Positions 1 through 64,000 of a stretch of 64,000 nucleotides of DNA are shown here, piece by piece (position 1 is the stretch's first letter; the number at the start of each line of letters is the position of its first letter). The position numbers were made by a program, and so were the translations under genes. The notes beneath the pieces were generated by a model. That model was not told where the DNA came from. It ran no database searches and saw only the letters and a program-made list of their open reading frames with translations. The stretch covers positions 991-64,990 of the forward strand of contig JAKSOD010000004.1 in assembly GCA_024405755.1 (NCBI GenBank). Direction: 5' to 3'. Origin of the DNA: Clostridia bacterium (GTDB lineage: Bacteria > Bacillota > Clostridia > Oscillospirales > CAG-272).

Positions 1-662
1 AACAATTCAAGAAGCTCTTCCGGACGGTCAACGAAAACGTCGGCACCGCACGAACGGAGCAGATCAATAGGACGGTATCCCCACGTGACAGTGACGTGAG
101 CAGAGAATCCTGCGTTCTGTGCAACACGAACGTCTGTTTCTCCGTCGCCTATCATTACGGCATCTTCCGGAGAGATTCCGAGCGTGCGGCAGAGTTCGAG
201 CGCGCCGGCAGGATCGGGTTTGCGGTGACGTTCGGGAGTATTTCCGAATGATAGACTGAATTCACCGTTTGGGAACAAAAAGGAAATCAGATTTTTTACA
301 TATGCATCCTGCTTGTTTGACAAAACAGCAAGGATGTATCCCCGGCGTTTCAGTTCCCGCACGGTATCGGAGATTCCGGAATAGTTCTCTCTCGTGTTCA
401 TATACGTAAGACCGTAAGTCCGGTTGTAAATTTCAAGCAGGCGGTCGGTTATCGCGTCGTCATTGTATAATTCGGGCGGGAGCATCCGGCGGCAGAGCAT
501 ACGCGCTCCGTCACCGAGGGAACGCCGAACGTGATCCACGCTGCGGCGCGGTAAGCCGCATTCGTCAAGTGCGAGATTCATTCCATCCGTGATGGCGGAA
601 ATCGTGTCGGCAAGTGTGCCGTCAAGATCAAAGATCAGAAGTTTTGCATTTATCGGAGTCAT
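1..662 (-). CDS. HAD-superfamily hydrolase (phosphoglycolate phosphatase / PpaX-like); 3' end lies outside the window
   Basis: The reverse strand from the ATG at 662-660 reads MTPINAKLLIFDLDGTLADTISAITDGMNLALDECG. DxDGT is HAD motif I. The frame stays open to position 1 (...DVFVDRPEELLEL). Confidence 0.8.
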   Translation of the reverse strand, partial: MTPINAKLLIFDLDGTLADTISAITDGMNLALDECGLPRRSVDHVRRSLGDGARMLCRRMLPPELYNDDAITDRLLEIYNRTYGLTYMNTRENYSGISDTVRELKRRGYILAVLSNKQDAYVKNLISFLFPNGEFSLSFGNTPERHRKPDPAGALELCRTLGISPEDAVMIGDGETDVRVAQNAGFSAHVTVTWGYRPIDLLRSCGADVFVDRPEELLEL

Positions 663-690
663 TTTGACAAAAAGCTACCTTTTTTATATA

Positions 691-1803
691 TTATTTATTT
701 TCACCGAGAAGGGAATTGTTCAGTTCTTCGAGAAAATCGCGTATTTTCTTGCGGTTAAGAGCATAATAAATGCGATTGGACTCGCGGCGTATCTCGACAA
801 ATCCCGCTTCAAGCAAAAGTGACATATGGTGAGAAACGGTCGCGGTGGAAAGATCAAGCAAAGACGCTATCTGTTGACCGTATTTTGGACTTTCCGCAAG
901 AAGTTTGAGTATTTCAAATTTTCGGTTATCACCCATGGTACGCAGAGAACGGCATAGTTTGTCATCAACTGTCGAAACATCGGTTATTTCTCTCAGCGGT
1001 TCAAAAAGAACACCGACATAGAGAAAATCGGTGATTTTCTGTGAAGTGTAACTCATAAGGTACTGAGTTGTGTTGCACATGGCAATAGACGGTTGAAGAT
1101 ACAGAACATCTGCTGATGTAGATATTTTCACGGAGTAATTGCTTTCTATAAATTTCGCTCCTCCTGCTGCCATGGGTTCACTGACAGCAGCGAGGAACCA
1201 GCCTATATAGTGCTTTACAGACTCATATTTACTCATATAAAGTTCCCCTGCGGAAGTCAGTATCCCCGCAAGAAGTTCTCTGTACTCTTCATAATTATTA
1301 TAAAGTTTGCAAAGCTGCCACTTTTCGTCTTCCGGTACGGGCATTTTTTCAATAAAATCAAATAATTCCGCAAAATTAGTCACAACACCCGAAAAATCGT
1401 CAGAAGCAAACTCGGAAATGAGCATAGAAGAGAAATTTACAAAAAACATAGCCTTTGACTGATCCTTCAAGGCAGCAATATCCGTTTTAAAATCGGGGGA
1501 AGGCCTTCTGCAAATGTCGTGGATCAGATAAAATGCAAAACATCCCTTCATTGAAGAGTGCCTTGCAAACAAAAAATCCAACAGAGCGGGATCTGTTTCA
1601 GATTCGATTCCGCCGGTAACGAACTCCGACAAATCAATTATGGCATCGAAGCAACTGTTAAGGACATTTTCGTCAATAGCAAACTTCTTAAGGATCGCCT
1701 GTTTGAGATCACGGCATGATTGATCGTTTCGGCTGTTAAATAAAAGCATTGCGGATTCGAAAACCAGATTCGGTTCGTGCAGCAGGATGGCTTCAACTTC
1801 CAT
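691..1803 (-). CDS. ArsR/SmtB-family transcriptional regulator with a long unrecognised N-terminal domain
   Basis: The ORF is 370 aa. The C-terminal segment NRKFEILKLLAESPKYGQQIASLLDLSTATVSHHMSLLLEAGFVEIRRESNRIYYAL is a typical ArsR winged HTH. I do not recognise the first ~270 aa. Confidence 0.75.
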   Translation of the reverse strand: MEVEAILLHEPNLVFESAMLLFNSRNDQSCRDLKQAILKKFAIDENVLNSCFDAIIDLSEFVTGGIESETDPALLDFLFARHSSMKGCFAFYLIHDICRRPSPDFKTDIAALKDQSKAMFFVNFSSMLISEFASDDFSGVVTNFAELFDFIEKMPVPEDEKWQLCKLYNNYEEYRELLAGILTSAGELYMSKYESVKHYIGWFLAAVSEPMAAGGAKFIESNYSVKISTSADVLYLQPSIAMCNTTQYLMSYTSQKITDFLYVGVLFEPLREITDVSTVDDKLCRSLRTMGDNRKFEILKLLAESPKYGQQIASLLDLSTATVSHHMSLLLEAGFVEIRRESNRIYYALNRKKIRDFLEELNNSLLGENK

Positions 1804-2545
1804 GATTGTGCTCCTTTATACCTTTCGGTGATCAAATGATTTCGTTGATTCTGTGGCGTGAGTAATGTAACTCAAAAATATGCAGAAAGCAAACAGAAAA
1901 ACAACTGTCTTCAATTATTTGAAAGAGACGAATGAATTACGTGCTTGCTAATATGTATCGGTACTATTATCTGTCAACTCGTGAAAATCAGCGAGCATTC
2001 GTTGGGAATATCGACTGCTCGATTTGACGTTTTACGTACATAATACCTATTCATTTAGAAATATATCACATAAATAAAACATTGTCAAGTGCTTTTTATA
2101 AAAATAAATCAAACATTCGACGACACTATCTGCAATTAGTTAGACAAACATCGAAAATCATACAAGTATCAATCAAAAATATTAGATGCTAATCGCGAAA
2201 TAATTGAAACCAATTTGAAAACCGTGAAATAAAAAACGCTTGATTTATATCTAAAAATCCATTTTGGATAATAATGAAAAAATACATGACAGGCGTAAAA
2301 TATTATGTTTGACTTGTTAGATGAGTGTAAGAAAAGATGTTCTGAAGATTCGCTGCACATCAATATGTTAATGTGTGTTGTTTTGGGGTCTGAAACGGAA
2401 ATACAGTGAATTTTTGTTTGATTTGCACAATCTTTTTGGCGAAAATTTATAAATTATTATTGTTTTAAAGTCTTTTACCAAATTTATTTTTATGATATAA
2501 TATAATGTATTTTTATGAAACTATGATACCTTGCGAGGGAGTATT

Positions 2546-4387
2546 ATGAACGTCAAAAGAGAAGATTTAAGAAACATTGCAATTATCGCTCACGTTGACC
2601 ACGGTAAGACCACTCTGGTTGACGAAATGCTTAAACAGGGCGGAATTTATCGCGACAATCAGGAAACCGTTACCCGTGTTATGGACTCCGGTGATCTTGA
2701 ACGTGAACGCGGAATTACTATTCTTGCAAAAAATACCGCTGTCCATTATAAAGATGTAAAAATTAATATCGTAGATACTCCCGGGCACGCTGATTTCGGC
2801 GGTGAGGTTGAGCGTGTTATGAAGATGGTCAACGGAGTGATACTGCTTGTTGATGCTGCGGAAGGTCCTATGCCCCAGACGCGTTTTGTTCTTCAGCGTG
2901 CGCTTGAACTTAATCACCCTATTATTGTTGTGGTTAACAAGATAGACAAGCCCGATGCCCGTCTTGACGAAGTAGTTGATGAAGTCCTTGAACTTCTTAT
3001 TGATCTTAATGCCTCCGACGAACAGCTTGACAGTCCCGTTCTTTTCTGCTCGGGACGTGCAGGTACTGCTTCTCTGTCTGCGGATGTTCCCGGAACAGAT
3101 CTTACTCCTTTGTTTGATACCATTCTTAATTATATTCCGGCTCCCGAAGGCTCCGTTGACGACGATCTCCAACTGCTTGTTTCTTCTATTGATTATAACG
3201 ATTATGTCGGACGTATCGGAATCGGACGCATTGAAAGAGGAACGATCAAGCAGAATCAGGATGTTTATATTACTAATTTCCATTCAAATGCTTCTCCAAA
3301 GAGAGTACGTATCCAGGCACTTTATCAGTTTGACGGTCTGAACCGTATCCCCGTGGAAAGTGCGAAGATGGGCGATATCATCGCTTTCTCAGGTGCGGGC
3401 GACATCACTATCGGTGATACCGTAACGTCACTTGCACGTCCCGAGCCTCTTGAATTTGTTAAAGTCAGCGAACCTACCATTGAAATGACTTTCTCCGTAA
3501 ACGACAGTCCTTTTGCCGGACGCGAAGGAAAATACGTTACTTCCCGTCAGATTCGCGACAGACTCTATCGTGAACTGCTCAAAGATGTATCTCTCCGTGT
3601 GCGCGACGGCGAGACTACCGATAACTTTTATGTTTCGGGACGCGGTGAAATGCATCTTTCAATTCTTATTGAAACCATGCGACGTGAAGGATATGAGGTT
3701 TGCTGTTCTACGCCGAGAGTTCTGTTTCGTGAGATCGACGGAGTCAAGTGTGAACCTATTGAACGTGTTTCCATTGACGTCCCCACAGATTACGTAGGGC
3801 CGGTTATCGAAAAACTCGGTCAGCGTCACGGTGAACTTCTTGAAATGTCTTCTCACGGAACCCGTTCAAGACTCGAATACAAGATTCCGACCCGCTGCCT
3901 CTTCGGTTATCGTTCAAAGTTTATGACTGATACCCGCGGAGAAGGTATCTTAAACTCCGTCTTTGACAGTTATGCCCCCTATGCAGGAGAGATTCAGATG
4001 CGCTTTACCGGATCTCTTGTAGCAAGCGAACAGGGCATTACCACTTCTTACGGTCTTTATAACTGCCAGGATCGCGGAAGAATGTTTGTTACCGTGGGTG
4101 TTCCGGTGTATGAGGGACAGATTGTCGGCGAATGTCCGAAAATGGAAGATATCACTCTTAACCCCTGCAAGGAAAAGCATCTTACCGCCGTCCGTTCCAC
4201 CGGTGCCGACGAGAAACTTCTCCTTACTCCTCCCGTGATATTCAGCCTTGAAGAGGCTATTGAATACATTGTTGATGACGAACTTATCGAGGTCACCCCT
4301 AAAACTATTCGTCTGCGCAAGAGAATTTTAGATACCGAGACACGTCTGAAGGCTCAGAGCCGTATCAAAAAGGGACTCGCAAACTGA
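2546..4387 (+). CDS. typA: Translational GTPase TypA/BipA
   Basis: It carries [12 protein letters not shown] (G1), [14 protein letters not shown] (G3) and NKID (G4), with an EF-G-like length. I moved the start to the ATG at 2546, behind GAGGGAG. The ORF track begins at an upstream TTG. Confidence 0.95.
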
Positions 4388-4402
4388 ATATTAAAGCAAA
4401 AA

Positions 4403-4448
4403 GGCTGTTAAAAACCTCGTTCCCGAGGTTTTTAACAGCCAATTTTTT
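4403..4448. terminator. Intrinsic terminator hairpin after typA; member of the conserved GTTAAAAACTCG hairpin family
   Basis: ggctgttaaaaacctcg-ttcc-cgaggtttttaacagcc forms a perfect 17-bp stem and is followed by aattttttat. Confidence 0.8.
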
Positions 4449-4536
4449 ATTTGAGTGGATAATTATGGCTTTTTTGAACTGAACTTTATATTTTTTTATA
4501 AGCGAAAAAAGCTTCAGATCTTTTTCACTTTTTTTG

Positions 4537-4580
4537 TGACAGAAAACTGTCAGTAGAAAAAATCCATGCGGTGATAAAAT
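4537..4580 (+). promoter_or_regulatory. Possible operator plus extended -10 promoter for the tail-fibre cassette
   Basis: The inverted repeat TGACAG-aaaa-CTGTCA lies at 4537-4552. A TGaTAAAAT extended -10-like element lies at 4572-4580. There is no clear -35. Confidence 0.3.
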
Positions 4581-4590
4581 TTATTACGGA

Positions 4591-6927
4591 ATGGCAAAAA
4601 CATCATTTCTGCCTAAAAAAGGCAGAATCAACAGAAAGGAAGAAAAATTGAGAAGAATTAGAATGAGAGCCACCGGATTCCGACTTGATCCCGACTGGGA
4701 TATAGCGGGAACGGTAGGAAGCAGGGGAGTAGCAAGTATTTCCTTTGATTTCAGCAACGAATGGCAGGGACTGGCAAAGCGGCTGACGTTTTATCCGAAG
4801 GGTGAAACGACAGGAGTGTCGATCCTTATGCAGAGCGACGACGAGGAAATACTTCTTCCGCCCGAAGCATATTCAAAACCCGGGGAGACAACATTTGTTA
4901 TCGACGGTGTGGGAAACAACGGAGTCAAACTGATCACACTGAGGGGCAGACTACGTATTCTCGATACAGCGCCTGCGGGCGGAGGCGAGCCTTCGGAGCC
5001 GTCTCCCACGGAAGTTGAACAGATAATGCTTGCCTTGTCGGAACTGACGGATAAGACCGAAAGACTTGACGGCAAGCTTGATCCCGTAGAGGGAGATGCC
5101 GACATGGAAGACAATATCGCGGTGCTGACTGCCGACGGAAAGGTCACGGACAGCGGTCTTTCGGTGGATGATGTTCTGACGGAACATCCGCAGACCGATG
5201 TGGAAGATGATACGACATTGTCCGTAAAACTTGATAACGGCGGGAATTTCGGCGTGATAAGTGACATTGAGCGTGATGAAAACGGTCATGTGAAGTCTGT
5301 GGAGTACGGTGAAATTGAATTGCCGCGCCGTCGTTCCATTCATATCGGAACCGAGCCGAAATATTCCGTTCCTGTCGGAACCGAGTACATTTACGACCAA
5401 GGAGAATATGAGATCGGTATTACCGGAAGATATACCGTTGAAAACAATAATAGTATGGCATCGGGGATCAGAACTCAGTATTACATTACGACACCCGGAG
5501 ACGATACTCCTGCACTTGTTGCCGTAATGTTTATGACCCAGAAGTTCACCTCATACATCAGAAAGGGACAGATCCTTCATGTCTTAGGTAATAATGTTAA
5601 GGTAACCCTTGAAAGTTATGCATCCGGAGAGAACGGTGACGTTCCCGAATACCGCGAGGGAGATTATTTCCTGAACAGCGAAAGCGGCGATCTTTTTGTC
5701 TGTACGGCTGAGCAGGAAAGTGATGCTCTTGCCGAATGGGAATACACCGGAAAACTTCCGGAAAACCTTCCGGTGGCGACACCAACCGTGCTTGGAGGTG
5801 TGAGGCCCGTGGCAAAGGAAGATTATATGACTGTGCCCGTCGGCATTGACAGCACGAACGGAAGACTTTACACCGTACTTTGGGGATCTTCTTCCGTAGA
5901 TTCATGGGCGGATGTTCAGAGAATTGTCCGTTCGGGACTTGCGTCTCAGGTATTTGAAATCGGAGACCAGCTGACCTGCGAGAAAAACGGAGAGACTCTG
6001 ACATGGGATATCATAGGTTTTGATCACGACATTCCCGCTGAACAGGGATTGGAACACAGTATGACATTGCAGCTCCATTCCGCTATCGGTGCTGTACAGT
6101 ATGACGCGGGTGAGGCAGTTTACTTCGCCGAAGAAGGACTTGCGGCAGGAACGTATCATTTCAAACTGACCAACGGATATCTTACCTCATACGGAGGAGG
6201 AAGAATGGTGGAGTTCACGGTTGATTCGGAAATACCTGCCGGAGCGTTGATATGCTTTGAATGGCCTGATAATACCGATGCTTCCGATGCAACGGTAAAG
6301 ATTTATTCTGACCGTACATGTTCCGTTTGCCTTGATTCGGTAAATGTTGATTACGGAGAAGGCGGAACGCTGCTTGAAAATACCAATAATGCAAAAATGG
6401 TCAGGTGCGGTAACGGAAGATGGCGTGATTCCGCCATCAGACAGTATCTTAACAGTACTGATGAAGCAGGCGAAGTCTGGACACCGAAAAACGATTTTGA
6501 TCTTGCTCCCGTGTGGGCGGATACTCTCCCGGGATTTCTCAACGGAATTGACCCGGATTTTCTTAGTGTTATCGGAAATGTCAGAAAAAAGAGCCAGATA
6601 AACACAGGATCGGAAACGGGTCTTGAAGAGACGGAAGACAAAGTGTACCTTCTTTCGTTGTCAGAGGTTTACGGTAATCCTGACGATCCTGATTCTGAAA
6701 TGCCGTTTGAGTATTATTCTGAAAACTCACAACTGACAGAGCCCGGAAACGGGGAGAATGCAGTGAGAAAAAAATACTACGGAACGGAAAGTGTGATCTG
6801 GCTTCTGCGTGACGGCAGACAGGCAAATCAGAATGTTATTATGTTTGTAAACAAAAACGGAACTGTTGGGTATACAAATGCCAACGGATCTGTCGGTTAC
6901 TGTATCCCCGCATGCTGTATTGTGTAA
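4591..6927 (+). CDS. Phage tail-fibre / baseplate-upper-protein-like protein with a DUF6273-like C-terminal domain
   Basis: The ORF is 778 aa. The N-terminus (RATGFRLDPDWDIAGTVGSRGVASISFDFSNEW...TFVIDGVGNNG...LRGRLRILD) resembles phage BppU-type fibre N-domains. The C-terminus has ...RWRDSAIRQYLNS...KVYLLSLSEVYG...IWLLRDG..., as seen in DUF6273-type domains. An alternative start is M25 at 4663. Confidence 0.6.
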   Translation: MAKTSFLPKKGRINRKEEKLRRIRMRATGFRLDPDWDIAGTVGSRGVASISFDFSNEWQGLAKRLTFYPKGETTGVSILMQSDDEEILLPPEAYSKPGETTFVIDGVGNNGVKLITLRGRLRILDTAPAGGGEPSEPSPTEVEQIMLALSELTDKTERLDGKLDPVEGDADMEDNIAVLTADGKVTDSGLSVDDVLTEHPQTDVEDDTTLSVKLDNGGNFGVISDIERDENGHVKSVEYGEIELPRRRSIHIGTEPKYSVPVGTEYIYDQGEYEIGITGRYTVENNNSMASGIRTQYYITTPGDDTPALVAVMFMTQKFTSYIRKGQILHVLGNNVKVTLESYASGENGDVPEYREGDYFLNSESGDLFVCTAEQESDALAEWEYTGKLPENLPVATPTVLGGVRPVAKEDYMTVPVGIDSTNGRLYTVLWGSSSVDSWADVQRIVRSGLASQVFEIGDQLTCEKNGETLTWDIIGFDHDIPAEQGLEHSMTLQLHSAIGAVQYDAGEAVYFAEEGLAAGTYHFKLTNGYLTSYGGGRMVEFTVDSEIPAGALICFEWPDNTDASDATVKIYSDRTCSVCLDSVNVDYGEGGTLLENTNNAKMVRCGNGRWRDSAIRQYLNSTDEAGEVWTPKNDFDLAPVWADTLPGFLNGIDPDFLSVIGNVRKKSQINTGSETGLEETEDKVYLLSLSEVYGNPDDPDSEMPFEYYSENSQLTEPGNGENAVRKKYYGTESVIWLLRDGRQANQNVIMFVNKNGTVGYTNANGSVGYCIPACCIV

Positions 6928-6939
6928 AAGGAGTAAAAA

Positions 6940-7122
6940 ATGAAATACTATTCAAGAAAAAACAGCTTGGTCAAAGAAAGGATCGCTAACGAAGAAGTTC
7001 GTGAACGACTTGAAAAAATAATCAGCGACCTTGATTATATTGCAATGCTGACTGACGTAGACCTCGGTGAAGTTGAGGAAAACGAAGAATACAGTACAGA
7101 AAACGGCAGGGAGGAAAACTGA
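6940..7122 (+). CDS. Small acidic hypothetical protein (60 aa) in the phage-like cassette
   Basis: An AAGGAG RBS lies 7 nt upstream. The gene is tightly packed between the fibre gene and the XkdX-like gene. It has no TM segment and no recognised domain. Confidence 0.5.
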   Translation: MKYYSRKNSLVKERIANEEVRERLEKIISDLDYIAMLTDVDLGEVEENEEYSTENGREEN

Positions 7123-7123
7123 A

Positions 7124-7306
7124 ATGACGGATAAAACGACTGACGGAATCAATGCCGCACACAGCCCTATGTTTGAAAAAATCAGAGGGTATTTCAGACG
7201 CGGATTGTGGAATGAAATGCGGATTAAAAACGCCGTGATCAAGGAGAAGATCAGTACGGATGAATTCTTTGAAATCACGGGGAAAACATTCTCTTATATT
7301 ATATAA
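7124..7306 (+). CDS. XkdX-family phage protein (60 aa)
   Basis: MFEKIRGYFRRGLWNEMRIKNAVIKEKISTDEFFEITGK matches the XkdX pattern (F..I+.yY..GlW....v.naV.kg.It.eey.eITG). The ATG at 7124 follows a GGGAGGAAAA RBS and lies 1 nt after the upstream stop. Confidence 0.7.
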   Translation: MTDKTTDGINAAHSPMFEKIRGYFRRGLWNEMRIKNAVIKEKISTDEFFEITGKTFSYII

Positions 7307-7323
7307 AATAGGAAGGAATAATA

Positions 7324-7965
7324 ATGGCAACACGCTTTTTTCCGGGTTATGATTCATATAAAATAACGTCTCCGTTCGGGGATGTCAGATCGTGGGGAGT
7401 CCACGAAGGAGTGGATCTCGTGGCTGTAAATTCATCCGGAAGTGCCTGCACTGACAGGATCATTGCTTTTGACAGCGGTATCGTGATTGACACCGGGTAC
7501 AATTCAATATCGGGATATTACTGTAAAATAAAGCACAACGACATATATACCACTCTTTACTGTCATATGAAGGTCAATACAGTTGCAGTAAAGAAAGGGC
7601 AGAAGGTAAAAAAAGGTGACGTTCTCGGATATATGGGCAGAACGGGACGCGCCACGGGTGCTCATCTTCACCTCGGACTCTCAAAATACGGTACTTATGT
7701 CGATCCGGTGGATTATTTTGAACGTGATCTTGAAAAAAATGATTCCCTGACGGTGAACTGCCGACGTATGCGCCTCAGACGCGGGTCAGCGGGGGACGAA
7801 ACTGCCCTTTTGCAGCATTTGCTAAATATTCACGGGGCAAAACTTGAAGCCGACGGAGTTTTCGGTGAACTTACCGAATCTTCAGTAAAGAGTTTTCAGT
7901 CATCTCATGGACTTGATGCCGACGGCGTCGTCGGTGTCTTGACGTGGAATGCTCTGATGAATTAA
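7324..7965 (+). CDS. M23 peptidase fused to a peptidoglycan-binding domain (endolysin-like)
   Basis: The M23 signatures are HEGVDL and GRATGAHLHLGL (HxH). The C-terminal segment ALLQHLLNIHGAKLEADGVFGELTESSVKSFQSSHGLDADGVVGVLTWNAL is a PG_binding_1-type repeat. Confidence 0.85.
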   Translation: MATRFFPGYDSYKITSPFGDVRSWGVHEGVDLVAVNSSGSACTDRIIAFDSGIVIDTGYNSISGYYCKIKHNDIYTTLYCHMKVNTVAVKKGQKVKKGDVLGYMGRTGRATGAHLHLGLSKYGTYVDPVDYFERDLEKNDSLTVNCRRMRLRRGSAGDETALLQHLLNIHGAKLEADGVFGELTESSVKSFQSSHGLDADGVVGVLTWNALMN

Positions 7966-7968
7966 AAG

Positions 7969-8016
7969 ATCGGACTGCCGCAAATGGTCAAATCATTTGC
8001 GGCAGTCCGATTTTTT
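7969..8016. terminator. Bidirectional intrinsic terminator between the lysin gene and the convergent LCP gene
   Basis: atcggactgccgcaaatg-gtcaaat-catttgcggcagtccgat forms an 18-bp stem and is followed by a T-run. Confidence 0.8.
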
Positions 8017-9418
8017 ATTTATTGATCGTCTGCTGCCAGAGAGCAATGGTCTTGGTCATATTACTGATCCTGATCATGGATCTTCCCTTGGCATCACGGT
8101 AATAGTACCAATATGGAGAGGTAGGGATTGTAAATGTATTTACATTATACGTCATATAATTCGGAGATTTAAGAATGTATGATGTGAATGTCGTAAATGT
8201 AATATCCGTTGTCACGAGCGGGAACAATTGATTGAGAAGATCGTTCAATTCTCCTATGCTCTTGGTCTTGAGTTTATTGAAGATCGCGGTGATTGCTTTG
8301 CGCTGTCTGTCGGTACGGCCCCAGTCACCGTTTCCGGAGGAACGGTTTCTGCAATGGGCAAGGAGTTGTGCCCCATTCAGATGTACGACCTGACCTTCAA
8401 GAGAAATATCAATTTTGGTGCTTCCGCTTCTTCCGTTTATGTATTCGATTTCCTGAGTGGAGAGTCCTATGTCAATGCCGCCGAGAATATCAAATACTTT
8501 CTGAACGCTTCCGAAATCAACTTTAATGTAATTGTCGATCGTGATTCCGAAATTACGCTTGATCGTATTGATGAGAAGAGAAGTACCTCCGCTTGAATGC
8601 GAAGCATTGAGTCTGTTGTAGAATCCGCCGTTTGCGGGGATATAAACATATGTATCGCGGAGCATGGAAGTTAGTGTTATCGATCCGGTCTTATCGTTAA
8701 TCGAAACGATGATCATTACGTCCGAGAGTCCGTATTTACCGGTGAGGTCACGTCCTATCAGAAGGATATTTTTGATTTTCCCGTTTTTAGGATCAATAGG
8801 ATTCGATGGCGTAAGTGGAGTTGTATCGGGAGCGGGAGTAACATTAGGTCTTGCGGTGGTCGCGGGAGTAGGTTGCGTTTCCGGAGCGGTAGTCTGTGGT
8901 ATCGGTTTTGTCGTTCCCGTGGAAGTGATCGGAGTTGTTCCGTATGATGTACTTTCAGCTGATTCGGTTTCGGTATGTACCGGGAGAGTCTCCGGAGGTA
9001 CGGGAAGAGTCTCCGGAGGAGTCGTGACAGTATCTGGTGTAGTGGGATCTTCCGGGACGCTTGCTTCGTCCGTTTCTCCGGCAAGAATACGGGATACTTC
9101 ATCCCAGTCAATGTAATATTCGCTGTCGTCGCTTTCTCCTCCGGTAACGTATGAAACATCGCCGAATTCGGGCTCATAGGATTCGATCTCCTGCAAGCGG
9201 CTCTCGAGATCTTCGACCGACATGTTTTCACCTTCTGCAAGGGTAACGATGGTTTCGTAATTCATCTTAGAGTAAAAGTTGTACATAATTCCGCCGGCGA
9301 TAAGGACTCCCAGCAGAATGATTCCGAGGATGACGAGCAGAATTATAATTAGAACTTTTTTTGTTTTGCTGCCCTTTTGGGACTTTTTATTTTCAGAGTT
9401 CATTTTTTCGGTATTCAC
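8015..9418 (-). CDS. LytR-CpsA-Psr (LCP) family glycopolymer ligase with a Pro/Thr-rich linker
   Basis: It has an N-terminal TM segment and a PT-rich linker. The LCP core reads ILLIGRD...SDVMIIVSINDKTGSITLTSMLRDTYVYIP...NASHSSGG...NYIKVDFGSVQKVFDILGGIDI. The start is either GTG 9418 or ATG 9403. Confidence 0.9.
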   Translation of the reverse strand: MNTEKMNSENKKSQKGSKTKKVLIIILLVILGIILLGVLIAGGIMYNFYSKMNYETIVTLAEGENMSVEDLESRLQEIESYEPEFGDVSYVTGGESDDSEYYIDWDEVSRILAGETDEASVPEDPTTPDTVTTPPETLPVPPETLPVHTETESAESTSYGTTPITSTGTTKPIPQTTAPETQPTPATTARPNVTPAPDTTPLTPSNPIDPKNGKIKNILLIGRDLTGKYGLSDVMIIVSINDKTGSITLTSMLRDTYVYIPANGGFYNRLNASHSSGGTSLLINTIKRNFGITIDNYIKVDFGSVQKVFDILGGIDIGLSTQEIEYINGRSGSTKIDISLEGQVVHLNGAQLLAHCRNRSSGNGDWGRTDRQRKAITAIFNKLKTKSIGELNDLLNQLFPLVTTDITFTTFTSYILKSPNYMTYNVNTFTIPTSPYWYYYRDAKGRSMIRISNMTKTIALWQQTINK

Positions 9419-9452
9419 CTCGTTTGTTCTTGTGAATGAAATGGTATTCTTA

Positions 9453-10700
9453 TCAGTCGTTGATGATGGCTGCCCATTTCTGCATCATTTCATCTTTTTT
9501 GTCGCTCTTGATTTCAAGCCAACTCGTTTTATGTCCGGAAGGTTCCCATGTGTCAATAAAGTAACCGTCCATGGGAAGTCTTGTGGAGACAATTTCATAT
9601 TTGGAGTATGTGGGCGCATTCCAGATAAAAGAGAGGCAGTCTGTGCGTGTCATATCGGTGGTGATAAGAGGCAGACACTTGTCAAGAATCCCGACAAGTT
9701 GACCGAGACTCAGATCCTTGACTTTGTTGAATGCGAAAGTGAGAACGTCTCTTTGACGTTCGGTGCGTTTGTAGTCTCCGCCGGAGAGTTTACGCGCACG
9801 GGCATATATAAAGAGAGCGTCGGCGTTTAAGTGGATCTCTTTGTCTGCACTGGCTTCGGGAATTGATTTGGTAACCGTGAGCTTGAAGCCTTCATTTTTG
9901 CAGTTCTTGTATATTTTCTGAAGGTTGGGGTCGTTGATCAGACCATCGTTTACATATTTGATCTCTGCAAGATTAAGTGTCATATCAAGGCCGCCGAGAA
10001 GCTCAAAGACTTTGACGAAATCGGCGTATTTTGCACGGCAGTATTTGTCGATTCTGATCCCGAAGTTTTCCTGAAATGTTTTGATCAGCGTTCCGACACC
10101 ACCGTAAGAGTGAGCACTGTTGATCTTGTTGAATTCTTTGGCGTCACTGATATAAACATAGGTGTCACGCATAAAAGATGTGAGAACAATACGTTTTTGG
10201 GTTGGATTGATCGATACTACGATCATAGCGTCGGATCTTCCGTTTGAAGTATCTTTAATTGCATCTGTGCCTATCACAAGGATATTCATTACATCTGAAC
10301 CGACGGGAGTGTGAGGAATATCATCAGGATTGAAGTTGGAGGCTTCTTCAAAAGTTGTGATCGTTGAAATGATTTCCTCGACGGTAGTTGCGGCAGGGGT
10401 GGTTTCTTTGCTTCCTGCGGTTTCGGAAGAGATCACTTCGCCGGATGATGTATCGTCGGGAGTTTCGGTGGCATCGGAAGCAGATGTGTTGTCGGCAGCA
10501 GTGGACTCTTCGATTTCACGGTCGCTGTCCTGTGGGTCGATGTCCCAGCCGGAGTCCGGGTGAAAGTCTGTGTTGCTCAGGTCAACGGTCTCGTAATTCA
10601 TTTTGCCGTAGAAATGCTCAAAGACTATCACTCCTGCCGTAATGCCGACAATCAGCAGTACGGCAAGAGCGATAATTACGATTTTGATTGTCTTTTTCAT
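9453..10700 (-). CDS. LCP family glycopolymer ligase (second paralog)
   Basis: It has a TM segment and an acidic S/T-rich linker. The core reads NILVIGTD...RSDAMIVVSINPTQKRIVLTSFMRDTYVYI...NSAHSYGG...LGGLDMTL. An AAGGAG RBS is present. Confidence 0.9.
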   Translation of the reverse strand: MKKTIKIVIIALAVLLIVGITAGVIVFEHFYGKMNYETVDLSNTDFHPDSGWDIDPQDSDREIEESTAADNTSASDATETPDDTSSGEVISSETAGSKETTPAATTVEEIISTITTFEEASNFNPDDIPHTPVGSDVMNILVIGTDAIKDTSNGRSDAMIVVSINPTQKRIVLTSFMRDTYVYISDAKEFNKINSAHSYGGVGTLIKTFQENFGIRIDKYCRAKYADFVKVFELLGGLDMTLNLAEIKYVNDGLINDPNLQKIYKNCKNEGFKLTVTKSIPEASADKEIHLNADALFIYARARKLSGGDYKRTERQRDVLTFAFNKVKDLSLGQLVGILDKCLPLITTDMTRTDCLSFIWNAPTYSKYEIVSTRLPMDGYFIDTWEPSGHKTSWLEIKSDKKDEMMQKWAAIIND

Positions 10701-10771
10701 TTGGGATTCTCCTTGTTTTTGCTGCGATAAAGAATATGTGCTTTATAATTGTATGTGTCAGACGTCGGAGT

Positions 10772-12760
10772 TTATTTAACATATGACGGTTTTTTTATCG
10801 GCGCGTCTTCCGGTCTGACAAACTGAGGAACGATAGATTTGATTTTTTCCTCGATTTTTTTGGCACGGACGTCTGGAGAAATGGTTTCATCACAGGCTGT
10901 TCTTTCGAGTTCACGAACGGAAGTAAAGAGAAAATCACGGTCAAGCAAAGTTGGACGGCTGACAAATATTTTATCGTGTTCTGTTGCACTGAGTCCTTCT
11001 TCCGCGGTAAGAAGCTCTTCATATAGCTTTTCACCGGGACGCAGACCGGTATACTCTATTTTTATGTCATAATCAACTTCATATCCCGACAGACGGATAA
11101 GTTTTTTCGCAAGGTCGGAGATTTTTACGGGTTCACCCATATTGAGCACGAAAATCTCTCCTCCGTTTGCCATTGATCCGGCAGCAAGAACAAGCTGTAC
11201 AGCTTCCGGAATGGTCATAAAGAAACGGGTAATTTCAGGATGGGTTACGGTGACGGGACCGCCCATTTCAATCTGTTTTTTGAAAAGAGGGATAACGGAC
11301 CCGTTTGATCCGAGGACGTTGCCGAAACGAACGGCACAGAATTCGGTTTTGCTTCTGCCATTGAGGGATTCAACGATAAGTTCGCATACACGTTTTGATG
11401 CGCCCATTACGTTGGTGGGGTTAACGGCTTTATCGGTGGATATCATAATGAAACGTTCAGCTTCGGCGGCGATCGCTGCTTCCGCGGTGTTGAGTGTCCC
11501 GATTATGTTGTTTTTTACGGCTTCTGTGGGGGATACTTCCATCAGAGGAACATGCTTATGCGCTGCGGCGTGAATCACGAGTTGTGGTTTCAGGTTACGC
11601 ATAAGAGCAAACAGATGTGAACGGTCTCTGACGGAGGCAATATGTACTTCAAGATCAAGTTTGTCGCCGTATGTACGAATAAGTTCCTGCTGGATATCGT
11701 AGGCATTGTTTTCATAAATGTCTACGATAATAAGTTTGCGCGGACCGAAAGCGGCGATCTGCCGGCAGATCTCGGACCCGATCGACCCTCCTCCTCCGGT
11801 TATCATTACGGTGCGTCCGGAAATATATCCGGAAATAGAGTCGTTATCAATGTTTATGGGTTCTCGTCCGAGAAGTTCTTCCGGAGTGATGTCGCGGAGT
11901 TTCTGGATGCAGTCAACTTCATCTTCCCGGAAATCATAAAGACGCGGAAGCATTTTGACCTCGCATCCGGTCTCGGCACAGTAATCGAGTATCGTTGCGC
12001 GTGTCTTGTTGTCCGCCGTTGGTATTGCAACGATAATCAGATCGATTCTGTATTTCTTTGCAAGACGCTGAATGTCTTTATTCGTTCCGCAAATTTTTAA
12101 TTTCCCGATATAATAACCGATTTTTGATTCGTCTTCATCAATTCCAACAATGGGAACAAGCGGGCAGTTTTCCGTATTGTTGATCTCATTGAGCAGCATG
12201 GTACAGGCGTTTCCGCATCCGATTATCATAACACGTTTTTTCTGATCGGTTTCTTTTGAAATCAGATAATCCCTGAAAGCACGGAAAGCAAGGCGTGTGC
12301 TGACGAGAGCAATGGCTATAAAACAGGCAACAAATACGAAGAAATAAAGATGTATCCGTTCTACCCAATTTAAAATGGAAAACAGTCTTGCAATTCCGAA
12401 CACGGCGACACCCGACAGAACAGCCGCAACAGTACAAGAAAGGAATTCACGGTACTGTGCATAACGCCATAAACTCCGGTAAAGACCGAAGGCAGTGAAT
12501 ACCACAAGGTATACAGGGAGTATAATTGCCAATAGGCTGAAATACAGTTTTGCATCATAGTAATAATCGAATCTGCATACAAAGAAGCAGGCAGTATATG
12601 ATGCTAAGACGAGCATAAGATCCGCAAGATACAGCAGTATTACTCTATAATGATTTCTAATGTGCTTTGACAGTTCTTTCATAACACTGAACTCACCTTT
12701 CATGGTGATTTTTGTGACGGTACGCTTTTTGGCGGTGTAACGTGCGCGTTTGATCATCAC
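10772..12760 (-). CDS. Membrane-anchored polysaccharide biosynthesis protein, CapD/EpsC/PglF-like NDP-sugar 4,6-dehydratase
   Basis: Four N-terminal TM segments are followed by two Rossmann regions (VMIIGCGNA; VMITGGGGSIGSE) and ...AAHKHVPLME...STDKAVNPTNVMGASKR. The start codon overlaps the upstream stop (GTGATG). Confidence 0.85.
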   Translation of the reverse strand: MMIKRARYTAKKRTVTKITMKGEFSVMKELSKHIRNHYRVILLYLADLMLVLASYTACFFVCRFDYYYDAKLYFSLLAIILPVYLVVFTAFGLYRSLWRYAQYREFLSCTVAAVLSGVAVFGIARLFSILNWVERIHLYFFVFVACFIAIALVSTRLAFRAFRDYLISKETDQKKRVMIIGCGNACTMLLNEINNTENCPLVPIVGIDEDESKIGYYIGKLKICGTNKDIQRLAKKYRIDLIIVAIPTADNKTRATILDYCAETGCEVKMLPRLYDFREDEVDCIQKLRDITPEELLGREPINIDNDSISGYISGRTVMITGGGGSIGSEICRQIAAFGPRKLIIVDIYENNAYDIQQELIRTYGDKLDLEVHIASVRDRSHLFALMRNLKPQLVIHAAAHKHVPLMEVSPTEAVKNNIIGTLNTAEAAIAAEAERFIMISTDKAVNPTNVMGASKRVCELIVESLNGRSKTEFCAVRFGNVLGSNGSVIPLFKKQIEMGGPVTVTHPEITRFFMTIPEAVQLVLAAGSMANGGEIFVLNMGEPVKISDLAKKLIRLSGYEVDYDIKIEYTGLRPGEKLYEELLTAEEGLSATEHDKIFVSRPTLLDRDFLFTSVRELERTACDETISPDVRAKKIEEKIKSIVPQFVRPEDAPIKKPSYVK

Positions 12761-13581
12761 TGATCTTTTGTGCCTTTGTTATTATTGCCGTAGTTCGAAT
12801 AATACGAATTGTATCCGTATTTCGACGAACGGCGATAACGATAATATCCGTAATTATAGCGGTAGCGATAGCGGTAACCTGATCCGCCGCCTCCGCTTGA
12901 AGTATCTGCAATCATAGTACCGAGAATATTGGTATCGGACAATTTGATGCTGCTGATAGCATGTGAGAGATCTTTGTGCAGGCAGTAGTCCTGACGTATA
13001 TTCAGAATGATTCCTGCTGTGTTGTGGCTGAATGTCAGCGCGTCTGTGACGACGGTGACAGGGGGAGTATCAACGATAACGTAGTCATAGACACGGCACA
13101 CGATATCAAGAAATTTGATCATTGTCTGAGAACCCAACAGTTCGGAGGGATTGGGCGGGATAGGACCGGAAGTGATGAGGTCAAGTCCGGGACGGACATT
13201 ATGGCGTATTGTGGAGGCAAGAGTGTTAAGTTTCAAAAGAATAGTGGAAAGTCCCGATTCGCTGTTATCCTGCTCAAACATGAGGTGCTGAGTGGGTTTT
13301 CTCATATCAGCGTCAATAAGAAGCACCCGGCCTCCTGTCTGACCGAAAGATAAGGCAAGGTTTGCGCTGTTGACGGATTTGCCTTCGTTCGGCACGGAAC
13401 TTGTCACGACCATGGCATTTCTGTGCGGAACATTCTGATCAATTGCGGCAATTGAGAATGTCACATTTGAACGAAGTGTTTTATATGCTTCCACAATAGC
13501 GAAAGGTGTATTTTCATTCAGAAGTACATTTGGGGAATGTCCCTCTCTTCTAGAATTATTCTTGTTGTTTCGCTTTTTCAT
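12757..13581 (-). CDS. Bacterial tyrosine (BY) kinase, CpsD/CapB/Wze-type, with an Arg/Tyr-rich tail
   Basis: The Walker A is VTSSVPNEGKSVNSANLA and Walker A' is VLLIDADMRKP. The C-terminal tyrosine cluster reads GYRYRYRYNYGYYRYRRSSKYGYNSYYSNYG. I set the start at the internal ATG 13581 (MKKRNN...). Confidence 0.85.
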   Translation of the reverse strand: MKKRNNKNNSRREGHSPNVLLNENTPFAIVEAYKTLRSNVTFSIAAIDQNVPHRNAMVVTSSVPNEGKSVNSANLALSFGQTGGRVLLIDADMRKPTQHLMFEQDNSESGLSTILLKLNTLASTIRHNVRPGLDLITSGPIPPNPSELLGSQTMIKFLDIVCRVYDYVIVDTPPVTVVTDALTFSHNTAGIILNIRQDYCLHKDLSHAISSIKLSDTNILGTMIADTSSGGGGSGYRYRYRYNYGYYRYRRSSKYGYNSYYSNYGNNNKGTKDQ

Positions 13582-14344
13582 CGTAATAACCCCTTTCTGT
13601 CGGTTTGTGACTTGTTGAGAAGTGAGGAATCTCACCGAGGACGAGCATTCCGTAATCAGCGGTAACTTCATCTTTGCTGTGCACTCTTGTATCGAATATG
13701 TTGAGCATTATTACAACAGCTGCTATCAGGAATGCCACGATGAGACCGTACGTGAAAGGTTTGCGGTATGAGGGCAGGTTGGATTTTATTGCAGATGAAG
13801 TGGTTTGCAGGACTTTTGCATATCCTGAATGAATAACTTCTTCAACAATCTCGGGGACCGCATTGCAGGCTGCATTTGAAATCATAACTGCGTCGCTGGC
13901 GGTGGGGCATGATACGGTTACAGACATAACAAAGGTTTCACTGACGGAAGCGAGACGGATCATTGATCCGATTCTTTGTTGGGTGTAAACAACTCCGCTT
14001 GATCCCACAAAAACACCGTCTTCCGTACCGTCCATAGCATCGAGATTTTTCATGATGATATCTGTGGAAGCATCCATGGTAATCATGACAGTCAGCAGGT
14101 TAATAAGTCCCTGAGAAGCCACTGCGGTGGCTGTGACGAATGGGGTAGTAGTTTCGCCTTCCGTGGCTGAGGCGATGGATGGATATACCAACACGTTGGA
14201 AGACGCGGTATAATTGGGTACTTTTTTTGATTCGGTAAGGTAGTACGATCCCATAAAAACAATAATGAAAGCCAGGATCATGATCCATGCACGGCGAAGC
14301 AGGTCAAGTGCAATGGATTTTACGTTGATATGAATGCTGTTCAA
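13556..14344 (-). CDS. Wzz/CpsC-type chain-length / BY-kinase modulator membrane protein
   Basis: The ORF is 262 aa with two TM segments flanking an extracellular domain. It lies immediately upstream of the kinase, in the classic CpsC-CpsD arrangement. The start is TTG. Confidence 0.7.
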   Translation of the reverse strand: MNSIHINVKSIALDLLRRAWIMILAFIIVFMGSYYLTESKKVPNYTASSNVLVYPSIASATEGETTTPFVTATAVASQGLINLLTVMITMDASTDIIMKNLDAMDGTEDGVFVGSSGVVYTQQRIGSMIRLASVSETFVMSVTVSCPTASDAVMISNAACNAVPEIVEEVIHSGYAKVLQTTSSAIKSNLPSYRKPFTYGLIVAFLIAAVVIMLNIFDTRVHSKDEVTADYGMLVLGEIPHFSTSHKPTERGYYDEKAKQQE

Positions 14345-14395
14345 AGTATCTTTGTCCTTTCGTTTATTTTTTTATTGAATAAATCGGAGAAAAAA

Positions 14396-15439
14396 TCAGA
14401 CTCCAAAATATATGAGAATTAAACTGACGGTGGCGAAAATTGCGTCGAGATGAGTCCGTTCCATGCCGTGTGAGGCGTGGACACCGGGACCGATAAGTGC
14501 ACCCGGAATGTCGTTACCTGCCTGCCACATTGCACCAACGTCGGAGCCGTAGTAAGGATAGATGTCAACAGCATAGGATATTCCGGATTTTTTTGCCATT
14601 TCAATGAGTTTTCCGGTGAGTTCGTAATCGTAGGGACCGCAGCTGTCTTTGGCGCATATTGAGACGGTATGCTCGGTGCAGGAGAGATCTCGTCCGATAC
14701 AGCCCATATCGACCGCAAGCATGGAGGATACGGGAGGAACATATGCTGCACCGTGACCGACTTCTTCGTACATTGAGATAAGTATCCGGACTGTGTTCGG
14801 AGGAACGATACCCTCAGTCCGCATAGCGTGTATTGCAGTGATAAGGCAGGCAACACTTGCCTTATCATCGAGAAAACGTGATTTTACGAAACCGTTTTCC
14901 GTGACCGTGGTCCTGGGATCAAAGCATATGTAATCTCCGTTGCAGATACCCAGTGCACGTACATCGTCTGCGGAGGAAACGACTTCATCGAGACGGACAT
15001 ACATATTATCGGCATCACGGGGGAGGGATTTGGCGTCGCTGTAAACGTGAATTGAAGGACTGCGTGACAAAATCGTGCCGGTAAAGCGTTTTCCTTTACG
15101 GGTGATAATGAAACAGTATTCTCCGTCGAGGGTGGGAAGAAGAGGTCCGCCTACCACGGAAAATGAAATATCTCCGTTTCCGTCTACCGAACGAACCATA
15201 GCACCGAGGGTGTCGCAGTGGGCACAAGCACCGATGGCGGGAGCATCGGGATCCTTGCCCGGAACGGTAAGGATAAAACAGCCTTTATTTGTTCGTTCGA
15301 TTTCACATCCTTCTTCCGCAGCAATAGCGGTGAGAAGTTCGGAGATTTCCCTCGAATATCCGCTCGGACTCGGAACTGCCATAAGACGCTGTACCGTATC
15401 GCAGTAAAAATCTTTGTATTTTATTATATCGGTTGTCAT
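14396..15439 (-). CDS. M42-family metallo-aminopeptidase (YsdC/FrvX-like)
   Basis: The length and motifs fit M42 (PSPSGYSREI..., CAHCDTLGAMV, EEVGHGAA, DMGCIG, ...HASHGMERTH). I set the start at ATG 15439 (MTTDIIKY). Confidence 0.7.
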   Translation of the reverse strand: MTTDIIKYKDFYCDTVQRLMAVPSPSGYSREISELLTAIAAEEGCEIERTNKGCFILTVPGKDPDAPAIGACAHCDTLGAMVRSVDGNGDISFSVVGGPLLPTLDGEYCFIITRKGKRFTGTILSRSPSIHVYSDAKSLPRDADNMYVRLDEVVSSADDVRALGICNGDYICFDPRTTVTENGFVKSRFLDDKASVACLITAIHAMRTEGIVPPNTVRILISMYEEVGHGAAYVPPVSSMLAVDMGCIGRDLSCTEHTVSICAKDSCGPYDYELTGKLIEMAKKSGISYAVDIYPYYGSDVGAMWQAGNDIPGALIGPGVHASHGMERTHLDAIFATVSLILIYFGV

Positions 15440-15757
15440 TTCCGCTGTGCAACTCCGTTCCGGGAAAGTCGAAAGAAACGTAAAAAACAGTTTCAAGTAT
15501 ACTTTACCATTAAAAATATAACTATAATTATATTATACCACCTTTTAAAGCGTTCGTCAAGCACACTTCGACAAATAAACCGTGAACTCAACAAGTATTT
15601 TTTTGTAAATCTGTGCTTTTTTGACGTTCGGATTCGAAATACAGTAAAGTTTTTTCAGAGACGGATAAAATTTATTTGACAATAAAGACACACGGTGATA
15701 TAATCATTATGTAGTAATGTATCTTTGTCGCGGAGCAGGGGAAAAGGAGTGGAAAAA

Positions 15758-16291
15758 GTGGAGGAAAACCGCCAAAACAAAAACAGCGGATGCGTTCGCC
15801 ATGTAAAAATATCTGCGGATAAACTGATGCCCTTGCTTTGTTCTCTTTTGCAAGAGGGACGGGAAGTTTCCCTTACGGTCACGGGATACAGTATGCAGCC
15901 GTTTTTTCGTCATGGGAGAGATTCCGTTCTGATCTCTCCGCCAAATGTGGCTCCCGTCCGCGGGGATATTGTCCTTCTGCGTGATGTATCCGGAAGATAT
16001 CTTCTCCACCGTGTGCTTGATACGGCGGAAGGGATCATATACACCTGCGGTGACGGAAATATCAGGCCTGACCCTCCTATGCCTGCGTCGGGACTCTGCG
16101 GGATAGTCCGTAAGGCCAAACGCAAAGGCAAAGTAATTACCGAAAAATCACTGTTCTGGCGTATCTTTGGACGAGTATGGGGAGGGCATCCCTTCGCACG
16201 GCGCCCTTTTCTGAGAATATATCGGCTTGCGGCATTTTCCCTGGATAAGATACGGCGCAGATATACAGATTACGACGAATACGACGGTTGA
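15758..16291 (+). CDS. S24/S26-like serine peptidase family protein
   Basis: GYSMQPFFRHGRDSVLISP...RGDIVLL...LHRV is the LexA / signal-peptidase-type Ser fold signature. A GTG start at 15758 lies 8 nt after AAAGGAG. Confidence 0.55.
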   Translation: MEENRQNKNSGCVRHVKISADKLMPLLCSLLQEGREVSLTVTGYSMQPFFRHGRDSVLISPPNVAPVRGDIVLLRDVSGRYLLHRVLDTAEGIIYTCGDGNIRPDPPMPASGLCGIVRKAKRKGKVITEKSLFWRIFGRVWGGHPFARRPFLRIYRLAAFSLDKIRRRYTDYDEYDG

Positions 16292-16351
16292 ATCAGATTT
16301 ATATTTGATTTTGACGGTTATTGAAAAATAAAAAAGAAACAGGTAATAGCT

Positions 16352-17371
16352 ATGACAATTATCGTAACTGGCGGAGCCGGATTTATCGGTTCAAATTTCA
16401 TTTATTATCAACTCCGTGAGCATAAGGATGACAGAATTGTCTGTGTTGACAGCCTGACTTATGCCGGAAATCTTTCCACTCTTGCACAAGCAATGAAAAA
16501 TCCCGGATTCAGATTTGTCCGTGCGGATATTACCGACAGGGAAGCGATTTACCGGGTTTTTGAGGAGGAAAAGCCGGATGCAGTGGTGAATTTTGCTGCT
16601 GAGAGCCATGTTGACCGTTCGATCGAGTCTCCGGAAGTGTTCCTTCGCACGAATATTCTCGGAACAGAGGTAATGATGGATGCCTGCCGCAAGTACGGAA
16701 ATGTCAGGTATCATCAGGTGTCAACTGACGAGGTGTACGGGGATCTGCCTCTTGACCGCCCCGATCTTCTTTTCACCGAGACGACTCCCATACATACGAG
16801 CAGTCCTTATTCGGCATCCAAAGCATCTGCCGACCTTCTTGTGGGCGCATATTACCGTACCTACGGACTTCCCGTAACCATCTCACGCTGCTCAAATAAC
16901 TACGGACCTTACCATTTCCCCGAAAAACTGATCCCGTTGATGATCATCAATGCCCTTCACGACAAGCCTCTGCCCGTTTACGGTACGGGGGAGAACGTCC
17001 GCGACTGGCTATATGTTGAGGATCACTGTGCTGCCATTGATCTGGTACTTCGCAAGGGACGTATCGGAGAGGTCTACAATATCGGCGGACATAATGAAAT
17101 GAAGAATATTGATATCGTGAAACTGATCTGCAAGGCTCTCGGCAAGTCCGAAAGCCTGATCACCTACGTTTCCGACCGCAAGGGACACGATATGAGATAC
17201 GCCATTGATCCTACGAAGATCCATAATGAACTCGGCTGGCTTCCCGCCACGAAGTTTTCTGACGGTCTGCAAAAAACCGTTGAATGGTATCTTGAAAACC
17301 GTGAATGGTGGGAAACCATCATCTCCGGCGAATACAAGAATTACTACGAAAGAATGTACGGAAACAGATAA
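16352..17371 (+). CDS. rfbB: dTDP-glucose 4,6-dehydratase
   Basis: TGGAGFIGSNF, ...STDEVYGDL... and YSASKASADLL give the YxxxK catalytic motif. Length is 339 aa. Confidence 0.95.
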   Translation: MTIIVTGGAGFIGSNFIYYQLREHKDDRIVCVDSLTYAGNLSTLAQAMKNPGFRFVRADITDREAIYRVFEEEKPDAVVNFAAESHVDRSIESPEVFLRTNILGTEVMMDACRKYGNVRYHQVSTDEVYGDLPLDRPDLLFTETTPIHTSSPYSASKASADLLVGAYYRTYGLPVTISRCSNNYGPYHFPEKLIPLMIINALHDKPLPVYGTGENVRDWLYVEDHCAAIDLVLRKGRIGEVYNIGGHNEMKNIDIVKLICKALGKSESLITYVSDRKGHDMRYAIDPTKIHNELGWLPATKFSDGLQKTVEWYLENREWWETIISGEYKNYYERMYGNR

Positions 17372-17385
17372 AGAGGAAAACGCAA

Positions 17386-18255
17386 ATGAGAATAATCGTA
17401 ACCGGAGCTGCCGGTCAGTTGGGGAAAGATCTTGTACCCGAACTTCTTAGCCGCGGGCACGAAGTGATCGGAGTGGATCTTCCGGAACTTGACATCACAG
17501 ACCGTGACGGTGTGCTTGACATCTTTTCCGAAAAGAGACCGGACGCCGTGATCCACTGCGCCGCATGGACCGCGGTGGATATTGCCGAGGATGAGGATAA
17601 AAAAGAAGCGGTTCGCCGTGTGAATGCGTACGGAACGTCAAATATCGCCGAGGCAGCCGGATCTGTCGGTGCGAAAATGATTTATATTTCGACTGACTAC
17701 ATCTTTGACGGCAGGACCGGAGACAGACCGTGGGAGGCATGCGATGAAGCAGCACCCATAAACCATTACGGTAAGACGAAATATGAAGGCGAACTTGCTG
17801 CCGCTGAATTCTGCGATAAACTCTTTATCGTCCGGATCAGCTGGGTATTCGGAGTCCACGGCAAGAATTTTGTTGCCACTATGCTCAGACTCGGCAGAGA
17901 AAGAAAGAATCTGACCGTTGTTGCGGATCAGATCGGCAGTCCTACGTATACGCCGGATCTTTCCCGTCTGCTTGCGGATATGATCGCAACAGAAAAATAC
18001 GGCAAGTATCACGCCACGAACGAGGGTTTTGTTTCGTGGTATGAATTTGCCTGCGAGATATTCAGGCTTGCATCCGAACGCGATCCCGTATATTCCGACG
18101 TGAAGGTCACACCGGTAACGAGTGATGAGTATCCCGCGAAGGCGGCTCGTCCGGCAAACAGCCGGATGTCGAAAGCGGCACTTGACGCGGCGGGATTTGA
18201 CAGGCTCCCCGCGTGGCAGGATGCTCTCGCACGTTATCTTGACGCGGTAATGTAA
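17386..18255 (+). CDS. rfbD: dTDP-4-dehydrorhamnose reductase
   Basis: MRIIVTGAAGQLG...HCAAWTAVD...STDYIFDG...YGKTKYEGE. The ATG at 17386 lies 15 nt after the rfbB stop. Confidence 0.9.
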   Translation: MRIIVTGAAGQLGKDLVPELLSRGHEVIGVDLPELDITDRDGVLDIFSEKRPDAVIHCAAWTAVDIAEDEDKKEAVRRVNAYGTSNIAEAAGSVGAKMIYISTDYIFDGRTGDRPWEACDEAAPINHYGKTKYEGELAAAEFCDKLFIVRISWVFGVHGKNFVATMLRLGRERKNLTVVADQIGSPTYTPDLSRLLADMIATEKYGKYHATNEGFVSWYEFACEIFRLASERDPVYSDVKVTPVTSDEYPAKAARPANSRMSKAALDAAGFDRLPAWQDALARYLDAVM

Positions 18256-18272
18256 ACAGAAAGGACATAAAA

Positions 18273-18860
18273 ATGGGACAGATCAAGGTCACCCCCTGCG
18301 AAATAGAGGGACTTTATGTAATTGAACCTGCCGTTCACGGCGACGACAGAGGATATTTCTGCGAAACATATAATCAGAGGGACATGAAAGAAGCGGGACT
18401 CGATATGGTCTTCGTTCAGGACAATCAGTCTATGAGCGGAAGGGGAGTCCTGAGAGGCCTTCATTTTCAGATCAATTATCCCCAGGGGAAACTTGTCCGC
18501 GTAATAAAGGGAAAAGTATTTGATGTTGCCGTGGATATGCGGGAAGGCAGTCCCACGAGAGGGAAGTGGTTCGGCATCGAACTGAGCGAGGAAAACAAGA
18601 AACAGTTTTACATCAGTCCCGGATTTGCCCACGGTTTTCTCGTGATGAGTGAAAGTGCCGAATTCTGTTATAAGGTCACTGACTTCTACCATCCGGGAGA
18701 CGAGGGCGGTATCGCGTGGAACGATCCGGGAGTGGGAGTAGAATGGCCGGGAGTAACGGGAGATTATCCCGGGTGCGCCGATCCGTCGGGTTATCTGCTT
18801 GACGGTGAATATCCTCTTGTTCTGAGTGACAGAGATAAAAAGTGGGATACTCTGAAATAA
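18273..18860 (+). CDS. rfbC: dTDP-4-dehydrorhamnose 3,5-epimerase
   Basis: DDRGYFCETY...RGLHFQ...QGKLVRV.KG.VFDVAVD.R..SPT.GKW...PGFAHGF is the cupin-type RmlC signature. Confidence 0.95.
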   Translation: MGQIKVTPCEIEGLYVIEPAVHGDDRGYFCETYNQRDMKEAGLDMVFVQDNQSMSGRGVLRGLHFQINYPQGKLVRVIKGKVFDVAVDMREGSPTRGKWFGIELSEENKKQFYISPGFAHGFLVMSESAEFCYKVTDFYHPGDEGGIAWNDPGVGVEWPGVTGDYPGCADPSGYLLDGEYPLVLSDRDKKWDTLK

Positions 18861-18895
18861 AATACAGTCTGCAGCGAAAATTAATAATGAAAACA

Positions 18896-18926
18896 GTATC
18901 CGGCACCGATTTCAGGTGCCGGATAC
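18896..18926. terminator. Bidirectional terminator between rfbC and the convergent tcdA
   Basis: gtatccggcacc-gatttca-ggtgccggatac forms a 12-bp stem. Confidence 0.7.
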
Positions 18927-18951
18927 TTTACATAAATTCTACAATAACTTA

Positions 18952-19692
18952 TCAATCATTTTTGTCCTTGATACCTGCAAGATCGCGGATTATCTTTCCC
19001 GCCATGATCAGTCCTGCGGTTGAAGGGACGAAGGAAATGCTTCCGGGAGGAGTTTTTCCCCGGCTTCCGTCTTCGCGGATCTCCGCCGGCGGTTTCTCCG
19101 CATATTCGCGCGGCGGTTCGTCTGACCATACAACGGGCAGGCATCTGATCCCGCGGAGTTTAAGTTCATGCCGCATGACGCGGGCGAGAGGGCATACTGA
19201 TGTGGAATAAATATCAGATATCCTGAATCTTTCGGGATACAGTTTGTTGCCCGCTCCCATAGAGGAGATCACCGGTACTCCGGCTGCGGATGCGCGGCAG
19301 ATTATTTCGATCTTGGCACTCACCGTATCGACGGCGTCGGCAATATAATCGAAGGCGGATATGTCGATCACATCTGCGTTTTCCGGCAGGTAAAAAAGCT
19401 GATGAGCGATAACGGTACATTCGGGATTGATGGCAAGAAGCCGTTCACGCATAACTTCCACCTTCGGTTTTCCAACGGTGCCGGTGTGGGCAATGACTTG
19501 TCTGTTGATGTTCGAAGGCCCCACTGTATCTCCATCTACAATGGTAATATGCCCCACTCCGGCTCTGACAAGAGATTCGCAGACGTAGCCGCCAACGCCG
19601 CCGACCCCGAAGACACAGACGTATGCGGCGGCAAGACGTTCCGTGCCGGCCCTGCCGAGAAGATATTCTGTTCTGCTGTTGTCAAATGACAT
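18952..19692 (-). CDS. tcdA: tRNA threonylcarbamoyladenosine dehydratase (ThiF/MoeB-fold, TcdA/CsdL-like)
   Basis: VCVFGVGGVGGYVCESLVRAGVGHITIVDGDTVGPSNINRQ is a ThiF-type Rossmann motif. The ~245-aa single-domain size is typical of TcdA. Confidence 0.8.
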   Translation of the reverse strand: MSFDNSRTEYLLGRAGTERLAAAYVCVFGVGGVGGYVCESLVRAGVGHITIVDGDTVGPSNINRQVIAHTGTVGKPKVEVMRERLLAINPECTVIAHQLFYLPENADVIDISAFDYIADAVDTVSAKIEIICRASAAGVPVISSMGAGNKLYPERFRISDIYSTSVCPLARVMRHELKLRGIRCLPVVWSDEPPREYAEKPPAEIREDGSRGKTPPGSISFVPSTAGLIMAGKIIRDLAGIKDKND

Positions 19693-19925
19693 TTCCGTTT
19701 CTCCTGCCGTGGATTTTTATACAGTATACCACAAAAGACACAGCTTTTCAATACTTTTTCTTTCCTTGAAAAACGGCACAAAACCAAAAAATATCTTTAC
19801 AAAACAATAAAATTATAGTATACTGAAATCACAACCGTAATGGCTGATTCAGAAAAAGGCGGCGATAAAATTTGGACAGAAATAAAATTGATTTTTCCGA
19901 TATCTCCACTGTAGAGGAGAAACTT

Positions 19926-20450
19926 GTGAAGAGACAGGTCATTTTCGAGGGCAAGGTGCTGCGCCTCGAAAAAGACGACATAACGCTTCCGGACGGCAGA
20001 CCTGCTATCCGTGAGGTCATACGTCATCACGGAGCTGTGGCTGTCGTTCCGATCGACGGCAATGGCAGAGTGATCTGTGTGCGACAGTTCCGTTATCCCT
20101 ACCGCGAGATCCTGCTTGAAATCCCGGCGGGAAAACTTGAACCCGGTGAGGATGACCACGAAGCGGCGGCACGGCGCGAACTTCGTGAAGAAACCGGGGC
20201 GATACCGGGAAAAATGACGTATCTCGGTAAATTTTATTCCTCCGCGGCGATCCTTGACGAGATCATCCACGTTTATCTGGCGGAGGATCTTTCATGGGGC
20301 GATACCGATCCCGACGACGACGAGTTTCTTGATGTTACGGCGATTCCGATGGATGAACTCTGCAATATGATCGCCCGAGGTGAAGTCCCCGACGGAAAAA
20401 CCCAGGCATCTGTCATGAAGGCTGCGTATATTCTTAATAATCGTAAATAA
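19926..20450 (+). CDS. nudF: ADP-ribose pyrophosphatase-type NUDIX hydrolase
   Basis: The Nudix box is PAGKLEPGEDDHEAAARRELREETG. A GTG start at 19926 lies 6 nt after GAGGAG. The ORF track begins at an upstream TTG. Confidence 0.8.
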   Translation: MKRQVIFEGKVLRLEKDDITLPDGRPAIREVIRHHGAVAVVPIDGNGRVICVRQFRYPYREILLEIPAGKLEPGEDDHEAAARRELREETGAIPGKMTYLGKFYSSAAILDEIIHVYLAEDLSWGDTDPDDDEFLDVTAIPMDELCNMIARGEVPDGKTQASVMKAAYILNNRK

Positions 20451-20480
20451 TTGCAAAGAATTGCAAAGAATTGCAAAAAA
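20451..20480 (+). repeat. Three tandem 10-bp units (TTGCAAAGAA x2, TTGCAAAAAA)
   Basis: Read directly from the sequence. The repeat lies between the nudF stop and the MFS gene start. Confidence 0.9.
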
Positions 20481-20509
20481 ATTAACAAGTATCCCAAAGG
20501 AGAAACGAG

Positions 20510-22063
20510 ATGAAACTCAATTACAAACGCACAGTATGCGTAGGTTTTGCTTTTTTCCTGATCTGTACTTTCTGGCAGGCATATGACACGATCGTACCTA
20601 AGATCCTGACCGACCGTTTCGGAATGTCGCAGACACTTTCGGGATTTATTATGGCGATCGATAATATACTCGCTCTCTTTATGCTGCCTCTTTTCGGGGT
20701 TCTCTCCGACAAATGCAGATCAAAAATGGGCAGGCGCACGCCGTTTATCCTCTTCGGAACGATAATAGCCTGCGCTGCTCTTGTCGGACTTTCTTTCGTT
20801 GATTCGGCACAACTGAAAAAACTTGATGCCGTGTCAGATGTTGATTCCCAACAGGCAAGAGAGATAATTTACGACTATGACTACTCCGATACGCTTCTGA
20901 CACCCGATAACGAAGAATTTGTGCTGAAAGAAAAATTCACCCGCGAACAGTTCGCAAGTATCACTTCTGTTGATAAGGAAACGGGCAGCGCGTCGATTGA
21001 GTACACAAGTTATGTCGTCCCTGCTCGTCAGGCATATATTCATGAAGAAATCACCGGGAAGGATCCGTCCACGCTGATAATCTTTATCGCCGTTCTGCTG
21101 ATTCTGCTGATTTCAATGGCGACGTTCCGTACGCCCGCCGTTGCACTTATGCCGGACGTAACGATAAAACCTCTGCGTTCCAAAGCAAATGCCGTGATCA
21201 ATCTTATGGGTACTATCGGCGGAAGTCTTGTTCTCGGTCTCGGAATGATCCTTGCAACTGGAAAGATCGAAAATACATATATGAATTACACCGGATACTT
21301 CTGCATCGTTGCCGGTATTATGGCGGTATGCCTGACGGTATTTCTGATTACCGTGAGAGAACCGAGATTCGCCCGTGAAATGGAAGAATCAAGCCGCAGA
21401 TACGGTATTGATGAAGAAGACGGCACCGACGAAAACGCGGGGGGACGAAAACTCTCACGCGGAGAGATGACATCTCTCGTTCTGCTCCTTGCGTCGGTAG
21501 TGTTCTGGTTTTTCGGCTACAATGCCGTTACAAGCAAATATTCTGTTTATGCCGGGAATATCCTTGATCTTGACTATAACAGCACCCTTCTTGTGGCAAA
21601 TGTTGCCGCCCTTGTTTCTTATATTCCGGTAGGAATAATAGCGTCAAAGGTCGGGCGGAAAAAGACCATTATCGCGGGAGTCATTATGCTCTGTGCCGCA
21701 TTTGCAACGGCATCTTTCCTTGAAGCGGGAACTCCCCTGCCAGTAATGATGGCGATCTTTGCCGTCGCCGGGATCGGTTGGGCGACGATAAACGTCAATT
21801 CATTCCCCATGGTGGTCGAGCTTGCACGGGGCGGAAAAGTCGGGACTTATACCGGATATTATTATACCGCAAGTATGGCGGCGCAGACCCTGACTCCCGT
21901 TCTCTCCGGCTTCCTTATGGACAAAATGGGAATGAAAGTCCTGTTCCCGTACGCTGCGATCTTTGCCGGATGTGCGATCGTCACAATGATCTTCGTACGT
22001 CACGGAGATTCGAAACCCATGCCCTCGGAAAGCAAACTCGAAGGGCTTGATGTGGATATGTGA
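20510..22063 (+). CDS. MFS transporter (GPH/SLC45-like)
   Basis: The ORF is 517 aa with about 12 TM segments and a large central loop. The motif LPLFGVLSDKCRSKMGRRTPFI is typical of glycoside-pentoside-hexuronide-type MFS proteins. Confidence 0.8.
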   Translation: MKLNYKRTVCVGFAFFLICTFWQAYDTIVPKILTDRFGMSQTLSGFIMAIDNILALFMLPLFGVLSDKCRSKMGRRTPFILFGTIIACAALVGLSFVDSAQLKKLDAVSDVDSQQAREIIYDYDYSDTLLTPDNEEFVLKEKFTREQFASITSVDKETGSASIEYTSYVVPARQAYIHEEITGKDPSTLIIFIAVLLILLISMATFRTPAVALMPDVTIKPLRSKANAVINLMGTIGGSLVLGLGMILATGKIENTYMNYTGYFCIVAGIMAVCLTVFLITVREPRFAREMEESSRRYGIDEEDGTDENAGGRKLSRGEMTSLVLLLASVVFWFFGYNAVTSKYSVYAGNILDLDYNSTLLVANVAALVSYIPVGIIASKVGRKKTIIAGVIMLCAAFATASFLEAGTPLPVMMAIFAVAGIGWATINVNSFPMVVELARGGKVGTYTGYYYTASMAAQTLTPVLSGFLMDKMGMKVLFPYAAIFAGCAIVTMIFVRHGDSKPMPSESKLEGLDVDM

Positions 22064-22917
22064 TCCGGAAGGCGAAAATGAATCATGGAATAATAATTCC
22101 GTCAGTTATTCTGCTTCTTGCGGCAGTATATCTGTTCCTGATAAAGCCTCGGACGGGGAAAAAGATCCCCGTGGAACTGACGGCGGCGGATTACGCACAC
22201 CGAGGACTTTTCGACAATGAAAACGGCGACGGGGAGAACACTCTATCTGCCTTTGCCGCAGCGTCGGCGGCGGGTTACGGGATAGAACTTGACGTCAGAC
22301 TTTCTTGTGACGGAGAGGTAGTTGTCTTTCATGACAACACACTTGAACGTCTTTGCGGAAGAACGGAACGTGTGGATTCACTCAGTGCCGCGGAACTTGC
22401 AGAAATCAGGATCGGCAAAAATCAAGGAAAAATCCCGCTGTTTGAGGAAGTTCTCGCGGTTATTGACCGAAAAACTCCGCTTTGTGTGGAACTGAAAGGT
22501 GACAGCACGGACACCACTCTCTGCGGCAAAGTCGCCGATATACTCGATCGTTACGACGGATTGTATTCGGTAGAATCGTTCAACCCGTTTTTGCTGAATT
22601 GGTTCAGAAAAAACCGTCCGGACTGTGTCAGAGGACAGCTTGTGACGAATCTGTTCCGGCAGAAAGGTGCCGCATTCGGCACATCACTTGCCTGCACGCC
22701 AATGCTGCTCAACTGCATTTCGCGTCCGGATTACATTTCCTGTGATATCAGATTCCGCAGGAGTATTTCAGTTGTTATCTGTGAAAAACTGTTCCGTGCC
22801 GTGATGTTTGCATGGACTGTGGACACGGAGGAAAAATATGAGGATGCAGCGGCACGCGGAGATATCCCGATCTTTCAGGATATTCTGCCCGCCGTACCGC
22901 CCGAATCGAAAAAATAA
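22060..22917 (+). CDS. Glycerophosphodiester phosphodiesterase family protein (membrane-anchored)
   Basis: YAHRGL...ENTLSAFAAA...GIELDVRLSCDGEVVVFHDNTLERL is the GDPD signature. It overlaps the MFS stop by 4 nt. An alternative start is ATG 22078. Confidence 0.8.
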   Translation: MIRKAKMNHGIIIPSVILLLAAVYLFLIKPRTGKKIPVELTAADYAHRGLFDNENGDGENTLSAFAAASAAGYGIELDVRLSCDGEVVVFHDNTLERLCGRTERVDSLSAAELAEIRIGKNQGKIPLFEEVLAVIDRKTPLCVELKGDSTDTTLCGKVADILDRYDGLYSVESFNPFLLNWFRKNRPDCVRGQLVTNLFRQKGAAFGTSLACTPMLLNCISRPDYISCDIRFRRSISVVICEKLFRAVMFAWTVDTEEKYEDAAARGDIPIFQDILPAVPPESKK

Positions 22918-22932
22918 AAGGAGATCGGACTA

Positions 22933-23769
22933 ATGAGAGACAATTATGATGCCTTGAAGACCGAAGGGCGCAATCCGCGCACGGTCAATATTGATAAAAT
23001 GTCCACCATAGATATGGTGCGCACGATAAATCAGGAAAACAAACGGGTGGAAGAAGCCATTGACGAGGTGCTCCCTGAAGTTGCACGTGCGGTGGATATC
23101 ATATCAGACGCCATGAAAAACGGCGGCCATCTGATCTACGTCGGAGCAGGGACATCCGGCAGGCTGGGAGTCGTCGATGCGTCTGAATGTCCGCCTACTT
23201 TCGGTGTTGAGCCGGAACTTGTCCGCGGTATTATAGCCGGAGGAAACGGAGCCATGTTCCGCTCCGTTGAGGGTGCCGAGGACAGTGCGGAGCAGGGAGC
23301 TTCGGCGATTGATGCCGACGGCGTGGCGGCAGGTGACGTTGTCGTCGGGATCTCCGCGTCGGGACGCGCACCGTTTGTTCTCGGAGCACTGCGCCGGGCA
23401 CGGGAGATCGGTGCTGTACCGATAGGACTCAACTGTAACCCCGGTTCGGTAATGGAGGAATACTGTGACGTCACTGTATCCCCGTACGTGGGACCCGAAG
23501 TCATTTCAGGATCAACAAGGCTGAAATCCGGTACCGCGCAGAAACTGATACTGAATATTTTTTCCACCTGCGCTATGATACGCACAGGGCGTGTGCGCAG
23601 TAATCTTATGGTGAACGTGCGGCCGAGCAACGAAAAACTCGTTGAACGGGCTACACGCATCATAATCGAACTTTCCGGCTGTGAGCGGAAGACTGCCGCC
23701 GCCGCACTTGAAAAATTCGGCGATGTTCCAGCGGCACTCGACGCCATAGAAGCCGGATTCAAGGCGTAA
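22933..23769 (+). CDS. murQ: N-acetylmuramic acid 6-phosphate etherase
   Basis: The SIS-domain pattern is present: TEGRNPRT.NID.MST..MV..IN.E...V..A...YVGAGTSGRLGV.DASECPPTFGV...SASGRAP. Confidence 0.85.
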   Translation: MRDNYDALKTEGRNPRTVNIDKMSTIDMVRTINQENKRVEEAIDEVLPEVARAVDIISDAMKNGGHLIYVGAGTSGRLGVVDASECPPTFGVEPELVRGIIAGGNGAMFRSVEGAEDSAEQGASAIDADGVAAGDVVVGISASGRAPFVLGALRRAREIGAVPIGLNCNPGSVMEEYCDVTVSPYVGPEVISGSTRLKSGTAQKLILNIFSTCAMIRTGRVRSNLMVNVRPSNEKLVERATRIIIELSGCERKTAAAALEKFGDVPAALDAIEAGFKA

Positions 23770-23798
23770 AAGCGTCTTTCGGAATCAAAGGTGAAAGA

Positions 23799-24431
23799 AT
23801 GGAAAAAGAGAAATACAATAACGAACAGTGGCTGAAATGGGCAGTGGAACTCCAGAGTCTTGCTCAGGCCGGACTGTATTACTCAAAGGATGTTTATGAT
23901 ACGGAAAGATATGAACGAATTCGGGAAATATCCGCGGAAATGGTCACGTACAAGACGGATATTTCAGCTGATAAGGTGAAGGATTTGTTTTGCTGCGAGA
24001 CAGGGTATCAGACTCCGAAGCTTGATACGCGTGCCGCCATAATCAAAGACGGAAAAATACTTCTCGTCAAGGAACGAAACGGCAAGTGGTCGTTGCCCGG
24101 AGGCTGGGTAGACGTTGATATTTCCGTTGGGGAGAATGCGGTGAAGGAAGTCCGCGAGGAAGCGGGACTTGATGTCACCGTTGACCGCGTAGTTGCGCTT
24201 CACGACAGAGACCGGCATAATCATCCCGTTTATGCTTATAAAATCTGCAAGGTTTTTGTTCTGTGTTCCGTTGTCGGAGGAGAATTCAGACCGAATTCGG
24301 AGACTCTCGCAAGCGGATATTTCGGACTTGACGAACTTCCGGAACTTGCAGAGGAGAAAAACACTGAAGAACAGATCAGAATGTGTTTTGATGCATATGC
24401 TTCGAAAAAATGGGAAACTGTTATTGACTGA
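23799..24431 (+). CDS. NUDIX hydrolase with an N-terminal Nudix_N_2-type helical domain
   Basis: The N-terminus WLKWAVELQSLAQAGLYYSKDVYDTERYERI is followed by the Nudix box GGWVDVDISVGENAVKEVREEAGL. Confidence 0.8.
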   Translation: MEKEKYNNEQWLKWAVELQSLAQAGLYYSKDVYDTERYERIREISAEMVTYKTDISADKVKDLFCCETGYQTPKLDTRAAIIKDGKILLVKERNGKWSLPGGWVDVDISVGENAVKEVREEAGLDVTVDRVVALHDRDRHNHPVYAYKICKVFVLCSVVGGEFRPNSETLASGYFGLDELPELAEEKNTEEQIRMCFDAYASKKWETVID

Positions 24432-24455
24432 GAATAACTGAAAGTCTATTTTAAC

Positions 24456-24493
24456 GGGGGTGTAAAAACTCGGGAACGAGTTTTTTCACCCCC
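24456..24493. terminator. Bidirectional terminator (conserved hairpin family) between the NUDIX gene and the convergent dapA
   Basis: gggggtgtaaaaactcg-ggaa-cgagttttttcaccccc is followed by gttttt. Confidence 0.75.
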
Positions 24494-24507
24494 GTTTTTG
24501 CGTAACT

Positions 24508-25413
24508 CTATACGGGGAATTTCAGATCAATTTCAGGAAACGCCGGTAGGACGACGGAAAGTCTCCGGATGGTCGCCGCGGATGGAGGACAGAGAGGCGG
24601 ACGGCAGTATCCGCCGCAGAGTCCCGCCATCTGTGCCGCCGCTTTGACGGGTATCGGATTCACTTCGGCAAACAGAGCATCACAAACGGGCTGCAATTCC
24701 GCTGCGGTCTGTGCCGCTTTTTTCAGGTTTCCTTCGGAAAAATCGCGGCACATTCCCACCATACGCTCGGGCAGAATGTTTGATATGACGGAGATCACGC
24801 CGTCTCCCCCGAGGGAGAGTGTGGGCAGAGTGTGATCGTCGTTGCCGGACCAGACGCAGATCTCACGCCCGAATCCTGAGATAAGCCGTTCCGTGTGCGT
24901 TATGCTTCCCGAGGCATCCTTGACTCCGATCAGATTCGGGATAGAAAACAGTTCTCCCCATATTTCTTCCGATAATCCCATTCCGGTGCGTGAAGGAACA
25001 GTATATGCTATCACGGGGAGTGAAGTTGCACCGCATACGGTTCGGTAATACTCCACAAGTCCCGCCGGAGAAGTTTTATTGTAATACGGGGTGACGGTCA
25101 GAAGTCCGTCGGCGCCTGCCGCTTCCGCCTCATGTGCCATTTTTACAGCATGAGAAGTGTCGTTCGATCCCGCACCTGCGATCACGGGCAGACCGCCCGA
25201 ATCGGATTTTGCAAGTTTTATTAGTTCCGTCCGTTCTTCATCTGTCAGAGTGGGGGATTCTCCCGTGGTGGCTCCCGTCACAAGTGCGGAAATACCGCTG
25301 CCCGCCTGACGGCGTACAATCCCCGAAAATGATTCCTTATCAAGATTGCCGTTGGGGAGAAAAGGCGTTATGAGTGCCGTGGCGACGCCGTAAAACAGAT
25401 TATATTTGCTCAA
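24508..25413 (-). CDS. dapA: 4-hydroxy-tetrahydrodipicolinate synthase
   Basis: It is a DapA/NAL-family TIM barrel: TALITPF..., GTTGESPTL..EER, and a KD active-site Lys context in IGVKDASG. The TTG start follows a GGAGG RBS. Confidence 0.85.
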   Translation of the reverse strand: MSKYNLFYGVATALITPFLPNGNLDKESFSGIVRRQAGSGISALVTGATTGESPTLTDEERTELIKLAKSDSGGLPVIAGAGSNDTSHAVKMAHEAEAAGADGLLTVTPYYNKTSPAGLVEYYRTVCGATSLPVIAYTVPSRTGMGLSEEIWGELFSIPNLIGVKDASGSITHTERLISGFGREICVWSGNDDHTLPTLSLGGDGVISVISNILPERMVGMCRDFSEGNLKKAAQTAAELQPVCDALFAEVNPIPVKAAAQMAGLCGGYCRPPLCPPSAATIRRLSVVLPAFPEIDLKFPV

Positions 25414-25589
25414 GAATATGTCCTCCGGATCAAAAAATCACGCGGCGGTGCAAATCCGTTTGAAAAACCGTCAAAAACGGTTGAAATTGCCGCGCTTTTG
25501 TATTATAATAGTATGTATAAATGACATAATGGGTCAAAATTATCTCCGGCGGCGCGCGCTCCCGGAAAATCTGAAAACGGAATTGAAAA

Positions 25590-26669
25590 ATGAGTGAAGT
25601 TATAATAAACAAGAAACCCGAGACCGACCTTTGTACGTCGGATTTCAACTACGAACTGCCCGAGGAACTTATTGCGCAGCATCCTGCGGAACCGAGGGAT
25701 TCCTCTCGTCTTATGGTCATTGACCGCAGGACCGGCGAACTTTCACATGAGCATTTTTATAATATAATTGACCACCTGAGACCTGAGGATACTTTGGTAA
25801 TAAACGATTCAAAGGTCATTCCCGCCCGTCTTTACGGTCATGCCCAGGGAAGACCGGATGCCGCTGTGGAATTGCTCCTCCTCCGGCAGCGCGGAAACGA
25901 TCTGTGGGAAACCCTTGTAAAACCCGGAAAACGCGCCCGTATCGGAATGAAAATGGTTTTCGGCGAGGGCAAAATGGTCGCCACGGTTACGGATATTGTG
26001 GAGGAGGGAAACCGCCTTGTGAGCCTTGAATATGACCGCAGCGCATACGCCAACGTTTATGATATGCTTCACGAACTCGGAATGATGCCTCTGCCGCCGT
26101 ATATTACGGAACGGCTTGAAGACGGCAGCCGCTATCAGACGGTGTATGCCCGTGAGGAAGGCTCTGCTGCGGCACCTACGGCGGGACTCCATTTTACGAA
26201 CGAACTTCTTGACAGAATACGCCAAAAAGGTGTTGCTGTCGTACCCGTGATGCTTCATGTAGGACTCGGAACTTTCCGACCTGTCAAGGAAGACAGAGTA
26301 GATGCTCACATTATGCACACTGAATATTTCAGCGTCAGCGAAGAAAGTGCACGGATCATCAATGAGAGGCGCGCAGCCGGCGGCAGGATCATCTGCGTAG
26401 GTACGACTTCCTGTCGGACTCTTGAAAGTGCTGCGGACGAGAACGGGATCGTTCACGCCATGAGTGCCGACACGGGAATTTTCATTTATCCGGGATACCG
26501 TTTCCGCGCGACTGACGCTCTTATTACAAACTTCCATCTGCCTCAGAGCACGCTTCTGATGCTTGTTTCTGCTCTGTATGACAGAGAACATATGCTGAAC
26601 ATATACAAAACCGCGGTTGAAATGAAGTACAGGTTCTTTTCCTTCGGCGATGCTATGCTCATCGAATAA
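25590..26669 (+). CDS. queA: S-adenosylmethionine:tRNA ribosyltransferase-isomerase
   Basis: [27 protein letters not shown]...PLPPYI...YQTVYA...[13 protein letters not shown]...[10 protein letters not shown] is a full-length QueA signature. Confidence 0.95.
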
Positions 26670-26767
26670 TTTTCCGTCATACTGCGTTGCTTCTCGACTC
26701 GGACGGCTCGACGTACACGTGTACGCCGTCGCCGCCGCTCGCTCGGTGCGCCTTGTCTGACGAAAAA
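26670..26767 (+). repeat. Palindromic core element (TTTTCCGTCATAC ... TCTGACGAAAAA) directly after the queA stop
   Basis: Its end motifs match the cores inside the elements at 37844-38023 and 47454-47797. The interior contains the hairpin cgacgtacac/gtgtacgccgtcg. Confidence 0.6.
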
Positions 26768-26960
26768 TTCTTCTGATGAGAAAATCGATGTTAAGCATCG
26801 GCAATCCAATGACTTCTTGTAAAATTTGAACAATTATTTATATTTCAACGTGTTGAATTTCGCCGTTTTGTATGAAACGTTTACCGACCGGTAATGCTTT
26901 TTTATTAGCAGAGGTAGTTGTTTTCTTTATAAGAAAACAATGTGATTTTTGTGTAATCTA

Positions 26961-26989
26961 TTGACAATATCACGATATCGTGATATAAT
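26961..26989 (+). promoter_or_regulatory. Consensus sigma-A promoter with an embedded perfect palindrome (putative operator)
   Basis: TTGACA lies at 26961-26966, followed by a 17-nt spacer and TATAAT at 26984-26989. The bases at 26967-26986 (ATATCACGATATCGTGATAT) form a perfect 20-bp palindrome. Confidence 0.75.
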
Positions 26990-27015
26990 AATCCGTAGAA
27001 AAGGAGGAAATGCCG

Positions 27016-27270
27016 ATGCCTGTTTTATCAAGATTTTACGGAATAATCATAAGGATGTATTTTTTGCAAAAAGAACATAATCCGCCGCATATTCATGCAA
27101 TCTATAATGAGGATATGGCGGCAATCAACTTTATTACGGGGGATGTGTTGGAAGGATATTTGCCGCCGAAAGCGTTAACGCTTGTCCGCGAGTGGATTTC
27201 AGTTCACAAAGATGAATTACAGGAAATTTGGGAGACGCAGAATTTCAAAAATATAGCACCTCTTGAATGA
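27016..27270 (+). CDS. DUF4160 domain protein
   Basis: MPVLSRFYGIIIRMYFLQKEHNPPHIHAIYNEDMAAINFITGDVLEGYLPPKALTLVREWISVHKDEL is the characteristic DUF4160 pattern. The start lies 8 nt after AGGAGG. Confidence 0.8.
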   Translation: MPVLSRFYGIIIRMYFLQKEHNPPHIHAIYNEDMAAINFITGDVLEGYLPPKALTLVREWISVHKDELQEIWETQNFKNIAPLE

Positions 27271-27287
27271 GATAAGGGGAAAATATT

Positions 27288-27728
27288 ATGTTCCATAAAA
27301 TTAAAAATATTGTACCGCTTTCCGACTTCAAATTGAGTGTACTTTTTGCGGAAGGTGTAACCAAAATATATAATGTTGCTCCATTATTTGATAAAATACC
27401 GGCTTTCCAACTTTTAAAGCAAAGTTCCGGGTTGTTTGCCGATGTATATGTTGATGTCGGTGGCCACGGAATCGTATGGAATGATGAACTTGATTTGTCC
27501 TGCGATGAACTTTGGGAAAACGGAAAAGAAGTAAATACTCCCTTTGACGGACTTATGTCTTTCGGCGATGCATCAGAGTTATGGGGATTGAGTGAGAGCA
27601 CGCTGCGAAAAGCAGTCGAATACGGTAAACTGAAAAACGGTGTTGATGTTTGTAAATTCGGAAAACAGTGGGTCGTGTCTGCAGAAGCCATGCAGAGGGA
27701 ATACGGTCAAAACGGGCGTAGAATATGA
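27288..27728 (+). CDS. DUF2442 domain protein with a C-terminal excisionase/MerR-like helix-turn-helix
   Basis: The N-terminal ~85 aa (IKNIVPLSDFKLSVLFAEGVTKIYNV...GHGIVWNDELDLSCDELWENG) are DUF2442-like. The C-terminal FGDASELWGLSESTLRKAVEYGKLKNGVDVCKFGKQWVVSAEAMQREY is HTH_17-like. Confidence 0.7.
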   Translation: MFHKIKNIVPLSDFKLSVLFAEGVTKIYNVAPLFDKIPAFQLLKQSSGLFADVYVDVGGHGIVWNDELDLSCDELWENGKEVNTPFDGLMSFGDASELWGLSESTLRKAVEYGKLKNGVDVCKFGKQWVVSAEAMQREYGQNGRRI

Positions 27729-27859
27729 GACTTCCAATTGGAATAATCTAAAAAACCGTAAGCGTCAGAGACGCCGTGTTCATTCGATATACTTCGCATA
27801 ACATTGCAAAAACGCGGCTCAACGATCCCACATACAGATTTTCAGAACGGAGAAAAGTC

Positions 27860-28921
27860 ATGAATTCTGAACTGATAATAAAAATATGGTCCTCAAAAGT
27901 GCCTGCCGAGGATATTTCCGTTACGAGGATCTCGGATCACGACTTTGCACTTACCGGAGTCGGCAAAGTGTCGTGCGGGGATATTCCTGCCGATATTCTT
28001 CTGACCGTTCCGGATATTGTTTCCGTAACGGAACTCCGGCTGTTTCCGTATGTTCCCGAAAATGATGAATACGCCCGCACATACGCTCTGAAATTTGCAA
28101 AAAAGCAGGCGGCGGTGCTCGGCGGTGCTGTAGAGGAAATACTTCCGGACGGCGGAAGAAAGGTTTATCGTGAGGGAGACGCTGTATTTTCTTATCCTGC
28201 ACTTAATGAGTATACACCGAAAATGCATCTTTCCGTGTGGTATGCCCCCGATGAGGGATTTGATGCCGCTGCCGGAAAAGTCGTTGATATTTTTGAAAAA
28301 TACCTTCCTTTTGCTCTTCCGTCTGCCTACGGATCATCGGAGCCGCTTGAAAATCAGTGCGGAAAAGACGGAGAGAATTTTGATAAGGAAAAGTTTATTG
28401 ATTTTTTGAAAGAAGAATCCGCCCCGATTTGGTATGCACGTTCTCCTCTGATCGGAGTATATATCCGCGATGCACACCGCAGTCATGCACAGCGGGAGGG
28501 ATTCCGGGCGAATTGTATTACAGTTGAATTCCCCGAAAAGATATATGACTATCGTGAATGGTCATACGCTTTGCGAAAAGTTCTTCGTGAACTGTGTTCC
28601 GCCTGCGGTGCCTTCTTCGGACAGATCGCAGCGGGAGACGGCGGCGTTGCTTCATGGTGGTGGCAGGGGATACCCGACGATCTCGGAGTCGCCTGTGTAA
28701 TTGGTGAACCGTATTTTTCACTGATCGCCGACTGCGAAGGAGAAAATGCCGACGTTATGTGCGGGGACGGAAAAAACGGGAAAACGGCGTACTTTGAAGA
28801 GCCGAACGGACCTCGGATAAGCTCCGATCTTCTTTCTTTGCGCCGTAAACGGTTTTTTAAAAAGAAAAGTCCGTATTTATCTCCCGACGATTTTACAAAG
28901 GCGGAAAAATTCCCTTTCTGA
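27860..28921 (+). CDS. Hypothetical protein (353 aa), no recognised domain
   Basis: The ATG at 27860 lies 8 nt after GGAG, and codon usage looks like the neighbouring genes. There is no signal peptide or TM segment and no motif I can name. Confidence 0.6.
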   Translation: MNSELIIKIWSSKVPAEDISVTRISDHDFALTGVGKVSCGDIPADILLTVPDIVSVTELRLFPYVPENDEYARTYALKFAKKQAAVLGGAVEEILPDGGRKVYREGDAVFSYPALNEYTPKMHLSVWYAPDEGFDAAAGKVVDIFEKYLPFALPSAYGSSEPLENQCGKDGENFDKEKFIDFLKEESAPIWYARSPLIGVYIRDAHRSHAQREGFRANCITVEFPEKIYDYREWSYALRKVLRELCSACGAFFGQIAAGDGGVASWWWQGIPDDLGVACVIGEPYFSLIADCEGENADVMCGDGKNGKTAYFEEPNGPRISSDLLSLRRKRFFKKKSPYLSPDDFTKAEKFPF

Positions 28922-28942
28922 TGCTGTTGACAAAAACAAGAA

Positions 28943-29932
28943 ATGAGTAATGATTTTATTGAAAAATTGATCAGTGAAAGAGTGTCCGGGGAGCAGCTTC
29001 TTCCGCTGATAGCCATAGCCGGCCCCACCGCATCGGGGAAAAGTGCCCTTGCGCTGAGGCTCGCCTGTGAACTCGGCGGCGAGATCGTCGGCTGTGACTC
29101 CATGCAGATCTACCGCAGAATGGATATAGGAACTGCAAAGCCGACAGCAGCCGAGAGAATGTCAGTTCCGCATCATATGATCGATTTTGCCGATCCCGAT
29201 GTGTTGTATTCATGCGCCGATTATGCATCTGACGCAGAGAAGTGTGTGGAGGACATTCATAAACGCGGAAAGATACCGGTGGTGTGCGGAGGTACGGGAT
29301 TGTACCTTGACAGTCTGCTTTTTGACCGTCCGTGGAGTGAAAGTGGAGGACAGAGCGAGATTCGTGAAAAACTGTCCGCAGAAGCGCAGAAAGAAAACGG
29401 AGCGCATATCCTATGGGAAAGACTTCTTGCGATCGATCCCGAAAGTGCGATGAAAACACATGAGAACAATGTGCGCAGAGTTATCCGCGCCCTTGAAATT
29501 TTCGAACTTACCGGCATTCCGAAGAGCGAACTTGACCGACGCGGAGGTGAGCCGAGATATGATCACCTTGTTTTTTCACTCTGCCGTCCCGACAGAGCAG
29601 AGCAGAATGCCCGTATCGAGTCACGTGTTGATGAAATGATCCGCGACGGGTTGCTTGAAGAGACATCCCGCCTCGATAAAGAAGGGGTATTTGCCGCCAA
29701 CGTCACTGCGTCACAGGCGATCGGATATAAGGAAATGCTTGGCTGCGTCAGAGGGGAATGTACGCTTGCCGAAGCGAGAGAATCCCTGATCATCGCAACA
29801 AGACAGTATGCCAAACGGCAACTGACATGGTTCGGAGCCAAGGACTATGTTCACCGTATCGATATTACTCCGGAATCTCCCGATCCATATCCGGCGATAA
29901 GGAAAGCCGTGAAAGAATACTTCGGATTTTAA
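28943..29932 (+). CDS. miaA: tRNA dimethylallyltransferase
   Basis: IAGPTASGKSALAL (P-loop), ...DSMQIYRRMDIGTAKP...HHMIDF...GGTGLY...AKRQLTW. Confidence 0.95.
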   Translation: MSNDFIEKLISERVSGEQLLPLIAIAGPTASGKSALALRLACELGGEIVGCDSMQIYRRMDIGTAKPTAAERMSVPHHMIDFADPDVLYSCADYASDAEKCVEDIHKRGKIPVVCGGTGLYLDSLLFDRPWSESGGQSEIREKLSAEAQKENGAHILWERLLAIDPESAMKTHENNVRRVIRALEIFELTGIPKSELDRRGGEPRYDHLVFSLCRPDRAEQNARIESRVDEMIRDGLLEETSRLDKEGVFAANVTASQAIGYKEMLGCVRGECTLAEARESLIIATRQYAKRQLTWFGAKDYVHRIDITPESPDPYPAIRKAVKEYFGF

Positions 29933-29989
29933 ACCGGAAACGAATCAAGAAACAAAAAGATGTAAAAATGAAAGGAGGTCCCGACACCT

Positions 29990-31738
29990 ATGGATGACGG
30001 AAAGAAAAATGCTCCCGTACCCGGAACAAATGCACACAACTCCGGAATCGGTCAGAGACAGAGAAAAACGAATCCGGGGACTGCTCCCGAGGCAATCCGC
30101 AAATACGGAGAGGAACTCCGTGCAAAACATGAGCAGGAAATTACTGCGGATGTGCGTCAAAAACCGACGGACAGTGCATCGGCACGGTCGGCAGATCGAT
30201 CTGCCGGACGTCCCGTACGGCAGGCGGAACAACCCGTTCTCCAACCGCAGCGAAGAACCTCTCCCGCTGAGTCAAAAGTAAAAAGCGGCGGGTCGGTGCG
30301 CAGACTGTGGTCCGTAAAAGAAGAAAAAGAATACGGTGAGGGGAAGAAATATTTCGACTGGGAATACTTCTTCAATGCTCTGACACATATCGTAATTGCG
30401 ATAGGAGCGCTTGCGCTCGTTGTTTATTTCAGCTATCATCTTGTCGATACTCTGACGGATACCGTCTCCACTGCTGCCGTTTGTGCTGTCGCCGAAACCG
30501 AATATCGCGTTGCCGATGCCTATCTGATACGTGACGAAGTTCCCCTCAATTCAAAATATGCGGGACTTGCGGATTATCGGATAAAGGATGGCGGAAGAGT
30601 TGCTGCCGGCGAGAAGATCTGCAGTATTTATCCCGATGCAACTCTTGGAATGCGCGCTGAAATTGATCGCATAGACCGAGAAATTGCTCTGCTTGAAAAA
30701 AGCGTCACCGAAGGAACGGTGACTATGGGAATGAAGGATACGGCGGAAAAGACGAATGAGTACTATTCCCGGATAATGAAACGGCTGGCGTCCGGGGATT
30801 ATACCGGAGCCGCGGAAATGGCGGACGGGTTCCGCACTTATCTTGACCGTTTCGCTTATCTTTCCGGAAGCGGAGATCAGATCTCAACTCGTCTCAGCCT
30901 TCTTATCAGTGAACGCTCGGCTGCGGTAGCTTCTATGGGAACTCCGGCGGGAAACGTCACGGCACCGAAGGCAGGATTCTTTTATTCTTCCTGCGACGGT
31001 TATGAGGCCGCGTTCTCCGCACTGTTGAAAAACGAGATCACTCCCGCTGATTTTGCGGCGGCGGCAACATCGTCTCCTGCGGATATTTCCGGAACTGTGG
31101 GCAAACTTGTGTCCGGATCTGCATGGTATATCGCAGTATCTGCTCCCGCCGAGGATTTCCGTGGATTCACTGCCGGAAAAGAATACAATATTACTTTTAC
31201 CGCCGGAAAAGGTACTGAGGTTTCAATGAAACTCGAACAGTATACAGTATCCGACGACGGATCCGTATTTATGGTTTTCTCTTCTTCGCGTATTCCCGAA
31301 AATATGGTGTGGTCGCGCAGACAGGCGGTGAAGATCGAGTATGCGGTTTACGACGGATACCGCGTGCCGGTCGGTGCCGTTCACAGTTACGAGGGAATGA
31401 CGGGAGTTTATACACTTCACGGAGGTTACGTTTATTTCCGCAGGATAAATATTGTCTACGAGGGAGAAGGGTATTTCATCGTATCAAGATACGCTGACGT
31501 TGAACCCGGAAAACCGGATACATATTACGTTCTTGGGTTTGATCCCGACGGAGGGATAGGGACGCTTACACATCTCCGGGAATTCGCGAAGGACAGAGGA
31601 TTGACGGAAAAGACTCACAGTCCGTCTGCGATACCGGTCGTGAGAGGAAAAACATTCCTTCACTATTACTACCTTGATGAACTTGAAAATATGATAATCA
31701 AAGGCAAAGATCTGTATCACGGAAAGGTGTTGAGCTGA
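29990..31738 (+). CDS. HlyD-family-like membrane-fusion / adaptor protein with a basic disordered N-terminus
   Basis: It has about 120 aa of a basic low-complexity N-terminus, one TM segment (IVIAIGALALVVYFSY), a lipoyl-like hybrid motif (DGGRVAAGEKICSIYP) and a coiled-coil (EIDRIDREIALLEKS). Confidence 0.5.
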   Translation: MDDGKKNAPVPGTNAHNSGIGQRQRKTNPGTAPEAIRKYGEELRAKHEQEITADVRQKPTDSASARSADRSAGRPVRQAEQPVLQPQRRTSPAESKVKSGGSVRRLWSVKEEKEYGEGKKYFDWEYFFNALTHIVIAIGALALVVYFSYHLVDTLTDTVSTAAVCAVAETEYRVADAYLIRDEVPLNSKYAGLADYRIKDGGRVAAGEKICSIYPDATLGMRAEIDRIDREIALLEKSVTEGTVTMGMKDTAEKTNEYYSRIMKRLASGDYTGAAEMADGFRTYLDRFAYLSGSGDQISTRLSLLISERSAAVASMGTPAGNVTAPKAGFFYSSCDGYEAAFSALLKNEITPADFAAAATSSPADISGTVGKLVSGSAWYIAVSAPAEDFRGFTAGKEYNITFTAGKGTEVSMKLEQYTVSDDGSVFMVFSSSRIPENMVWSRRQAVKIEYAVYDGYRVPVGAVHSYEGMTGVYTLHGGYVYFRRINIVYEGEGYFIVSRYADVEPGKPDTYYVLGFDPDGGIGTLTHLREFAKDRGLTEKTHSPSAIPVVRGKTFLHYYYLDELENMIIKGKDLYHGKVLS

Positions 31739-31739
31739 T

Positions 31740-32504
31740 ATGATTGAAAATATAAGATCCGGCAGTGCGGATGAAAAACTGCTTGCGGCATATGACAACG
31801 TCATCAACGGAATACGTGCGGCTGTGCGTGATGCAGGACGGGAAGAGAACGAAGTCTCTCTCGTTGCGGCGGTAAAATATGCGGATGCCCGAGAGATAAA
31901 TCTTCTTCACAAAGAACGCGGACTTTCGGATATCGGGGAAAATCGCGTGCAGACTCTTATCGAACATTGGGAGTCATTGGAAGACAGGGAGAATTTCCGC
32001 GTGCATTTCATAGGGTCGCTGCAAACAAACAAAGTTAAATACATTATCGATAAAGTCTGTCTGATCCACTCACTCGATTCTCTGTCGCTTGCCTCTGAGA
32101 TCGAACGTCAGGCGGCAAAACGCGGAATCACGGCGGAAGTTTTGGTTGAGATAAACAGCGGAAGAGAAACGTCAAAGGGCGGGGTGATGCCGGAAGACGC
32201 GGAAGACTTCTGTCTACGACTTGCGGAGTATCCGCATATAAAACTGCGCGGATTTATGACTATGGCGCCCAAATGCGAAAAATTTGACGAATATTTAAAT
32301 TATTTTCAAGAAACTTATCAACTTGTTCTTGACATTTGGACTGAAAAACTTCATAATATATGTAAGCCTGTCTTGTCTATGGGAATGAGTGACAGTTATG
32401 CCGCAGCCATTGCCGCAGGAGCCACTTATGTGAGAGTAGGATCGTCGATTTTCGGTAAACCTGCTCCCGCCGTGAAAAACGGGACGGAAGGAATAATACA
32501 ATAA
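31740..32504 (+). CDS. yggS: YggS/YlmE-family pyridoxal-phosphate homeostasis protein
   Basis: LVAAVKY....I..L......DIGENRVQ.......HFIGSLQTNKVKY......IHSLDS...MGMS.D...AI..GAT.VRVGS.IFG. Confidence 0.9.
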   Translation: MIENIRSGSADEKLLAAYDNVINGIRAAVRDAGREENEVSLVAAVKYADAREINLLHKERGLSDIGENRVQTLIEHWESLEDRENFRVHFIGSLQTNKVKYIIDKVCLIHSLDSLSLASEIERQAAKRGITAEVLVEINSGRETSKGGVMPEDAEDFCLRLAEYPHIKLRGFMTMAPKCEKFDEYLNYFQETYQLVLDIWTEKLHNICKPVLSMGMSDSYAAAIAAGATYVRVGSSIFGKPAPAVKNGTEGIIQ

Positions 32505-32552
32505 AATATCAGAAAAAATAAAGATCAGGAAATGATCGGACGGAGGAATACT

Positions 32553-33056
32553 ATGGAATTTTTTAAATCAAAGAAGAAGAATATCGGCGGAGAAGAGTAC
32601 GACGATGCCGGTTACTACGACGCATACGATAACGGTGACGCCGCAGAAATGGGTTTTGCCGGAGCGGAAGAAAACTCAGAACCCGAAAGAACCGCACCCA
32701 AGAAAACTATTTCTTTCGCCTCACAGCCTTCCGATACTGCCAGAGTTACAATGATGCTTATGAAACCCTCTTCATATGAAGAAGGAAGGAATATAGCCGA
32801 ACAGTTGATGCACAACCGTGCGGTTATCATGAATCTCGAAAACGCCAACAAGGAGACCGCTTCCAACCTTATTTACTTCCTTACAGGTGTTCTTTATGCG
32901 ATCTCCGGTCATATGAAACCCGTTTCCGGTGACACCTATATGCTTACTCCCAATCACATGGAAATCGCCGACGAGAGTTCCGAGTATGAGGAAGGCGACG
33001 GAGAGCAAGCCGATCCTTATGCAGGATTCGGCGGATACGGCGGATACGGCGTTTGA
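32553..33056 (+). CDS. sepF: Cell division protein SepF
   Basis: The conserved C-terminal domain reads MLMKPSSYEEGRNIAEQLMHNRAVIMNLENANKETASNLIYFLTGVLYAISGHMKPVSGDTYMLTP. The ATG at 32553 lies 7 nt after GGAGG. Confidence 0.9.
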   Translation: MEFFKSKKKNIGGEEYDDAGYYDAYDNGDAAEMGFAGAEENSEPERTAPKKTISFASQPSDTARVTMMLMKPSSYEEGRNIAEQLMHNRAVIMNLENANKETASNLIYFLTGVLYAISGHMKPVSGDTYMLTPNHMEIADESSEYEEGDGEQADPYAGFGGYGGYGV

Positions 33057-33152
33057 TGCCGGATGTTTCACGGTATGAATATCGGGCAGCGAACCGCAAA
33101 ATCGGACGCTGCCCCATGCGTGTTTTTTAACTGAGCGAAAGGCTTTGAGATT

Positions 33153-33434
33153 TTGAAGTTATTAATTTATCTTGTAGTCACACTGTCGGACACCGTATTA
33201 TCGGCTGTGTTGTTTGCAATGCTTATCCGTGCGGTGCTGTCATTTTTGATGATTGGTGACGACAATAAGTTTTCCGTATTTCTTTACGCGATAACGGAGC
33301 CGTTCATTCTCCCCGTCAGAACGCTGTTTGAAAAAATGGGTTGGTTTCAGGGGACTCCGATCGACGTATCATTTTTCATTACCTGCATACTGTTGGAAAT
33401 GCTGCGACTGACTTTGTCCTGCATACCGCATTGA
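33153..33434 (+). CDS. yggT: YggT/YlmG family membrane protein
   Basis: The ORF is 93 aa with two TM segments. It contains AMLIRAVLSF... and ...ITEPFILPVR..., and sits in the conserved position after sepF. The start is TTG. Confidence 0.8.
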   Translation: MKLLIYLVVTLSDTVLSAVLFAMLIRAVLSFLMIGDDNKFSVFLYAITEPFILPVRTLFEKMGWFQGTPIDVSFFITCILLEMLRLTLSCIPH

Positions 33435-33551
33435 ATCCCGGGACAGCGGCCGCACAGGCGGCCGCACGTCCGATCAGAAAATACTGCCTGTCCGGTGCTC
33501 TCAGACAGAGAAGCCGTGTCGTAAGCGCAGATTCAAGATAAGGAGTTTAAG

Positions 33552-34985
33552 ATGTCTGTTCCACAGAGTTTCAGAAAAAAATATGCCCTTGACGGGGAAG
33601 TTTATCAGAAAAATGATGTTGACGCGGCACTGACTGCGCTTTATGCCATGTCCACAAAACTATACACCGAGAATACTGATCTGCACCGCGAACTTGACGA
33701 AATGAAACAGAACGCGGAGGAGAACAAGGAGATATCCGAAGTTTCAAAGACAGTGAATGAACTCTGTGACATGGTGGAGGAACTGATCGGAAGCGTGAAA
33801 GATCTTCGGAGTGAATACTCCGTTCTTCCTAAGCGGATCGACGAGCTTGAAATGAAGATCGACGATCTGACAGACACTGTTGTTGCACGATCTGACATTG
33901 ACGACATCGGTGAATATGCCGGTATGGACGACGTGCTTGCGGAAATGCGTCTTATCGAGACGGATTCTGAGGATGAAGCCGAGGCGGAGATTTTCGATGA
34001 GCCGACTGATGACGGTGAAATTGAAGTTGAAGTCTACGAGATAACGGAAGAATCCGGAATTGAAGAAGAAATCCCAGCCGAGGAAGAAACCGCAGCTGAG
34101 GAAGAAATCGCAGCCGAGGAAGAAATCCCAGCCGAGGAAGAAATCGCAGCCGAGGAAGAAATTGCGGCCGAAGAAGAAATTGCAGCCGAGGAAGAAATCG
34201 CAGCCGAGGAAGAAATCCCAGCCGAGGAAGAAATCGCAGCCGAGGAAGAAATTGCGGCTGAGGAAGAAACCGCAGCTGAGGAAGAAACCGAAATTGAGGA
34301 AGAGTCTGAGATTGCGGAAGAAACCGAAGTTGCCGAACGTATCGAAGAATCTGCAATTGAAACAGAACTGAAAAAAGATGACAACACGGATTTTATTATC
34401 GCGGAACTTCAACGGGCATTCGGATCGGGATTTGCCGACGAGATAATTGATGCCGAAGATAATAAAACGGAAACAGAGCCCGAACCGGAAAACGATCCCC
34501 AACCGGAAGACGAAGAAACTGCAGAAGCCGGAACAGAGCCTGAAACGGAAACTTCTACGGAGGAAGTTCAGGGGCAATTGGATAACGCCGTCGGAAAAGA
34601 AGAATACATAGAGGATACTCCGGCGTCCTTCAGCGAAGATGACGAAGCACAACGGTTGAAAAAAGATCTTCTCCGCAGCTTTGAGATTTTAAGTGATTCC
34701 GGCAATGAAGAAAAAAAAGATCCGGAAGATGAGCCCGCCGCTAAAATTTCCGACGATAATGTGAGCCGTATGCTCGCAGCACTTTATTCCAAACCCATAG
34801 CACCTGCGGTCAAAAATGAAGCCGTCGGTACTGAGCCCGCCGATCCGGATACTGCCGGGAGCGGTACGGAAGAATCCGCACCTGCCGTAAGTGAATCCGC
34901 TGAGACATCCAAAACAGAAAAGACATCAGTCAGCGATATGAGAAGTTCTCTTGACGCTATCCGTCGCAGACTCGGTAAGAAATAA
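33552..34985 (+). CDS. divIVA: DivIVA-domain protein with a long acidic repetitive region
   Basis: It occupies the conserved position between yggT and ileS. The N-terminus FRKKYALDGEVYQKNDVDAAL..., followed by a coiled-coil, resembles the DivIVA lipid-binding domain. The rest is strongly acidic low complexity. Confidence 0.65.
   Translation: MSVPQSFRKKYALDGEVYQKNDVDAALTALYAMSTKLYTENTDLHRELDEMKQNAEENKEISEVSKTVNELCDMVEELIGSVKDLRSEYSVLPKRIDELEMKIDDLTDTVVARSDIDDIGEYAGMDDVLAEMRLIETDSEDEAEAEIFDEPTDDGEIEVEVYEITEESGIEEEIPAEEETAAEEEIAAEEEIPAEEEIAAEEEIAAEEEIAAEEEIAAEEEIPAEEEIAAEEEIAAEEETAAEEETEIEEESEIAEETEVAERIEESAIETELKKDDNTDFIIAELQRAFGSGFADEIIDAEDNKTETEPEPENDPQPEDEETAEAGTEPETETSTEEVQGQLDNAVGKEEYIEDTPASFSEDDEAQRLKKDLLRSFEILSDSGNEEKKDPEDEPAAKISDDNVSRMLAALYSKPIAPAVKNEAVGTEPADPDTAGSGTEESAPAVSESAETSKTEKTSVSDMRSSLDAIRRRLGKK
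34064..34300 (+). repeat. In-frame 18-bp tandem repeat (about 12-13 units) encoding (A/P)AEEE(I/T)
   Basis: gccgaggaagaaatcgca and its variants (atccca, attgcg, accgca) can be read directly. It also shows a higher-order duplication. Confidence 0.9.
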
Positions 34986-35000
34986 ATCAGGAGTTTAATT

Positions 35001-37832
35001 ATGTCAAAAGATTACACAAGCACACTTAACCTGCCGAACACAAGTTTTGCCATGCGGGCAAATCTTCCCCAGAGAGAGCCTGAAATGCTTAAATACTGGG
35101 AAGATATCGATCTTTATCATAAGATGCTCGACGCGGCAGAAGGAAAGCCTCAGTTTATACTTCACGACGGCCCTCCTTTCTCCAACGGCGACATTCATAT
35201 GGGACACGCCCTCAACAAGATTTTAAAGGATATCATAAATAAATCCAAGGCTATGACCGGTTATCGCGTACCTTATGTACCCGGATGGGACAACCACGGT
35301 ATGCCTATCGAGAGTGCCATTATCAAAAAGAACAAACTTAATCGGAAGAATATGTCAATTTCAGAGTTCCGCGATGCCTGTCACAAGTTTGCTCAGGACT
35401 TTATTGACAGGCAGAGAACGGAATTCAAACGTCTTGGAATTACCGCTGATTGGGATCACCCTTATGCCACCATGCATCCTGCTTTTGAGGCACGCGAGGT
35501 CCGTGTTTTCGGGGAGATGTTCAAGAAGGGGTATATATACAAAGGACTCAAACCCGTTTATTGGTGCCCTCACGACGAGACCGCTCTTGCTGAGGCTGAA
35601 ATCGAATATTCCGATATCAAGTGCACCTCTATCTACGTGAAATTTGCCGTAAATGCCGACAACGAAAAGGTTAAGGAAAAACTTACCCCCGTCTGCGACC
35701 TCGGCAGAACTTATTTCATCATCTGGACCACCACCACGTGGACTCTTCCCGGAAACCTTGCGATCGCTCTTCATCCGGACGACGAATACTCCGTGCTGAA
35801 AGCATCTGACGGAAATTATTATATTGTTGCTTCCGCTCTTGCCGCAAAGACCATGGCAGCCGGAGGGGTTGAAAGCTTCGAGACAGTCATGACTGCCCCC
35901 GGACGCGAATTCGAGTATATGGCGGCGCGTCATCCTTTCCTTGACCGTGACAGCCTTATCGTCAATGCCGACTACGTCACTATGGACAGCGGTACCGGAT
36001 GCGTTCATACCGCCCCCGGTTTCGGTGCAGACGACTATCTTACCGGCAGAAGATACAATATGAACATCATAGTTCCGGTTGATGACCGCGGTTATCAGAC
36101 TGCTGACGCTGGGAAATATGCCGGTTTGTATTATGAAAAATCCAATGATATCATTCTTGCGGATATGAAGGAAAGCGGAGCTCTGTTTGCTTCCGAGAGT
36201 ATCGTTCACTCTTATCCTCATTGCTGGAGATGCAAGAATCCCATCATTTTCCGTGCCACTCCCCAGTGGTTCTGTTCGGTAGATGCCTTCAAGGAAGATG
36301 CCGTAAAGGCATGTGAGAATGTGACATGGCAGCCTGCATGGGGCGGAGAGCGCATTGTTCAGATGGTTCGTGAACGCGCAGACTGGTGCATTTCACGTCA
36401 GCGTCATTGGGGACTTCCCATTCCGGTTTTCTACTGCTCGGACTGCGGAAAACCCATTTGTAACGATTATACCATTGACCGTGTGTCGAAGGTCTTCGGC
36501 GAAAAGGGATCAAACGCATGGTTTGATATGGAGCCTTCCGGGATCCTCGGCGAGGATTATGTCTGCCCCTTCTGCGGAGGCAAGCATTTTACCCGTGAGA
36601 CCAATACACTCGACGGTTGGTTTGACTCCGGATCCACGCATTTTGCCGTTATTGAAAACGGCGGATACGATCCCGCATGGCTCAAAGACATTTCATGGCC
36701 TGCCGATCTTTATCTCGAAGGTGCAGACCAATACCGCGGCTGGTTCCAGTCTTCTCTGCTGACTGCCGTTGGAGCCAAGGGAGAGGGAGCACCGTTCAAG
36801 ACTGTTCTGACTCACGGTTGGACCGTTGACGGCGAGGGAAAGGCTATGCACAAATCCCTCGGCAACTCCATTGCTCCCGACGACATCATCAAGAAATACG
36901 GTGCGGATCTCGTTCGCCTTTGGGTGGCATCGAGTGATTACAGCGTTGACGTCCGATGCTCCGACAATATTTTCAAGCAGCTTTCCGAGACATACCGCAA
37001 GATCCGCAATACTGCCCGTATCATTATGGCTAACCTCGGAGATTTCGATCCCGATAAAGATGCCGTACCTGTGGAAAAAATGACTGAGATCGACCGTTGG
37101 GCTTTGTCACGCCTCAATGCTCTCATAAAGACAGTCCGCGGAGCGTACGATTCCTATCAGTTCCATATCGTTTATCACGCGATCAATAACTTCTGCACCG
37201 TTGATATGTCAAAACTTTATATTGATATCACCAAGGACAGAGTATATGTTGAAAAGGCGGATTCTCCCGCCCGCCGTTCTGCGCAGTCTGCCCTGTATCT
37301 CATCATCAATGCAATGACAAGACTCGTGTCTCCGCTGCTTGCATTCACCGGTGAGGAGATCTGGCAGGCAATGCCGCACGCTGCCGCCGATAACAAAATC
37401 AGCGTATTTCTCAACCCGATGCCCGATCCCGAGGCTGAATATGAGTTTGACGGTGTAGCGAAGTGGGAAGATCTGTTTGAACTCCGTGATGATGTTATGA
37501 AGGCACTCGAACTTGCCCGCGCCGAAAAACTTATCGGTAAGTCTCTTGATGCCAAAGTAACCGTATATACCGAAGATGCGGATACTCTTGCTCTGTTCGG
37601 CAAATTCACCGAAAGCGAACTTGCCGCTGTGTTTATTACAAGCGGAGCACATATAGTGAACGGCAAGGCTCCCGAGGGGGCGTACGTTCCCGAAGACGGG
37701 CGTCCTATCGGAGTCACGGTCGAGGGTGCCGACGGTCACCGCTGCGACCGCTGCTGGTGCTATTCCACCGATGGAGTGGAGAGCGAGGACGGTTTTATCT
37801 GCTCACGCTGCCACAATATCGTCGGTGACTGA
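35001..37832 (+). CDS. ileS: Isoleucine-tRNA ligase
   Basis: PPFSNGDIHMGHALNK (HIGH), KMHKSLGN (KMSKS) and a C-terminal zinc-finger cysteine cluster. Length is 943 aa. Confidence 0.97.
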   Translation: MSKDYTSTLNLPNTSFAMRANLPQREPEMLKYWEDIDLYHKMLDAAEGKPQFILHDGPPFSNGDIHMGHALNKILKDIINKSKAMTGYRVPYVPGWDNHGMPIESAIIKKNKLNRKNMSISEFRDACHKFAQDFIDRQRTEFKRLGITADWDHPYATMHPAFEAREVRVFGEMFKKGYIYKGLKPVYWCPHDETALAEAEIEYSDIKCTSIYVKFAVNADNEKVKEKLTPVCDLGRTYFIIWTTTTWTLPGNLAIALHPDDEYSVLKASDGNYYIVASALAAKTMAAGGVESFETVMTAPGREFEYMAARHPFLDRDSLIVNADYVTMDSGTGCVHTAPGFGADDYLTGRRYNMNIIVPVDDRGYQTADAGKYAGLYYEKSNDIILADMKESGALFASESIVHSYPHCWRCKNPIIFRATPQWFCSVDAFKEDAVKACENVTWQPAWGGERIVQMVRERADWCISRQRHWGLPIPVFYCSDCGKPICNDYTIDRVSKVFGEKGSNAWFDMEPSGILGEDYVCPFCGGKHFTRETNTLDGWFDSGSTHFAVIENGGYDPAWLKDISWPADLYLEGADQYRGWFQSSLLTAVGAKGEGAPFKTVLTHGWTVDGEGKAMHKSLGNSIAPDDIIKKYGADLVRLWVASSDYSVDVRCSDNIFKQLSETYRKIRNTARIIMANLGDFDPDKDAVPVEKMTEIDRWALSRLNALIKTVRGAYDSYQFHIVYHAINNFCTVDMSKLYIDITKDRVYVEKADSPARRSAQSALYLIINAMTRLVSPLLAFTGEEIWQAMPHAAADNKISVFLNPMPDPEAEYEFDGVAKWEDLFELRDDVMKALELARAEKLIGKSLDAKVTVYTEDADTLALFGKFTESELAAVFITSGAHIVNGKAPEGAYVPEDGRPIGVTVEGADGHRCDRCWCYSTDGVESEDGFICSRCHNIVGD

Positions 37833-37843
37833 GATAATTTGTC

Positions 37844-38023
37844 TTAAGGCAACACCGCACAATTCACGGCTGACGCCTTGACTGCGCATATGCTTGCATC
37901 TTTTTCGTCATACTTCACAAAATTTCGTTGAAATAGAGAAACTATTCCTTCCTCATTTTGTATCGTCTGACGAAAAATCTGACGGCGCATCTGCACCGCC
38001 AGAATTGTGCGGTATTGCCTTAA
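37844..38023 (+). mobile_element. MITE-like palindromic element A, copy 1 (180 bp)
   Basis: The 22-bp terminal inverted repeats are ttaaggcaacaccgcacaattc and gaattgtgcggtattgccttaa, with 1 mismatch. By eye, one base differs from the arms of the copy at 47454-47797 (plus the central insertion-site bases). It has no coding capacity. Confidence 0.75.
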
Positions 38024-38034
38024 TATTTTACTGC

Positions 38035-38237
38035 GGGACTGTTAAAAAAGTCAATACATTTTTACAGTCCCTCAAAAGCAGTGGTCAGGAGCCACTGCTT
38101 TGGGCGCGACATTGGCGTTTTTGCCTTGAAACAAGGATGGATTTTACTCTTTTTTTAGGGCAAAACGGCGGTGTTCTGCCGCCGAGCCAAATGTCGGCGG
38201 GGTGTTAAAAACTCGATAACGAGTTTTTAACACCCCC
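38035..38237 (+). repeat. Multi-hairpin repeat element B (about 200 bp), forward copy
   Basis: It holds four or five nested or serial hairpins and ends in the conserved terminator hairpin ggggtgttaaaaactcg-ataa-cgagtttttaacacccc. Its reverse complement recurs at 52645-52847. Confidence 0.8.
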
Positions 38238-38259
38238 ATTTTCAAGGATTGTTGCTGCT

Positions 38260-38796
38260 ATGCTTATCTGGTTGATTTTGCTCATAATTATTGTTTTCTG
38301 TGATCAACTGACAAAATGGTTGGCGATCATACTGCTCGAAGACTGCACACCTCATTATCTGATCGACGGCGTACTGCGCTTTTCCTATGTGGAAAACCGC
38401 GGTGCTGCTTTCGGTATGCTTGACGAACACCGCTGGGTGTTTCTCGTGCTGTCCACAGCGGCGATTATCGGTATATGCGTTTATGTCTGTCTTAAGCCGC
38501 CGAAGAGCAGGCTTGTAATGATATCGCTGACTCTCATTGCCGGCGGAGGGATCGGAAATATGATCGATCGGACTTTCCTCGGCTACGTTGTGGATTTCAT
38601 TGATTTCTGCGCATTCCCCAAACTATGGAAGTGGGTATTCAATGTTGCCGATTCCTGCATCTGCGTTGGTGTCGGACTGTTGATCCTCTACCTTATTATT
38701 GATACTGTGAAAGAAGTCAGAGCGGAAAAGGCAAATAAAAAAGTCTCACCCGACGAGATTGAGACACGGTCCGACGGGGATATAAAAAATGATTAA
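38260..38796 (+). CDS. lspA: Lipoprotein signal peptidase (signal peptidase II)
   Basis: DQLTKW...VENRGAAFGM...GGGIGNMIDR...GYVVDFI...FNVADS gives the conserved LspA Asp motifs. Confidence 0.93.
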   Translation: MLIWLILLIIIVFCDQLTKWLAIILLEDCTPHYLIDGVLRFSYVENRGAAFGMLDEHRWVFLVLSTAAIIGICVYVCLKPPKSRLVMISLTLIAGGGIGNMIDRTFLGYVVDFIDFCAFPKLWKWVFNVADSCICVGVGLLILYLIIDTVKEVRAEKANKKVSPDEIETRSDGDIKND

Positions 38797-39811
38797 AAAA
38801 AATGCGAACGAAGATGAAGAAGTAATCTGTGACGAGAGCAGCACCGCCGGAAAAATTTACTCATATACCGTGACAGCGGAACATGACGGCGAGCGGGTCG
38901 ATAACTTTGTGGGAATCGCATCCGCAGGAGAAGATTCCCCGCTTTCACGTTCTCAAGCGGCAAAAATGTGTCTTGACGGCAGAGTTTTTGTAAACAATAA
39001 AAATGTTCTCAAACGTACCGTGCTTCATGTCGGTGACGAGGTCAGAGTTGAACTTCCGCCTCCCGTGCCGGACCGTGCCGAGCCTGAGAATATTCCCATT
39101 GACGTGATTTACGAGGATAATGATCTTATTGTTGTGAACAAAGCTGCCGGGATGGTCGTTCATCCGTCGGCAGGACATCTGACGGGTACTCTTGTTTCTG
39201 CGCTGCTCTATCATTGCGGTGACAGTCTTTCGGGGATCGGAGGAGTGAGCCGACCGGGAATAGTACACCGGATCGACCGGGATACCACGGGACTGCTTGT
39301 TGTGGCAAAGAATGATATGGCTCACGTCTCCCTTGCGGCGCAGATCAAAGCACACACTGCCCGAAGAACGTACGTTGCGGTGATTATCGGCTCAATGAAA
39401 TCCGATTCGGGCGATATTGACGCTCCAATAGGGCGGCATCCCGTTGACAGACTCAAAATGGCGGTAGTTGCCGCTGACAGTGTGACATCACGTCCCGCAG
39501 TCACTCATTGGCGTATGCTTGAAGACTATTCGGGTTATTCTCTTGTTGAGTGCCGGCTTGAAACCGGAAGGACTCATCAGATTCGCGTCCATATGTCCCA
39601 TTCCGGTCATCCCGTGCTCGGTGATCCCCTTTACGGCGGAGATAAAGACAGATTTTGTCTGCGTCACCCTGATCTGATCGAGGGGCAGTGCCTGCATGCA
39701 AGACGGCTTGAATTCGATCATCCGAGAACAGGGGAGCGAATGTGCTTCGAATGTCCCGTTCCCGAAAAAATGCAGCGCGTAATTGATCTGCTGCGTCAGG
39801 GAACAGTGTAA
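38789..39811 (+). CDS. rluD: RluA-family 23S rRNA pseudouridine synthase (RluD-like)
   Basis: An S4-like N-terminus is followed by VVNKAAGMVVHPS, HRIDRDTTGLLVVAK and GRTHQIRVHM. Confidence 0.9.
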   Translation: MIKKNANEDEEVICDESSTAGKIYSYTVTAEHDGERVDNFVGIASAGEDSPLSRSQAAKMCLDGRVFVNNKNVLKRTVLHVGDEVRVELPPPVPDRAEPENIPIDVIYEDNDLIVVNKAAGMVVHPSAGHLTGTLVSALLYHCGDSLSGIGGVSRPGIVHRIDRDTTGLLVVAKNDMAHVSLAAQIKAHTARRTYVAVIIGSMKSDSGDIDAPIGRHPVDRLKMAVVAADSVTSRPAVTHWRMLEDYSGYSLVECRLETGRTHQIRVHMSHSGHPVLGDPLYGGDKDRFCLRHPDLIEGQCLHARRLEFDHPRTGERMCFECPVPEKMQRVIDLLRQGTV

Positions 39812-39842
39812 AATACTAAAAAGCAAATTAACGGAGAGTTCA

Positions 39843-40703
39843 ATGGAAGATTTCAGCGATATACTTCTTGTGACCGATCTTGACGGCACATTTTTCGGAG
39901 AAAAATCGTCAATAGTGCCGCGAAACATGGAGGCAATAGACTATTTCAAAGCCGGAGGCGGACTGTTTACGATTGCGACGGGACGGATGCACTGCAATAT
40001 AAGTCGTCCTCTGCCTATGGTGAAGGAACTTATCAATGCTCCGATGATATCCTGCAACGGCGCGCTGATGTTTGACATAAGGACCGGCAAGACCATAAAT
40101 GAAAGACTGATCCCCGCAAAACTCGGTATGGATATTGTGGAATATTCCGTATCTCATTACGACGATGTCGGAGCGAGGGTTTCCGCGCCGGACGGATTTT
40201 TGTGTTCGGATGAAATGGTGGCAGCCTGTCCGAGACTTGCAAAGGATCTGAAAACCTGCGATCCGTGGATGCTCAATATGGTTCCTTTTGAGAGATGGAA
40301 CGAATTCAGCTGGTATAAGATCATAATCCGCGGTGATTCCGACAGACTTGATTTACTTCGTGCAGAACTTGAAAAAAACTTCGGTGAAGCGGTCGAGATC
40401 AGTAAGTCCGGTGCTACTTTCCTTGAAGTGCAGTCTGAGGGAACGAACAAGTCCGTGCAGCTTGACGCTTTGCGTGAATACTGCGAGAAGGAAAAAGGCA
40501 GGAAACTTACCGTGTGGTATTCCGGAGACTACGAAAACGATCTTGAAATATTGAAGATCGCCGATGTCGCCGTCTGTCCCGGGAATGCCCTTGACTGTGT
40601 AAAAGAGGTCTGCGACTTGTGTCTGTGCCGCAATACGGAAGGACTTATGGCGGATATTATTGAAACTATTGCAGCGCGGAAAGGCGGAAAATGCAGATTC
40701 TGA
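39843..40703 (+). CDS. Cof-type HAD-IIB phosphatase
   Basis: LLVTDLDGTFFG (motif I), ...IATGR..., ...NKSVQLDAL... and ...SGDYENDLEIL fit the family. The ATG is at 39843. Confidence 0.8.
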   Translation: MEDFSDILLVTDLDGTFFGEKSSIVPRNMEAIDYFKAGGGLFTIATGRMHCNISRPLPMVKELINAPMISCNGALMFDIRTGKTINERLIPAKLGMDIVEYSVSHYDDVGARVSAPDGFLCSDEMVAACPRLAKDLKTCDPWMLNMVPFERWNEFSWYKIIIRGDSDRLDLLRAELEKNFGEAVEISKSGATFLEVQSEGTNKSVQLDALREYCEKEKGRKLTVWYSGDYENDLEILKIADVAVCPGNALDCVKEVCDLCLCRNTEGLMADIIETIAARKGGKCRF

Positions 40704-40708
40704 AAAAA

Positions 40709-40733
40709 ACGGCGGACAAAAGCCGCCGTTTTT
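40709..40733 (+). terminator. Intrinsic terminator of the Cof-type phosphatase gene
   Basis: acggcgg-acaaaa-gccgccgt is followed by ttttt. Confidence 0.75.
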
Positions 40734-40740
40734 GAGCAAA

Positions 40741-40780
40741 GGTGGTGTAAAAAGCTCGGGTACAAGTTTTTTACACCACC
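40741..40780. terminator. Conserved-family hairpin (imperfect copy) at the 3' end of the convergent DUF4364 gene
   Basis: The sequence is ggtggtgtaaaaagctcgggtacaagttttttacaccacc. It lies 5 nt from the minus-strand stop at 40786-40788. Confidence 0.6.
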
Positions 40781-40785
40781 TTCTT

Positions 40786-41337
40786 TTAATCAAACATAAA
40801 GTTTACGTTTCCTGCCATAAGTGCGGTAAAACCGCGGTAGATCACCTCGGGACGGCTGTCAAAGTTGCTCTTCATGCGTTCCGCCCGGTTGAAGCTGTCA
40901 ACTTTCAGCGTGGACTCGAAGATGACGGATTTTTTTTCAAGCAGGCGGCAGCGGACGTAACATTCTCCGGTTGCCTTGTCAATTACTTCGATATCACAGT
41001 CGGCGGTTATACCGCGGCGTTGGAAGTCAAGATAACGGAATGCGGCTGAAAGAGATTTATCAAGAATTGATGTAAGAACATCTGATTTGAGTTCCCGTGC
41101 CACAACTCTGCCCTGATCGCTGACGGTGTACAGCGTGTTCCCATCCTCAACGACCGGCTCGATCAGTCCGCCGTCGAGCATTTCGTTGAAACTCTCGGCA
41201 AAGTCAAGATACATTACGTAATCGGTCTGCATCACGATATCGTTTATGGTACAGAGTTCAAGGGGATAATTAATATTTTCAAGCAGGTAAAGAACAAATA
41301 TTTTTACGGCACGTTTGCTGCCGATAGGTGACGACAT
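40786..41337 (-). CDS. DUF4364-family protein (PadR-like putative regulator)
   Basis: The ORF is 183 aa. The N-terminus KIFVLYLLENINYPLELCTINDIVMQTDYVMYLDFAESFNEMLDGGLIE recalls clostridial DUF4364 proteins. This call is from memory only. Confidence 0.5.
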   Translation of the reverse strand: MSSPIGSKRAVKIFVLYLLENINYPLELCTINDIVMQTDYVMYLDFAESFNEMLDGGLIEPVVEDGNTLYTVSDQGRVVARELKSDVLTSILDKSLSAAFRYLDFQRRGITADCDIEVIDKATGECYVRCRLLEKKSVIFESTLKVDSFNRAERMKSNFDSRPEVIYRGFTALMAGNVNFMFD

Positions 41338-41478
41338 GATGACCTCCTTGGAACATAAGACGAAAAAAGATATATGTAAATATTATCACAAAATTTGAAA
41401 TTCTTCAATAGTTTTGTTTGCCTTTTTGCGAAATTTGTGGTATTATATAGTCAATACCAATCGAAAGGACGAAAAACA

Positions 41479-42684
41479 ATGATAAATATCGCATTACTCG
41501 GCTTCGGGACCGTCGGAGGAGGCGTCGCTGAAGTCATTACCAAAAATGAAAAGATCATATCCGCACGTCTCGGAGATAAGATCAATATCAAATATATCCT
41601 TGATCTGCGCGAATTTCCGTCAAGTCCCTTTGCTGACCGCATAGTGCACGATTTCAACACCATACTTAACGACCCTGAGGTCAGTATTGTGGCGGAAATG
41701 ATGGGCGGAGTTCATCCCGCCGCAGATTTCAGCCGTGCCGCCCTTGATGCCGGTAAGAGCGTTGTCACCTCAAACAAGGCAGTCGTTGCAGCCTGCGGTG
41801 ACGAACTTCTTGCCCTTGCCCGCAAACGCGGAGTACGCTATCTGTTTGAAGCAAGCGTCGGCGGCGGTATACCGATCATCAGACCTCTGACAGATGACCT
41901 CGCTTCCAATGAGATAAACTCCGTATGCGGAATTCTCAACGGAACTACCAACTTCATTTTAAACGAAATGTCCGAAAACGGCAGTGATTTTGACTCCGTG
42001 CTGAAACAGGCGCAGGAAAAGGGATATGCCGAGGCTGATCCTACCGCCGATGTTGACGGATTTGATGCCGCTCGTAAGATCATAATTCTTGCCGCTCTTG
42101 CATACGGCAAACTTATGCCCCTAGAATCGATCAGCATCCGCGGTATCCGCAGCGTGACGCGTGCGGACGTCACTGTTGCCGAACAACTCGGCTGCCGGCT
42201 GAAACTGATTGCAGATGTCAGACTTGATGCCGACGGCAGGATCCTTGCCACCGTTGCTCCTCGTTTCGTGCGTACTTCCTGTCCGCTTGCCTATATTGAC
42301 GGAGTGTTCAACGGAGTCCTTGTTCGCGGAAATATGGTAGGAAACGCAATGTTCTACGGACCCGGTGCCGGGAAACTCCCCACCGCAAGTGCTGTGGTAG
42401 CCGATATTATCGACGCCGCCGAGCGTAAATTTGCGGCACCTCCGAGACTTGACTGGGTTCGTGCGGAAGAAAAGGATATATCTCCCGTTGATCCCGCCAA
42501 CGAAGGCGAGTATTTCTGTCATATCTTTGATAATGCCGCCGCTGCCATTGCAGCCGCAAATGCAGCCGGTAATACCGCAAAGAGTGTGGATGCGGCAGAA
42601 CTCGGTGAGAACGGCGTGTGGGCAGTGCTTTCCAACAAGAGCGAGCTTGCGGGCAGCGTCCGCCGTTACGCTTTCTTTGAGTGA
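41479..42684 (+). CDS. hom: Homoserine dehydrogenase
   Basis: IALLGFGTVGGGV..., VTSNKAV..., YLFEASVGGGIPII..., GILNGTTNFIL... and GYAEADPT.DV.G.DAA.K. The ATG is at 41479. Confidence 0.9.
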   Translation: MINIALLGFGTVGGGVAEVITKNEKIISARLGDKINIKYILDLREFPSSPFADRIVHDFNTILNDPEVSIVAEMMGGVHPAADFSRAALDAGKSVVTSNKAVVAACGDELLALARKRGVRYLFEASVGGGIPIIRPLTDDLASNEINSVCGILNGTTNFILNEMSENGSDFDSVLKQAQEKGYAEADPTADVDGFDAARKIIILAALAYGKLMPLESISIRGIRSVTRADVTVAEQLGCRLKLIADVRLDADGRILATVAPRFVRTSCPLAYIDGVFNGVLVRGNMVGNAMFYGPGAGKLPTASAVVADIIDAAERKFAAPPRLDWVRAEEKDISPVDPANEGEYFCHIFDNAAAAIAAANAAGNTAKSVDAAELGENGVWAVLSNKSELAGSVRRYAFFE

Positions 42685-42690
42685 TCGTTT

Positions 42691-43842
42691 ATGAATGATG
42701 AAGTCAGCCGTCCTGCGGGACGGAGGATAAAAGTAACACATATATTGACGGATTCAAATGTGGGAGGAGCCGGGAATTACCTGTATTACCTTCTCGGTGC
42801 CTCCGACAGAGAAAAATTTGACTTTTCCGTGATTCTGCCGGCCGGAGCGAAAATTACGGAAAAAATCGAAAGTCTCGGCATTCCGGTAAGGCACGTGGAG
42901 TGCCCCTGCTTTGCAGACAGATCATATGCACCGCGTGCGGAGAAAGAATTGCGCAGGCTGATCAACGGGGAAAATCCGGATGTCGTTCATACGCACGCAT
43001 CTCTGACCGGACGTATTGCCGCGGCAAAGTCGGGAGTCACCGTTAAGATCATGACCAAGCACTGTTCAGATATGCCTCCTGAGTATCAGACATTTTTCCC
43101 GATAAAGCAGATAGCGCGGCGGCAGTTCAGACGTACAGTTGACGGAGCTGTGGCTACCGACGAGCAGGCGCGTGATGCACTTGTCGCCTGCGGTATGCCG
43201 CGTGAGATGATCACCGTGATACGCAACGGCGCTGCACCTCTATGTCAGATCGGCGAGGAAGAGAAAGATGCTTTACGCAAAAGTCTCGGGATCCCGTGCG
43301 GAACTTTCGTTGTAGGAAGTTTTTCCCGTCTTGAACCGGTGAAAGCTCATGAAATACTCCTTCGCGCCGCCGCTGTATGTATGCGGTTCGTGTCGAACAT
43401 TTACTTTCTGATTGTCGGAGACGGAAGCAGGCGTGAGGAACTCGAAGCCTTGGCAGTGCGTTACGGTATATCGGAGAATGTAAGATTCTGCGGTTTCGTG
43501 TCCGATATCGCACCATATATGTCGCTCTGCACCGTAAATGTCAATACTTCCGTGGGGACGGAAACGTCGAATCTGGCAATCAGCGAGGGATTGAGTCTCG
43601 GCGTGATTCCCGTGGTTTCCGATTTCGGAGGAAATCCTCGGTCTGCCGCCGGATGCGGACTTGTTTATAAGGATAATGATCCGGCACTTCTTGCAGATGC
43701 TGTTTTGTCTCTCTGCCGCGATCCTGAGCAGGTAAGGTTTTTATCGGAAGCGGCAAAACGGGAATTTCATTCTCACCGTACCGCAGATAGAATGGCGCGT
43801 GAGACAGAAAAAGTTTACCTTAATCTTTTACGGCAAAAATAA
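42691..43842 (+). CDS. Glycosyltransferase family 4 (GT-B, group 1)
   Basis: An N-terminal GGAGNY motif is followed by a C-terminal ...GDGSRREELE...F.GFV.D..PYM.....V.TS..TE...LAISEGLSLG.P.V.S..GG (the EX7E region). Confidence 0.8.
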   Translation: MNDEVSRPAGRRIKVTHILTDSNVGGAGNYLYYLLGASDREKFDFSVILPAGAKITEKIESLGIPVRHVECPCFADRSYAPRAEKELRRLINGENPDVVHTHASLTGRIAAAKSGVTVKIMTKHCSDMPPEYQTFFPIKQIARRQFRRTVDGAVATDEQARDALVACGMPREMITVIRNGAAPLCQIGEEEKDALRKSLGIPCGTFVVGSFSRLEPVKAHEILLRAAAVCMRFVSNIYFLIVGDGSRREELEALAVRYGISENVRFCGFVSDIAPYMSLCTVNVNTSVGTETSNLAISEGLSLGVIPVVSDFGGNPRSAAGCGLVYKDNDPALLADAVLSLCRDPEQVRFLSEAAKREFHSHRTADRMARETEKVYLNLLRQK

Positions 43843-43852
43843 ATTCTGAAAT

Positions 43853-43885
43853 CACCCCGGAACGGAAAAATGCAGTTCCGGGGTG
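43853..43885. terminator. Bidirectional terminator between the GT4 gene and the convergent symporter gene
   Basis: caccccggaac-ggaaaaatgca-gttccggggtg. Confidence 0.7.
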
Positions 43886-43891
43886 TCTTCT

Positions 43892-45265
43892 TTATTCACC
43901 GTGAATCCGTTTCTTTTCTCCGAAATATGCCCGTGTTTCCTCGGTGACCTCCCGGTTTCCGAGCAGGAGTACAGTGACATTGATGACTGTCATAAGTCCC
44001 ATTGAAAGATCGGCGACTCCCCATACGGAACCCGGTGAAATGATCGCTCCCGCAAGAGCACAGGCTGAGAATACGGGAACAAAACACAGACGTGTCAGCC
44101 TGCGGTCTGCATGCGGAGTCAGATATGCAAGGCATTCAAGTCCGTAATAACTTTGACAGATTACAGTGGCGGCACCGAACATAAGCACGGCAATACAGAC
44201 TGCATAATTGCTCCATGTGCCGAGAACGGCGGAATATGAACTGATCGTCATCATAACGGAGTTATCTCCCCATACGAAAACTTTATCGTAACTGACAAGA
44301 ATCACCGCCGCTGTCATGGCGCAAAGGATCACGGTATCCACGATAACCTCCACAATGCCGAGAAACCCTTGTTCGGCGGGCGAGGACACGTCGGATGACG
44401 AATGGGCAAGCGGCGACGTTCCCGCCCCCGCTTCGTTGGTAATAAGTCCACGCATTGTGCCGTATCGGAGAGAGCGGGAGAGCAAAAAACCTGAAATACC
44501 GCCGAGGATTCCTCCGGATGACCCGAAATCAAAGGCGTCGGTGACGACAAGACGAATCACGATTGGCAGGTCGGCGGCACGAAGGATAAGGACAGCCGCG
44601 GACATCACGAAAAAACCGAGGCTCATCAGGGGAACAAGGCGCGCGGTAAATGAACTGATACGTGAAAGACCTCCGGTGCAGACGGCGGCGGCAAGAACGG
44701 CAACGGCAGCACCGATAATCAGCCGACTGATTCCAAGCACACCTTCAAGCGCACCCGCAACGGCATTGACCTGCACCACGCAGCCCATAGAGAGGGAATT
44801 GACAAGGCAAAGAGCGGCAAATGCCGCAGCAGCGGCAGCTCCCGCACGCGGCAGTCCCCGTGATGACAGAATATCCTTAATGTAGTACGGAGTACCGCCC
44901 TCGGATTTCCCGTCAACTGTTCTTCTGTGACGCAGCGCAAGGACTGTCTCAGCGTATTTCAGTGCCGACGCCGCTACGGCGGAGATCCACATCCAGAAAA
45001 TTGCTCCCGGTCCTCCGAGATTGATCGCCGCGGATACTCCTACGATATTTCCGACTCCGAGGGTTCCCGCAAGTGCAAGGCAGAGAGCGCGGCGCGGTGA
45101 GATGCCGCCCGGAGTCCGCGGTTTTCCGGAGAGAAGCGGGCGCAGTACGGCTGCGGGATGTCGGAACCAGAAAAAATTTAGCTTTACGGCAAAGAAGATC
45201 CCCGATGGAATTAGCATCAGGGGAACGAGTACCCCCGTGACGTATCTGTTCAGAAATTCAAGCAT
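43892..45265 (-). CDS. Alanine/glycine:cation symporter (AGCS) family transporter
   Basis: It has about 11 TM segments. ...ALAGTLGVGNIVGVSAAI..GGPGAIFWMWI.A....ALKYAE..LA...R and ...NEAG.GTSP.AH are typical AGCS motifs. Confidence 0.85.
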   Translation of the reverse strand: MLEFLNRYVTGVLVPLMLIPSGIFFAVKLNFFWFRHPAAVLRPLLSGKPRTPGGISPRRALCLALAGTLGVGNIVGVSAAINLGGPGAIFWMWISAVAASALKYAETVLALRHRRTVDGKSEGGTPYYIKDILSSRGLPRAGAAAAAAFAALCLVNSLSMGCVVQVNAVAGALEGVLGISRLIIGAAVAVLAAAVCTGGLSRISSFTARLVPLMSLGFFVMSAAVLILRAADLPIVIRLVVTDAFDFGSSGGILGGISGFLLSRSLRYGTMRGLITNEAGAGTSPLAHSSSDVSSPAEQGFLGIVEVIVDTVILCAMTAAVILVSYDKVFVWGDNSVMMTISSYSAVLGTWSNYAVCIAVLMFGAATVICQSYYGLECLAYLTPHADRRLTRLCFVPVFSACALAGAIISPGSVWGVADLSMGLMTVINVTVLLLGNREVTEETRAYFGEKKRIHGE

Positions 45266-45432
45266 TTTTCCCCCGATCCCGCCCGATAAGCGTACAGTCT
45301 TTTATATGAATCTATTCCGCACCCCGGTTAGCAATTCCGAATTCTTCTGCCAAAAAAATTGTAAACTAAATGTTAATTCGATATTAAACCTCTTGATTTT
45401 TTCCAATAATGTAGTACAATGTAAATCGTAGG

Positions 45433-45459
45433 TTAGCACTCGAGCAAAATGAGTGCCAA
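45433..45459 (+). promoter_or_regulatory. CIRCE operator (HrcA binding site) upstream of groES
   Basis: TTAGCACTC-gagcaaaat-GAGTGCCAA compares with the consensus TTAGCACTC-N9-GAGTGCTAA. It follows a TTGATT...TACAAT promoter-like pair at about 45393-45420. Confidence 0.9.
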
Positions 45460-45505
45460 AAAATAAGAAATAAAGACGAAAGTCGTTCATTTAAGGAGGA
45501 AAATC

Positions 45506-45793
45506 ATGAACATCAAACCCTTGGCAGACAGAGTTGTCATCAAACTCGTCGAAGCAGAGGAGAAGACCGAGAGCGGCATCATCCTTACCGCGAAGGCTCA
45601 GGAAAAACCCCAGATCGCCGAAGTAGTCGCAGTTGGCCCCGGAAAAGCCAACGACGACGGAGTCCGTACTCCCGTTGAAGTCAAAGTCGGCGATAAGATC
45701 ATTGCCGCAAAATACGCCGGAACCGAAGTCAAGATTGACGGCGTTGAATATACCATCATCTCCGAGAAAGACGTTCTCGCTATCATTAAATAA
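45506..45793 (+). CDS. groES: Co-chaperonin GroES
   Basis: MNIKPLADRVVIK......T.SGI.L...A.EKPQ.AEVVAVGPG. Length is 95 aa. Confidence 0.97.
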   Translation: MNIKPLADRVVIKLVEAEEKTESGIILTAKAQEKPQIAEVVAVGPGKANDDGVRTPVEVKVGDKIIAAKYAGTEVKIDGVEYTIISEKDVLAIIK

Positions 45794-45808
45794 TTCGGAA
45801 GGAAGTAA

Positions 45809-47452
<1,644 letters not shown>

Positions 47453-47453
47453 T

Positions 47454-47797
47454 TTAAGGCAACACCGCACAATTCACGGCTGACGCCTTGACTGCGCATA
47501 TGCTTGCATCTTTTCCGTCATACTTCACAAAATTTCGTTGAAATAGATTAGGGAACCTCTAAATATTCATCGCGGACGGGATCGCGGTGCTTTATTCCGT
47601 CATACTTCACAAAAATCCTTCGTGGTGGGGCAACAACACGTGCGGATTTTTGTTTCGTCTGACGAAAAAATCCCTCGCGCCCCATCTCGCACTGAATTTT
47701 TAGAGGTTCCCTTAACTATTCCTTCCTCATTTTGTATCGTCTGACGAAAAATCTGACGGCGCATCTGCACCGCCAGAATTGTGCGGTATTGCCTTAA
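47454..47797 (+). mobile_element. MITE-like element A, copy 2, interrupted by nested element C
   Basis: It has the same 22-bp terminal inverted repeats as copy 1. By eye the left arm differs from copy 1 at one base and the right arm at none. It starts 2 nt after the groEL stop. Confidence 0.8.
47548..47714 (+). mobile_element. Nested palindromic element C (167 bp) inserted in the centre of element A
   Basis: The terminal inverted repeats are ttagggaacctctaaatattca and tgaatttttagaggttccctta, with 2 mismatches. It carries its own TTCCGTCATACTTCACAAAA...CGTCTGACGAAAAAA core. The junctions fit a TA duplication when compared with the uninterrupted copy. Confidence 0.7.
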
Positions 47798-47814
47798 ACC
47801 TGCAAATATAATTA

Positions 47815-47846
47815 TGGGACCGGATCACGCGAGTGATCCGGTCCCA
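47815..47846. terminator. Bidirectional terminator between the groEL locus and the convergent epimerase gene
   Basis: tgggaccggatcac-gcga-gtgatccggtccca forms a 14-bp perfect stem. Confidence 0.75.
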
Positions 47847-47874
47847 TATCATATTACAGTATTACAGTCTCATA

Positions 47875-48798
47875 TTACAGTATTTCCGTCTCGCATAAGA
47901 AGGTGAATTCATCTCCGGGATGCAAAAGATTTGTGCCCGGTCTTGTCATGGCATTGTCGGGGAGGGTACCGTCGGGAGCATCAAAAGACGGCAGTCCGCG
48001 CCACGGCTCAATACAGATAAACGGCGCATCGGTGTGTGCAGGCTGCCAGAATCCGAATGTTGCGGCATCGGGACAGCTTATCCTTACCGAATGCGGCGTT
48101 TTTTTATTTTGAGATGAACTTGATTCAGCAAATTCGGCGGATTCCAGCGTCACCGAGGTGACATTCGTCAGAATGATCGCATCGTGATCAAAGAGAGAAT
48201 TATCAATGTCAATATATCTGTCATCCCGAAGGGGATAAGGCTCCGCCTCACCGGACATAAAGAAGTTATCGGACAGCAGAAGTCTGCGCGGCGGCTCGGA
48301 ATATTCGAGTTTCAGCCGTGATTTATCCGACGGAAGAATAAATCCCGGGTGCAGTCCCACCGAAAACGGAAGAATTACGCTGTCGGTGTTTTTTACAGTG
48401 ACACGGGAGATCATTTGATTTCCGTCAAGCCGGAATGAGCGGCAGAGATCAAACCGGAAAGGATAAGATTCAGCGGTCGTTGGGTTATCCCGGAAGAAAA
48501 AACTGACCGAATGATTTTCTTTATCGTTTTCGATATGTTCCGGTGACAGAAAACGGGCGAAACCGTGGATCCCGAGTCGGAATTCCCGTTCGCGGCAGAT
48601 CCACGAACCTCCGCGAAGCCTGCCGACTGTCGGAAAAAGCAGCGGAGCATGTTCGCCCCAGTATTTTCCGTCTCCGTTCCAGAGAAGTTCCATGACGTTT
48701 TCCCTGTCATGCACCGAAAGTGATATCGGCTCGCCTCCCGTTTGACGAAAAACGGCTCGCAGTATGCCGTTATCAAGAACATATTGTTTTTCGGTCAT
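47875..48798 (-). CDS. Aldose 1-epimerase family protein
   Basis: ...LFPTVGRL...GIHGFAR...VGLHPGF...ICIEPW fits the mutarotase-like fold. The ATG at 48798 follows a GGAGGG RBS. Confidence 0.7.
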   Translation of the reverse strand: MTEKQYVLDNGILRAVFRQTGGEPISLSVHDRENVMELLWNGDGKYWGEHAPLLFPTVGRLRGGSWICREREFRLGIHGFARFLSPEHIENDKENHSVSFFFRDNPTTAESYPFRFDLCRSFRLDGNQMISRVTVKNTDSVILPFSVGLHPGFILPSDKSRLKLEYSEPPRRLLLSDNFFMSGEAEPYPLRDDRYIDIDNSLFDHDAIILTNVTSVTLESAEFAESSSSQNKKTPHSVRISCPDAATFGFWQPAHTDAPFICIEPWRGLPSFDAPDGTLPDNAMTRPGTNLLHPGDEFTFLCETEIL

Positions 48799-48977
48799 GT
48801 TTTTCCCTCCGTCATTTTTCTGTCTCAATTATACCGCTTATTGCTTTGAATTTCAATACTTTTCCTTTCTTCCGCATGTCAAAATGGGATAAATCGGATA
48901 AAACTGCGCATACTGTTTCCGACGGGTTTTTTGAGAATGACAACGCGGTAATCATGAAAACAGTAAAGGAGATACCT

Positions 48978-50036
48978 ATGAAGAATAAACCGGTAAACAC
49001 GGATGGGGCGGCTGTGGTCTCAGTTTCATCCGTGGTTGGAAAAAAAGAATATGACGGTCCTCTCGGGGAAAAATTTGACGTTCACGACGAAACCGACCGT
49101 TTCGGACAGAAGACATTTGAACTTTCGGAAAGTGAAATGCAGAGGGAAGCAATGAGCCTGACGCTCGGTAAGGCGGGACTGTCCGCAGCCGATATCGGTG
49201 CCGTATTTGCCGGTGATCTTCTGAATCAGTGTGTCGGGTCTGCATACGGACTTATCGAATACGACGTGCCTTATTTCGGACTGTACGGAGCCTGCTCTAC
49301 GGCTGCGGAGGGACTGACACTTGCCGCAATGTTAACGTCAAAGGGAATTTACGACAGATGTATGAGTGTAACTTCGTCGCATAACGCCTCCGCAGAGCGT
49401 CAGTACAGAAATCCTCTCGAATACGGCGGACAGAGACCGCCCACGGCACAGTGGACAGTCACGGGATCCGGTGCGTATCTTGTTGAGGGAGGTTATGGGA
49501 AGAATTCGGCGGAACACTCCGACGGCTTGTCTCCGATGGCATATATCACTGAGGTAATGCCCGGTATCGTGGTGCAGAAGGGCGTCACTGATCTTACTAA
49601 TATGGGAGCGGCAATGGCACCTGCAGCGGTTGAGAGCCTGCTGGGGTATTTTGATTCCACAGGTACCGGACCCGATGATTTTGATCTGATAATCACGGGA
49701 GATCTCGGATTTGAAGGAACTTCTATTCTGCGTGAGATCCTTGCGGTATCGGGGAAAGACCCGGGCGACAGACTCACGGACTGCGGTATGCTTATTTATG
49801 ATAGGTACGGTCAGGATGTGCACAGCGGCGGGTCCGGATGCGGATGTTCTTCCGTAGTTCTGGCGGCACATTTCCTTCCAATGCTGAAATCGGGAGAATT
49901 GAACGACGTTCTGTTTCTCGGCACGGGAGCTATGTCAAGTCCTGCCGCTACACGTCAGGGGCAGGTCATTCCCGGTGTGGCACACCTATTGAGACTGATG
50001 TCACCTGCGGCGTACGAAAGAGGGGCAAAAAGATGA
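48978..50036 (+). CDS. spoVAD: Stage V sporulation protein AD
   Basis: The thiolase-like SpoVAD pattern is present: GKKEYDGPLGEKFD...QKTFELSESEMQ...GDLLNQC..S.Y......PYFGLYGACST..E.L..AA. The ATG at 48978 follows an AAGGAG RBS. Confidence 0.85.
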   Translation: MKNKPVNTDGAAVVSVSSVVGKKEYDGPLGEKFDVHDETDRFGQKTFELSESEMQREAMSLTLGKAGLSAADIGAVFAGDLLNQCVGSAYGLIEYDVPYFGLYGACSTAAEGLTLAAMLTSKGIYDRCMSVTSSHNASAERQYRNPLEYGGQRPPTAQWTVTGSGAYLVEGGYGKNSAEHSDGLSPMAYITEVMPGIVVQKGVTDLTNMGAAMAPAAVESLLGYFDSTGTGPDDFDLIITGDLGFEGTSILREILAVSGKDPGDRLTDCGMLIYDRYGQDVHSGGSGCGCSSVVLAAHFLPMLKSGELNDVLFLGTGAMSSPAATRQGQVIPGVAHLLRLMSPAAYERGAKR

Positions 50037-50407
50037 ATTTTTCTGATTATATGCAATATATCTGGGCATTTATCATCGGTGGTGCTATCTGCGTGATAGC
50101 TCAGATCCTTATCGACCGAACAAAACTTACCCCTGCACGTATTCTTGTCGGATACGTTGTTGCCGGCGTTTTTCTCGGTGCCGTGGGACTTTATAAATAT
50201 ATAGCCGATTTTGCCGGCGGAGGCGCAACAGTACCTCTTTCCGGATTTGGATTTCTTATTGCTAAGGGCGTAAAAAAGGCGGTTGACGAGAGAGGCTTGC
50301 TCGGAGTGCTGACCGGAAGCCTTACCGCCGCAGCGGGAGGAACTGCTGCGGCGTTGGTTTTCAGCTTTATTGCTGCCTGCGTTACCACAAGCAAACCGAA
50401 AAAATAA
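50033..50407 (+). CDS. spoVAE: Stage V sporulation protein AE (SpoVAEb-type)
   Basis: IWAFIIGGAICVIAQILIDRTKLTPARI...FAGGGATVPLSGFG closely parallels B. subtilis SpoVAEb. The ATG overlaps the spoVAD stop (ATGA). Confidence 0.85.
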   Translation: MNFSDYMQYIWAFIIGGAICVIAQILIDRTKLTPARILVGYVVAGVFLGAVGLYKYIADFAGGGATVPLSGFGFLIAKGVKKAVDERGLLGVLTGSLTAAAGGTAAALVFSFIAACVTTSKPKK

Positions 50408-50449
50408 TTCTGTCTTATGGAGGGAAAAAATTTCTTTGCCCGTAAACGG

Positions 50450-50478
50450 TTGCAAAAAGTCGAAAAATATGTTATAAT
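50450..50478 (+). promoter_or_regulatory. Sigma-A-type promoter for the Ig-like surface protein gene
   Basis: TTGCAA at 50450-50455 is followed by a 17-nt spacer and TATAAT at 50473-50478. This leaves a leader of about 120 nt. Confidence 0.6.
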
Positions 50479-50608
50479 TAAAAAAAGTGTCGTTCTGACG
50501 TAATGGATCTGAATAAGATATCGTTCGACACGCACACTTTGTCCTATATATCTGCAGATTAACGCAGAGGTTCGATTCTTTTGCCGTCTCCCACATAAGG
50601 AGGAGAAA

Positions 50609-52618
50609 ATGTTTAGGGAAAAAATGAATTCCGTCCGTAATGACGAAAAAATAAATTTGAAGATACAAAAAAATATACCCGTGGGGATCGTGATATTCAT
50701 TATTACCGTCTTCATAGCTGCGGTACTTGCACTTCCCGTGTTTGCCACGGAAGACACGACTCCGGCGATCCCCATTGACAATCTGAAGATCACAAAGATC
50801 GAAATGGGAAAAACCCCAACTAAATCCGTTTACCGCACCGGTGAGTCCCTCAACGTAGCCGGCGCGACGATAAAGATTTATTACAGCGACAATTCCACGA
50901 AAACAGTTCCCGTAAATTCCAACTGGTGCATAGGGTTTGACAGTTCGTCCGCGGGGACATGTACCGTTACGGTCAGCCATCCCATGGGCGGAAATTCCGT
51001 CACATTCAAAGTTACTATTGCGGCTTTAAAGGGAATAAAGATATCTGCCGTACCGAAAAAGACCGAATACTACGTCGGTGAGGCGGAGGATCGTGCCGGA
51101 CTCGTGGTAACGCAGATCTTTACCGACGGAAGCACCGATACCCTTCCTGACGGATACACCGTAAGTGGATTTGAGACTGCCACAGCCGGGAATAAGCGTA
51201 TCACGGTGAGTTTCGGAGGATTTTCGGCAACGTACCAGATTTCCGTGAAGGAAAGAACAGTATCAAAAATCACCGTCAAAAATGCGCCGACCAGAACAGA
51301 GTACTTTATGGGCGACGAACTTGATCCCACGGGTCTTCTTGTTACAGCGTCATACGACGACGGCAGTGAGTCAGACGTTACCGATTATGTAACACTTGTA
51401 GGATTTGACACATCCGAAATGGGAGTACGTACGGTGACTGTGGTGTATCTGTCGGGATCAACGAATTTCAACGATGCTTTTACGATTACGGTCAAGATCG
51501 CAAGCGCATTGGGAATTGAGATCACGACGCCTGCCGCAAAGACGGAATACCTTGCCGGAGAAGAGTTTGACCCGACGGGGATCGTCGTATCCGTGGTTTT
51601 TGAGGACGGAAAACGTGAGCCGGTGACTGAAGGTCTCGAGTTTTCGGGATTCGTCTCAAATTCTCTCGGCAACAAAACCGTTACGATTGCATACGGCGGA
51701 TTTGAAACCACATATAAAGTCAATATTTCCGTAAGTCCCGATCATGTACATACGGAAGGCGAATTTATCACTATTCTTGAATCCACCTGCACGACTGAAG
51801 GCAGCGAGGGCACATTCTGTACCGTATGCGGAGAGCCGGTGAACGTCAGACCGCTTCCTCTTGCCGAGCATTTGTACGGCGAGTGGGAACGATCCATTGA
51901 GCCGACAGAGACCGAAGACGGTCAGGATAAACGTCAATGTCTTGTCTGCGGAGCGGAGGATGTAAGGATCCTTCCGAAACTCGGACAGATCCTTGAATAT
52001 CACGGAGCTGTTGCGGTGGTCAGCGGTGATTATCTGTATCCGGCAGGAACGGTATTCACCACCCGGGATATCTTCGGAACTCTCGGCGGGAGCGAGCTGA
52101 TCTCAATGAACGCCGCCGCTGCGGAAAAACTCAACGCTGAGGTGTTCTCGGTCATTGAGACGGGATTTACGGATTCCACGGGATCGGTTACCATAATCCC
52201 ACCTACTCCGGTCAAATATTCCATTCCGCTTGTAGGATCTGAACCGTATTCCGAAGTGTATGTTATGAGTGACGGAGAAACTGTTGAATCTATCGTTGAA
52301 AACGGAATGATCGTGTTTTCCTCCGATTATCCCGGAAAATTTGCCATTGTCGGAGTGCTTGCTGAACCAAGACCTGTAACGACTTCCGTGGATGACGAAT
52401 CATCATCTCCTGAGGACGAATCCGGAACTGATCCCGAAAATTCCGGTGTGGATGACACCTCTTCCGATAATACTTCCCCTTCCGATACTTCCGGAGGCGG
52501 TGAAGGTCCGGGTATTTCCCGTACGCTTGGCACGGTGATCATTATTATCGTTGCCGTTGCGATCGTAGGTGTTATCCTTACAGTTGTTTATCTTTATATC
52601 ATAAAAAAATACTATTGA
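50609..52618 (+). CDS. Cell-surface protein with five bacterial Ig-like (Big_3-type) repeats, a Cys-rich module and a C-terminal TM anchor
   Basis: The repeats read ...K(T/R)EY.(V/A)GE(E/A).D..GL.V...(Y/F).DGS......GY.VSGF.T...G.K.(I/V)TV.(Y/F)GG..... A CxxC...CxxC segment follows, then an acidic Ser-rich stalk and a final hydrophobic helix. Confidence 0.8.
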   Translation: MFREKMNSVRNDEKINLKIQKNIPVGIVIFIITVFIAAVLALPVFATEDTTPAIPIDNLKITKIEMGKTPTKSVYRTGESLNVAGATIKIYYSDNSTKTVPVNSNWCIGFDSSSAGTCTVTVSHPMGGNSVTFKVTIAALKGIKISAVPKKTEYYVGEAEDRAGLVVTQIFTDGSTDTLPDGYTVSGFETATAGNKRITVSFGGFSATYQISVKERTVSKITVKNAPTRTEYFMGDELDPTGLLVTASYDDGSESDVTDYVTLVGFDTSEMGVRTVTVVYLSGSTNFNDAFTITVKIASALGIEITTPAAKTEYLAGEEFDPTGIVVSVVFEDGKREPVTEGLEFSGFVSNSLGNKTVTIAYGGFETTYKVNISVSPDHVHTEGEFITILESTCTTEGSEGTFCTVCGEPVNVRPLPLAEHLYGEWERSIEPTETEDGQDKRQCLVCGAEDVRILPKLGQILEYHGAVAVVSGDYLYPAGTVFTTRDIFGTLGGSELISMNAAAAEKLNAEVFSVIETGFTDSTGSVTIIPPTPVKYSIPLVGSEPYSEVYVMSDGETVESIVENGMIVFSSDYPGKFAIVGVLAEPRPVTTSVDDESSSPEDESGTDPENSGVDDTSSDNTSPSDTSGGGEGPGISRTLGTVIIIIVAVAIVGVILTVVYLYIIKKYY

Positions 52619-52644
52619 TAAGAGTAGATTTTTGAAAAAACAAG

Positions 52645-52847
52645 GGGGTGTTAAAAAACTCGTTATCGAGTTTTTTAACACCCCGTCGACATTTGGCTCG
52701 GCGGCTGAACACCGCCGTTTTGCCCTAATAAAAGAGTAAAATCCATCCTCGTTTCAAGGCAAAAACGCCAATGTCGCGTCAAAAGCAGCGGCTCCTGACC
52801 ACTGCTTTTGAGTGGCTGTAAAAAAGTATTGACTTTTTTACAGCCAC
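52645..52847 (-). repeat. Multi-hairpin repeat element B, inverted copy
   Basis: By eye its reverse complement aligns along the full length of 38035-38237 with roughly a dozen differences. Two of these are compensatory pairs in the outer hairpin. Confidence 0.8.
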
Positions 52848-52869
52848 TTGCTGTTATTCTGAAGTTTTT

Positions 52870-54786
52870 TTATGCGGGAGGATTGGTAAGATTCTGAACG
52901 ACTCCGACACCCACGGTGTATGGCAGAGGCAGAGTTGTGATCGATCCTTCCCAACCGGCAATGTAAGTTTCCTTGTAGTTGGGGTTGGATTCATTCCACA
53001 GAACTTTGTTGTAGGACTTTTCACGGTATTTGGGGTATGCCTTGATGCCCTGCGGCCAGAGAAGGGTAGCGGGTTTCATCTTCATATAAGCATTGGATGT
53101 ACCGCTGTCGTTGCCCCATGTGGTGTAACCGTGGTGAGCGACCTGAACGATATCGGATTTCAGATATGTTCCGTACATTCTGTTGCAAATGCTTAATGCT
53201 GCGCCGGTGGCGTCACCGGTATGCATATATACGGTTTCGGCACCGGTTTTTTCATCCTTGAATGTCATTTTGATAATGACGCTGGTGGTGTTGAATGCGT
53301 TGGTAAGAGCGGGAGCATAGCTTTCGATAGTATAGAGAACTTCGAGTTTGGCATTGGCGAAGTAGTAAACATGACCGACGTGAGCAGTGCAGAGATCTGC
53401 ACCGAGACTATCGGCGGCAGCAACTACGTTCGACCATGCGCTGCCTTCGGTGGCTGACCAGTTATCCGCGCCTTTGTTCATATAGTAATTAATGGCTTTC
53501 TGACGCTCGGTATCGGACATAAAGTTGACAATGAAACGTTCAACGGTAATTTTTGCTTTGCTTATTTCGGAGTACTTACCGCCGATCATTCCGGAGTGAT
53601 CACTGTGTGCGTGGGTAATGAGCCATGCGGCAACTCTGATGCCTCCGGTCTTGGCGACATAATCGGCTGACTGCTCTTTCATTTGTTGGACCAGAAGATT
53701 GGCGTGAGCCGTACGGTTGTAACCGCCGTCGACCACAATAAAGCGTCCGTCGGTAAGTCTGATAAGGATGGACATACCGTTGCTGGAATATTCGGTAGCG
53801 GTTGCAGTGGAATTCTTGACGTATTCAAGTCCGATCATGGTGATCTGTGAAGTGGTCACAACATCATACTTGTTCTCATCTGCAAGAGGAACAAGGGACT
53901 GTTTCGTAAACGGCTCAACGATCATGCGGATCGTTTTTTCATAAGCATAGTAACCGATATTGACTGTGTAATTTTCGTTGTAGTATGTAGCAAAACTGTT
54001 ATCGGTGATCTTGTTTGTGGTGTGGCACTTGAAGCCTTCCTGACCGAGTTTTGCGAGGTAAGCGTTGTAGATTTCTTCGGTGGTGCCGGAGAAGATCAGT
54101 TCGTTGCCGTTGCCGGGTTCATAGCAGGAAGTCAGTTTTGCATTTTCCATAATGGGCATTGCGGAAAGGGTTTTGCTCTTGGATCCGGAAGCTTCAATAT
54201 CGGACTTTTTAAGTTTGACGGTCACTTTCCCGGTTGCTTCATCTTTGACCGCGGAGTTCTTGACAAGACGGTTGAAAGTATTGACGGCGGAATTTAATGC
54301 GGTACTCGTATATCCGAGGATAACGATCTTATTTCCCTTGACGGTAACGAGGTAATCGCCGTATTTCATTTCGGAGGCAGCCTCGGCGGTTTCGGGGTAA
54401 TCGGTAAGACCGACAAGGATTTCAAGGGTATCCTTGGGATATTCATCGGCAGGTTTTTTCCAGTCATCATTGATAGGAACTGTGACGTTGGTAACCGTTG
54501 TGATGTTTTTGCGGATGTTCATGGCAGCCTGAACGGATATATCATCGGTATCAAGGTCAACGTGCCGGATAACACGAACGTTGCTTTCTCCGTCGACCAC
54601 AATGTCGAGAGTGTCACCGGAGTCGGGCGTATCGGCGGAATCGTCTGGCGTATCGGACCCTCCGGCAGTATCTGCGGTGTTATCACCGTTTTGGCCGTCG
54701 TCGCATCCGATAAGATATATCGGGACGATCGAGATGATCATTAAAGCGGCAAGCAATAAAGCAAGCAAGCGTTTTCTGAAAATCAT
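52870..54786 (-). CDS. Lipoprotein with a C-terminal metallo-beta-lactamase-fold (ComEC/Rec2-related-like) domain
   Basis: The lipobox is IYLIGC. An acidic linker and about 300 aa of unknown sequence come before ...WLITHAHSDHSG... and ...VAHHGY..., the MBL HxHxDH and distal His motifs. Confidence 0.7.
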   Translation of the reverse strand: MIFRKRLLALLLAALMIISIVPIYLIGCDDGQNGDNTADTAGGSDTPDDSADTPDSGDTLDIVVDGESNVRVIRHVDLDTDDISVQAAMNIRKNITTVTNVTVPINDDWKKPADEYPKDTLEILVGLTDYPETAEAASEMKYGDYLVTVKGNKIVILGYTSTALNSAVNTFNRLVKNSAVKDEATGKVTVKLKKSDIEASGSKSKTLSAMPIMENAKLTSCYEPGNGNELIFSGTTEEIYNAYLAKLGQEGFKCHTTNKITDNSFATYYNENYTVNIGYYAYEKTIRMIVEPFTKQSLVPLADENKYDVVTTSQITMIGLEYVKNSTATATEYSSNGMSILIRLTDGRFIVVDGGYNRTAHANLLVQQMKEQSADYVAKTGGIRVAAWLITHAHSDHSGMIGGKYSEISKAKITVERFIVNFMSDTERQKAINYYMNKGADNWSATEGSAWSNVVAAADSLGADLCTAHVGHVYYFANAKLEVLYTIESYAPALTNAFNTTSVIIKMTFKDEKTGAETVYMHTGDATGAALSICNRMYGTYLKSDIVQVAHHGYTTWGNDSGTSNAYMKMKPATLLWPQGIKAYPKYREKSYNKVLWNESNPNYKETYIAGWEGSITTLPLPYTVGVGVVQNLTNPPA

Positions 54787-54933
54787 TACTTATCTTCCTT
54801 TCCTTTGTGTGGTTTTTTTGCCCAATCGGGAAAACAGGGCACATTTTCAGTTAATTATAACATATAATGATCCGGAATTCAACATAAAAGTGATTATTTT
54901 GAATAATTTTTTCTGTGCAGTACCGCAACCTGC

Positions 54934-55629
54934 TTATTGTACCGGGGGTTCAACGCCAAAAGCGTCGGCAAGTTTTTGCAGAGCCGCTTTTTCAATCCGG
55001 CTGACGTACGAACGTGAGATCCCGAGAACGGCAGCGGTCTCACGCTGAGTATGCTGTTCCCCGCCGTCAAGACCGTATCTGAGTCGTATAACCTGACGTT
55101 CGCGTTCGCAGAGCAGGGCGGTCACAAGAAACTTTGCCTGTTCTGCCATAACGAGACGGTCGATTTCTTCTGCCATATTTTCGTCGCAGTTGATGACGTC
55201 ACCGTAAGTGAGCGGGTTGCCGTCTCGGTCAACGTCTATCGTCTCGTTTATCGACACTTCACTTTGCAGTTTGCGCTGACGGCGAAAGTGCATCAGTATT
55301 TCATTTTGTATGCAGCGGGCAGCATAAGTTGCGAATCTTGCTCCGTGTGACACATCAAAACTGTCCACTGCCTTGATCAGTCCCACGGTGCCGATAGAGA
55401 CAAGATCTTCCTGATCTTTTCCGGAGGAATAGTATTTGCGGACAATGTGTGAAACCAGCCGCAGATTATGTACGATAAGTTCCTCCCGAGCCTTGTTGTC
55501 TCCTTCTGACGCGCGTATGAAAAAATCACGTTCATCCGCGGCGTTCAGAGGCGGCGGAAAACTGTGAGGAGTTCCGATCCCGAGTACGGCGTGGAGAAGT
55601 CTTGACAGCGGAGTCAGAAAATTAATCAT
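54934..55629 (-). CDS. sigK: Sporulation sigma factor, pro-sigma-K-like
   Basis: HNLRLVSHIVRKY, ATYAARCIQNEILMH and ISRSYVSRIEKAAL match sigma-K rather than sigma-E region 2/4 signatures. A short hydrophobic pro-sequence (MINFLTPLSRLLHAVLGIG) precedes FPPPL. The ATG at 55629 lies 6 nt after GGAGGTG. The 326-aa track ORF is an upstream read-through. Confidence 0.7.
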   Translation of the reverse strand: MINFLTPLSRLLHAVLGIGTPHSFPPPLNAADERDFFIRASEGDNKAREELIVHNLRLVSHIVRKYYSSGKDQEDLVSIGTVGLIKAVDSFDVSHGARFATYAARCIQNEILMHFRRQRKLQSEVSINETIDVDRDGNPLTYGDVINCDENMAEEIDRLVMAEQAKFLVTALLCERERQVIRLRYGLDGGEQHTQRETAAVLGISRSYVSRIEKAALQKLADAFGVEPPVQ

Positions 55630-55820
55630 CAGATCACCTCCGATCAGAAAAAAATCAGGCGGGCGCTCTGCACATATGGCAAAATGTCCGCATAAGGAGT
55701 ATATGCCGCTGATGCCGTATGTTTGCTTGTACACCGAATAAAAAAAGCCTTCGGTATTTGTCGGGTCATTGCAGTTTTTGGCTGAAAATGCTGTAATTTT
55801 ATGGGAGTACAATAAACCAC

Positions 55821-55850
55821 TTGACAAAAACGAACGAAAAATGGTACAAT
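55821..55850 (+). promoter_or_regulatory. Sigma-A-type promoter for the SH3b surface protein gene
   Basis: TTGACA at 55821-55826 is followed by an 18-nt spacer and TGgTACAAT (-10 at 55845-55850). This leaves a leader of about 160 nt. Confidence 0.55.
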
Positions 55851-56014
55851 AACAATGTATTGGTATCCACTCCGCTTTTTTCCGTTGGAAAGAGATCCGG
55901 AAAAGGGTTCGCACAAGGTTTAAAACCCGTTATGAAAAACACTGCCTGTGGACGGCAAGTGGAATTACTGCGGAGTATAATAGCTCATTTGTTCCACAAT
56001 AAGGAGATCCCGTT

Positions 56015-58279
56015 ATGAAAAAAGACGTAAAAAGCACAATTTCATATCAGAAATCCGTCGGATTCCGGCTGCGCCTTCGTCAGGCAGTCTGCTTTATTTT
56101 GTGCATTTGTTTTGCTCTCGGAACGGTTCCGGCGGCAAAGGCAGTAACGATACCGACGGAGCAGAGCACCGTATCGCAGATAATGTCAACGTACTCGGCA
56201 AGCCTGAAAAGATCCGGAAGACGATCCTTTGACGGATACTGCGCTTCTTATGTCAACAACCAGCTTGTTGTTCTCGGAGTGAACAAATCCCTGATCGGAG
56301 GAAACGGTAAGGATGAATTTGATATATATAAAAATATGAAGACCACTTCGGGCGGATATACAGTCCACGCATATTCCGCGGCATCTTATGATATCCGTTC
56401 TGCCCTTACGGTCATTACATCCACATGCAATGTTGTCACCAATGTTCTTGTCGGTTTTGAACGCACGGCGACAAGATCCGGCTCCGTTTACGGTCACGTT
56501 TTTCTGATACACGCAATAATCGACGGATATATTTATTATTCCGAAAGTTTCAGCGTTACCGTCGGCGGTGTGACTTATGCCGAAGGAGTTCCGATCAAAT
56601 GTACCATTGACCAACTTGCAGCAAAATATAATACAAGCTTTTATCAGTTTGAGGGGATAATCTGGTTTGAAGACGAAGACCTCACTATTGCGTGCATAGG
56701 CGGAGGGGATCCGACACCGACTCCGCCCGATCCTCCCGATACACCGGACGATCCCACGCCCGAAGTCCCGGTACCCGGAAGATATCAGATAAATGCGTCC
56801 GGCGGACTTCGTGTCCGTGCGGGAACCTCAACTTCGACGGATAAGATAGCACTTTTGCCTGACAGATCAATTGTGACCGTTACCGAGGTTTCCTCCAACG
56901 GCTGGGGAAGAGTATTTGTTGACGGTAAAGAAGGTTGGATCAGCCTCGCTTTTGCCAAGAGGCTGGAAAACCTTGTTGCCGTGATGGAAGTGTATAACTC
57001 GTCTGGTACGCAGATAAGCCGAACGGCTTATTCAAACCTGACAGAAGCGGTCTCAAAGACAACGGAGGATGCGTTCACATATATTATCACACTGAACGCC
57101 GACTGTGTGCTTACGGGTGACACCGTCATAGGCAACAAGACTTCCGTAATAAATGAAGGATACAAACTTGATACCGCGGGTCATATGCTTGATATAAACG
57201 GCGGAAAGGTAACGTCAACCGCCAAAATTTCTGCCCTTGATTCAATTCCATTCGTTACCTGCACCAAAAACGGGAACGAATACGTTTATACTTCCACAGT
57301 TAATATCGAAATCAACAGCGCATATCTGTCGGTTAACGATAATGTGTCGCTTTGCTTCAAAGCAAAAGTCAGCGGAGTCGATACCGGCAAGAATACTGAT
57401 GCTGCAATAATTGTAACCACCGAAGACGGAAAAGTCAGCGAGTATCCGTCAACTTCCTATTCCGGCGGAGTATACAGTTTCACCACCGGGGGGATCTCTG
57501 CGAAGCGTATGGCAGATCAAATCAGCGCGAAGGTCAGAGTCCGTACCACCGTGAACGGGATGGTTTACGAGCGTACAGGTACTCCCATTGAGTATTCTCC
57601 GGTTCAGTATGTTGACAGTATGTACGGCAGCAGTGCGAGCAATGCACAACTTGATTCCATGCTTGCGTCAATGCTGAACTACGGAGCGGCGGCACAGAAA
57701 TACTTTGATTATAACCCTCAGGATTCCGCCAACTGTCTTCTGGGAGATGCAGTACGGAACCTAAGTTGGGACAGCGGCGCGGTCGTCAGATCGGAATTTG
57801 CTCCTGCGGCAGACAGCAACAGCAGTGTAAAAGTCGGATCTGTTCAGTTGGTTTTCCTTGATACCGTGGCTCTCCGATTCAGAATCAGCGGAAGTGCGAA
57901 AGACAGTCAGTTGAAACTCCTCGTATGGACTGCGGGGGAATATGAAGCACTTGCAGCAGAAGCGGCAAAGAGCGGAAAGAATATTTCGGAACTGATGGTC
58001 AGCGGCAACTGTAAAAAAGCACTGTCCTGCTCCGGTGGTACTTTCACTCTTGACGGGATTACTTCAAAACAGTATGCAGATACCTATTATGTAAGACTCT
58101 GTGAGACTTCCGGCGGCAAAACCCTGTATGATAATGTCATAGCATACAGCGTTACGGAATACTGTTATTACAAACTCCACGACGGTGTCAACGAGGATAT
58201 GGACGAGTTGTGCCAGGCTATTGCGGAGTATTCAGCCGCTGCGAGAAAGTATTTCGGATACAAAGTCAACGGGGGCTGA
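56015..58279 (+). CDS. Secreted 754-aa protein: tentative CHAP/papain-like Cys-His domain, Pro-rich linker, SH3b domain, large unknown C-terminal region
   Basis: The signal peptide is ...ALGTVPAAKA. DGYCASYV and YGHVFLIHAI resemble a CHAP Cys/His pair. The linker is PTPTPPDPPDTPDDPTPEVPVPG. The SH3b segment is YQINASGGLRVRAGTSTSTDKIALLPDRSIVTVTEVSSNGWGRVFVDGKEGWI. Confidence 0.6.
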   Translation: MKKDVKSTISYQKSVGFRLRLRQAVCFILCICFALGTVPAAKAVTIPTEQSTVSQIMSTYSASLKRSGRRSFDGYCASYVNNQLVVLGVNKSLIGGNGKDEFDIYKNMKTTSGGYTVHAYSAASYDIRSALTVITSTCNVVTNVLVGFERTATRSGSVYGHVFLIHAIIDGYIYYSESFSVTVGGVTYAEGVPIKCTIDQLAAKYNTSFYQFEGIIWFEDEDLTIACIGGGDPTPTPPDPPDTPDDPTPEVPVPGRYQINASGGLRVRAGTSTSTDKIALLPDRSIVTVTEVSSNGWGRVFVDGKEGWISLAFAKRLENLVAVMEVYNSSGTQISRTAYSNLTEAVSKTTEDAFTYIITLNADCVLTGDTVIGNKTSVINEGYKLDTAGHMLDINGGKVTSTAKISALDSIPFVTCTKNGNEYVYTSTVNIEINSAYLSVNDNVSLCFKAKVSGVDTGKNTDAAIIVTTEDGKVSEYPSTSYSGGVYSFTTGGISAKRMADQISAKVRVRTTVNGMVYERTGTPIEYSPVQYVDSMYGSSASNAQLDSMLASMLNYGAAAQKYFDYNPQDSANCLLGDAVRNLSWDSGAVVRSEFAPAADSNSSVKVGSVQLVFLDTVALRFRISGSAKDSQLKLLVWTAGEYEALAAEAAKSGKNISELMVSGNCKKALSCSGGTFTLDGITSKQYADTYYVRLCETSGGKTLYDNVIAYSVTEYCYYKLHDGVNEDMDELCQAIAEYSAAARKYFGYKVNGG

Positions 58280-58335
58280 GTTATGATAAAAAACGAAAAA
58301 ATGCTCATTTTTTTGATATAAATCGTCAAATATTG

Positions 58336-58363
58336 TTGCAATTTTCAAAAAATATGCTATAAT
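58336..58363 (+). promoter_or_regulatory. Sigma-A-type promoter for the yegP-like gene
   Basis: TTGCAA at 58336-58341 is followed by a 16-nt spacer and TATAAT at 58358-58363. Confidence 0.6.
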
Positions 58364-58408
58364 TATTATAGTCCCTTATTACACCTCAATAAAAAAAGGA
58401 GATTAACC

Positions 58409-58780
58409 ATGGGAAAATTTGCTGTTAAAGCCGTTAAGACCGGCATCAAGTTCAATCTTAAAGCCGGCAATGGTGAAATTATCGCCACTTCCGAGATTTA
58501 TTCTTCCAAGGACGCTATGGACAACGGTATTGCTTCTGTCAGAAAGAATGCTCCTATCGCAAATCTTGAAGATCAGACCGTTGAAGGTTTTGCCACCGCC
58601 AAGAACCCGAAGTTTGAAGTATACACCGACAAGGCCGGTGAATTCCGTTTCAGACTGAAAGCAAGAAACGGTCAGATCATTGCCGTTTCCGAAGGTTACA
58701 AGACCAAGACCAGCTGCCTTAACGGCATTGAGTCTGTTCGCAAGAATGCTCCCGAGGCTGAAGTTATTACCGAAGAATAA
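58409..58780 (+). CDS. YegP-family protein (tandem DUF1508 / UPF0339 repeats)
   Basis: It has two repeats of the pattern F.LKA.NG..IA.SE.Y.....C.NGI.SV+KNAP. Confidence 0.85.
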   Translation: MGKFAVKAVKTGIKFNLKAGNGEIIATSEIYSSKDAMDNGIASVRKNAPIANLEDQTVEGFATAKNPKFEVYTDKAGEFRFRLKARNGQIIAVSEGYKTKTSCLNGIESVRKNAPEAEVITEE

Positions 58781-58798
58781 TTTCTTGATTTAATGCAA

Positions 58799-58841
58799 GA
58801 ATATCCGCGGAGACGCATAGTTCGCATCTCCGCGGATATTC
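58799..58841. terminator. Bidirectional terminator between the yegP-like gene and the convergent EamA gene
   Basis: gaatatccgcggagacgca-tagtt-cgcatctccgcggatattc is flanked by T-runs. Confidence 0.8.
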
Positions 58842-58842
58842 T

Positions 58843-59763
58843 CTATTTTTTTAGTTTTTTCAGCCAATCGGTAACGGGAAGCTGAGCCATCAGTACTGCT
58901 GCAAAAACCAGAACGCAGCCGCAGAGTTCTTTGGCGGAAAGAACGGTGTGAGGCGGAAGGATCCAACCCGCGAGGGCGGCAAAGACGGATTCAAGGCTCA
59001 TAAGCAATGTGGCGGACGTGGGGTCACAGTCACGCTGTCCGATAATCTGAAGGGTATATGCAACGCCGCAGGACATGATGCCTGCGTAAAGGATACTGAC
59101 CTTGCCTGCCGCAAGATCGGTCAATGCAGGTTCCTCGAAAAGAAACGCAATAATTAGCATGATCGATCCTGCAACGAAGAACTGAACGCAGGACATAAGG
59201 GTTCCGTTTATGCCTTTTGCTCCGAAATGATCAACGACAATTATATGAACTGAAAAAATCACGGCACAGCAAAGAACAAGCAGATCACCGACGGCGACCG
59301 TAATATCTTCATTGACGCAGAGCAGCCAGAAACCGACTATCGCGACGGCGATACAGACCCACGTGATGGGGGGAATCTTTTTATGTACGAATATACCGAG
59401 AACGGGTACGAGGACAATATAAAGAGCAGTTATGAATCCGGCTTTTCCGGGGGTAGTTCCGACAATGCCGCATTGTTGAAAGGAACTTGCGGCACAAAGA
59501 ACGAGACCGCAGATCACACCTCCGATGACGGAATTGCGTGTAATGCGCTTTTTATCCTCCTTTGACGGGCGGACTTCTGACGGAGTGAGCCGATCAAGAA
59601 GAAATATCACGGGGATAAGAACAATGCCTCCGAGAAGAGTGCGCGCGGCGTTGAAAGTGAACGGGCCCATATGATCCATACCTTCGCTCTGCGCCACGAA
59701 AGCGGTACCCCAGATTATTGCTGTAAGCAGCAGAGTGAGTCTGCCGCGGGTTGTTCTGCTCAT
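58843..59763 (-). CDS. EamA/DMT-superfamily transporter
   Basis: It has ten TM segments and two EamA repeats (IIWGTAFVAQ...). The ATG at 59763 (MSRTTRG) lies downstream of the consensus promoter. Confidence 0.85.
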   Translation of the reverse strand: MSRTTRGRLTLLLTAIIWGTAFVAQSEGMDHMGPFTFNAARTLLGGIVLIPVIFLLDRLTPSEVRPSKEDKKRITRNSVIGGVICGLVLCAASSFQQCGIVGTTPGKAGFITALYIVLVPVLGIFVHKKIPPITWVCIAVAIVGFWLLCVNEDITVAVGDLLVLCCAVIFSVHIIVVDHFGAKGINGTLMSCVQFFVAGSIMLIIAFLFEEPALTDLAAGKVSILYAGIMSCGVAYTLQIIGQRDCDPTSATLLMSLESVFAALAGWILPPHTVLSAKELCGCVLVFAAVLMAQLPVTDWLKKLKK

Positions 59764-59794
59764 GAAATACGACCTTTCAAAAGAACTGAATTGC

Positions 59795-59823
59795 ATTATA
59801 TCATAAATCATTTGAAATGTCAA
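59795..59823 (-). promoter_or_regulatory. Consensus sigma-A promoter of the EamA transporter gene
   Basis: On the minus strand, TTGACA lies at 59823-59818, followed by a 17-nt spacer and TATAAT at 59800-59795. Confidence 0.7.
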
Positions 59824-60000
59824 TGAAGACACTTGCTCCGCGCGATAGTGAAGTTGCTCGTTTCACTCGCAATGAAGACGGAACTTCGCGCCTGATGAAG
59901 TGAAGTCGTCCGTTTCTTCCGTTTCCCTTTTTTCATTCCTTCATTAGCAGAAGCGTATTCATTCCTTCATTAGCCCCGCAGGGGCGACTTCATTCAAAAA

Positions 60001-60035
60001 AGTCTCTTTTGTCATACAACAAAAGAGACTTTTTT
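60001..60035. terminator. Intrinsic terminator downstream of tRNA-Tyr
   Basis: agtctcttttgt-cataca-acaaaagagact forms a 12-bp stem. It is flanked by an A-run and a T-run, so it can work in both directions. Confidence 0.85.
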
Positions 60036-60036
60036 G

Positions 60037-60121
60037 TGGTGGGGGATGGTGGATTCGGACCACCGAAGTCAGTGACAACAGATTTACAGTCTGCCCCCTT
60101 TGGCCGCTCGGGAAATCCCCC
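60037..60121 (-). tRNA. tRNA-Tyr (anticodon GTA), class II with a long variable arm and encoded CCA
   Basis: The reverse complement GGGGGATTTCCCGAGCGGCCAAAGGGGGCAGACTGTAAATCTGTTGTCACTGACTTCGGTGGTCCGAATCCACCATCCCCCACCA is nearly colinear with E. coli tRNA-Tyr. The T-loop reads TCCGAAT rather than TTCGAAT. Confidence 0.9.
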
Positions 60122-60164
60122 ATATTCTATTGAGTCCGCAACCCTCTGTCGGTCTGCGGACTCA

Positions 60165-60239
60165 TGGAGCTGGTGAACGGAGTCGAACCATCAACCTGCT
60201 GATTACAAATCAGCTGCTCTGCCATTGAGCCACACCAGC
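60165..60239 (-). tRNA. tRNA-Thr (anticodon TGT), encoded CCA
   Basis: The reverse complement GCTGGTGTGGCTCAATGGCAGAGCAGCTGATTTGTAATCAGCAGGTTGATGGTTCGACTCCGTTCACCAGCTCCA folds as a canonical cloverleaf. Confidence 0.92.
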
Positions 60240-60270
60240 AAACTCGACGCTTTCCGGTCGGACAAGTGGT

Positions 60271-60299
60271 ATTATATCACAGGCATATGGGTTTGTCAA
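60271..60299 (-). promoter_or_regulatory. Consensus sigma-A promoter of the tRNA-Thr/tRNA-Tyr operon
   Basis: On the minus strand, TTGACA lies at 60299-60294, followed by a 17-nt spacer and TATAAT at 60276-60271. The -10 is about 30 nt upstream of tRNA-Thr. Confidence 0.8.
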
Positions 60300-60375
60300 G
60301 TGTTTTTTTAAACTTTTTTTGTTTTTTTGTCCCGAAAATGATAAATTTATTTCAAGATCAACATCACGAAATCTA

Positions 60376-60404
60376 TTGAAACGCAGTAAATTATATGATA
60401 TAAT
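60376..60404 (+). promoter_or_regulatory. Sigma-A-type promoter of the dut-maf(-mreBC) unit
   Basis: TTGAAA at 60376-60381 is followed by a 17-nt spacer and TATAAT at 60399-60404. Confidence 0.65.
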
Positions 60405-60437
60405 ATACAATACGATATTATACGCTGAGGTGCGGTT

Positions 60438-60884
60438 ATGGAGATAAATGTTAAGATAAAACTAACAAGAGGAGCAAAGACTCCCGAATATGCCACCACG
60501 GACTCGGCTGCCGTGGATCTTCGCGCTGCTCTTGAAGGCGGCACTGTCGTGATCCCCGCCGGAGAACGCAGGATGATCCCCACGGGTATTGCAATTTCCC
60601 CCGAGCGGCGTGATGTTGTGGCTGTTATCGCCGCACGGAGCGGACTCGGATGCAAAAAGGGCATTAATCTTGCCAACGGTATCGGTGTGATCGACGCAGA
60701 TTACCGCGGAGAGATCTCCGTGACACTGTATAATTCTTCTTCAGAGGCGTTTACCGTGAATGACGGTGACCGTATCGCTCAGATGATGTTTCTTCCCGTT
60801 CTGCGCGGCAATTTCTCTGTAACCGATGAACTTGACCGGACCGAACGCGGTACCGGAGGTTTCGGTTCCACGGGGGTAAAATAA
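60438..60884 (+). CDS. dut: dUTP diphosphatase
   Basis: ...YAT..SAAVDL.A......I.PGE...IPTG......ARSGL......L.N..GVIDADYRGE......N........GDRIAQ......R..GGFGSTG are the trimeric dUTPase motifs. Confidence 0.93.
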   Translation: MEINVKIKLTRGAKTPEYATTDSAAVDLRAALEGGTVVIPAGERRMIPTGIAISPERRDVVAVIAARSGLGCKKGINLANGIGVIDADYRGEISVTLYNSSSEAFTVNDGDRIAQMMFLPVLRGNFSVTDELDRTERGTGGFGSTGVK

Positions 60885-60885
60885 A

Positions 60886-61479
60886 ATGAAACTCATACTT
60901 GCTTCCGGATCTCCGCGCCGCCGTGAGATCCTGTCAAACGCCGGAATTAAATTCACCGTTGTTACATCAGATGCAGACGAAACTCTGCCGGATGGGATAG
61001 AGGCAGTTGATGCAGTCAAACTCCTTGCCGAGCGCAAGGCGCGGGCGACAGCGGCGGCGCATCCCGAACTTGCAGGTGAGGAATATGTCATTCTTGCCGC
61101 CGACACGGTCGTTGAAAATTTCGGGGAAATACTGGGCAAACCCGCAGATAAAGACGATGCGCGCCGTATGGTGACAATGCTCTCCGGCTACGGTCATTCG
61201 GCACACACGGGGATTTGTCTGCTTTACAACGGTAATGCCGTCACGTCCTCGGAGACGACGTATGTGACTTTTGACGATATGACTCCGGAGGAGATCGAGG
61301 AATACGTATCATCAGGCGAGCCTTACGACAAAGCGGGGGCATATGCCATTCAGGGTAAGGCCTCGCTTTACATCGCCGGTATAACGGGTGATTTTTTCAA
61401 TGTAATGGGATTGCCGATCCATGCCGTGAACGTACTTCTTCGCGACAGTTTCGGCATGCGGCTTACTGATTTTGACTGA
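60886..61479 (+). CDS. maf: Maf-family nucleoside-triphosphate pyrophosphatase
   Basis: LILASGSPRRREIL...ILAADTVV...GKP.....A..ML..LSG..H.V.TG......Y......KAGAYAIQG. Confidence 0.92.
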   Translation: MKLILASGSPRRREILSNAGIKFTVVTSDADETLPDGIEAVDAVKLLAERKARATAAAHPELAGEEYVILAADTVVENFGEILGKPADKDDARRMVTMLSGYGHSAHTGICLLYNGNAVTSSETTYVTFDDMTPEEIEEYVSSGEPYDKAGAYAIQGKASLYIAGITGDFFNVMGLPIHAVNVLLRDSFGMRLTDFD

Positions 61480-61583
61480 GTTATTTGATTTGTCCGCTGA
61501 TGCAGACGGAATTAATATATTTTTTTGAAATAATACGTTCCTGCCGGATTTTTGGCAGATGAATGTCTGAACAGGAGACTGTG

Positions 61584-62588
61584 ATGTCCAAACATATAGG
61601 AATTGATCTTGGCACCTCAAACACGCGCATATATATGAAGGGCAAGGGTATAGTCCTGCGGGAGCCGTCGGTTGTCGCGGTGGATCAGATGCACAAAAGA
61701 GTTGTTGCCGTTGGCGCAGATGCCAAGAGAATGATAGGAAAAACGCCCGGAAACATTATGGCGAGCTACCCTATGAAGGAAGGCGTTATTGCAAATATTG
61801 ACGAAACGGGCAGAATGCTGCGTTCATATCTCGGCAAAGTATCGGCAGGCGGGATACTGTCACGTCCCACAGTGATCATCTGCACTCCATACGGAGTGAC
61901 GGAAGTGGAACGCCGTGCAGTGGAAGACTCTGCATTTGAGGCAGGAGCAAAAAATGTTGCTCTAATTGAAGAGCCGCTTGCCGCGGCGATAGGCTCCGGA
62001 CTGAAAACCTCGGGAGCACGCGGATGCATGATCGTGAATATCGGCGGAGGTATCACCGAAGTTGCCGTTATCAGTCTCGGCGGTATAGTGAAATCCACTT
62101 CGGTACGTGAGGGAGGAGCGAGTCTTGACGAAGCGATTGTGCAGTATATGAAGCGGGAATACAAAGTTCTCGTAGGAGACGGGACCGCAGAAGCTTTGAA
62201 AAAGAATATCGGATCTGTGCATCAGAGTATGGACAGAGGAGAAATGGAGATCCGCGGGAGAAGCCTGCGCACGGGACTGCCTGCGATAATGACGTTGAAT
62301 TCCGCACAGATCAGGCAGGCTCTCGGGGAACAGTCGAAAAAGATAGTCGGTGCGATCTGTCAGACTCTTGAAAACACACCCCCTGAACTGTCGGCTGATA
62401 TTTTTGATTTCGGAATAATGCTTGCAGGCGGCGGCGCGCTGCTCGGCGGACTTCCGGAACTTATCACAAAGGAGACGGGAGTGCGTGTTACAGTGGCTAA
62501 AAAGCCTCTTGACAGTGTGATACTCGGTATCGGTCGGATTATTGAAGCAAGCGACAACGACGATATCGTCAGATACCGGGCAAGATAA
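61584..62588 (+). CDS. mreB: Rod-shape-determining protein MreB
   Basis: IGIDLGTSNTRIY..GKGIVL.EPSVVA...P...GVIA....T..ML......EP.AAAIG...........VNIGGG.TEVAVISLGG. The ATG at 61584 lies 7 nt after GGAG. Confidence 0.95.
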   Translation: MSKHIGIDLGTSNTRIYMKGKGIVLREPSVVAVDQMHKRVVAVGADAKRMIGKTPGNIMASYPMKEGVIANIDETGRMLRSYLGKVSAGGILSRPTVIICTPYGVTEVERRAVEDSAFEAGAKNVALIEEPLAAAIGSGLKTSGARGCMIVNIGGGITEVAVISLGGIVKSTSVREGGASLDEAIVQYMKREYKVLVGDGTAEALKKNIGSVHQSMDRGEMEIRGRSLRTGLPAIMTLNSAQIRQALGEQSKKIVGAICQTLENTPPELSADIFDFGIMLAGGGALLGGLPELITKETGVRVTVAKKPLDSVILGIGRIIEASDNDDIVRYRAR

Positions 62589-62677
62589 CGGATAACGTAT
62601 AACGGGATCGAAAACAGCTGCGGCTGACGCAGAATCTTTTGCTTTTTACGGCTGAAATGCCGCAGGGAGGCGGAAAC

Positions 62678-63526
62678 TTGGGAACGATCATAAAATTATT
62701 CAAGAGCAGATTCTTTATAATTGCTCTTTGCACAGCACTTCTTTTGTCCATAATTCCCACTGTACTGTGCATAATGGGGCAGGGAGATTATGTCCGTTCG
62801 GCAATTCAAACGGCGGCTACTCCGTTTCAGTGGTGTTTCACAAAGATAGGAGAGGGACTCGGAGGATATTCCGTTTATTTCCGGTCATTGTCCGATCTGC
62901 GTGAGGAAAACGAAAAACTTCGTGAAGAACTCAGAAATTCTCAGGATAAGGTCTATGATGCAGAACTCATCCTTGAACAGAATGAATATCTTCGCTCGTA
63001 TCTCGGAGTAAAGGCGGAGCACAGCGATTTCAGTTTTGAGGAAGCAACCGTGATCGGCAGGGAATCCACCAACTACCGCACCGTTTACACTCTGTCAAGG
63101 GGAACTATGCACGGTGTGGAAGTCAATATGCCAGTTATTACCGAGGACGGACTTGTAGGTTACGTCACAGAGACCGGCGCCACGTGGTGCCGTGCGGTAT
63201 CGCTTGTTGAAACGGCGTCGGCTGTCGGAGCATACGTTGAGCGTTCCGGTGTTCTCGGAGTTGTTGAAGGAACTTACGAACTGCGCTTTGACGGACTGTG
63301 CCGGATGATATATATCGAGCCGGACTCGGATATACGAGAGGGCGATCGTATCCTTACCTCGGGCGTGGGGAGTATTTACCCGCGCGGACTGTGTGTCGGG
63401 ACGGTTTCCCGTGTTGATGCGGATCCCGCAACGAGGACGCTTGCGGCAACGATAGTACCTGATGTTGATTTTTCCGATATTTCAAAGGTAATGATAATTA
63501 CGGACTATAAAGTATTCACTGAATAA
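62678..63526 (+). CDS. mreC: Rod-shape-determining protein MreC
   Basis: A TM segment and a coiled-coil (LREENEKLREELRNSQ) are followed by the beta-barrel core ...PVITEDGLVGYVTE......V.L........GA.V.R......G.....L.TSG.GSIYPRGL.VG.V. The TTG at 62678 lies 7 nt after GGGAGG. An alternative ATG is at 62657. Confidence 0.85.
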   Translation: MGTIIKLFKSRFFIIALCTALLLSIIPTVLCIMGQGDYVRSAIQTAATPFQWCFTKIGEGLGGYSVYFRSLSDLREENEKLREELRNSQDKVYDAELILEQNEYLRSYLGVKAEHSDFSFEEATVIGRESTNYRTVYTLSRGTMHGVEVNMPVITEDGLVGYVTETGATWCRAVSLVETASAVGAYVERSGVLGVVEGTYELRFDGLCRMIYIEPDSDIREGDRILTSGVGSIYPRGLCVGTVSRVDADPATRTLAATIVPDVDFSDISKVMIITDYKVFTE

Positions 63527-63564
63527 TTCTTCTGTGTCAAAGCTGAAGAATTAAAGGAGAAAAA

Positions 63565-64000
63565 ATGAAGAATGTTGCAATGATCGGCTTCGGCGGGATC
63601 GCCCAAAGCCACAAAAACGCTCATCTGAAATTTGAATCTGAGGGACGTGAACGGCTGGTTGCCGTATGTGATATTACACCGGAACAGTTCAAAAAGCGAA
63701 TAAAGATCAATATTGACACGGGAGAGGAAACTCTCGGAGGCAGTTTTCACGTTTATTACGATCTTGAACAGATGCTTTCAAACGAGAAGATAGACCTGAT
63801 TGATATCTGTATTCCGTCATATCTTCACGCAGATACTGCGATTTCCATGCTGGAGAGAGGGTACGACGTTCTGTCGGAAAAACCCATGGCTATGAATAGT
63901 GCAGATTGTGAGCGTATGATGGCGGCTGCGAGACGAACGGGGAAGCATCTGATGATCGGTCAGTGCCTGAGATTTTACGGTGAGTACGAGTATCTCAAAG
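63565..64000 (+). CDS. Gfo/Idh/MocA-family oxidoreductase (5' part; runs off the window)
   Basis: MKNVAMIGFGGIAQSH is an N-terminal Rossmann motif, followed by ...DLIDICIPSYLHAD......G..VLSEKPMA. An AAAGGAG RBS is present. There is no stop before position 64000. Confidence 0.8.
   Translation, partial: MKNVAMIGFGGIAQSHKNAHLKFESEGRERLVAVCDITPEQFKKRIKINIDTGEETLGGSFHVYYDLEQMLSNEKIDLIDICIPSYLHADTAISMLERGYDVLSEKPMAMNSADCERMMAAARRTGKHLMIGQCLRFYGEYEYLK

Follow-up and report, generated by a model that had tools for sequence, protein, structure and literature searches.

The locus lies on contig C122 of an uncultured metagenome-assembled genome of ruminant hindgut origin; the whole stretch of 64,000 nucleotides that was analysed is referred to as the window. 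Four genes are located on the forward strand with gaps of 12, 1 and 17 nt (6927/6940, 7122/7124 and 7306/7324). They are bounded by typA, which has its own terminator, and by a convergent LCP gene with which they have a terminator in common. This layout, including both terminators, had been described in an earlier sequence-only reading and was found again here. The features are as follows.

4403–4440, + strand: typA terminator, a 17-pair stem followed by a T run; left edge of the unit
4537–4554, + strand: palindromic operator TGACAGAAAACTGTCAGT, its centre at about −42.5 relative to the predicted start
4572–4580, + strand: extended −10 box TGATAAAAT, read from the sequence, without a usable −35
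4588–4599, + strand: leader motif GGAATGGCAAAA, enclosing ATG 4591
4648–6927, + strand: fibre or receptor-binding protein (RBP), 759 aa from TTG 4648 or 754 aa from ATG 4663
4663–4962, + strand: fibre, Ig-like anchor
about 5011–5076, + strand: fibre, coiled-coil helix
downstream of the coiled coil and upstream of the head, + strand: fibre, beta-rich shaft
about 5890–6924, + strand: fibre, head modelled confidently by AlphaFold, enclosing DUF6273
6400–6921, + strand: fibre, DUF6273 (Pfam)
6940–7122, + strand: acidic protein of 60 aa, putative partner of the DUF6273 head by position and by identity to a siphophage protein
7124–7306, + strand: XkdX-family protein of 60 aa (Phage_XkdX, PF09693)
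7324–7965, + strand: M23 endopeptidase with PG_binding_1 (Pfam), predicted cytoplasmic endolysin
7967–8013, no strand assigned: two-way terminator common to the cassette and the convergent LCP gene, a 20-pair stem with T runs on both strands

The fibre protein and its small neighbours

The first open reading frame had been described as a protein of 778 aa. The frame exists, but its start at ATG 4591 falls within the conserved DNA motif GGAATGGCAAAA. The gene probably starts at TTG 4648 (759 aa) rather than at ATG 4591, a start favoured by the alignment with homologues (MKDIYIKAEGF versus MRRIRMRATGF), while gene callers place it at ATG 4663 (754 aa). The C-terminal part was assigned to DUF6273 (PF19789; aa 604–777, 5e-13, 49.6 bits versus a cut-off of 23.5), and the protein has PHROG matches as well. 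In Foldseek searches against viral models, DUF6273 proteins of uncultured phages reached 8.5e-29 with the fibre; together with the PDB matches below, this supports the expected fold likeness to phage fibres.

The anchor was modelled with a pLDDT of 76–91, and BppU chains of 4v96 (phage TP901-1) were the top four PDB matches of this model in Foldseek (probability 1.0, E 7e-4 to 1.3e-3), a weak fold match with a TM of about 0.33, at which generic FN3 domains score nearly as well. With the full-length fibre model, BppU of 4v96 ranked second. Both proteins begin with an Ig-like beta-sandwich followed by a long helix. At the level of sequence, the anchor family differs from BppU: Pfam BppU_N (PF10651) matched neither the window protein nor any of 18 close and 86 distant family members (0/104), and the anchor profile found no sequence match among PDB chains. 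The BppU-like N-terminus of the sequence-only reading has some support from the fold and none from the sequence. The anchor family comprises 2,718 cluster representatives. Among the 150 of them that were listed, the domain is N-terminal in all but one repetitive protein and two fragments, and it is followed by variable tails (collagen, YadA, SASA, GDSL, phosphoesterase); a constant N-terminus with variable distal parts is, as in BppU, expected for a docking domain. The anchor is of the virion-docking type and occupies a baseplate/RBP position in a real phage, Butyrivibrio virus Ceridwen, in which its gene comes after those for the tape measure, Dit and Tal (HMM 8e-17). The domain is used by ordinary phages too.

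The acidic 60-aa protein matched no Pfam or PHROG family, but is 35–42% identical to a 52–53-aa protein encoded between the DUF6273 and XkdX genes of siphophages. The XkdX assignment made earlier was upheld, both by the PF09693 match (1e-10, 41.9 bits versus a cut-off of 23.5) and by the usual place of such genes downstream of a fibre gene. It is the sole XkdX match in the genome and shares 43–46% identity with XkdX proteins of phages that have this gene order. In prophages, DUF6273 homologues come after TMP, Dit and Tal, the RBP position of late operons. In one metagenomic prophage (L103), the order is TMP, Dit, Tal, DUF6273, 53-aa protein, XkdX, holin, CHAP lysin, recombinase; the cassette resembles this late end in its DUF6273 protein (43% identity in the head), small acidic protein and XkdX, followed by lysis genes. 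Likening the cassette to the distal part of a late operon from a Firmicute phage was therefore right for the genes from DUF6273 to XkdX, an arrangement which is that of siphophage operons. Unlike the cassette fibre, the siphophage DUF6273 proteins (about 490 aa) have no anchor domain, and their operons contain a holin and a CHAP lysin of their own and lie inside complete prophages, together with genes for capsid, tail and integrase.

The 35–46% identity of the DUF6273, small-protein and XkdX genes to modules of genuine temperate siphophages, and the use of the anchor family by true phages such as Ceridwen, would also be compatible with a fibre-plus-lysis set that is kept by the host and serves another phage, decorating the tails or particles of helper phages, whether infecting or resident, or helping to release them. 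We consider this improbable. Matches to the PhageMin_Tail tape-measure and Sipho_tail distal-tail families are lacking from the genome, as are relatives of the AP45 phage sheath and tube and any further capsid or portal family. Moreover, a host-side promoter and operator belonging to the cassette itself have long been conserved across species, so that a resident system fits better than reliance on passing phages.

Conservation, operator and lysis genes

In four metagenomic relatives (fibre identity 47–54%), typA and two LCP genes flank the same cassette, and none of the close relatives carries a full prophage at this position. All four genes are intact in five lineages at 45–82% identity, and the open reading frames here have no frameshifts. 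In the closest pair, dN/dS was 0.13 for the fibre, 0.24 for the acidic protein, 0.13 for XkdX and 0.06 for the M23 lysin (0.06–0.24 for the cassette versus 0.11 for the neighbouring LCP gene). The cassette is retained under purifying selection. The sequence-only reading had left two options, of which the retained unit of receptor-binding protein and lysin stands and the remnant of a decayed prophage does not. A plain remnant drifting to loss would account for a gene content equal to the end of a late operon and for a cassette without neighbouring phage genes. It is refuted by the selection and synteny data given above, and the conserved promoter and operator, the perfect co-occurrence with a distant holin (see below) and the lack of an integrase and of a GC deviation on C122 (46.5% GC in the cassette versus 47.6% in the genome) speak against it as well, leaving it virtually no probability.

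The N-terminal anchor and the coiled coil recur in 23 of 38 genomes of the genus. In most species the anchor protein consists of just 148 aa, without a receptor-binding part; this usual form is followed by the M23 lysin. A palindrome, TGACAG-N4-CTGTCAGT, precedes the predicted start by about 42 bases in all 21 anchor loci (12 exact, seven with one mismatch and two with two mismatches). It is also found upstream of a small operon on contig C112, which encodes a membrane/coiled-coil protein and a two-helix holin-like protein, in at least ten of the 14 loci compared, with one mismatch in the present genome. Across the 38 genomes, the strict pattern occurred at anchor loci, at holin-operon loci and at one other site, while the reversed palindrome, used as a control, gave no match. 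A −10 box lies 23 nt past CTGTC in 20 of the 21 loci, mostly with TG two bases before it; none was evident in the remaining one (L064). Although TGATAAAAT is absent from the list of a promoter consensus scan, its position without a usable −35 would correspond to an activator-type promoter layout. The leader motif GGAATGGCAAAA is kept as DNA in most related loci, even at those where it does not share the reading frame of the gene; it is divergent in L060, L062 and L065, was not seen in L064 and has no Rfam match. The common palindrome suggests that the cassette and the distant holin operon may form one regulon.

The fusion of an M23 peptidase to PG_binding_1 recognized earlier was borne out by Pfam (Peptidase_M23 4e-23, PG_binding_1 9e-15), and M23 relatives of the enzyme are present in the PDB. 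The motifs HEGVD (HxxxD) and HLH (HxH) were read from the sequence, in which neither a signal peptide nor an N-terminal hydrophobic segment was seen. An M23 orthologue is encoded in 16 of the 38 genomes, exactly those which have the holin-like gene (Fisher test 4.5e-11, with related genomes as non-independent samples). The holin-like protein (68 aa, two hydrophobic helices) matched phrog_297 with a weak score (2e-4). By domain, motifs, lack of a signal peptide and this weakly assigned partner, the M23 enzyme qualifies as a putative holin-dependent endolysin.

A cell-wall function has to be considered in view of the two LCP genes and the capsule locus, which adjoin the cassette in the present genome and in four relatives: the M23 enzyme would then serve as a housekeeping autolysin and the large protein would bind wall polymers, together forming a remodelling unit with these genes. 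This is highly improbable given that a signal peptide was read in none of the four proteins, that the lysin tracks the holin, a phage exit route, and that the LCP genes face the cassette in convergent orientation across a terminator. In other species, the pair of anchor protein and M23 lysin is located among unrelated lipoprotein genes. The connection once drawn to the adjoining cell-wall polymer genes is likewise unsupported, since the pair does not lie beside LCP genes in those species.

The head operon on another contig

In a search with family profiles, TerL_ATPase, Phage_portal, HK97-type Phage_capsid, PhageMin_Tail and Sipho_tail gave no match across the whole genome. The sole match to Terminase_6N is located on contig C57, and the seven matches to integrase families are all on contigs other than C122, so that the tested phage families are absent from C122. 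Membership of the cassette in a prophage was rejected: C122 contains no member of the capsid, portal, terminase, tail and integrase families that were tested, the open reading frames are intact and the GC content is host-like. On C57 there is an operon encoding TerL, a 591-aa virion protein, a P22-like portal (PF16510), a scaffold protein, a capsid protein and a 147-aa protein. Phage-related genes are thus found at three sites of the genome, the cassette on C122, where no integrase is encoded, the head operon on C57 and the holin-like operon on C112. The statement that no other phage genes accompany the cassette applies to the window, whereas elsewhere in the genome such genes exist. Nor can the cassette be called an orphan, given the operator it has in common with the distant holin operon. 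The genome also has a head and packaging operon conserved throughout the genus.

The capsid gene was detected in 29 of the 38 genomes of the genus and is single-copy in 28 of these 29 (13 of 14 high-quality ones); the gene order of the head operon is kept in the 12 genomes examined, in line with vertical inheritance of a conserved operon. At the level of the order, it was found in 57 of 151 genomes, including all sampled members of several families. Both anchor and capsid loci are present in 20 genomes of the genus, only the anchor in two, only the capsid in nine and neither in seven (n = 38; Fisher test 0.02). In two other families, the anchor-fibre gene adjoins such head genes. In G108 it is part of the same gene string as portal, scaffold and capsid, and in G082, G113 and G168 it is located within about 5–10 kb of the head genes on the same strand; in G168, an endolysin is encoded between TerL and portal. 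Across the order, the anchor does not track the capsid (capsid in 11 of 25 anchor-positive genomes versus the base rate of 57/151). A single regulon for heads and fibres is unsupported, since the head operon has a different promoter with three to four direct GAGAC/GATAC repeats and the palindrome is absent from its upstream region.

These data bear on whether the cassette has any connection to a capsid. It might be a self-standing module for programmed lysis or kin targeting. In the former case, holin, M23 lysin and phage-derived fibre would be kept for altruistic autolysis with release of DNA or public goods; in the latter, the fibre would be a released adhesin or bacteriocin-like factor guiding the lysin to neighbouring cells. 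Such a module would explain why the sole regulatory link seen for the cassette is to the holin operon and not to the head operon, why two genomes of the genus have the anchor without a capsid match and why co-occurrence of anchor and capsid is absent across the order. However, the two anchor-only genomes are just 74% and 82% complete, and the seven genomes of the genus without capsid and anchor also have neither lysin nor holin. A domain of the virion-docking type, with its baseplate/RBP position in a real phage and its place beside head genes in the four genomes named above, speaks against such a module, as does a published particle described in the next section, which is split in the same way. 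We therefore regard a self-standing module as unlikely.

Comparison with known particles and proposed function

The closest layout is that of FpGTA of Faecalibacterium prausnitzii, in which head operon I is separated by about 125 kb from operon II with the genes for baseplate, fibre, RBP, holin and endolysin (Borodovich et al., Nat Commun 2026; PMC12946183). Purified particles, about 40 nm in size and containing host DNA of about 8.5 kb, were found to include proteins encoded at both loci (PMC12946183). Both systems, the present one known from its genes alone, have a fibre/RBP-plus-lysis locus far from a conserved head operon, a podovirus-like (P22-type) portal in that operon and no integrase or replication gene, and both belong to gut Clostridia. 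They differ in the lysin, an M15 peptidase in FpGTA II (PMC12946183) and an M23 peptidase with PG_binding_1 here. For the 'RBP anchor' of FpGTA, the authors reported a match to PDB 8egr_L (PMC12946183), an entry that does not appear among the 50 best PDB matches of the anchor model or of the full-length model. A further difference is the holin, which is located at a third locus and tied to the cassette by the common operator.

Dispersed loci are also known from RcGTA of Rhodobacter capsulatus, in which head-spike, tail-fibre and holin/endolysin loci lie apart from the main structural cluster and are co-regulated with it; the regulators are CtrA and GafA. RcGTA is likewise a domesticated phage with dispersed accessory loci, but belongs to an unrelated, siphovirus-like phage lineage of Alphaproteobacteria. 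PBSX of Bacillus subtilis, a defective, domesticated phage that packages DNA, is encoded by a contiguous myovirus-like cluster of about 28 kb with the late end xkdV, xkdW, xkdX, xepA, xhlA, xhlB, xlyA. The fibre gene, small genes of the XkdW/XkdX type, an XhlA-like membrane/coiled-coil protein, a holin and a lysin have their likeness here. In contrast to PBSX, the small protein has no XkdW match (Pfam), the XhlA-like/holin pair is unlinked and the lysin is an M23 peptidase instead of an amidase.

Taken together, the cassette is probably the fibre and lysis locus of a domesticated, podovirus-like, FpGTA-like DNA-packaging particle with genes distributed over at least three chromosomal sites. 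Weighing against this reading are the different promoter of the head operon, the nine genomes of the genus with the capsid but not the anchor, the failure of the anchor to track the capsid across the order and its use by ordinary phages, the short anchor protein of most species, the weak fold match to BppU, the weak PHROG score of the holin and the M15 lysin of FpGTA II. A putative dimeric regulator would bind the palindrome at about −42 and activate the cassette together with the holin operon on C112. The fibre may be trimeric and dock onto the particle via its N-terminal Ig-like domain and coiled coil, in the manner of BppU on the baseplate, with the DUF6273 head binding a surface receptor. 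The acidic 60-aa protein and XkdX may have been acquired with this head from a siphophage and probably aid folding or maturation of the fibre. Capsid, portal and terminase would be supplied by the head operon on C57. The M23/PG_binding_1 enzyme, having no export signal, would stay cytoplasmic until the membrane is opened by the holin, and would then cut the wall and free the particles.

A more specific version of this proposal is plausible but falls somewhat short of probable. According to it, the genus as a whole harbours a multi-locus GTA-like system in which fibre/lysin and holin form their own regulon, with the palindrome as common operator and a putative activator, while the heads come from a third locus with a direct-repeat promoter; in the present lineage, the 148-aa anchor would have captured a siphophage receptor-binding module consisting of the DUF6273 head, the acidic chaperone-like protein and XkdX. 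If this is true, the captured module would retarget the particle and would represent a natural experiment on what XkdX-family proteins do, in a system that spans a whole genus of uncultured ruminant-gut Clostridia.

Cassette genes and their conservation

All four packed ORFs that the sequence-only reading had placed between typA and a convergent LCP gene (window 4591-7965) are present on the plus strand, separated by gaps of 12, 1 and 17 nt, and both terminators claimed for the cassette were found. The Pfam scan gave no family for the 60-aa acidic ORF. Among the PHROGs, phrog_19280 covers aa 435-777 of the large protein (the fibre), and the M23 protein matches many endolysin families. The GC content of the cassette is 46.5% compared to 47.6% for the genome, and no fibre paralogue was found in the 2.12-Mb assembly.

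Features of the cassette (window coordinates)
4403-4440: strong terminator 3' of typA
4537-4554: palindrome, predicted operator, centre at about -42.5
4572-4580: -10 box, with no usable -35
Large protein, aa 604-777, plus strand: DUF6273 (Pfam)
Third ORF, plus strand: Phage_XkdX (Pfam)
Fourth ORF, plus strand: Peptidase_M23 and PG_binding_1 (Pfam)
7967-8013: two-way terminator with a 20-pair stem, common to the cassette and the convergent LCP gene

The large ORF exists, but its proposed start (ATG 4591, giving 778 aa) needs correcting, since this codon lies within a DNA motif, GGAATGGCAAAA, which is conserved upstream of most related loci, even where it is out of frame. Gene callers start at ATG 4663 (754 aa). 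Translation from TTG 4648 yields MRRIRMRATGF, which aligns with MKDIYIKAEGF of the homologues, and the ribosome-binding site is better placed for this codon.

Full-length fibre homologues (47-54% identical) occupy the same position in metagenomic contigs L001-L005 and L101, where the order is typA (91% identical to that of the window), fibre, small ORF, XkdX, M23 with PG_binding_1 and two convergent LCP genes, all four cassette genes being intact. L005 and L101 were the sole pair with unsaturated synonymous sites.

dN/dS between L005 and L101
Fibre: 0.13
Small protein: 0.24
XkdX: 0.13
M23: 0.06
Flanking LCP gene: 0.11

The sequence-only reading had offered two options, the last remnant of a decayed prophage or a retained receptor-binding-protein plus lysin unit, and had proposed the synteny of the typA-to-LCP interval and dN/dS as checks. 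Both came out for retention: prophage decay is ruled out by the intact orthologues at the same site and by values of 0.06-0.24 for the cassette genes, and the second option is supported by selection, synteny and an operator common to a holin operon. The absence of other phage genes holds for contig C122, which carries the cassette and gave no match to any terminase, portal, capsid, tape-measure, distal-tail or integrase family tried, but not for the genome, which contains a head operon on contig C57. On contig C122 the window spans G000:C122:991-64990.

Anchor domain and phage head module of the fibre

Proteins of other species in the genus align only to the first ~150 residues of the fibre, an Ig-like domain followed by a coiled coil (the anchor). 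With an anchor profile, the domain was found in 23 of 38 genus genomes, mostly as a stand-alone protein of ~148 aa (Ig-like domain and short coiled coil) directly followed by an M23 plus PG_binding_1 gene, whose product is 50-57% identical to the M23 protein of the cassette. The neighbourhood is old, as five species have the pair on the typA strand, 6-14 kb downstream of that gene. The neighbours of such pairs in other species are lipoproteins and secreted proteins; BNR, apiosidase and F5/8-C proteins among them were considered as tailspikes or virion parts and ruled out by their signal or lipoprotein peptides. Some species carry the anchor within a 190-290-aa protein bearing the motif SAYEVAV..GFEGSEEEWL, which we take to be phage-fibre-like. 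In one variant (G018, L018 2973-9100) a 790-aa protein starts with the anchor, and small ORFs and a lysin with Amidase_3 and PG_binding_1 domains come after it; the 790-aa protein has no Pfam match, though distant family members bear Metallophos tails. An ECF-type sigma factor is encoded two genes upstream of this locus.

An AlphaFold model of the anchor from 18 sequences has pLDDT values of 76-91 for residues 1-100 and a helix at 117-138. Its four best PDB matches are BppU chains of the TP901-1 baseplate (4v96; probability 1.0, E 7e-4 to 1.3e-3) at a TM of only ~0.33, with FN3 domains next in the ranking. The BppU-like N-terminus claimed earlier has a weak fold match and no Pfam match: none of 104 anchor-family members scanned matched BppU_N, and no Pfam family matched their anchor domain. 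The 778-aa protein and the anchor profile had no match among PDB chain sequences, and a word-based search with the anchor piece alone returned nothing.

A search of 1.84 billion proteins at E ≤ 0.001 gave 2,718 cluster representatives of the anchor family. In the 150 members listed, the domain is N-terminal except in one repetitive protein and two fragments; variable tails of 100-1,900 aa come after it, with collagen in 16 of 86 and also YadA, SASA, GDSL and metallophosphoesterase. While tblastn of the anchor against 50,697 phage records gave no match, a distant family member gave one marginal match, to Butyrivibrio virus Ceridwen, confirmed by HMM (8e-17). In this sole carrier found among the records, the anchor forms the N-terminus of a 708-aa protein, whose gene comes after those for tape-measure, Dit and Tal.

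The C-terminal ~345 residues of the fibre were modelled with confidence by AlphaFold and gave Foldseek matches (8.5e-29 to 4e-16) to DUF6273 proteins of uncultured sipho- and podoviruses; together with the BppU likeness of the anchor, this supports the earlier description of the 778-aa protein as phage-fibre-like. Sequence homologues of ~490 aa with DUF6273 (43% identical) are found within complete prophages in the order capsid, connectors, TMP, Dit, Tal, DUF6273 protein, 53-aa protein, XkdX, holin, CHAP lysin and recombinase. The 60-aa acidic protein is 35-42% identical to the prophage 53-aa protein and the cassette XkdX 43-46% to its phage counterpart. The shared order and these identities mark the DUF6273 head, the acidic protein and XkdX as a single phage module. 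The fibre is accordingly read as a chimera of a lineage-wide anchor and a phage head, the phage module apparently having come in between anchor and M23 gene in this genome's lineage.

A common putative operator and a distant holin-like operon

A palindrome, GACAG-N4-CTGTC, is located upstream of all 21 anchor loci, mostly as TGACAG-N4-CTGTCAGT (12 exact, seven with one mismatch, two with two). A -10 box is placed 23 nt past the palindrome at 20 of these loci, most of which have a TG two bases ahead of it. At the cassette, this would be the layout of an activator-dependent promoter. When the genome was searched for the palindrome with at most one mismatch and a -10 box required, the only other meaningful-looking match was on contig C112, where the palindrome differs at one position and shares the CTGTCAGTAG half and TATATAAT; a two-gene islet follows it.

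Holin-like islet on contig C112
G000:C112:2889-3505 (locus L086): two-gene holin-like islet with the palindrome in front
74-aa protein: N-terminal membrane helix and coiled coil; weak PHROG matches, one of them a holin family
68-aa protein: two hydrophobic helices; phrog_297 holin (2e-4)

The islet adjoins an endonuclease-III-like gene, assigned by its N-terminal sequence alone. Among 13 other holin-operon loci fetched, eight have the exact palindrome at the same spacing and one more has it with one mismatch. In the 38 genus genomes, a strict 14-base pattern matched only anchor loci, holin loci and one recF-gyrB spacer, and the reversed control pattern gave no matches. The spacer site (L100, G001:C48:11983-12000), the sole other exact operator in the genus, was found in one species, between recF and the DUF370-like, gyrB and gyrA genes, with a TATAAT box at the same spacing as in the operator loci; it may be due to chance or mark an extra regulon member.

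The holin-like gene is present in 16 of 38 genus genomes, exactly the 16 with the M23 orthologue (Fisher 4.5e-11, related genomes not being independent samples). The M23 sequence shows the HxxxD and HxH motifs and lacks a signal peptide, so the enzyme would need a holin partner to reach the wall. The shared operator puts the cassette and the distant holin operon under putative common control. We regard the cassette as very probably a selected, co-regulated fibre-plus-endolysin unit whose holin is encoded elsewhere.

A leader motif, GGATGGCAAAA, is located directly 3' of the predicted transcription start (window 4588-4599). Of the 21 anchor loci most keep it, while L060, L062 and L065 have diverged versions and L064 shows none; its conservation as DNA extends to loci where it is out of frame. 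The holin loci have CAAGTCGGGTACA at this place instead. The leader has no Rfam match.

The head operon and a probable gene transfer agent-like particle

The head operon on C57 is flanked by host genes on both sides.

Head operon and its promoter
G000:C57:20850-20920 (loci L039-L050): direct-repeat promoter
G000:C57:21027-28373 (locus L032 7028-14374): head operon, genes 1 to 7
Gene 1: short ORF
Gene 2: TerL (Terminase_6N)
Gene 3: fast-evolving 591-aa protein, weak match to a virion structural family
Gene 4: P22-like portal
Gene 5: scaffold-like protein
Gene 6: capsid protein, 45% identical to those of phages AP45 and D6E
Gene 7: 147-aa protein

Of the 38 genus genomes, 29 carry the capsid gene (60-77% identical), 28 of these 29 in single copy (13 of the 14 high-quality ones). 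Twelve genomes share the gene order, with the 147-aa gene always last; downstream, these 12 relatives have ordinary host genes and no tail genes. When proteins of Aeribacillus phage AP45 were searched against the whole genome for tail genes, the capsid alone matched. Across the order, capsid homologues occur in 57 of 151 genomes, and several families have them in every member sampled. In another genus of this genome's family (G058:C3:83207-84040, L070), a capsid homologue contains two in-frame stops (TAG, TAA), and the particle genes may be decaying there.

Gene transfer agent-like (GTA-like) particles of gut Clostridia were first described in 2026, and little is known of their parts for attachment, lysis and control. 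The Faecalibacterium prausnitzii agent (FpGTA) has a head operon I and, ~125 kb away, an operon II with baseplate, fibre, RBP, holin and endolysin genes; its particles contain proteins of both operons and carry ~8.5-kb host DNA (PMC12946183). A fibre and lysis locus apart from the head operon is the same split layout, which argues for the cassette serving the predicted C57 particle. Against this, the FpGTA II lysin is an M15 peptidase, in contrast to M23 here, and the head-operon promoter differs: in 13 species it consists of three or four direct GAGAC/GATAC repeats ~10-11 bp apart and then a TAAAAT box, with no palindrome before any of the 13 head operons. This suggests a separate direct-repeat-binding activator; two GAGACT repeats precede the palindrome in one subgroup of anchor loci only.

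Within the genus, anchor and capsid co-occur (both in 20 genomes, anchor only in two, capsid only in nine, neither in seven; Fisher 0.02). The two anchor-only genomes are 74% and 82% complete, and seven genomes lack anchor, lysin, holin and capsid altogether. Order-wide the association is not significant (capsid in 11 of 25 anchor-positive genomes against a base rate of 57/151), because ordinary phages use the anchor too. The closest capsids outside the own family are those of family f17 (48-55% identical, 7/7 genomes). In one of these (G108, L116 633-9181), a single strand encodes an anchor fibre (650 aa), 234-aa and 68-aa proteins, portal, scaffold, capsid, two small genes and a 591-like protein; in another (G082) the fibre is 6.5 kb upstream of the portal. 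The f22 family genomes G168 and G113 have the fibre ~5-7 kb upstream of the capsid, and the G168 locus (L083 344-13771) has a collagen-like anchor fibre of 279 aa and an endolysin between TerL and portal. The G108 and G168 loci appear as contiguous versions of the system in other families; the palindrome is absent from such contiguous clusters. On balance, it is moderately probable that the cassette provides attachment and lysis for an FpGTA-like particle made from the C57 operon. Such a particle would differ from FpGTA in its lysin family, its three-site layout, its defined operator and the captured siphophage receptor-binding module.

The unannotated anchor family (~2,700 representatives, no Pfam model) provides a marker for fibre genes in Clostridia phages and phage-derived particles, and the sharply defined operator a bait for the regulator. 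XkdX and its small acidic partner travel with one fibre head, which points to fibre assembly as their likely role. For annotation, an 'orphan' fibre-lysin islet should not be labelled prophage debris until it has been compared with head and holin loci elsewhere in the genome. In this uncultured Clostridia MAG, with relatives from goat, sheep, cattle and yak hindgut, the locus is a concrete candidate for the attachment, lysis and control parts of GTA-like particles in a new lineage.

Follow-up and report, generated by a model that had tools for sequence, protein, structure and literature searches.

A two-gene cassette inserted between the terminator of queA and the gene that precedes miaA in a gut Clostridia bacterium is probably a DhiTA-family toxin-antitoxin module of type II, one that would repress itself through a palindrome set in its own promoter. 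The family and its autoregulation have already been published; new here is an abundant, undescribed subtype in which the antitoxin is fused to an HTH_59 domain and is accompanied by a matching, conserved candidate operator. All coordinates refer to the window, the whole 64-kb stretch of DNA that was analysed.

A DhiTA-type gene pair

The DUF4160/DUF2442 pair was validated in 2021 as the type II system DhiTA of Dickeya dadantii 3937, where the toxin gene comes first and both genes are co-transcribed (PMC8198452). DhiT inhibits growth of Dickeya and of E. coli without causing filamentation, the antitoxin neutralises it so that the pair is harmless, and the Dickeya promoter is repressed by about 50% by the antitoxin and by 70–99% by the complex (PMC8198452). 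A Thermus plasmid pair of 87 and 92 aa, described in 2025, raises plasmid persistence and is harmless in E. coli; its second ORF could not be deleted alone, which fits a toxin-then-antitoxin order (PMC12724237). A preliminary description of the present DNA had regarded the two genes as a module of toxin-antitoxin type for which no mechanism was established. The first of these views is supported, DUF4160/DUF2442 being the DhiTA family; the second needs amending, as DhiTA has been validated (PMC8198452, PMC12724237), and still holds for the molecular target of the toxin. The DhiTA literature that we searched contained no operator map, no description of antitoxin-DNA contacts and no toxin target, and no paper was found in a literature search for HTH_59, PF20038, PF13711 and PF10387.

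The first gene of the cassette, which we call dhiT-like (27016–27270, forward strand), encodes an 84-aa protein that matches DUF4160 (PF13711) at 74.6 bits against a cut-off of 23 (E 7e-21), covering profile positions 1–65 of 65. The mechanical list of open reading frames starts this gene at 27010 (86 aa), six bases earlier than the ATG at 27016; we place the start at 27016 because homologues are 84 aa long and begin with MPV. A ribosome-binding site read from the sequence, AGGAGG (27003–27008, forward strand), precedes this ATG by 7 nt. The NCBIfam model toxin_DhiT (NF048015) matched 79 of its 84 profile positions at 78.9 bits, which is below the equivalog cut-off of 100, and the protein is therefore a member of the DhiT family and not an equivalog of the Dickeya toxin. 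A word-seeded search returned 3728 toxin homologues, and almost all among the matches listed are 84 aa long. Invariant positions comprise the block E20-H21-N22-P23-P24-H25-I26-H27 together with R6, Y8, R13, Y15, D33, W60, and H64.

The AF2 model of the toxin (pLDDT 92, pTM 0.83) has five strands followed by two helices. Foldseek searches with this model gave nothing significant in the PDB (best E 0.8, TM at most 0.42) or in BFVD (best E 0.17), and sequence searches of the PDB with both proteins and both profiles gave nothing meaningful. DUF4160 has also been described as an effector domain of Menshen NsnC proteins, without a structural homologue (PMC12065111); the absence of a structural relative for our toxin model agrees with that published statement. 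Our best guess is that the toxin may be a nucleic-acid-directed enzyme, because it carries an invariant His-rich motif and because DUF4160 replaces nucleases in Menshen.

The second gene, dhiA-like (27288–27728, forward strand), follows on the same strand after a gap of 17 nt with no terminator between the two, and encodes the 146-aa candidate antitoxin. Its N-terminal part (residues 5–80) matches DUF2442 (PF10387) at 36.3 bits against a cut-off of 23.9, and its C-terminal part (residues 87–142) matches HTH_59 at 36.8 bits against 27. HTH_17 scored below threshold (19.6 vs 27 bits), and no NCBIfam model matched the protein. These matches and coordinates establish the domain identities and the gene order, and they bear out the earlier account of an 84-aa DUF4160 gene and a 146-aa DUF2442-HTH gene lying 17 nt apart. 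That account had called the second domain an "excisionase/MerR-type HTH"; an HTH is indeed present, and the type was imprecise, since the curated match is to HTH_59 and HTH_17 is sub-threshold.

Homologues of the antitoxin are numerous. A word-seeded search found 4609, of which the best 120 all carry PF10387 and PF20038 at 72–88% identity; the few named sources among these 120 are gut Clostridia MAGs, where the label reads merely "DUF2442 domain-containing protein". Clustering at 50% gave 1201 clusters, a figure that takes in matches with E up to 1e-3 and counts full-length, N-domain-only, and HTH-only proteins together. The HTH half is nearly invariant across the family alignment. The N-domain is 44% identical to a stand-alone DUF2442 protein whose gene is paired with a DUF4160 gene on Sarcina plasmid p1, and a DUF4160 gene lies 8–17 nt upstream in 76 of 85 loci that encode an HTH-fused antitoxin. 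Judged from such sequences, the putative HTH-fused antitoxin is abundant, with thousands of representatives, mostly from gut Clostridia, and one from a phage. Scanning viral contigs with the single antitoxin sequence as query gave no match, while the toxin alignment did find viral loci. The AF2 model of the antitoxin, built on a 20-sequence alignment, had a pLDDT of 52 and was unusable.

The cassette resembles Dickeya DhiTA in its two Pfam domains, its unusual toxin-first order, and its form as a small bicistronic unit. It differs in the sub-equivalog score of the toxin (78.9 vs 100 bits), in an antitoxin that bears an additional C-terminal HTH_59 whereas Table 1 of PMC8198452 gives plain DUF4160/DUF2442, in a spacing of 17 nt where the Dickeya genes overlap by 3 nt, and in its host, a gut Clostridia bacterium. 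Autoregulation has been demonstrated in Dickeya and would be expected here; conversely, a defined predicted operator can be named here, whereas none has been mapped in Dickeya. The Thermus thermophilus plasmid module (DUF4160, 87 aa; DUF2442, 92 aa) shares the domain pair and the gene order, but is plasmid-borne with an antitoxin that lacks an HTH, while the present module is chromosomal with an HTH-fused antitoxin (PMC12724237).

Promoter and probable palindromic operator

Both genes lie behind a sigma-70-type promoter (26961–26989, forward strand) composed of TTGACA (26961–26966), a 17-nt spacer, and TATAAT (26984–26989). A promoter scan matched the consensus at 12 of 12 positions and found the TG of an extended −10 ahead of the −10 hexamer. 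The perfect 20-bp palindrome ATATCACGATATCGTGATAT (26967–26986; core TCACG-N4-CGTGA) spans the entire spacer and the first three bases (TAT) of the −10. A TTGACA-17-TATAAT promoter containing a 20-bp palindrome, as read in the preliminary description, is thus confirmed. In the 64 kb it is the sole perfect palindrome whose arms reach 10 nt or more, against an expectation of 0.055 from 200 dinucleotide shuffles, which makes a chance origin unlikely. No second copy with three or fewer mismatches occurs elsewhere in the window.

The right half of the palindrome has to be read with the promoter in mind. Four perfect TTGACA-17-TATAAT promoters occur in the window and all four end in TGATATAAT; the right half thus falls on the extended −10 consensus of this organism, and since this half-site doubles as the extended −10, its conservation is partly a promoter constraint. 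From this it might be argued that the palindrome is a by-product of a strong promoter, CGTGATAT being in part promoter sequence, or a site for a host factor, and that the HTH binds elsewhere or does not bind DNA. The remaining three consensus promoters of the window, however, contain no palindrome, and the left half, ATATCACG, is the portion that promoter function leaves unexplained.

Comparison among loci bears directly on this point. Over 44 distinct upstream regions, conserved non-coding sequence is confined to the promoter-operator block, whose consensus is TTGACA-ATATCACG-RTAY-CGTGATATAAT. The operator motif is kept in the promoter spacer at all 44 loci: 28 have the exact form ATCACG-N4-CGTGAT and in the remaining 16 the left half departs from this form by one or two bases (TTCACG, ATCACT and similar); in nearly all of the 44 the motif is framed by a −35 resembling TTGACA and a −10 resembling TATAAT. 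When 28 distinct loci were aligned, the promoter was conserved, while the flanks 5' of the −35 and 3' of the −10 were unrelated between contexts. The left half is conserved as strongly as the right, although promoters need no such left half.

The motif also follows the type of antitoxin. In a toxin-anchored sample from viral contigs, blind to antitoxin type and with duplicates removed, 15 of the 16 loci whose antitoxin has an HTH_59 carried it, and none of the 17 with other types did (Fisher p = 1.5e-8). The sixteenth HTH_59 locus has CTGTGA in place of CGTGA, a one-base difference. At the other 17 loci the antitoxin is a lone DUF2442 domain, a DUF2442 duplication, or a fusion of DUF2442 to an Xre-type HTH, and several of these loci also have TTGACA/TATAAT promoters, yet lack the motif. 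Different palindromes occupy the same spacer at several loci with other antitoxin types, for example L197 (TTGACA-ATAGGGGGAATATCCCCTAT-AAT), L198, L204, and L206; L197 and L198 encode DUF2442 antitoxins fused to an Xre-type HTH and have palindromes of their own. No such palindrome accompanies the Sarcina plasmid pair, which lacks an HTH (identities of 48% and 44%).

The conservation of the motif and its exclusive tie to one HTH type are thereby established, and the equally strong conservation of both halves, together with the absence of the motif from loci with other antitoxins, makes it highly improbable that the palindrome is a mere correlate of promoter strength or a host-factor site. Comparative support for binding of the palindrome by the HTH is strong, and the palindrome very probably serves as operator for the HTH protein that the second gene encodes, as the preliminary description had also supposed.

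For this pair we infer toxicity, neutralisation, DNA binding, and co-repression: one strong promoter would yield a transcript of both genes, free 84-aa toxin would inhibit growth, and the 146-aa antitoxin would bind and neutralise it through its N-terminal DUF2442 domain. The C-terminal HTH_59, as a dimer, would occupy the two half-sites of ATATCACG-RTAY-CGTGATAT. An operator that fills the −35/−10 spacer and overlaps the extended −10 would, when bound, block RNA polymerase, and the operon would repress itself. The toxin would probably act as co-repressor, as in Dickeya. Such an arrangement has parallels in other families. In HigBA, HipBA, and MqsRA, an antitoxin with a separate DNA-binding domain represses from a palindrome that overlaps the promoter. 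The predicted module is alike in combining a DNA-binding and a toxin-binding domain in one antitoxin and in placing the operator within the −35/−10 region. It differs in that the folds are unrelated, the toxin gene precedes the antitoxin gene, and the antitoxin has its toxin-binding domain at the N-terminus and its HTH at the C-terminus.

The same two genes could also have been selected for anti-phage abortive infection or to exclude competing phages, in place of addiction or stabilisation, with infection freeing the toxin. This role is compatible with a toxin-antitoxin module as the main explanation, and we regard it as possible, if rather unlikely. An intact copy of the cassette, complete with the same promoter and operator, is carried by the phage Dulem virus 33, DUF4160 genes were found on 42 viral contigs, and DUF4160 serves as an effector domain in Menshen NsnC (PMC12065111). 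PADLOC (PADLOC-DB 2.0), however, reported nothing for the toxin and only a marginal match of the antitoxin HTH to mad1 (E 0.02), and there are no other defence genes nearby. At least one phage record leaves the toxin gene wholly unannotated.

The queA 3' flank

The cassette is foreign to its position. GC content falls to 0.33–0.37 over 26750–27500 (300-nt windows) from about 0.5 in the flanks, and the cassette as a whole has a GC of 0.398, compared with 0.506 for queA, which has a full-length match to Pfam Queuosine_synth, and 0.510 for miaA. Over 52 loci, cassette GC ranges from 0.38 to 0.52 and flank GC from 0.33 to 0.56 (r = 0.35). The order dapA (reverse strand), queA, a variable segment, miaA, and a 582-aa gene is kept in 80 species-level relatives, with a queA-miaA gap of 0–2.7 kb.

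The closest relatives, located through homologues of the 353-aa gene (P353), have no cassette. Locus L213 (QueA 91% identical) reads queA, 181 nt, P353 homologue, miaA, and in L214–L216 (QueA 84–87%) 4 nt separate queA from the P353 homologue. Homology to L213 continues through the element that follows queA, ends near 26758, and resumes near 27844. Within the species, the cassette is present at 100% protein identity on every contig found that is long enough to include the site, and no empty site was present among exact-QueA contigs reaching that far.

The same cassette reappears 3' of queA in scattered, distant lineages: L137 (QueA 80%), L023, L027, and L033 (71–72%), and L141, L142, L143, and L155 (57–67%). 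Its junctions differ among lineages; the −35 of L155 contains the queA stop codon. At L004, L009, and L020 the queA-miaA slot holds a RelB-YafQ pair instead, and at other loci VanZ, GNAT, or metallo-beta-lactamase genes. The cassette has thus been horizontally acquired and inserted at a recurrent site 3' of queA. It is not vertically conserved with host-like composition, because the closest relatives lack it, the contents of the slot vary, and its GC differs. The preliminary description had called the cassette an AT-rich insert foreign to this position and had proposed comparing the queA 3' flank in related genomes; the GC values (0.40 against about 0.51 in the neighbouring genes) and its absence from L213–L216 with scattered presence elsewhere agree with this view.

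A GC-rich structured element (26675–26775, forward strand), probably the queA terminator, separates queA from the insert. It aligns with the cassette-free L213 to about 26758 and belongs to the host, outside the insert. We also considered it as a new RNA and rejected this; the terminator is the simpler reading, because the element has a closing stem and then a U-tract, which are common to eight other queA loci, with an inner hairpin that varies. No Rfam family matched 26000–29000 at E up to 1.

An AT-rich leader (26776–26960, forward strand), with no counterpart in L213 or L214, precedes the promoter. Two features lie in it: the palindromic 14-mer TTACCGACCGGTAA (26881–26894, forward strand), after which comes a T-run, and the hairpin TTGTTTTCTT-TAT-AAGAAAACAA (26918–26940, forward strand), found by repeat search. 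Of 217 sequences (216 loci and the window), 12 contain the 14-mer TTRCCRAYYGGYAA, in every case at the queA slot. In the window and in L141, L142, and L143 it precedes the operator by 77–91 nt, and it is also found 3' of RelB-YafQ in L020 and L031.

Traces of the queA terminus flank the cassette. The queA 3' end (GGCGATGCTATGCTCATCGAATAA, 26646–26669, forward strand), a 24-mer used as a probe, is the left copy of a repeated terminus; the right copy is a pseudo-queA 3' end (AGAGACGCCGTGTTCATTCGATAT, 27767–27790, forward strand) that starts 39 nt after the antitoxin stop. The right copy has 6 mismatches in 24 to the queA end of L214 and 7 in 24 to that of L213, and it is the only such site besides the real queA end on both strands of the 64 kb. 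Probing each locus with the last 24 nt of its own queA over 3.5 kb downstream, with the upstream region as a control, detected copies with seven or fewer mismatches downstream in 13 of 84 loci, while the upstream control never fell below eight. The right arm common to these copies consists of CCAATCGGTAA, then (A/T)TCTTATAT, then 10–16 nt, and the window shows a matching layout just past the antitoxin stop. There, 6 nt beyond the dhiA stop, the degenerate motif TTCCAATTGGAATAATCT (27735–27752, forward strand) aligns with CCAATCGGTAAAATCTTATAT, which forms the right ends of the cassettes in L031, L141, L142, and L143. A generic repeat finder returned no convincing long direct or inverted repeats in this region; the att-like copy was seen only with probes from the queA ends of relatives.

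The degenerate copy of the queA end past the cassette suggests site-specific insertion, and the layout fits integration at the queA 3' end that would have been followed by reduction or accretion. There is no recombinase in the cassette. Downstream of queA in 22 loci without miaA we found housekeeping genes only, with no integrase or prophage. A parent element targeting queA was not found in these 22 loci or in a scan of viral contigs for the right arm; the one viral match to the right-arm motif falls inside a ribonucleotide reductase gene and was dismissed as chance.

These att-like copies would also accord with a second gene that is a phage-type excisionase or transcription factor and a first gene that is its non-toxic partner, the two being the leftover of a degraded prophage or integrative element. 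The antitoxin has a full-length, two-domain match to PHROGs phrog_2655 ("excisionase", E 1.7e-34), and its HTH part resembles small C. difficile phage proteins, one of them annotated as an excisionase in RefSeq. The phrog_2655 label is, however, an unverified annotation, and at 146 aa with two domains and a sub-threshold HTH_17 score the protein is not a small stand-alone HTH protein. The palindrome lies in the pair's own promoter and not at an end of the element, no integrase is found in or near the cassette or downstream of queA in the 22 other loci, and the partner comes from an experimentally toxic family (PMC8198452). An excisionase origin is therefore very unlikely in our judgement.

The degenerate state of the flanking repeat, in which the stop codon is lost, might instead mean that the module is an inactive remnant carried along, for example with a toxin attenuated by mutation; chromosomal toxin-antitoxin modules often decay. 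Against this, both ORFs are intact and of canonical length with all family-invariant residues present, the promoter, operator, and ribosome-binding sites are perfect, and every same-species contig that we found retains the cassette with identical proteins. We consider decay quite unlikely, and continue to favour a self-repressing DhiTA-type module.

How such a module came to this site invites comparison with the cis-mobilisable elements of Streptococcus thermophilus at fda, which reportedly integrate site-specifically at the 3' end of that gene and then undergo deletion or tandem accretion. In both cases the cargo lies between direct repeats of the 3' end of the target gene, related genomes carry different cargo at one and the same slot, and no recombinase is encoded internally. 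The units considered here differ in being only 0.1–2 kb long, in the degenerate repeat of the window, and in that no queA-targeting integrase was found. One may speculate, in a scheme we hold to be unlikely, that the queA 3' flank in gut Clostridia is a dedicated landing site for very small recombinase-free cassettes (DhiTA, RelB-YafQ, and others), each delimited by a TTACCAATCGGTAA-type hairpin, a TCTTATAT box, and a queA terminus that is regenerated, and moved by a recombinase acting in trans. If true, this would be a cassette system logically comparable to integron cassettes or cis-mobilisable elements, located at a housekeeping gene.

Implications for the DhiTA family

The HTH_59 variant gives the DhiTA family a named DNA-binding domain and a precise, phylogenetically supported predicted operator located in the promoter spacer, ATATCACG-RTAY-CGTGATAT. 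Members of the family appear to exchange one DNA-binding domain for another (none, HTH_59, or Xre-type) in step with the matching operator, and regulation and the insulation of one module from another are therefore directly testable. As others have already pointed out, the mechanism of the toxin is likely to be new, given a confident model without a relative among solved structures. For annotation, thousands of gut-metagenome proteins now listed as "DUF2442/DUF4160 domain-containing" can be named DhiTA-like.

The variable slot between queA and miaA

The junction between queA and miaA (window 26670-27860) is a slot that varies among relatives and measures 0-2.7 kb, as judged from the window and loci L004, L009, L020, L031, L012, L039, L044, L046, L048, L028 and L032. 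Some relatives carry a RelB(PF04221)-YafQ(PF15738) toxin-antitoxin pair here and others VanZ, GNAT or metallo-beta-lactamase genes, while in some the slot is empty. A gene for a 353-aa protein (27860-28921) lies between queA and miaA in all relatives examined. This protein had no match in Pfam, NCBIfam, PADLOC or PHROG, and just 38 homologues were found, none of which bears a name. Comparison of loci L166 and L167 with L001 and L003 revealed an assembly break between queA and the cassette in two metagenome samples (ERR11637135 and SRR17543908), which could be due to repetition of the cassette across species within a sample or to strain-level presence and absence.

Repeats and structured elements at the slot

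In 13 of the 84 loci the 3' terminus of queA recurs in degenerate form downstream of the gene, preceded by a shared arm (CCAATCGGTAA / TCTTATAT). The window copy lies at 27767-27790 (with 27735-27752), and others are at L142 1717, L027 7198, L045 4193, L011 5233, L031 7780, L020 7212, L023 7200 and L141 3485. In sequence, these copies and their arm look like att repeats left by site-specific integration; a search for a recombinase to accompany them found none. A palindromic 14-mer, TTRCCRAYYGGYAA, is present in 12 of 217 sequences (216 loci and the window) and solely at the queA slot, including window 26881-26894, L141 (2574, 2595), L142 (857, 1669), L143 (2574, 2595, 3437), L010 (2158), L020 (8709) and L031 (7745). 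Pairing often places it in a long hairpin with a T-run directly behind; it may serve transcription termination, recombination, or the two together.

Directly 3' of queA lies a conserved structured element (26675-26775) with counterparts at the same position in L213, a close relative lacking the cassette, and in L011, L012, L014, L017, L020, L039 and L042. Its closing stem (GCAAUAC.GCGUUG / GCGCCUUGUCUUGC) shows some compensatory changes, its inner hairpin is variable, and a U-tract follows. An Rfam search returned no match; most simply, the element is the queA terminator.

A perfect hairpin, TTGTTTTCTT-TAT-AAGAAAACAA, stands at 26918-26940, 20 nt upstream of the cassette -35, with TGTGATTTTTG after it, and may shield the cassette from read-through. 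Three further perfect TTGACA-17-TATAAT promoters occur in the window, at 15676(+), 59823(-) and 60299(-), against 0.01 expected by chance, and all three end in TGATATAAT. The promoter at 60299(-) lies just upstream of a tRNA-like sequence, a putative tRNA gene.

DhiTA-like modules in viral contigs

Dulem virus 33 (L164, PP511792.1) contains the 84-aa DUF4160 toxin gene, which is not annotated in the phage record; an antisense ORF, XCD07605.1, is annotated in its place (positions 649-1056 and 709-963). Viral contigs hold further DhiTA-like modules whose antitoxins differ in their C-terminal parts, with DUF2442 joined to an Xre-type HTH in L197, L198 and L202 and two DUF2442 domains in L186 and L192; L204 and L206 are further such modules. 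These modules carry different palindromes, such as ATAGGGGGAATATCCCCTAT, in the same -35/-10 spacer. Because differing antitoxin C-terminal parts go with differing spacer palindromes, the sequences suggest that DhiTA-like modules swap DNA-binding domain and operator as a set.

Follow-up and report, generated by a model that had tools for sequence, protein, structure and literature searches.

A fold-back element downstream of ileS in a Clostridia bacterium is very probably a young copy of a TTAA-inserting IS5-type MITE

Between ileS and lspA in a Clostridia bacterium of the order Oscillospirales (CAG-272) lies a palindromic, non-coding stretch of 180 nt, and a nearly identical one follows groEL. 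The locus raises the question of what such an element is and why it stands directly behind two strongly expressed genes. An earlier note, made from the letters of the window (the whole stretch of 64,000 nt that was analysed, from contig JAKSOD010000004.1), described it as MITE-like, argued for recent mobilisation or gene conversion and proposed that it may target terminators or be retained because it acts as one. The analysis reported here indicates that the hairpin behind ileS is very probably a young copy of an IS5-type MITE inserted at TTAA, and that it is an ordinary passenger insertion rather than a terminator-seeking one. The family is referred to as MITE A, and the features of the locus are as follows (window coordinates).

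35001-37832, plus strand: ileS, isoleucine--tRNA ligase, 943 aa (NCBIfam TIGR00392, 933 bits, cut-off 621)
37844-37847, unstranded: left TTAA of the target-site duplication, placed by the flanks of full-length copies and a paralogous empty site with a single TTAA
37848-38019, plus strand: MITE A proper, 172 bp, non-coding, near-consensus and multi-copy in the genome
37848-37865, plus strand: left terminal inverted repeat (TIR) GGCAACACCGCACAATTC, the first 14 nt of which (GGCAACACCGCACA) are also found at the left end of the insertion sequence L282
37901-37977, unstranded: central core hairpin TTTTTCGTCA...TGACGAAAAA, 73% homologous to the core of MITE B
37973-38003, minus strand: terminator-like motif, an 11-bp GC-rich hairpin (38003-37978) followed by TTTTT (37977-37973), from a pattern scan and the minus-strand fold
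38002-38019, minus strand: right TIR, reverse complement GGCAATACCGCACAATTC, recognised by its inverted-repeat match to the left end
38020-38023, unstranded: right TTAA of the target-site duplication, from the flanks of full-length copies and the paralogous empty site
38035-38242, plus strand: repeat C, about 205 bp, multi-hairpin, unrelated to A (BLAST against its own genome)
38260-38796, plus strand: lspA, signal peptidase II (NCBIfam TIGR00077, 111 bits, cut-off 74)
38789-39811: rluD (NCBIfam)
45815-47452: groEL (NCBIfam)
47454-47797, plus strand: second window copy of A, 1 nt past the groEL stop, split centrally by MITE B (47551-47711)

The description of a 180-bp non-coding element with 22-bp TIRs, one mismatch and an inner hairpin is accurate in sequence and coordinates. 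The element begins 11 nt past the ileS stop and occupies 37844-38023 when both TTAA copies are counted; the TTAA at either edge is the duplicated target site, and the 172 bp in between are the MITE proper. With TTAA included, the two ends are TTAAGGCAACACCGCACAATTC (37844-37865) and GAATTGTGCGGTATTGCCTTAA (38002-38023), each of 22 nt, and the TIR length can be given as 18-22 nt with one mismatch. The terminal 22-mer occurs four times in the window, at the two elements, and not once in 100 shuffles. The arms of the inner hairpin (37901-37936 and 37942-37977) are 72% complementary. A is shorter than 500 bp and has no transposase ORF; the sole ORF over it, of 104 aa (37894-38208, plus strand), runs across both MITE A and repeat C and is a repeat artefact, not to be annotated as a gene. 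The single-base difference that had been seen by eye between the arms of the ileS and groEL copies was confirmed, positions 1-94 being 98.9% identical (one base differs) and positions 97-180 being 100% identical.

The copy-number check by BLASTN was carried out on the 2.12-Mb draft genome (187 contigs, GC 47.6%, 97% complete) and returned 21 full-length copies of A, with TTAA duplications and empty paralogous sites. Twenty of the 21 show 94-100% pairwise identity (mean 96.9%) and depart from their consensus at 1-5 positions, the ileS copy at a single one. The genome also holds three A::B composites, in which A carries a nested second MITE, five mini forms of about 60-79 bp and about 16 fragments of A at contig ends. 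Altogether, at least 35 copies of A lie on more than 25 contigs, and the terminal repeat has 78 matches at three mismatches or fewer. These numbers, the TTAA duplication that an empty site reveals and an IS5-family insertion sequence (IS) with corresponding ends found elsewhere bear out the MITE reading and recent mobility. Mini derivatives of 37-79 bp comprise little beyond the two terminal repeats, retain their TTAA flanks and are frequent in other genera too (G000:C57:15301-15379, C126:5629-5707, C126:6636-6714, C111:37130-37203, C155:19392-19453 and L143 5486-5538).

The flanks of the copies point to insertion at a defined target. TTAA stands on both sides of 19 of 20 full-length copies and TAAA on both sides of the remaining one, with unrelated sequence farther out. 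To look for empty sites, the two flanks of each copy were joined and searched against the genome. One copy, at C127:10050, has inserted into the terminal palindrome of a different repeat, and a paralogue of this site with 97% identity (C127:6889-6966) reads ...CGAACTTT-TTAA-CACCCC..., with a single TTAA; three empty paralogues were recovered for the copy at C121:15036. Because the empty paralogues carry a single tetranucleotide, insertion adds a 172-bp element together with a 4-bp duplication. No conspecific with an empty ileS site was found, an exact look-up of the LspA sequence returning the source assembly only and a metagenome scan with LspA giving 58% identity as its best match. When placed on a rough, repeat-masked ORF map, the 27 A-type copies and the 14 copies of B all fall between genes; 71% of the 4263 TTAA sites of the genome fall inside predicted genes.

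The window was correctly said to hold no transposase, and the search of the whole genome likewise returned no cognate one. A genus-wide search with DDE_Tnp_1 led to a 1.3-kb IS in the congener G004 (L267 540-1839), the ends of which, GGGCATCTCTAAAAAC, resemble those of B. Its transposase, used as a query over 301 genomes of the same family, retrieved three more IS (L276, L282 and L283). The search for an IS with TIRs matching those of A was thereby answered by L282, which comes from a different genus of this bacterial family, and by L283. L282 (G137:C74:1-1141) is an IS5-family IS of 1.13 kb with the arrangement TTAA-GGCAACACCGCACAG...TGTGCGGTGTTTCC-TTAA and a 325-aa ORF, and positions 1-18 of the A query (TTAA and the 14-mer following it) are identical to its left end in BLAST; L283 (G208:C159) has the ends GGCAACACCGCACAACC. 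The two proteins, of 325 aa each, carry DUF772 (PF05598) and DDE_Tnp_1 (PF01609), score 332 bits with the model NF033581 'IS5 family transposase', above its cut-off of 140, and share 45-50% identity with plasmid-borne transposases annotated as IS5-family. The ends of the partner IS begin with GG, and the duplications are of 4 bp: TTAA for A and L282, CAAG for L267 and TNNA for B. The likeness of A to L282 and L283 is limited to the terminal 18-19 nt; from the sequences, A appears not to be a simple internal-deletion derivative of these copies. With L282 and L283 there are candidate autonomous partners for the family, which offers a clean example of TTAA-specific IS5-type insertion. A piggyBac origin, which the TTAA target might suggest, was rejected, since the partner transposase belongs to the IS5 family.

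Within the genome itself, no pair of A-type ends 0.6-3 kb apart was present and the profile PF13340 had no match. A homologue of the A-type transposase was found neither in the draft assembly (97% complete, 187 contigs) nor in 37 congeners; in the search of these congeners for partner transposases, the B-type IS of G004 was the only exception. Two other transposases of the genome were rejected as partners of A. The sole DDE_Tnp_1 match, on contig C41, is IS4-like with ends of its own, and the transposase on contig C178 is a truncated DUF772 protein that lacks matching ends. The whole 1738-bp contig C41 (G000:C41; L039) is a complete IS4-like IS with a 535-aa DDE_Tnp_1 transposase and ends CCTAAATTCCC..., unrelated to the MITEs. 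The ORFs beside solitary ends in congeners and species-representative genomes were also rejected as transposases, being ThiC, a GH5 cellulase, MatE and a SpoU methylase; a further one resembles an LD-carboxypeptidase by eye from its sequence.

MITE B, which splits the groEL copy of A, provides a parallel case. It is 161 bp long, has about 17 copies and shows TNNA duplications in 13 of 16 of them. Where it lies inside A on contigs C106 and C2 it is flanked by a TTCA duplication, the intact copies of A representing the empty site. In L276 (G313:C6) the ends read GGTAACCTCTAAAAATTC and GGGAACCTCTAAAAATTG; of the 18 nt of the end of B, 17 are matched by the right-hand one. The transposase of L276 is 54% identical to that of the G004 copy (G004:C350); both are of the IS5 family and B-type. 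L276 itself (1408-2662) is flanked by an 8-bp direct repeat, TAAACAAT, compared with 4 bp for the MITEs and L267. The central hairpins of A and B are 73% identical; their ends differ and their cognate transposases are only about 33% identical, a comparison which suggests that A and B share, or have exchanged, a core module. One element (G000:C140:6671-6850) is a hybrid with A-type ends and a core 85% identical to that of B, with 76% identity to A overall.

The following course of events can be proposed for the ileS copy. An IS5-family (IS5-group) DDE transposase that recognises the 18-nt ends GGCAAYACCGCACAATTC would move A in trans, and cut-and-paste transposition with a 4-nt staggered cut at TTAA, followed by repair, would duplicate TTAA on both sides. 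During a recent burst of the family in this species, a copy would have landed by chance on a TTAA 11 nt past ileS, in an originally short spacer, and would have survived because insertion at a 3' end or between cistrons is tolerated. Any transcript reading through from ileS into lspA would gain from it a highly stable hairpin of 180 nt; on the sense strand it would bring no terminator. Since no cognate transposase was found in the assembly or in 37 congeners, we infer mobilisation here by an IS5-type transposase, which has presumably been lost from this genome or has escaped assembly. The copy is most likely neutral.

Several known systems resemble MITE A in part. With IS5 of Escherichia coli and the IS5 group the partner IS share a length of 1.13 kb, one transposase of about 325 aa with DUF772 and DDE_Tnp_1 that is recognised by NF033581, ends starting with GG and a 4-bp duplication of the A/T-rich palindromic type; IS5 itself duplicates YTAR. 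By analogy with IS5-group MITEs, A, which has no ORF, would depend on a transposase supplied in trans. It differs from IS5 in that its target is almost invariably TTAA, its ends are specific to Oscillospiraceae and Ruminococcus-type Clostridia, its partner transposase shares no more than 45-50% identity with named IS5-family proteins and the partner IS was not found in the same genome. BrickBuilt, MITEPgRS and MITE239 of Porphyromonas gingivalis and ATR of Neisseria have been classed as 'type II' IS5-related MITEs, which have only their TIRs in common with IS5-family IS, hold no transposase remnant, are intergenic and reach tens of copies (PMC4596501). A is like them in sharing only the terminal 18-19 nt with an IS, in being intergenic and in occurring in tens of copies. 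However, their ends (GAGACC...) are different and their duplications are variable or unclear, whereas that of A is a clean TTAA, and the whole of A is a fold-back kept by compensatory changes.

The Correia elements of Neisseria and the ERIC/IRU elements of enterobacteria are likewise fold-back MITEs, about 100-180 bp long; transcribed together with the genes beside them, they form long RNA hairpins and affect mRNA processing and stability, and sometimes termination. By analogy, the ileS copy may work in the same way at the RNA level. Neither group has any sequence relationship to A. Correia elements duplicate TA and have no known parent IS; A, in contrast, duplicates TTAA and has ends that match an IS5-family IS. 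A Neisseria/Correia origin was rejected, as DUS repeats are absent and the ends and the target duplication differ.

The fold of A gives rise to the first of three alternative explanations. According to this one, the family would be primarily a structured nucleic acid of one strand, either a cis-acting RNA hairpin or small RNA or a substrate of single-strand transposition or replication, and its transposon features would be secondary; we consider it unlikely. RNA of A in the ileS sense is predicted to fold at -66.9 kcal/mol (z = -8.4 against shuffles) and the complementary strand at -86.3 kcal/mol (z = -10.8). Covariation was assessed in an alignment of 23 family members from different genera. 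The plus-strand consensus has 44 predicted pairs, of which 26 have changed on both sides (-27.1 kcal/mol); 93% of the cells are paired compared with 36-46% in slid controls, and the observed covariation was reached by none of 500 shuffles. In helices 4-6, which form the core hairpin, 16 of 20 pairs show changes on both sides across genera. The whole-length fold-back of A is kept by compensatory changes across genera. In favour of a single functional strand, the minus-strand consensus has more pairs (58, of which 35 are compensatory) at -68.9 kcal/mol, and it is the minus strand that folds more stably in each of the 23 members and each of the genome's own 21 copies, by about 22 kcal/mol on average. 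Wobble cells number 124 on the minus strand versus 16 on the plus strand, and 26 versus 12 when the plus-derived structure is used.

Against this, the 23 members are related by descent and do not represent 23 independent events, and shuffled minus strands also fold better, by 8.6 kcal/mol, which indicates an effect of composition. Palindromes can, moreover, be homogenised by template switching without selection. The elements have no orientation bias with respect to host genes, window positions 37000-48500 had no Rfam match at E <= 1 and no promoter-like site was detected inside A by scanning, and the spread of the family is already accounted for by target duplications, shared IS ends, nesting and bursts. 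The better folding of the minus strand is therefore best treated as an unexplained lead rather than a finding. That this Clostridia-wide family has been selected to fold on one strand, here the strand complementary to the ileS sense, where compensatory and G.U/G.T changes preserve pairing across genera, is a doubtful proposition. If true, it would imply that an IS5-type element passes through a strand-specific RNA or a single-stranded-DNA stage, for example a processed or terminating RNA hairpin, or mobilisation that depends on a hairpin, neither of which is predicted by double-stranded DDE cut-and-paste. A compensatory fold-back with a preference for one strand is unexpected for a plain double-stranded cut-and-paste parasite and presents a small puzzle on how MITEs are maintained.

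An IS5-type passenger insertion also explains the position of the element better than a role in termination, an alternative to which we attach little probability. Under the latter, A would have been aimed at terminators or recruited as one, ending ileS and groEL transcription or attenuating read-through into lspA, and would have been kept for this reason. The idea draws on the two window copies, which follow strongly expressed genes in the same orientation at 1-11 nt past the stop, on the closed 22-bp outer stem at ileS with its U-rich flank (UAUUUUA) and on the presence of a GC hairpin with T5 on one strand of A. That strand, however, is the one opposite to ileS and groEL. A pattern scan found no hairpin with a U-tract on the ileS-sense strand within A, the plus-strand terminator-like matches being weak and outside A; the motif on the opposite strand is the only one within the element and, as a pattern match, a candidate only.

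The contexts of the copies likewise speak against targeting. Among 23 copies of A with two known neighbours, eight are divergent, five convergent and ten tandem, proportions close to those of 964 intergenic TTAA sites taken as a control (convergent, 22% observed and 22% expected; divergent, 35% and 23%). Four of the 23 lie 11 nt or less from a gene 3' end, against an expectation of 12.3% (p = 0.31). The note had pointed out the common orientation of the two window copies after highly expressed genes, which is correct for these two and does not hold as a rule: taking as reference the gene with its 3' end towards the element, six copies in this genome have the same orientation and eight the opposite one, the counts in other genomes are 7 versus 8 (23 elements), and the two sets together give 13 versus 16 with respect to the upstream gene. 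That the two window copies agree is most likely coincidence. Congeners, in addition, manage without A in their ileS-lspA spacers. The proposal of terminator targeting or retention thus finds no support.

The remaining alternative, that segmental duplication or gene conversion of the 3' regions produced the two window copies without transposition, takes up their near-identity at a distance of 9.6 kb but is refuted by the dispersal of 35 or more copies over more than 25 contigs, with unrelated flanks, TTAA duplications and empty paralogous sites; with 21 full-length copies and their derivatives in place of only two ancestral ones, its probability is practically nil.

Beyond this genome, the distribution of the IS5-type MITE is patchy and burst-like. 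A-type ends are present in 19 of 38 species of the genus, with large expansions in three congeners (73, 85 and 94 end matches), and the full elements of congeners are only 66-76% identical to the ileS copy. Among species-representative genomes, ends were found in Ruminococcus (R. callidus ATCC 27760 and R. flavefaciens FD-1), Gemmiger, Acutalibacter and Agathobaculum and in many Oscillospiraceae MAGs. The searchable literature, queried with the end sequence and for MITEs in Ruminococcus, yielded no description of the family. Full-length relatives with 71-75% identity were also seen on five uncultured phage contigs from human faeces (MT835489.1, positions 16847-17026; MT835480.1; MT835572.1; MT835885.1; MT836531.1), and phages may be a vehicle by which the family moves between species. 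Its importance lies chiefly in annotation and assembly: draft genomes of gut Oscillospiraceae and Ruminococcus are broken up by it, many contigs here ending in A; it creates spurious ORFs and inflates operon spacers such as that between ileS and lspA; and its long hairpins are easily taken for regulatory RNAs.

The ileS-lspA spacer itself had been called conserved, which does not apply. It measures 427 nt and consists of 11 nt, the 180 nt of A, a further 11 nt, repeat C (approximately 38035-38242) and 17 nt; in ten congeners the spacers are 53-138 nt long and bear no similarity to A. The spacer is not conserved; it has been enlarged by the two insertions, A and C, and the spacers of congeners are unrelated. 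BLAST of repeat C against its own genome finds about 20 copies at 87-94% identity; the repeat has relatives in congeners, a second site in the window at about 52644-52840 (minus strand) and no Rfam match. It forms several hairpins and has TIR-like ends, GGGGCTGTTAAAAAAG... and ...CGAGTTTTTTAACACCCC. In most congeners (L043-L052) a GC-rich hairpin, CGGCTCGGCGG...CCGCCGAGCCG, lies about 20 nt before the lspA start, and a similar motif sits inside repeat C here. The 45-nt terminal palindrome of repeat C is also present by itself at about 30 sites, in most cases with a T-run behind it, and looks like a terminator; at this locus it stops 23 nt short of the lspA start codon.

Follow-up and report, generated by a model that had tools for sequence, protein, structure and literature searches.

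Architecture of element B in the ileS-lspA spacer

The window analysed here, a stretch of 64,000 nucleotides, belongs to a gut Clostridia MAG (G000; 2.12 Mb, 187 contigs, 47.6% G+C) in which the spacer between ileS and lspA measures 428 nt, as against ~90-110 nt in relatives. The spacer holds two unrelated insertions side by side, elements A and B, and its length difference is consistent with both being insertions. The relatives are ~70-74% identical in coding DNA and are therefore too distant for a base-level empty-site comparison of the G000 copies, and an exact-protein look-up of LspA for other strains of the species matched this assembly alone. Element A lies 11 nt from element B and represents an independent family of ~25 copies with 97-99% identity, many of which are found at contig ends. 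A second full-length copy of element B occurs elsewhere in the window (Table 1); the two copies align end to end without large gaps and differ at ~15 positions.

Table 1. Positions in the window of element B, its helices and neighbouring features
Feature	Position	Strand	Description
Solo H4-family hairpin	24456-24495		CGGGGGTGTAAAAACTCG-GGAA-CGAGTTTTTTCACCCCCG, then TTTTTGCG
ileS stop codon	37830-37832		
Element A	37844-38023		independent repeat family
Element B, copy 1, full length	38035-38237	+	203 nt, in the ileS-lspA spacer beside element A
H1, 5' terminal palindromic hairpin	38035-38071	+	GGGACTGT..ACAGTCCC; homologous to H4; stem arms GGGACTGTTAAAAAAGTC-loop-..TTTTTACAGTCCC, with double changes in 12 of 16 pairs across the family
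H2, 12-14-bp hairpin	38072-38104	+	CAAAAGCAGTGG-TCAGGAG-CCACTGCTTTTG (stem GCAGTGG/CCACTGC); loop semi-conserved, C-R-G-G-A
Three-way-junction core (P3/P4/P5)	38107-38197	+	most sequence-conserved part of the family
P3, long-range helix	38107-38116 with 38186-38197	+	CGACATTGGC/GCCAAATGTCG
P4	38119-38165	+	TTTTGCC..GGCAAAA, enclosed by P3; tip variable
P5	38166-38184	+	GGCGG-TGTTCTG-CCGCC, enclosed by P3
H4, 3' terminal perfect hairpin, intrinsic-terminator type	38199-38236	+	17 bp here, 18 bp in the family consensus
lspA ATG	38260		
Convergent gene beside copy 2	50609-52618	+	
Element B, copy 2, full length	52645-52847	-	fills the spacer between the convergent genes
Convergent gene beside copy 2	52870-54786	-	

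Element B is predicted to fold on its + strand with a minimum free energy of -104.7 kcal/mol, compared with -54.3 +/- 4.4 in dinucleotide shuffles (z = -11.5), and the reverse strand folds nearly as stably (z = -10.8). Copy 1 scores 229.7 bits against our covariance model R1, over model positions 1-204. The plan of the unit is one of two terminator-type palindromes, H1 and H4, flanking a conserved module composed of H2 and the three-way junction P3/P4/P5, such that the conserved part of the element is internal and not terminal. Within a genome the core is near-invariant (GUUUUGCC..GGCAAAAC-GGCGG-UGUUCAG-CCGCC-GAG..GUCG), with drift confined to places such as the P4 tip and the H2 loop. The boundaries are sharp, starting with G(G/T)GGCTGTTAAAAAAGTC and ending with GAGTTTTTTAACACCCC, and the two ends are formally inverted complements (GGGGCTGTTAAAAAA / TTTTTTAACACCCC): H1 and H4 being homologous palindromes, each end repeats the other both directly and in inverted form. 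H4 is followed by CATTTTC in copy 1 and by T-rich sequence in most copies.

A first-pass annotation of this DNA had placed element B directly against element A, filling the rest of the ileS-lspA spacer, and had reported an inverted copy at 52645-52847 with roughly a dozen differences. It had also described two hairpins, a long-range pairing enclosing two stems, and a terminal hairpin, as well as paired substitutions between the copies in H1. The ileS and lspA coordinates, the alignment of the two copies and the fold agree with this description, all of the helices lying where they had been drawn, and the H1 substitutions are exactly as described: gGgActgt/acagTcCc becomes gTgGctgt/acagCcAc, exchanging G-C for T-A and A-T for G-C. 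A comparison with Rfam, also proposed there, gave no family match to element B. The cmscan search (E <= 10) returned noise alone, its best hit being STnc400 at 24.5 bits versus a threshold of 80 (E = 0.041) and confined to the terminal hairpin. With nothing at the Rfam gathering threshold, we reject a known RNA family as the identity of element B.

The element B family is also modular. A short form of ~130 nt, consisting of the three-way junction and H4 without H1 and H2 (model positions ~71-204), is recurrent (e.g. G000:C101:2870-2997, G002:C29:23236-23368, and G014:C184:3-135), and an ~80-nt module of P5 and H4 recurs as well. In three G000 copies (C102:27876-28091, C113:1-217, and C147:48-310; L016, L017, and L013) an alternative hairpin, GGGGCTGTCTCACTTACGTGATCCAGCCCC then GCAAATCCTGCTCGGCAAATGAAA, substitutes for H4 or H1, and all three contigs stop there. 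This hairpin may represent either an additional type within the family or the terminus of a different repeat; the elements of a more distant genome (G179, see below) end in a hairpin similar to GGGGCTGTCTCACTTACGTGATCCAGCCCC.

Copy number and distribution

G000 contains ~19 full-length copies (86-98% identity to the consensus) and ~12 partial or degenerate ones, together with 15 solo H4-type hairpins, most of which are framed by A-runs and T-runs in the manner of a bidirectional terminator. The first-pass annotation had treated element B as a feature of two copies at a single locus, which it read as a structured RNA (for instance an sRNA or 3'-UTR element) or as a DNA cruciform recognised by a recombinase. 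With ~30 copies in G000 alone, we reject a two-copy inverted repeat peculiar to the locus, and that framing gives way to a dispersed, recently mobile family found at terminator positions.

A covariance model built from the G000 copies recovers the family from 30 out of 38 genomes belonging to the genus. Six of these have 20-60 matches each, and the consensus sequences are species-specific, ~70-75% identical to that of G000. The genome G002 has 11 assembled copies that share 96-100% identity, and at least 12 of its contig ends fall within element B. Near-identical copies combined with contig breaks indicate a very recent burst. Copies in this genome include L149-L158, and the contig ends concerned include those of C6, C14, C29, C31, C39, C49, C41, C12, C5, and C20. 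Beyond the genus, a broader covariance model finds at least 16 copies of a related ~180-nt element in G179, a genome from another family of the order; the helix order is the same, and the H2 and P5 stems are compensated. The carriers are uncultured Clostridia of human gut, Hadza, and rumen origin, labelled 'Clostridia bacterium', 'Eubacteriales', 'Anaerotruncus sp.', or 'Ruminococcus sp.', and no match to element B was found in INPHARED, PLSDB, or IMG/VR as a sign of phage or plasmid carriage. Element B belongs to a previously undescribed family of non-coding repeats, ~200 nt long and interspersed in the genomes of gut Clostridia.

Compensatory change across the fold

Covariation was assessed in a structure-aware alignment fitted to the model (A5; 75 copies from 10 genomes). 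Standard pairs occupy 95.0% of pair cells, and double compensatory changes are present in 62 of 72 base pairs (593 cells, a count that overstates independent events since copies within a genome are related). The observed measures were reached by none of 500 shuffles, and pairing falls to 42-51% when the 3' partners are slid by 1-3 columns. The covariation is also visible in a plain MAFFT alignment and is thus not an artefact of model fitting; the H2 stem, for example, appears there as GCAGTGG/CCACTGC, TGCCGG/CCGGCA, GTCACGG/CCGTGAC, and other variants. All 14 pairs of H2 are doubly changed, giving at least eight distinct Watson-Crick versions of the stem, and all 10 pairs of P3 covary across arms that lie ~80-130 nt apart. 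The stem bases of H1 and H4 vary from copy to copy within a genome and are almost always perfectly Watson-Crick. The whole fold of element B is preserved by compensatory substitution and, since such change keeps the fold, element B is not neutral repeat DNA. The first-pass annotation had drawn the same conclusion, selection on the fold as opposed to neutral repeat, and had proposed gathering further copies; over 75 copies the signal lies far above that of the shuffles and the conclusion stands.

When each copy was compared with the consensus pair of its own genome, we counted 208 compensated double changes, 90 G-U, 43 A-C, and 113 other mismatches. The excess of G-U over A-C (90:43) favors a single-stranded role for the + strand, whether as RNA or as ssDNA, a reading that we treat as suggestive only, given the non-independence of the cells.

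Compensation could in principle arise as a mutational by-product in which the fold is not selected, namely through quasipalindrome correction by intrastrand template switching together with hairpin gene conversion. Such a process would account for terminal stems that differ in sequence among the copies of one genome yet remain almost perfectly paired, and for one orthologous H4 (locus L133) that shows a paired substitution and a paired indel between species, carries an H1-type stem base, and looks like the product of a single swap. Palindrome correction or hairpin conversion may indeed contribute to H1 and H4. However, P3 and the base of P4 covary with arms ~80-130 nt apart, the G-U over A-C excess would be left unexplained, and the multi-helix plan persists at 70% identity and in another family of the order; the counts already point towards covariation in P3, P4, and P5. 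As an account of the whole element we therefore judge this explanation highly improbable.

Position between genes and predicted termination

Element B is strongly associated with the spacers of convergent genes. In G000, using crude, ORF-based gene calls, 16 of 26 element-carrying spacers are convergent compared with 219 of 1625 others (odds ratio 10.3, p = 2.5e-8); in relatives, convergent genes surround 21 of 31 loci, usually with 5-30 nt from the element to both stop codons. A makes up 50-58% of the left flank and T 60-64% of the right, the A-tract/T-tract framing typical of bidirectional intrinsic terminators. In copy 2, a terminator-like signal is predicted on each strand, formed by H4 (52684-52645) with the following CTTGTTTTTT on one and by the reverse complement of H1 (52809-52850) on the other. 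With the hairpin and T-tract for each convergent transcript lying at the far edge, both transcripts would cross the element, and their 3' ends are predicted to overlap by ~200 nt.

Flanking direct repeats average 1.35 nt versus 1.21 nt in shuffled flank pairs (p = 0.17), giving no indication of a target-site duplication, and none is seen where filled sites are compared with their empty orthologues. Base composition, taken position by position along 72 left flanks, reveals no fixed motif 5' of the element beyond A-richness; in the 12 young copies of G002 the last left-flank bases all differ, and neither a hairpin nor a conserved motif is present at the left flank. Complementarity between left and right flanks, as would be expected of a palindromic target, shows a weak excess (stem run 2.4 vs 2.0 nt). 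Orientation relative to the coding-rich strand is unbiased (11:10), and where the neighbouring genes are in tandem, element and genes point the same way in 10 of 14 cases, which is not significant.

Filled and empty orthologous sites

Three sister species (G050, G051, and G052), whose flanks are 86-98% identical, permit a comparison of orthologous sites. At one locus (L135), G052 has a solo family hairpin followed by TTTTTGCA, and G050 keeps the same hairpin with ~210 nt (15 nt and the whole element) placed exactly between the stem foot and the TTTTT tract. The 15 extra nucleotides (TAAAAATTTCGTAAC; G050:C1:944-1441) precede a degenerate H1 and may be flank carried from a donor site. At a second locus (L136), G050 has H1 followed by H2, core, and H4, and G052 has a solo hairpin that is orthologous to the G050 H1 and differs by a compensated C-G/G-C swap. 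Elsewhere the full element stands where the sister has only a hairpin: an unrelated GC-rich hairpin occupies the same place in G050 opposite the G052 element at L051, and in G051 opposite the G050 element at L130; at L166 the G052 element corresponds to a solo family hairpin in G050; and at L167 the G050 hairpin shares with the H1 of the G052 element only the stem base GTGGCTG/CAGCCAC. The insertion rule is not uniform: two loci show insertion directly after a hairpin foot, and the young G002 copies have no hairpin at their left flank. At the orthologous sites the sister species have nothing more than a terminator hairpin, native or of the family type.

Presence or absence of the element thus differs at orthologous loci between sister species, and the family is mobile or recently mobile. 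It lands between the A-tract and T-tract at gene 3' ends, where the sister species have an ordinary terminator hairpin. Just one of 12 G050 loci is common, and intact, to both sister species; in a copy present in all three species (L133), divergence affects the P4 tip and the H2 loop but spares the stems and core.

An alternative is that the element is a structured RNA used by the host that merely spreads like a repeat, with selection maintaining every copy where it stands. Element B would then form the 3'-terminal part of the transcript of the upstream gene, and H2 and the three-way-junction core would perform a cellular job, for which an mRNA 3'-end stabiliser, an insulator of convergent units, a protein-binding site or sponge, and a 3'-UTR-derived sRNA are candidates. 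The near-invariance of the core within genomes while the loops and P4 tip drift, the same pattern in the copy common to three species, the G-U over A-C excess on the + strand, the co-orientation with genes in tandem contexts, and the conservation of the architecture in another family of the order all lend themselves to such a role, and pneumococcal BOX and SPRITE repeats are known to be transcribed (PMC3049150). Against it stand the fast turnover of loci between the sister species, the few or absent copies in many genomes of the genus, and the broken P5 helices of old G000 copies; moreover, the 10:4 co-orientation is not significant, and the convergent spacers, which house most copies, expose both strands. 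On balance we regard host use of this kind as a possible but rather doubtful explanation for the family.

Search for a mobilising enzyme

No match to the Y1/HUH (PF01797), TnpB (PF07282), IS110 (PF01548), or RVT_1 (PF00078) families was found in the draft MAGs G000 and G002, and PF01797 and PF07282 were likewise unmatched in G050, G014, and G052. The sole Y1 gene (IS200-type) among the five element-rich genomes searched is located in G051 (G051:C5:131640-131996; L194), and the 3.3 kb around it contain nothing matching the element model, as is also true of three RT loci in relatives. No parent IS with the ends of element B was identified among the four enzyme families searched in these MAGs. 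All of the genomes are draft MAGs, and fragmented MAGs often miss IS copies, so that the absence of an enzyme is weak evidence; an IS200/IS605, TnpB, IS110, or retro-element partner, unmatched in the key genomes, is provisionally set aside.

IS200/IS605 elements transpose as ssDNA by 'peel-and-paste' at the feet of hairpins and lack classical terminal inverted repeats. Element B resembles their PATE derivatives in having hairpins at both ends (H1 and H4) and no target-site duplication, and is unlike the group in the lack of TnpA and TnpB in the searched genomes, of a 5' target motif, and of any orientation bias. Element B might derive, as a non-autonomous form, from a hairpin-ended system already known, be it IS200/IS605 (PATE), REP/BIME with RAYT, or attC-like sites. 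In favor of this, two insertions are placed immediately 3' of a hairpin foot, the solo hairpins could be targets or excision products, and the stems are conserved in structure and variable in sequence, as in attC sites. Set against this are the unmatched PF01797 and PF07282 in G000, G002, G050, G014, and G052, the G051 Y1 gene without element-like surroundings, a left flank without a conserved target tetranucleotide, and hairpins without a GTAG-type REP head. The box order of integron attC sites is R''(RYYYAAC)...R'(GTTRRRY), AAC preceding GTT, whereas the hairpins of element B read GTT...AAC and its copies are dispersed singly and not in cassette arrays. We consider descent from any of these systems very improbable.

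Two further classes can be set aside. Group IIC introns insert after terminators and need intron RNA domains and a reverse transcriptase; element B is ~200 nt long, has no group II match in Rfam, and is accompanied by no RVT_1 in G000 or G002, and a group IIC intron is rejected. Classical MITEs (Correia/NEMIS, ERIC, RUP, BOX, and bcr1) have defined terminal inverted repeats and target duplications (TA, TTAA and others), mostly come with a candidate parent IS, and share transcripts with adjacent genes. Element B is similarly short, non-coding, intergenic, multi-copy, and rich in stable hairpins, but it makes no target-site duplication and is rejected as a classical MITE.

Relation to described repeats

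By description, SPRITE of Streptococcus pneumoniae is the closest described thing to element B, a likeness of kind that does not imply descent. SPRITE has ~30 copies with an 18-bp duplex and a U-rich tract; AAAA/TTTT are its sole terminal repeats, and no target-site duplication or parent IS is known (PMC3049150). Among the pneumococcal repeats it shows the strongest enrichment between convergent genes, and its co-option as a terminator has been suggested (PMC3049150). Both families comprise tens of copies with a long duplex followed by a T/U-rich tract and with edges of A/T runs, and both are enriched between convergent genes near 3' ends; no target-site duplication or parent IS has been identified for either. 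Unlike SPRITE, element B has two such hairpins and a conserved, covarying ~130-nt module of H2 and the three-way junction (62 of 72 pairs in the whole element), is spread over a genus plus a second family of Clostridia, and offers comparable empty and filled orthologous sites at which it is found in place of native terminators.

REP/BIME sequences, whose transposases are the RAYT (Y1 HUH) proteins, are extragenic palindromes of 20-40 nt with a conserved GTAG-type head, found at gene 3' ends as single hairpins or as two hairpins around a linker; they can act as terminators or mRNA stabilisers and are thought to be handled as folded single strands. Element B is like them in forming 3'-end palindromes, both singly and as two-hairpin composites. 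It differs in that no RAYT/Y1 gene is found in genomes with recent copies, in hairpins of 37-40 nt that start with G(G/T)GG, vary in their stem bases, and have no REP GTAG head, and in a central conserved multi-helix module of 130 nt in place of a short linker. HEARO/omega RNAs are, like element B, multi-copy structured repeats, and element B has no Rfam match. Element B belongs with the small interspersed terminator-like repeats and is not a member of any named family.

A probable structure-dependent mobile element at terminators

We think it probable, with moderate confidence, that element B is a non-autonomous, structure-dependent mobile element that supplies terminator hairpins. The element would be moved in trans by an enzyme recognising its folded single strand, with H2 and the three-way-junction core as the putative recognition module and the hairpin feet as the likely points of strand cutting and joining. 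Propagation would be limited to copies that keep the fold, and this would explain the covariation. The 18-bp hairpin at each edge would come to lie next to the resident T-tract on one strand and next to the complement of the A-tract on the other; with termination predicted to be restored in both directions, insertions into terminators would be tolerated and native hairpins could be lost.

Some observations count against this reading. The searches of G000 and G002, which are fragmented MAGs, found no mobilising enzyme, the insertion rule varies between loci, and the near-invariant core, also in copies common to three species, fits host function equally. In addition, an enzyme acting on lagging-strand ssDNA, e.g. 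IS608 TnpA, is expected to leave an orientation bias, and the ratio of 11:10 counts against an enzyme of that type.

A bolder version, which we consider unlikely although not negligible, is that element B represents a new kind of mobile 'terminator cassette', cut and joined as a single strand at its hairpin feet and swapping with resident terminators. Its core would dock an undiscovered recombinase or nuclease, or would itself be catalytic or guide-like. HEARO repeats, which turned out to be omega RNAs of IscB, offer an analogy for a core that might prove guide-like.

Small interspersed repeats such as REP, ERIC, BOX, and SPRITE are common in bacteria, and their mode of spread and use by the host are mostly unresolved. 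The element B family is an unusually clean case, combining a complex fold in which almost all helices covary, one species with a recent burst, orthologous sites with and without the element that show it in place of terminator hairpins, and no recognisable transposase. For annotators of gut-Clostridia MAGs it explains many contig breaks and the 'orphan' hairpin stacks at gene ends. More generally, a probable structure-dependent mobile element of this kind provides a concrete model for how a structured element may be copied into terminators without harming transcription and, if the core binds or guides an enzyme, the family would define a new mobile-element mechanism.
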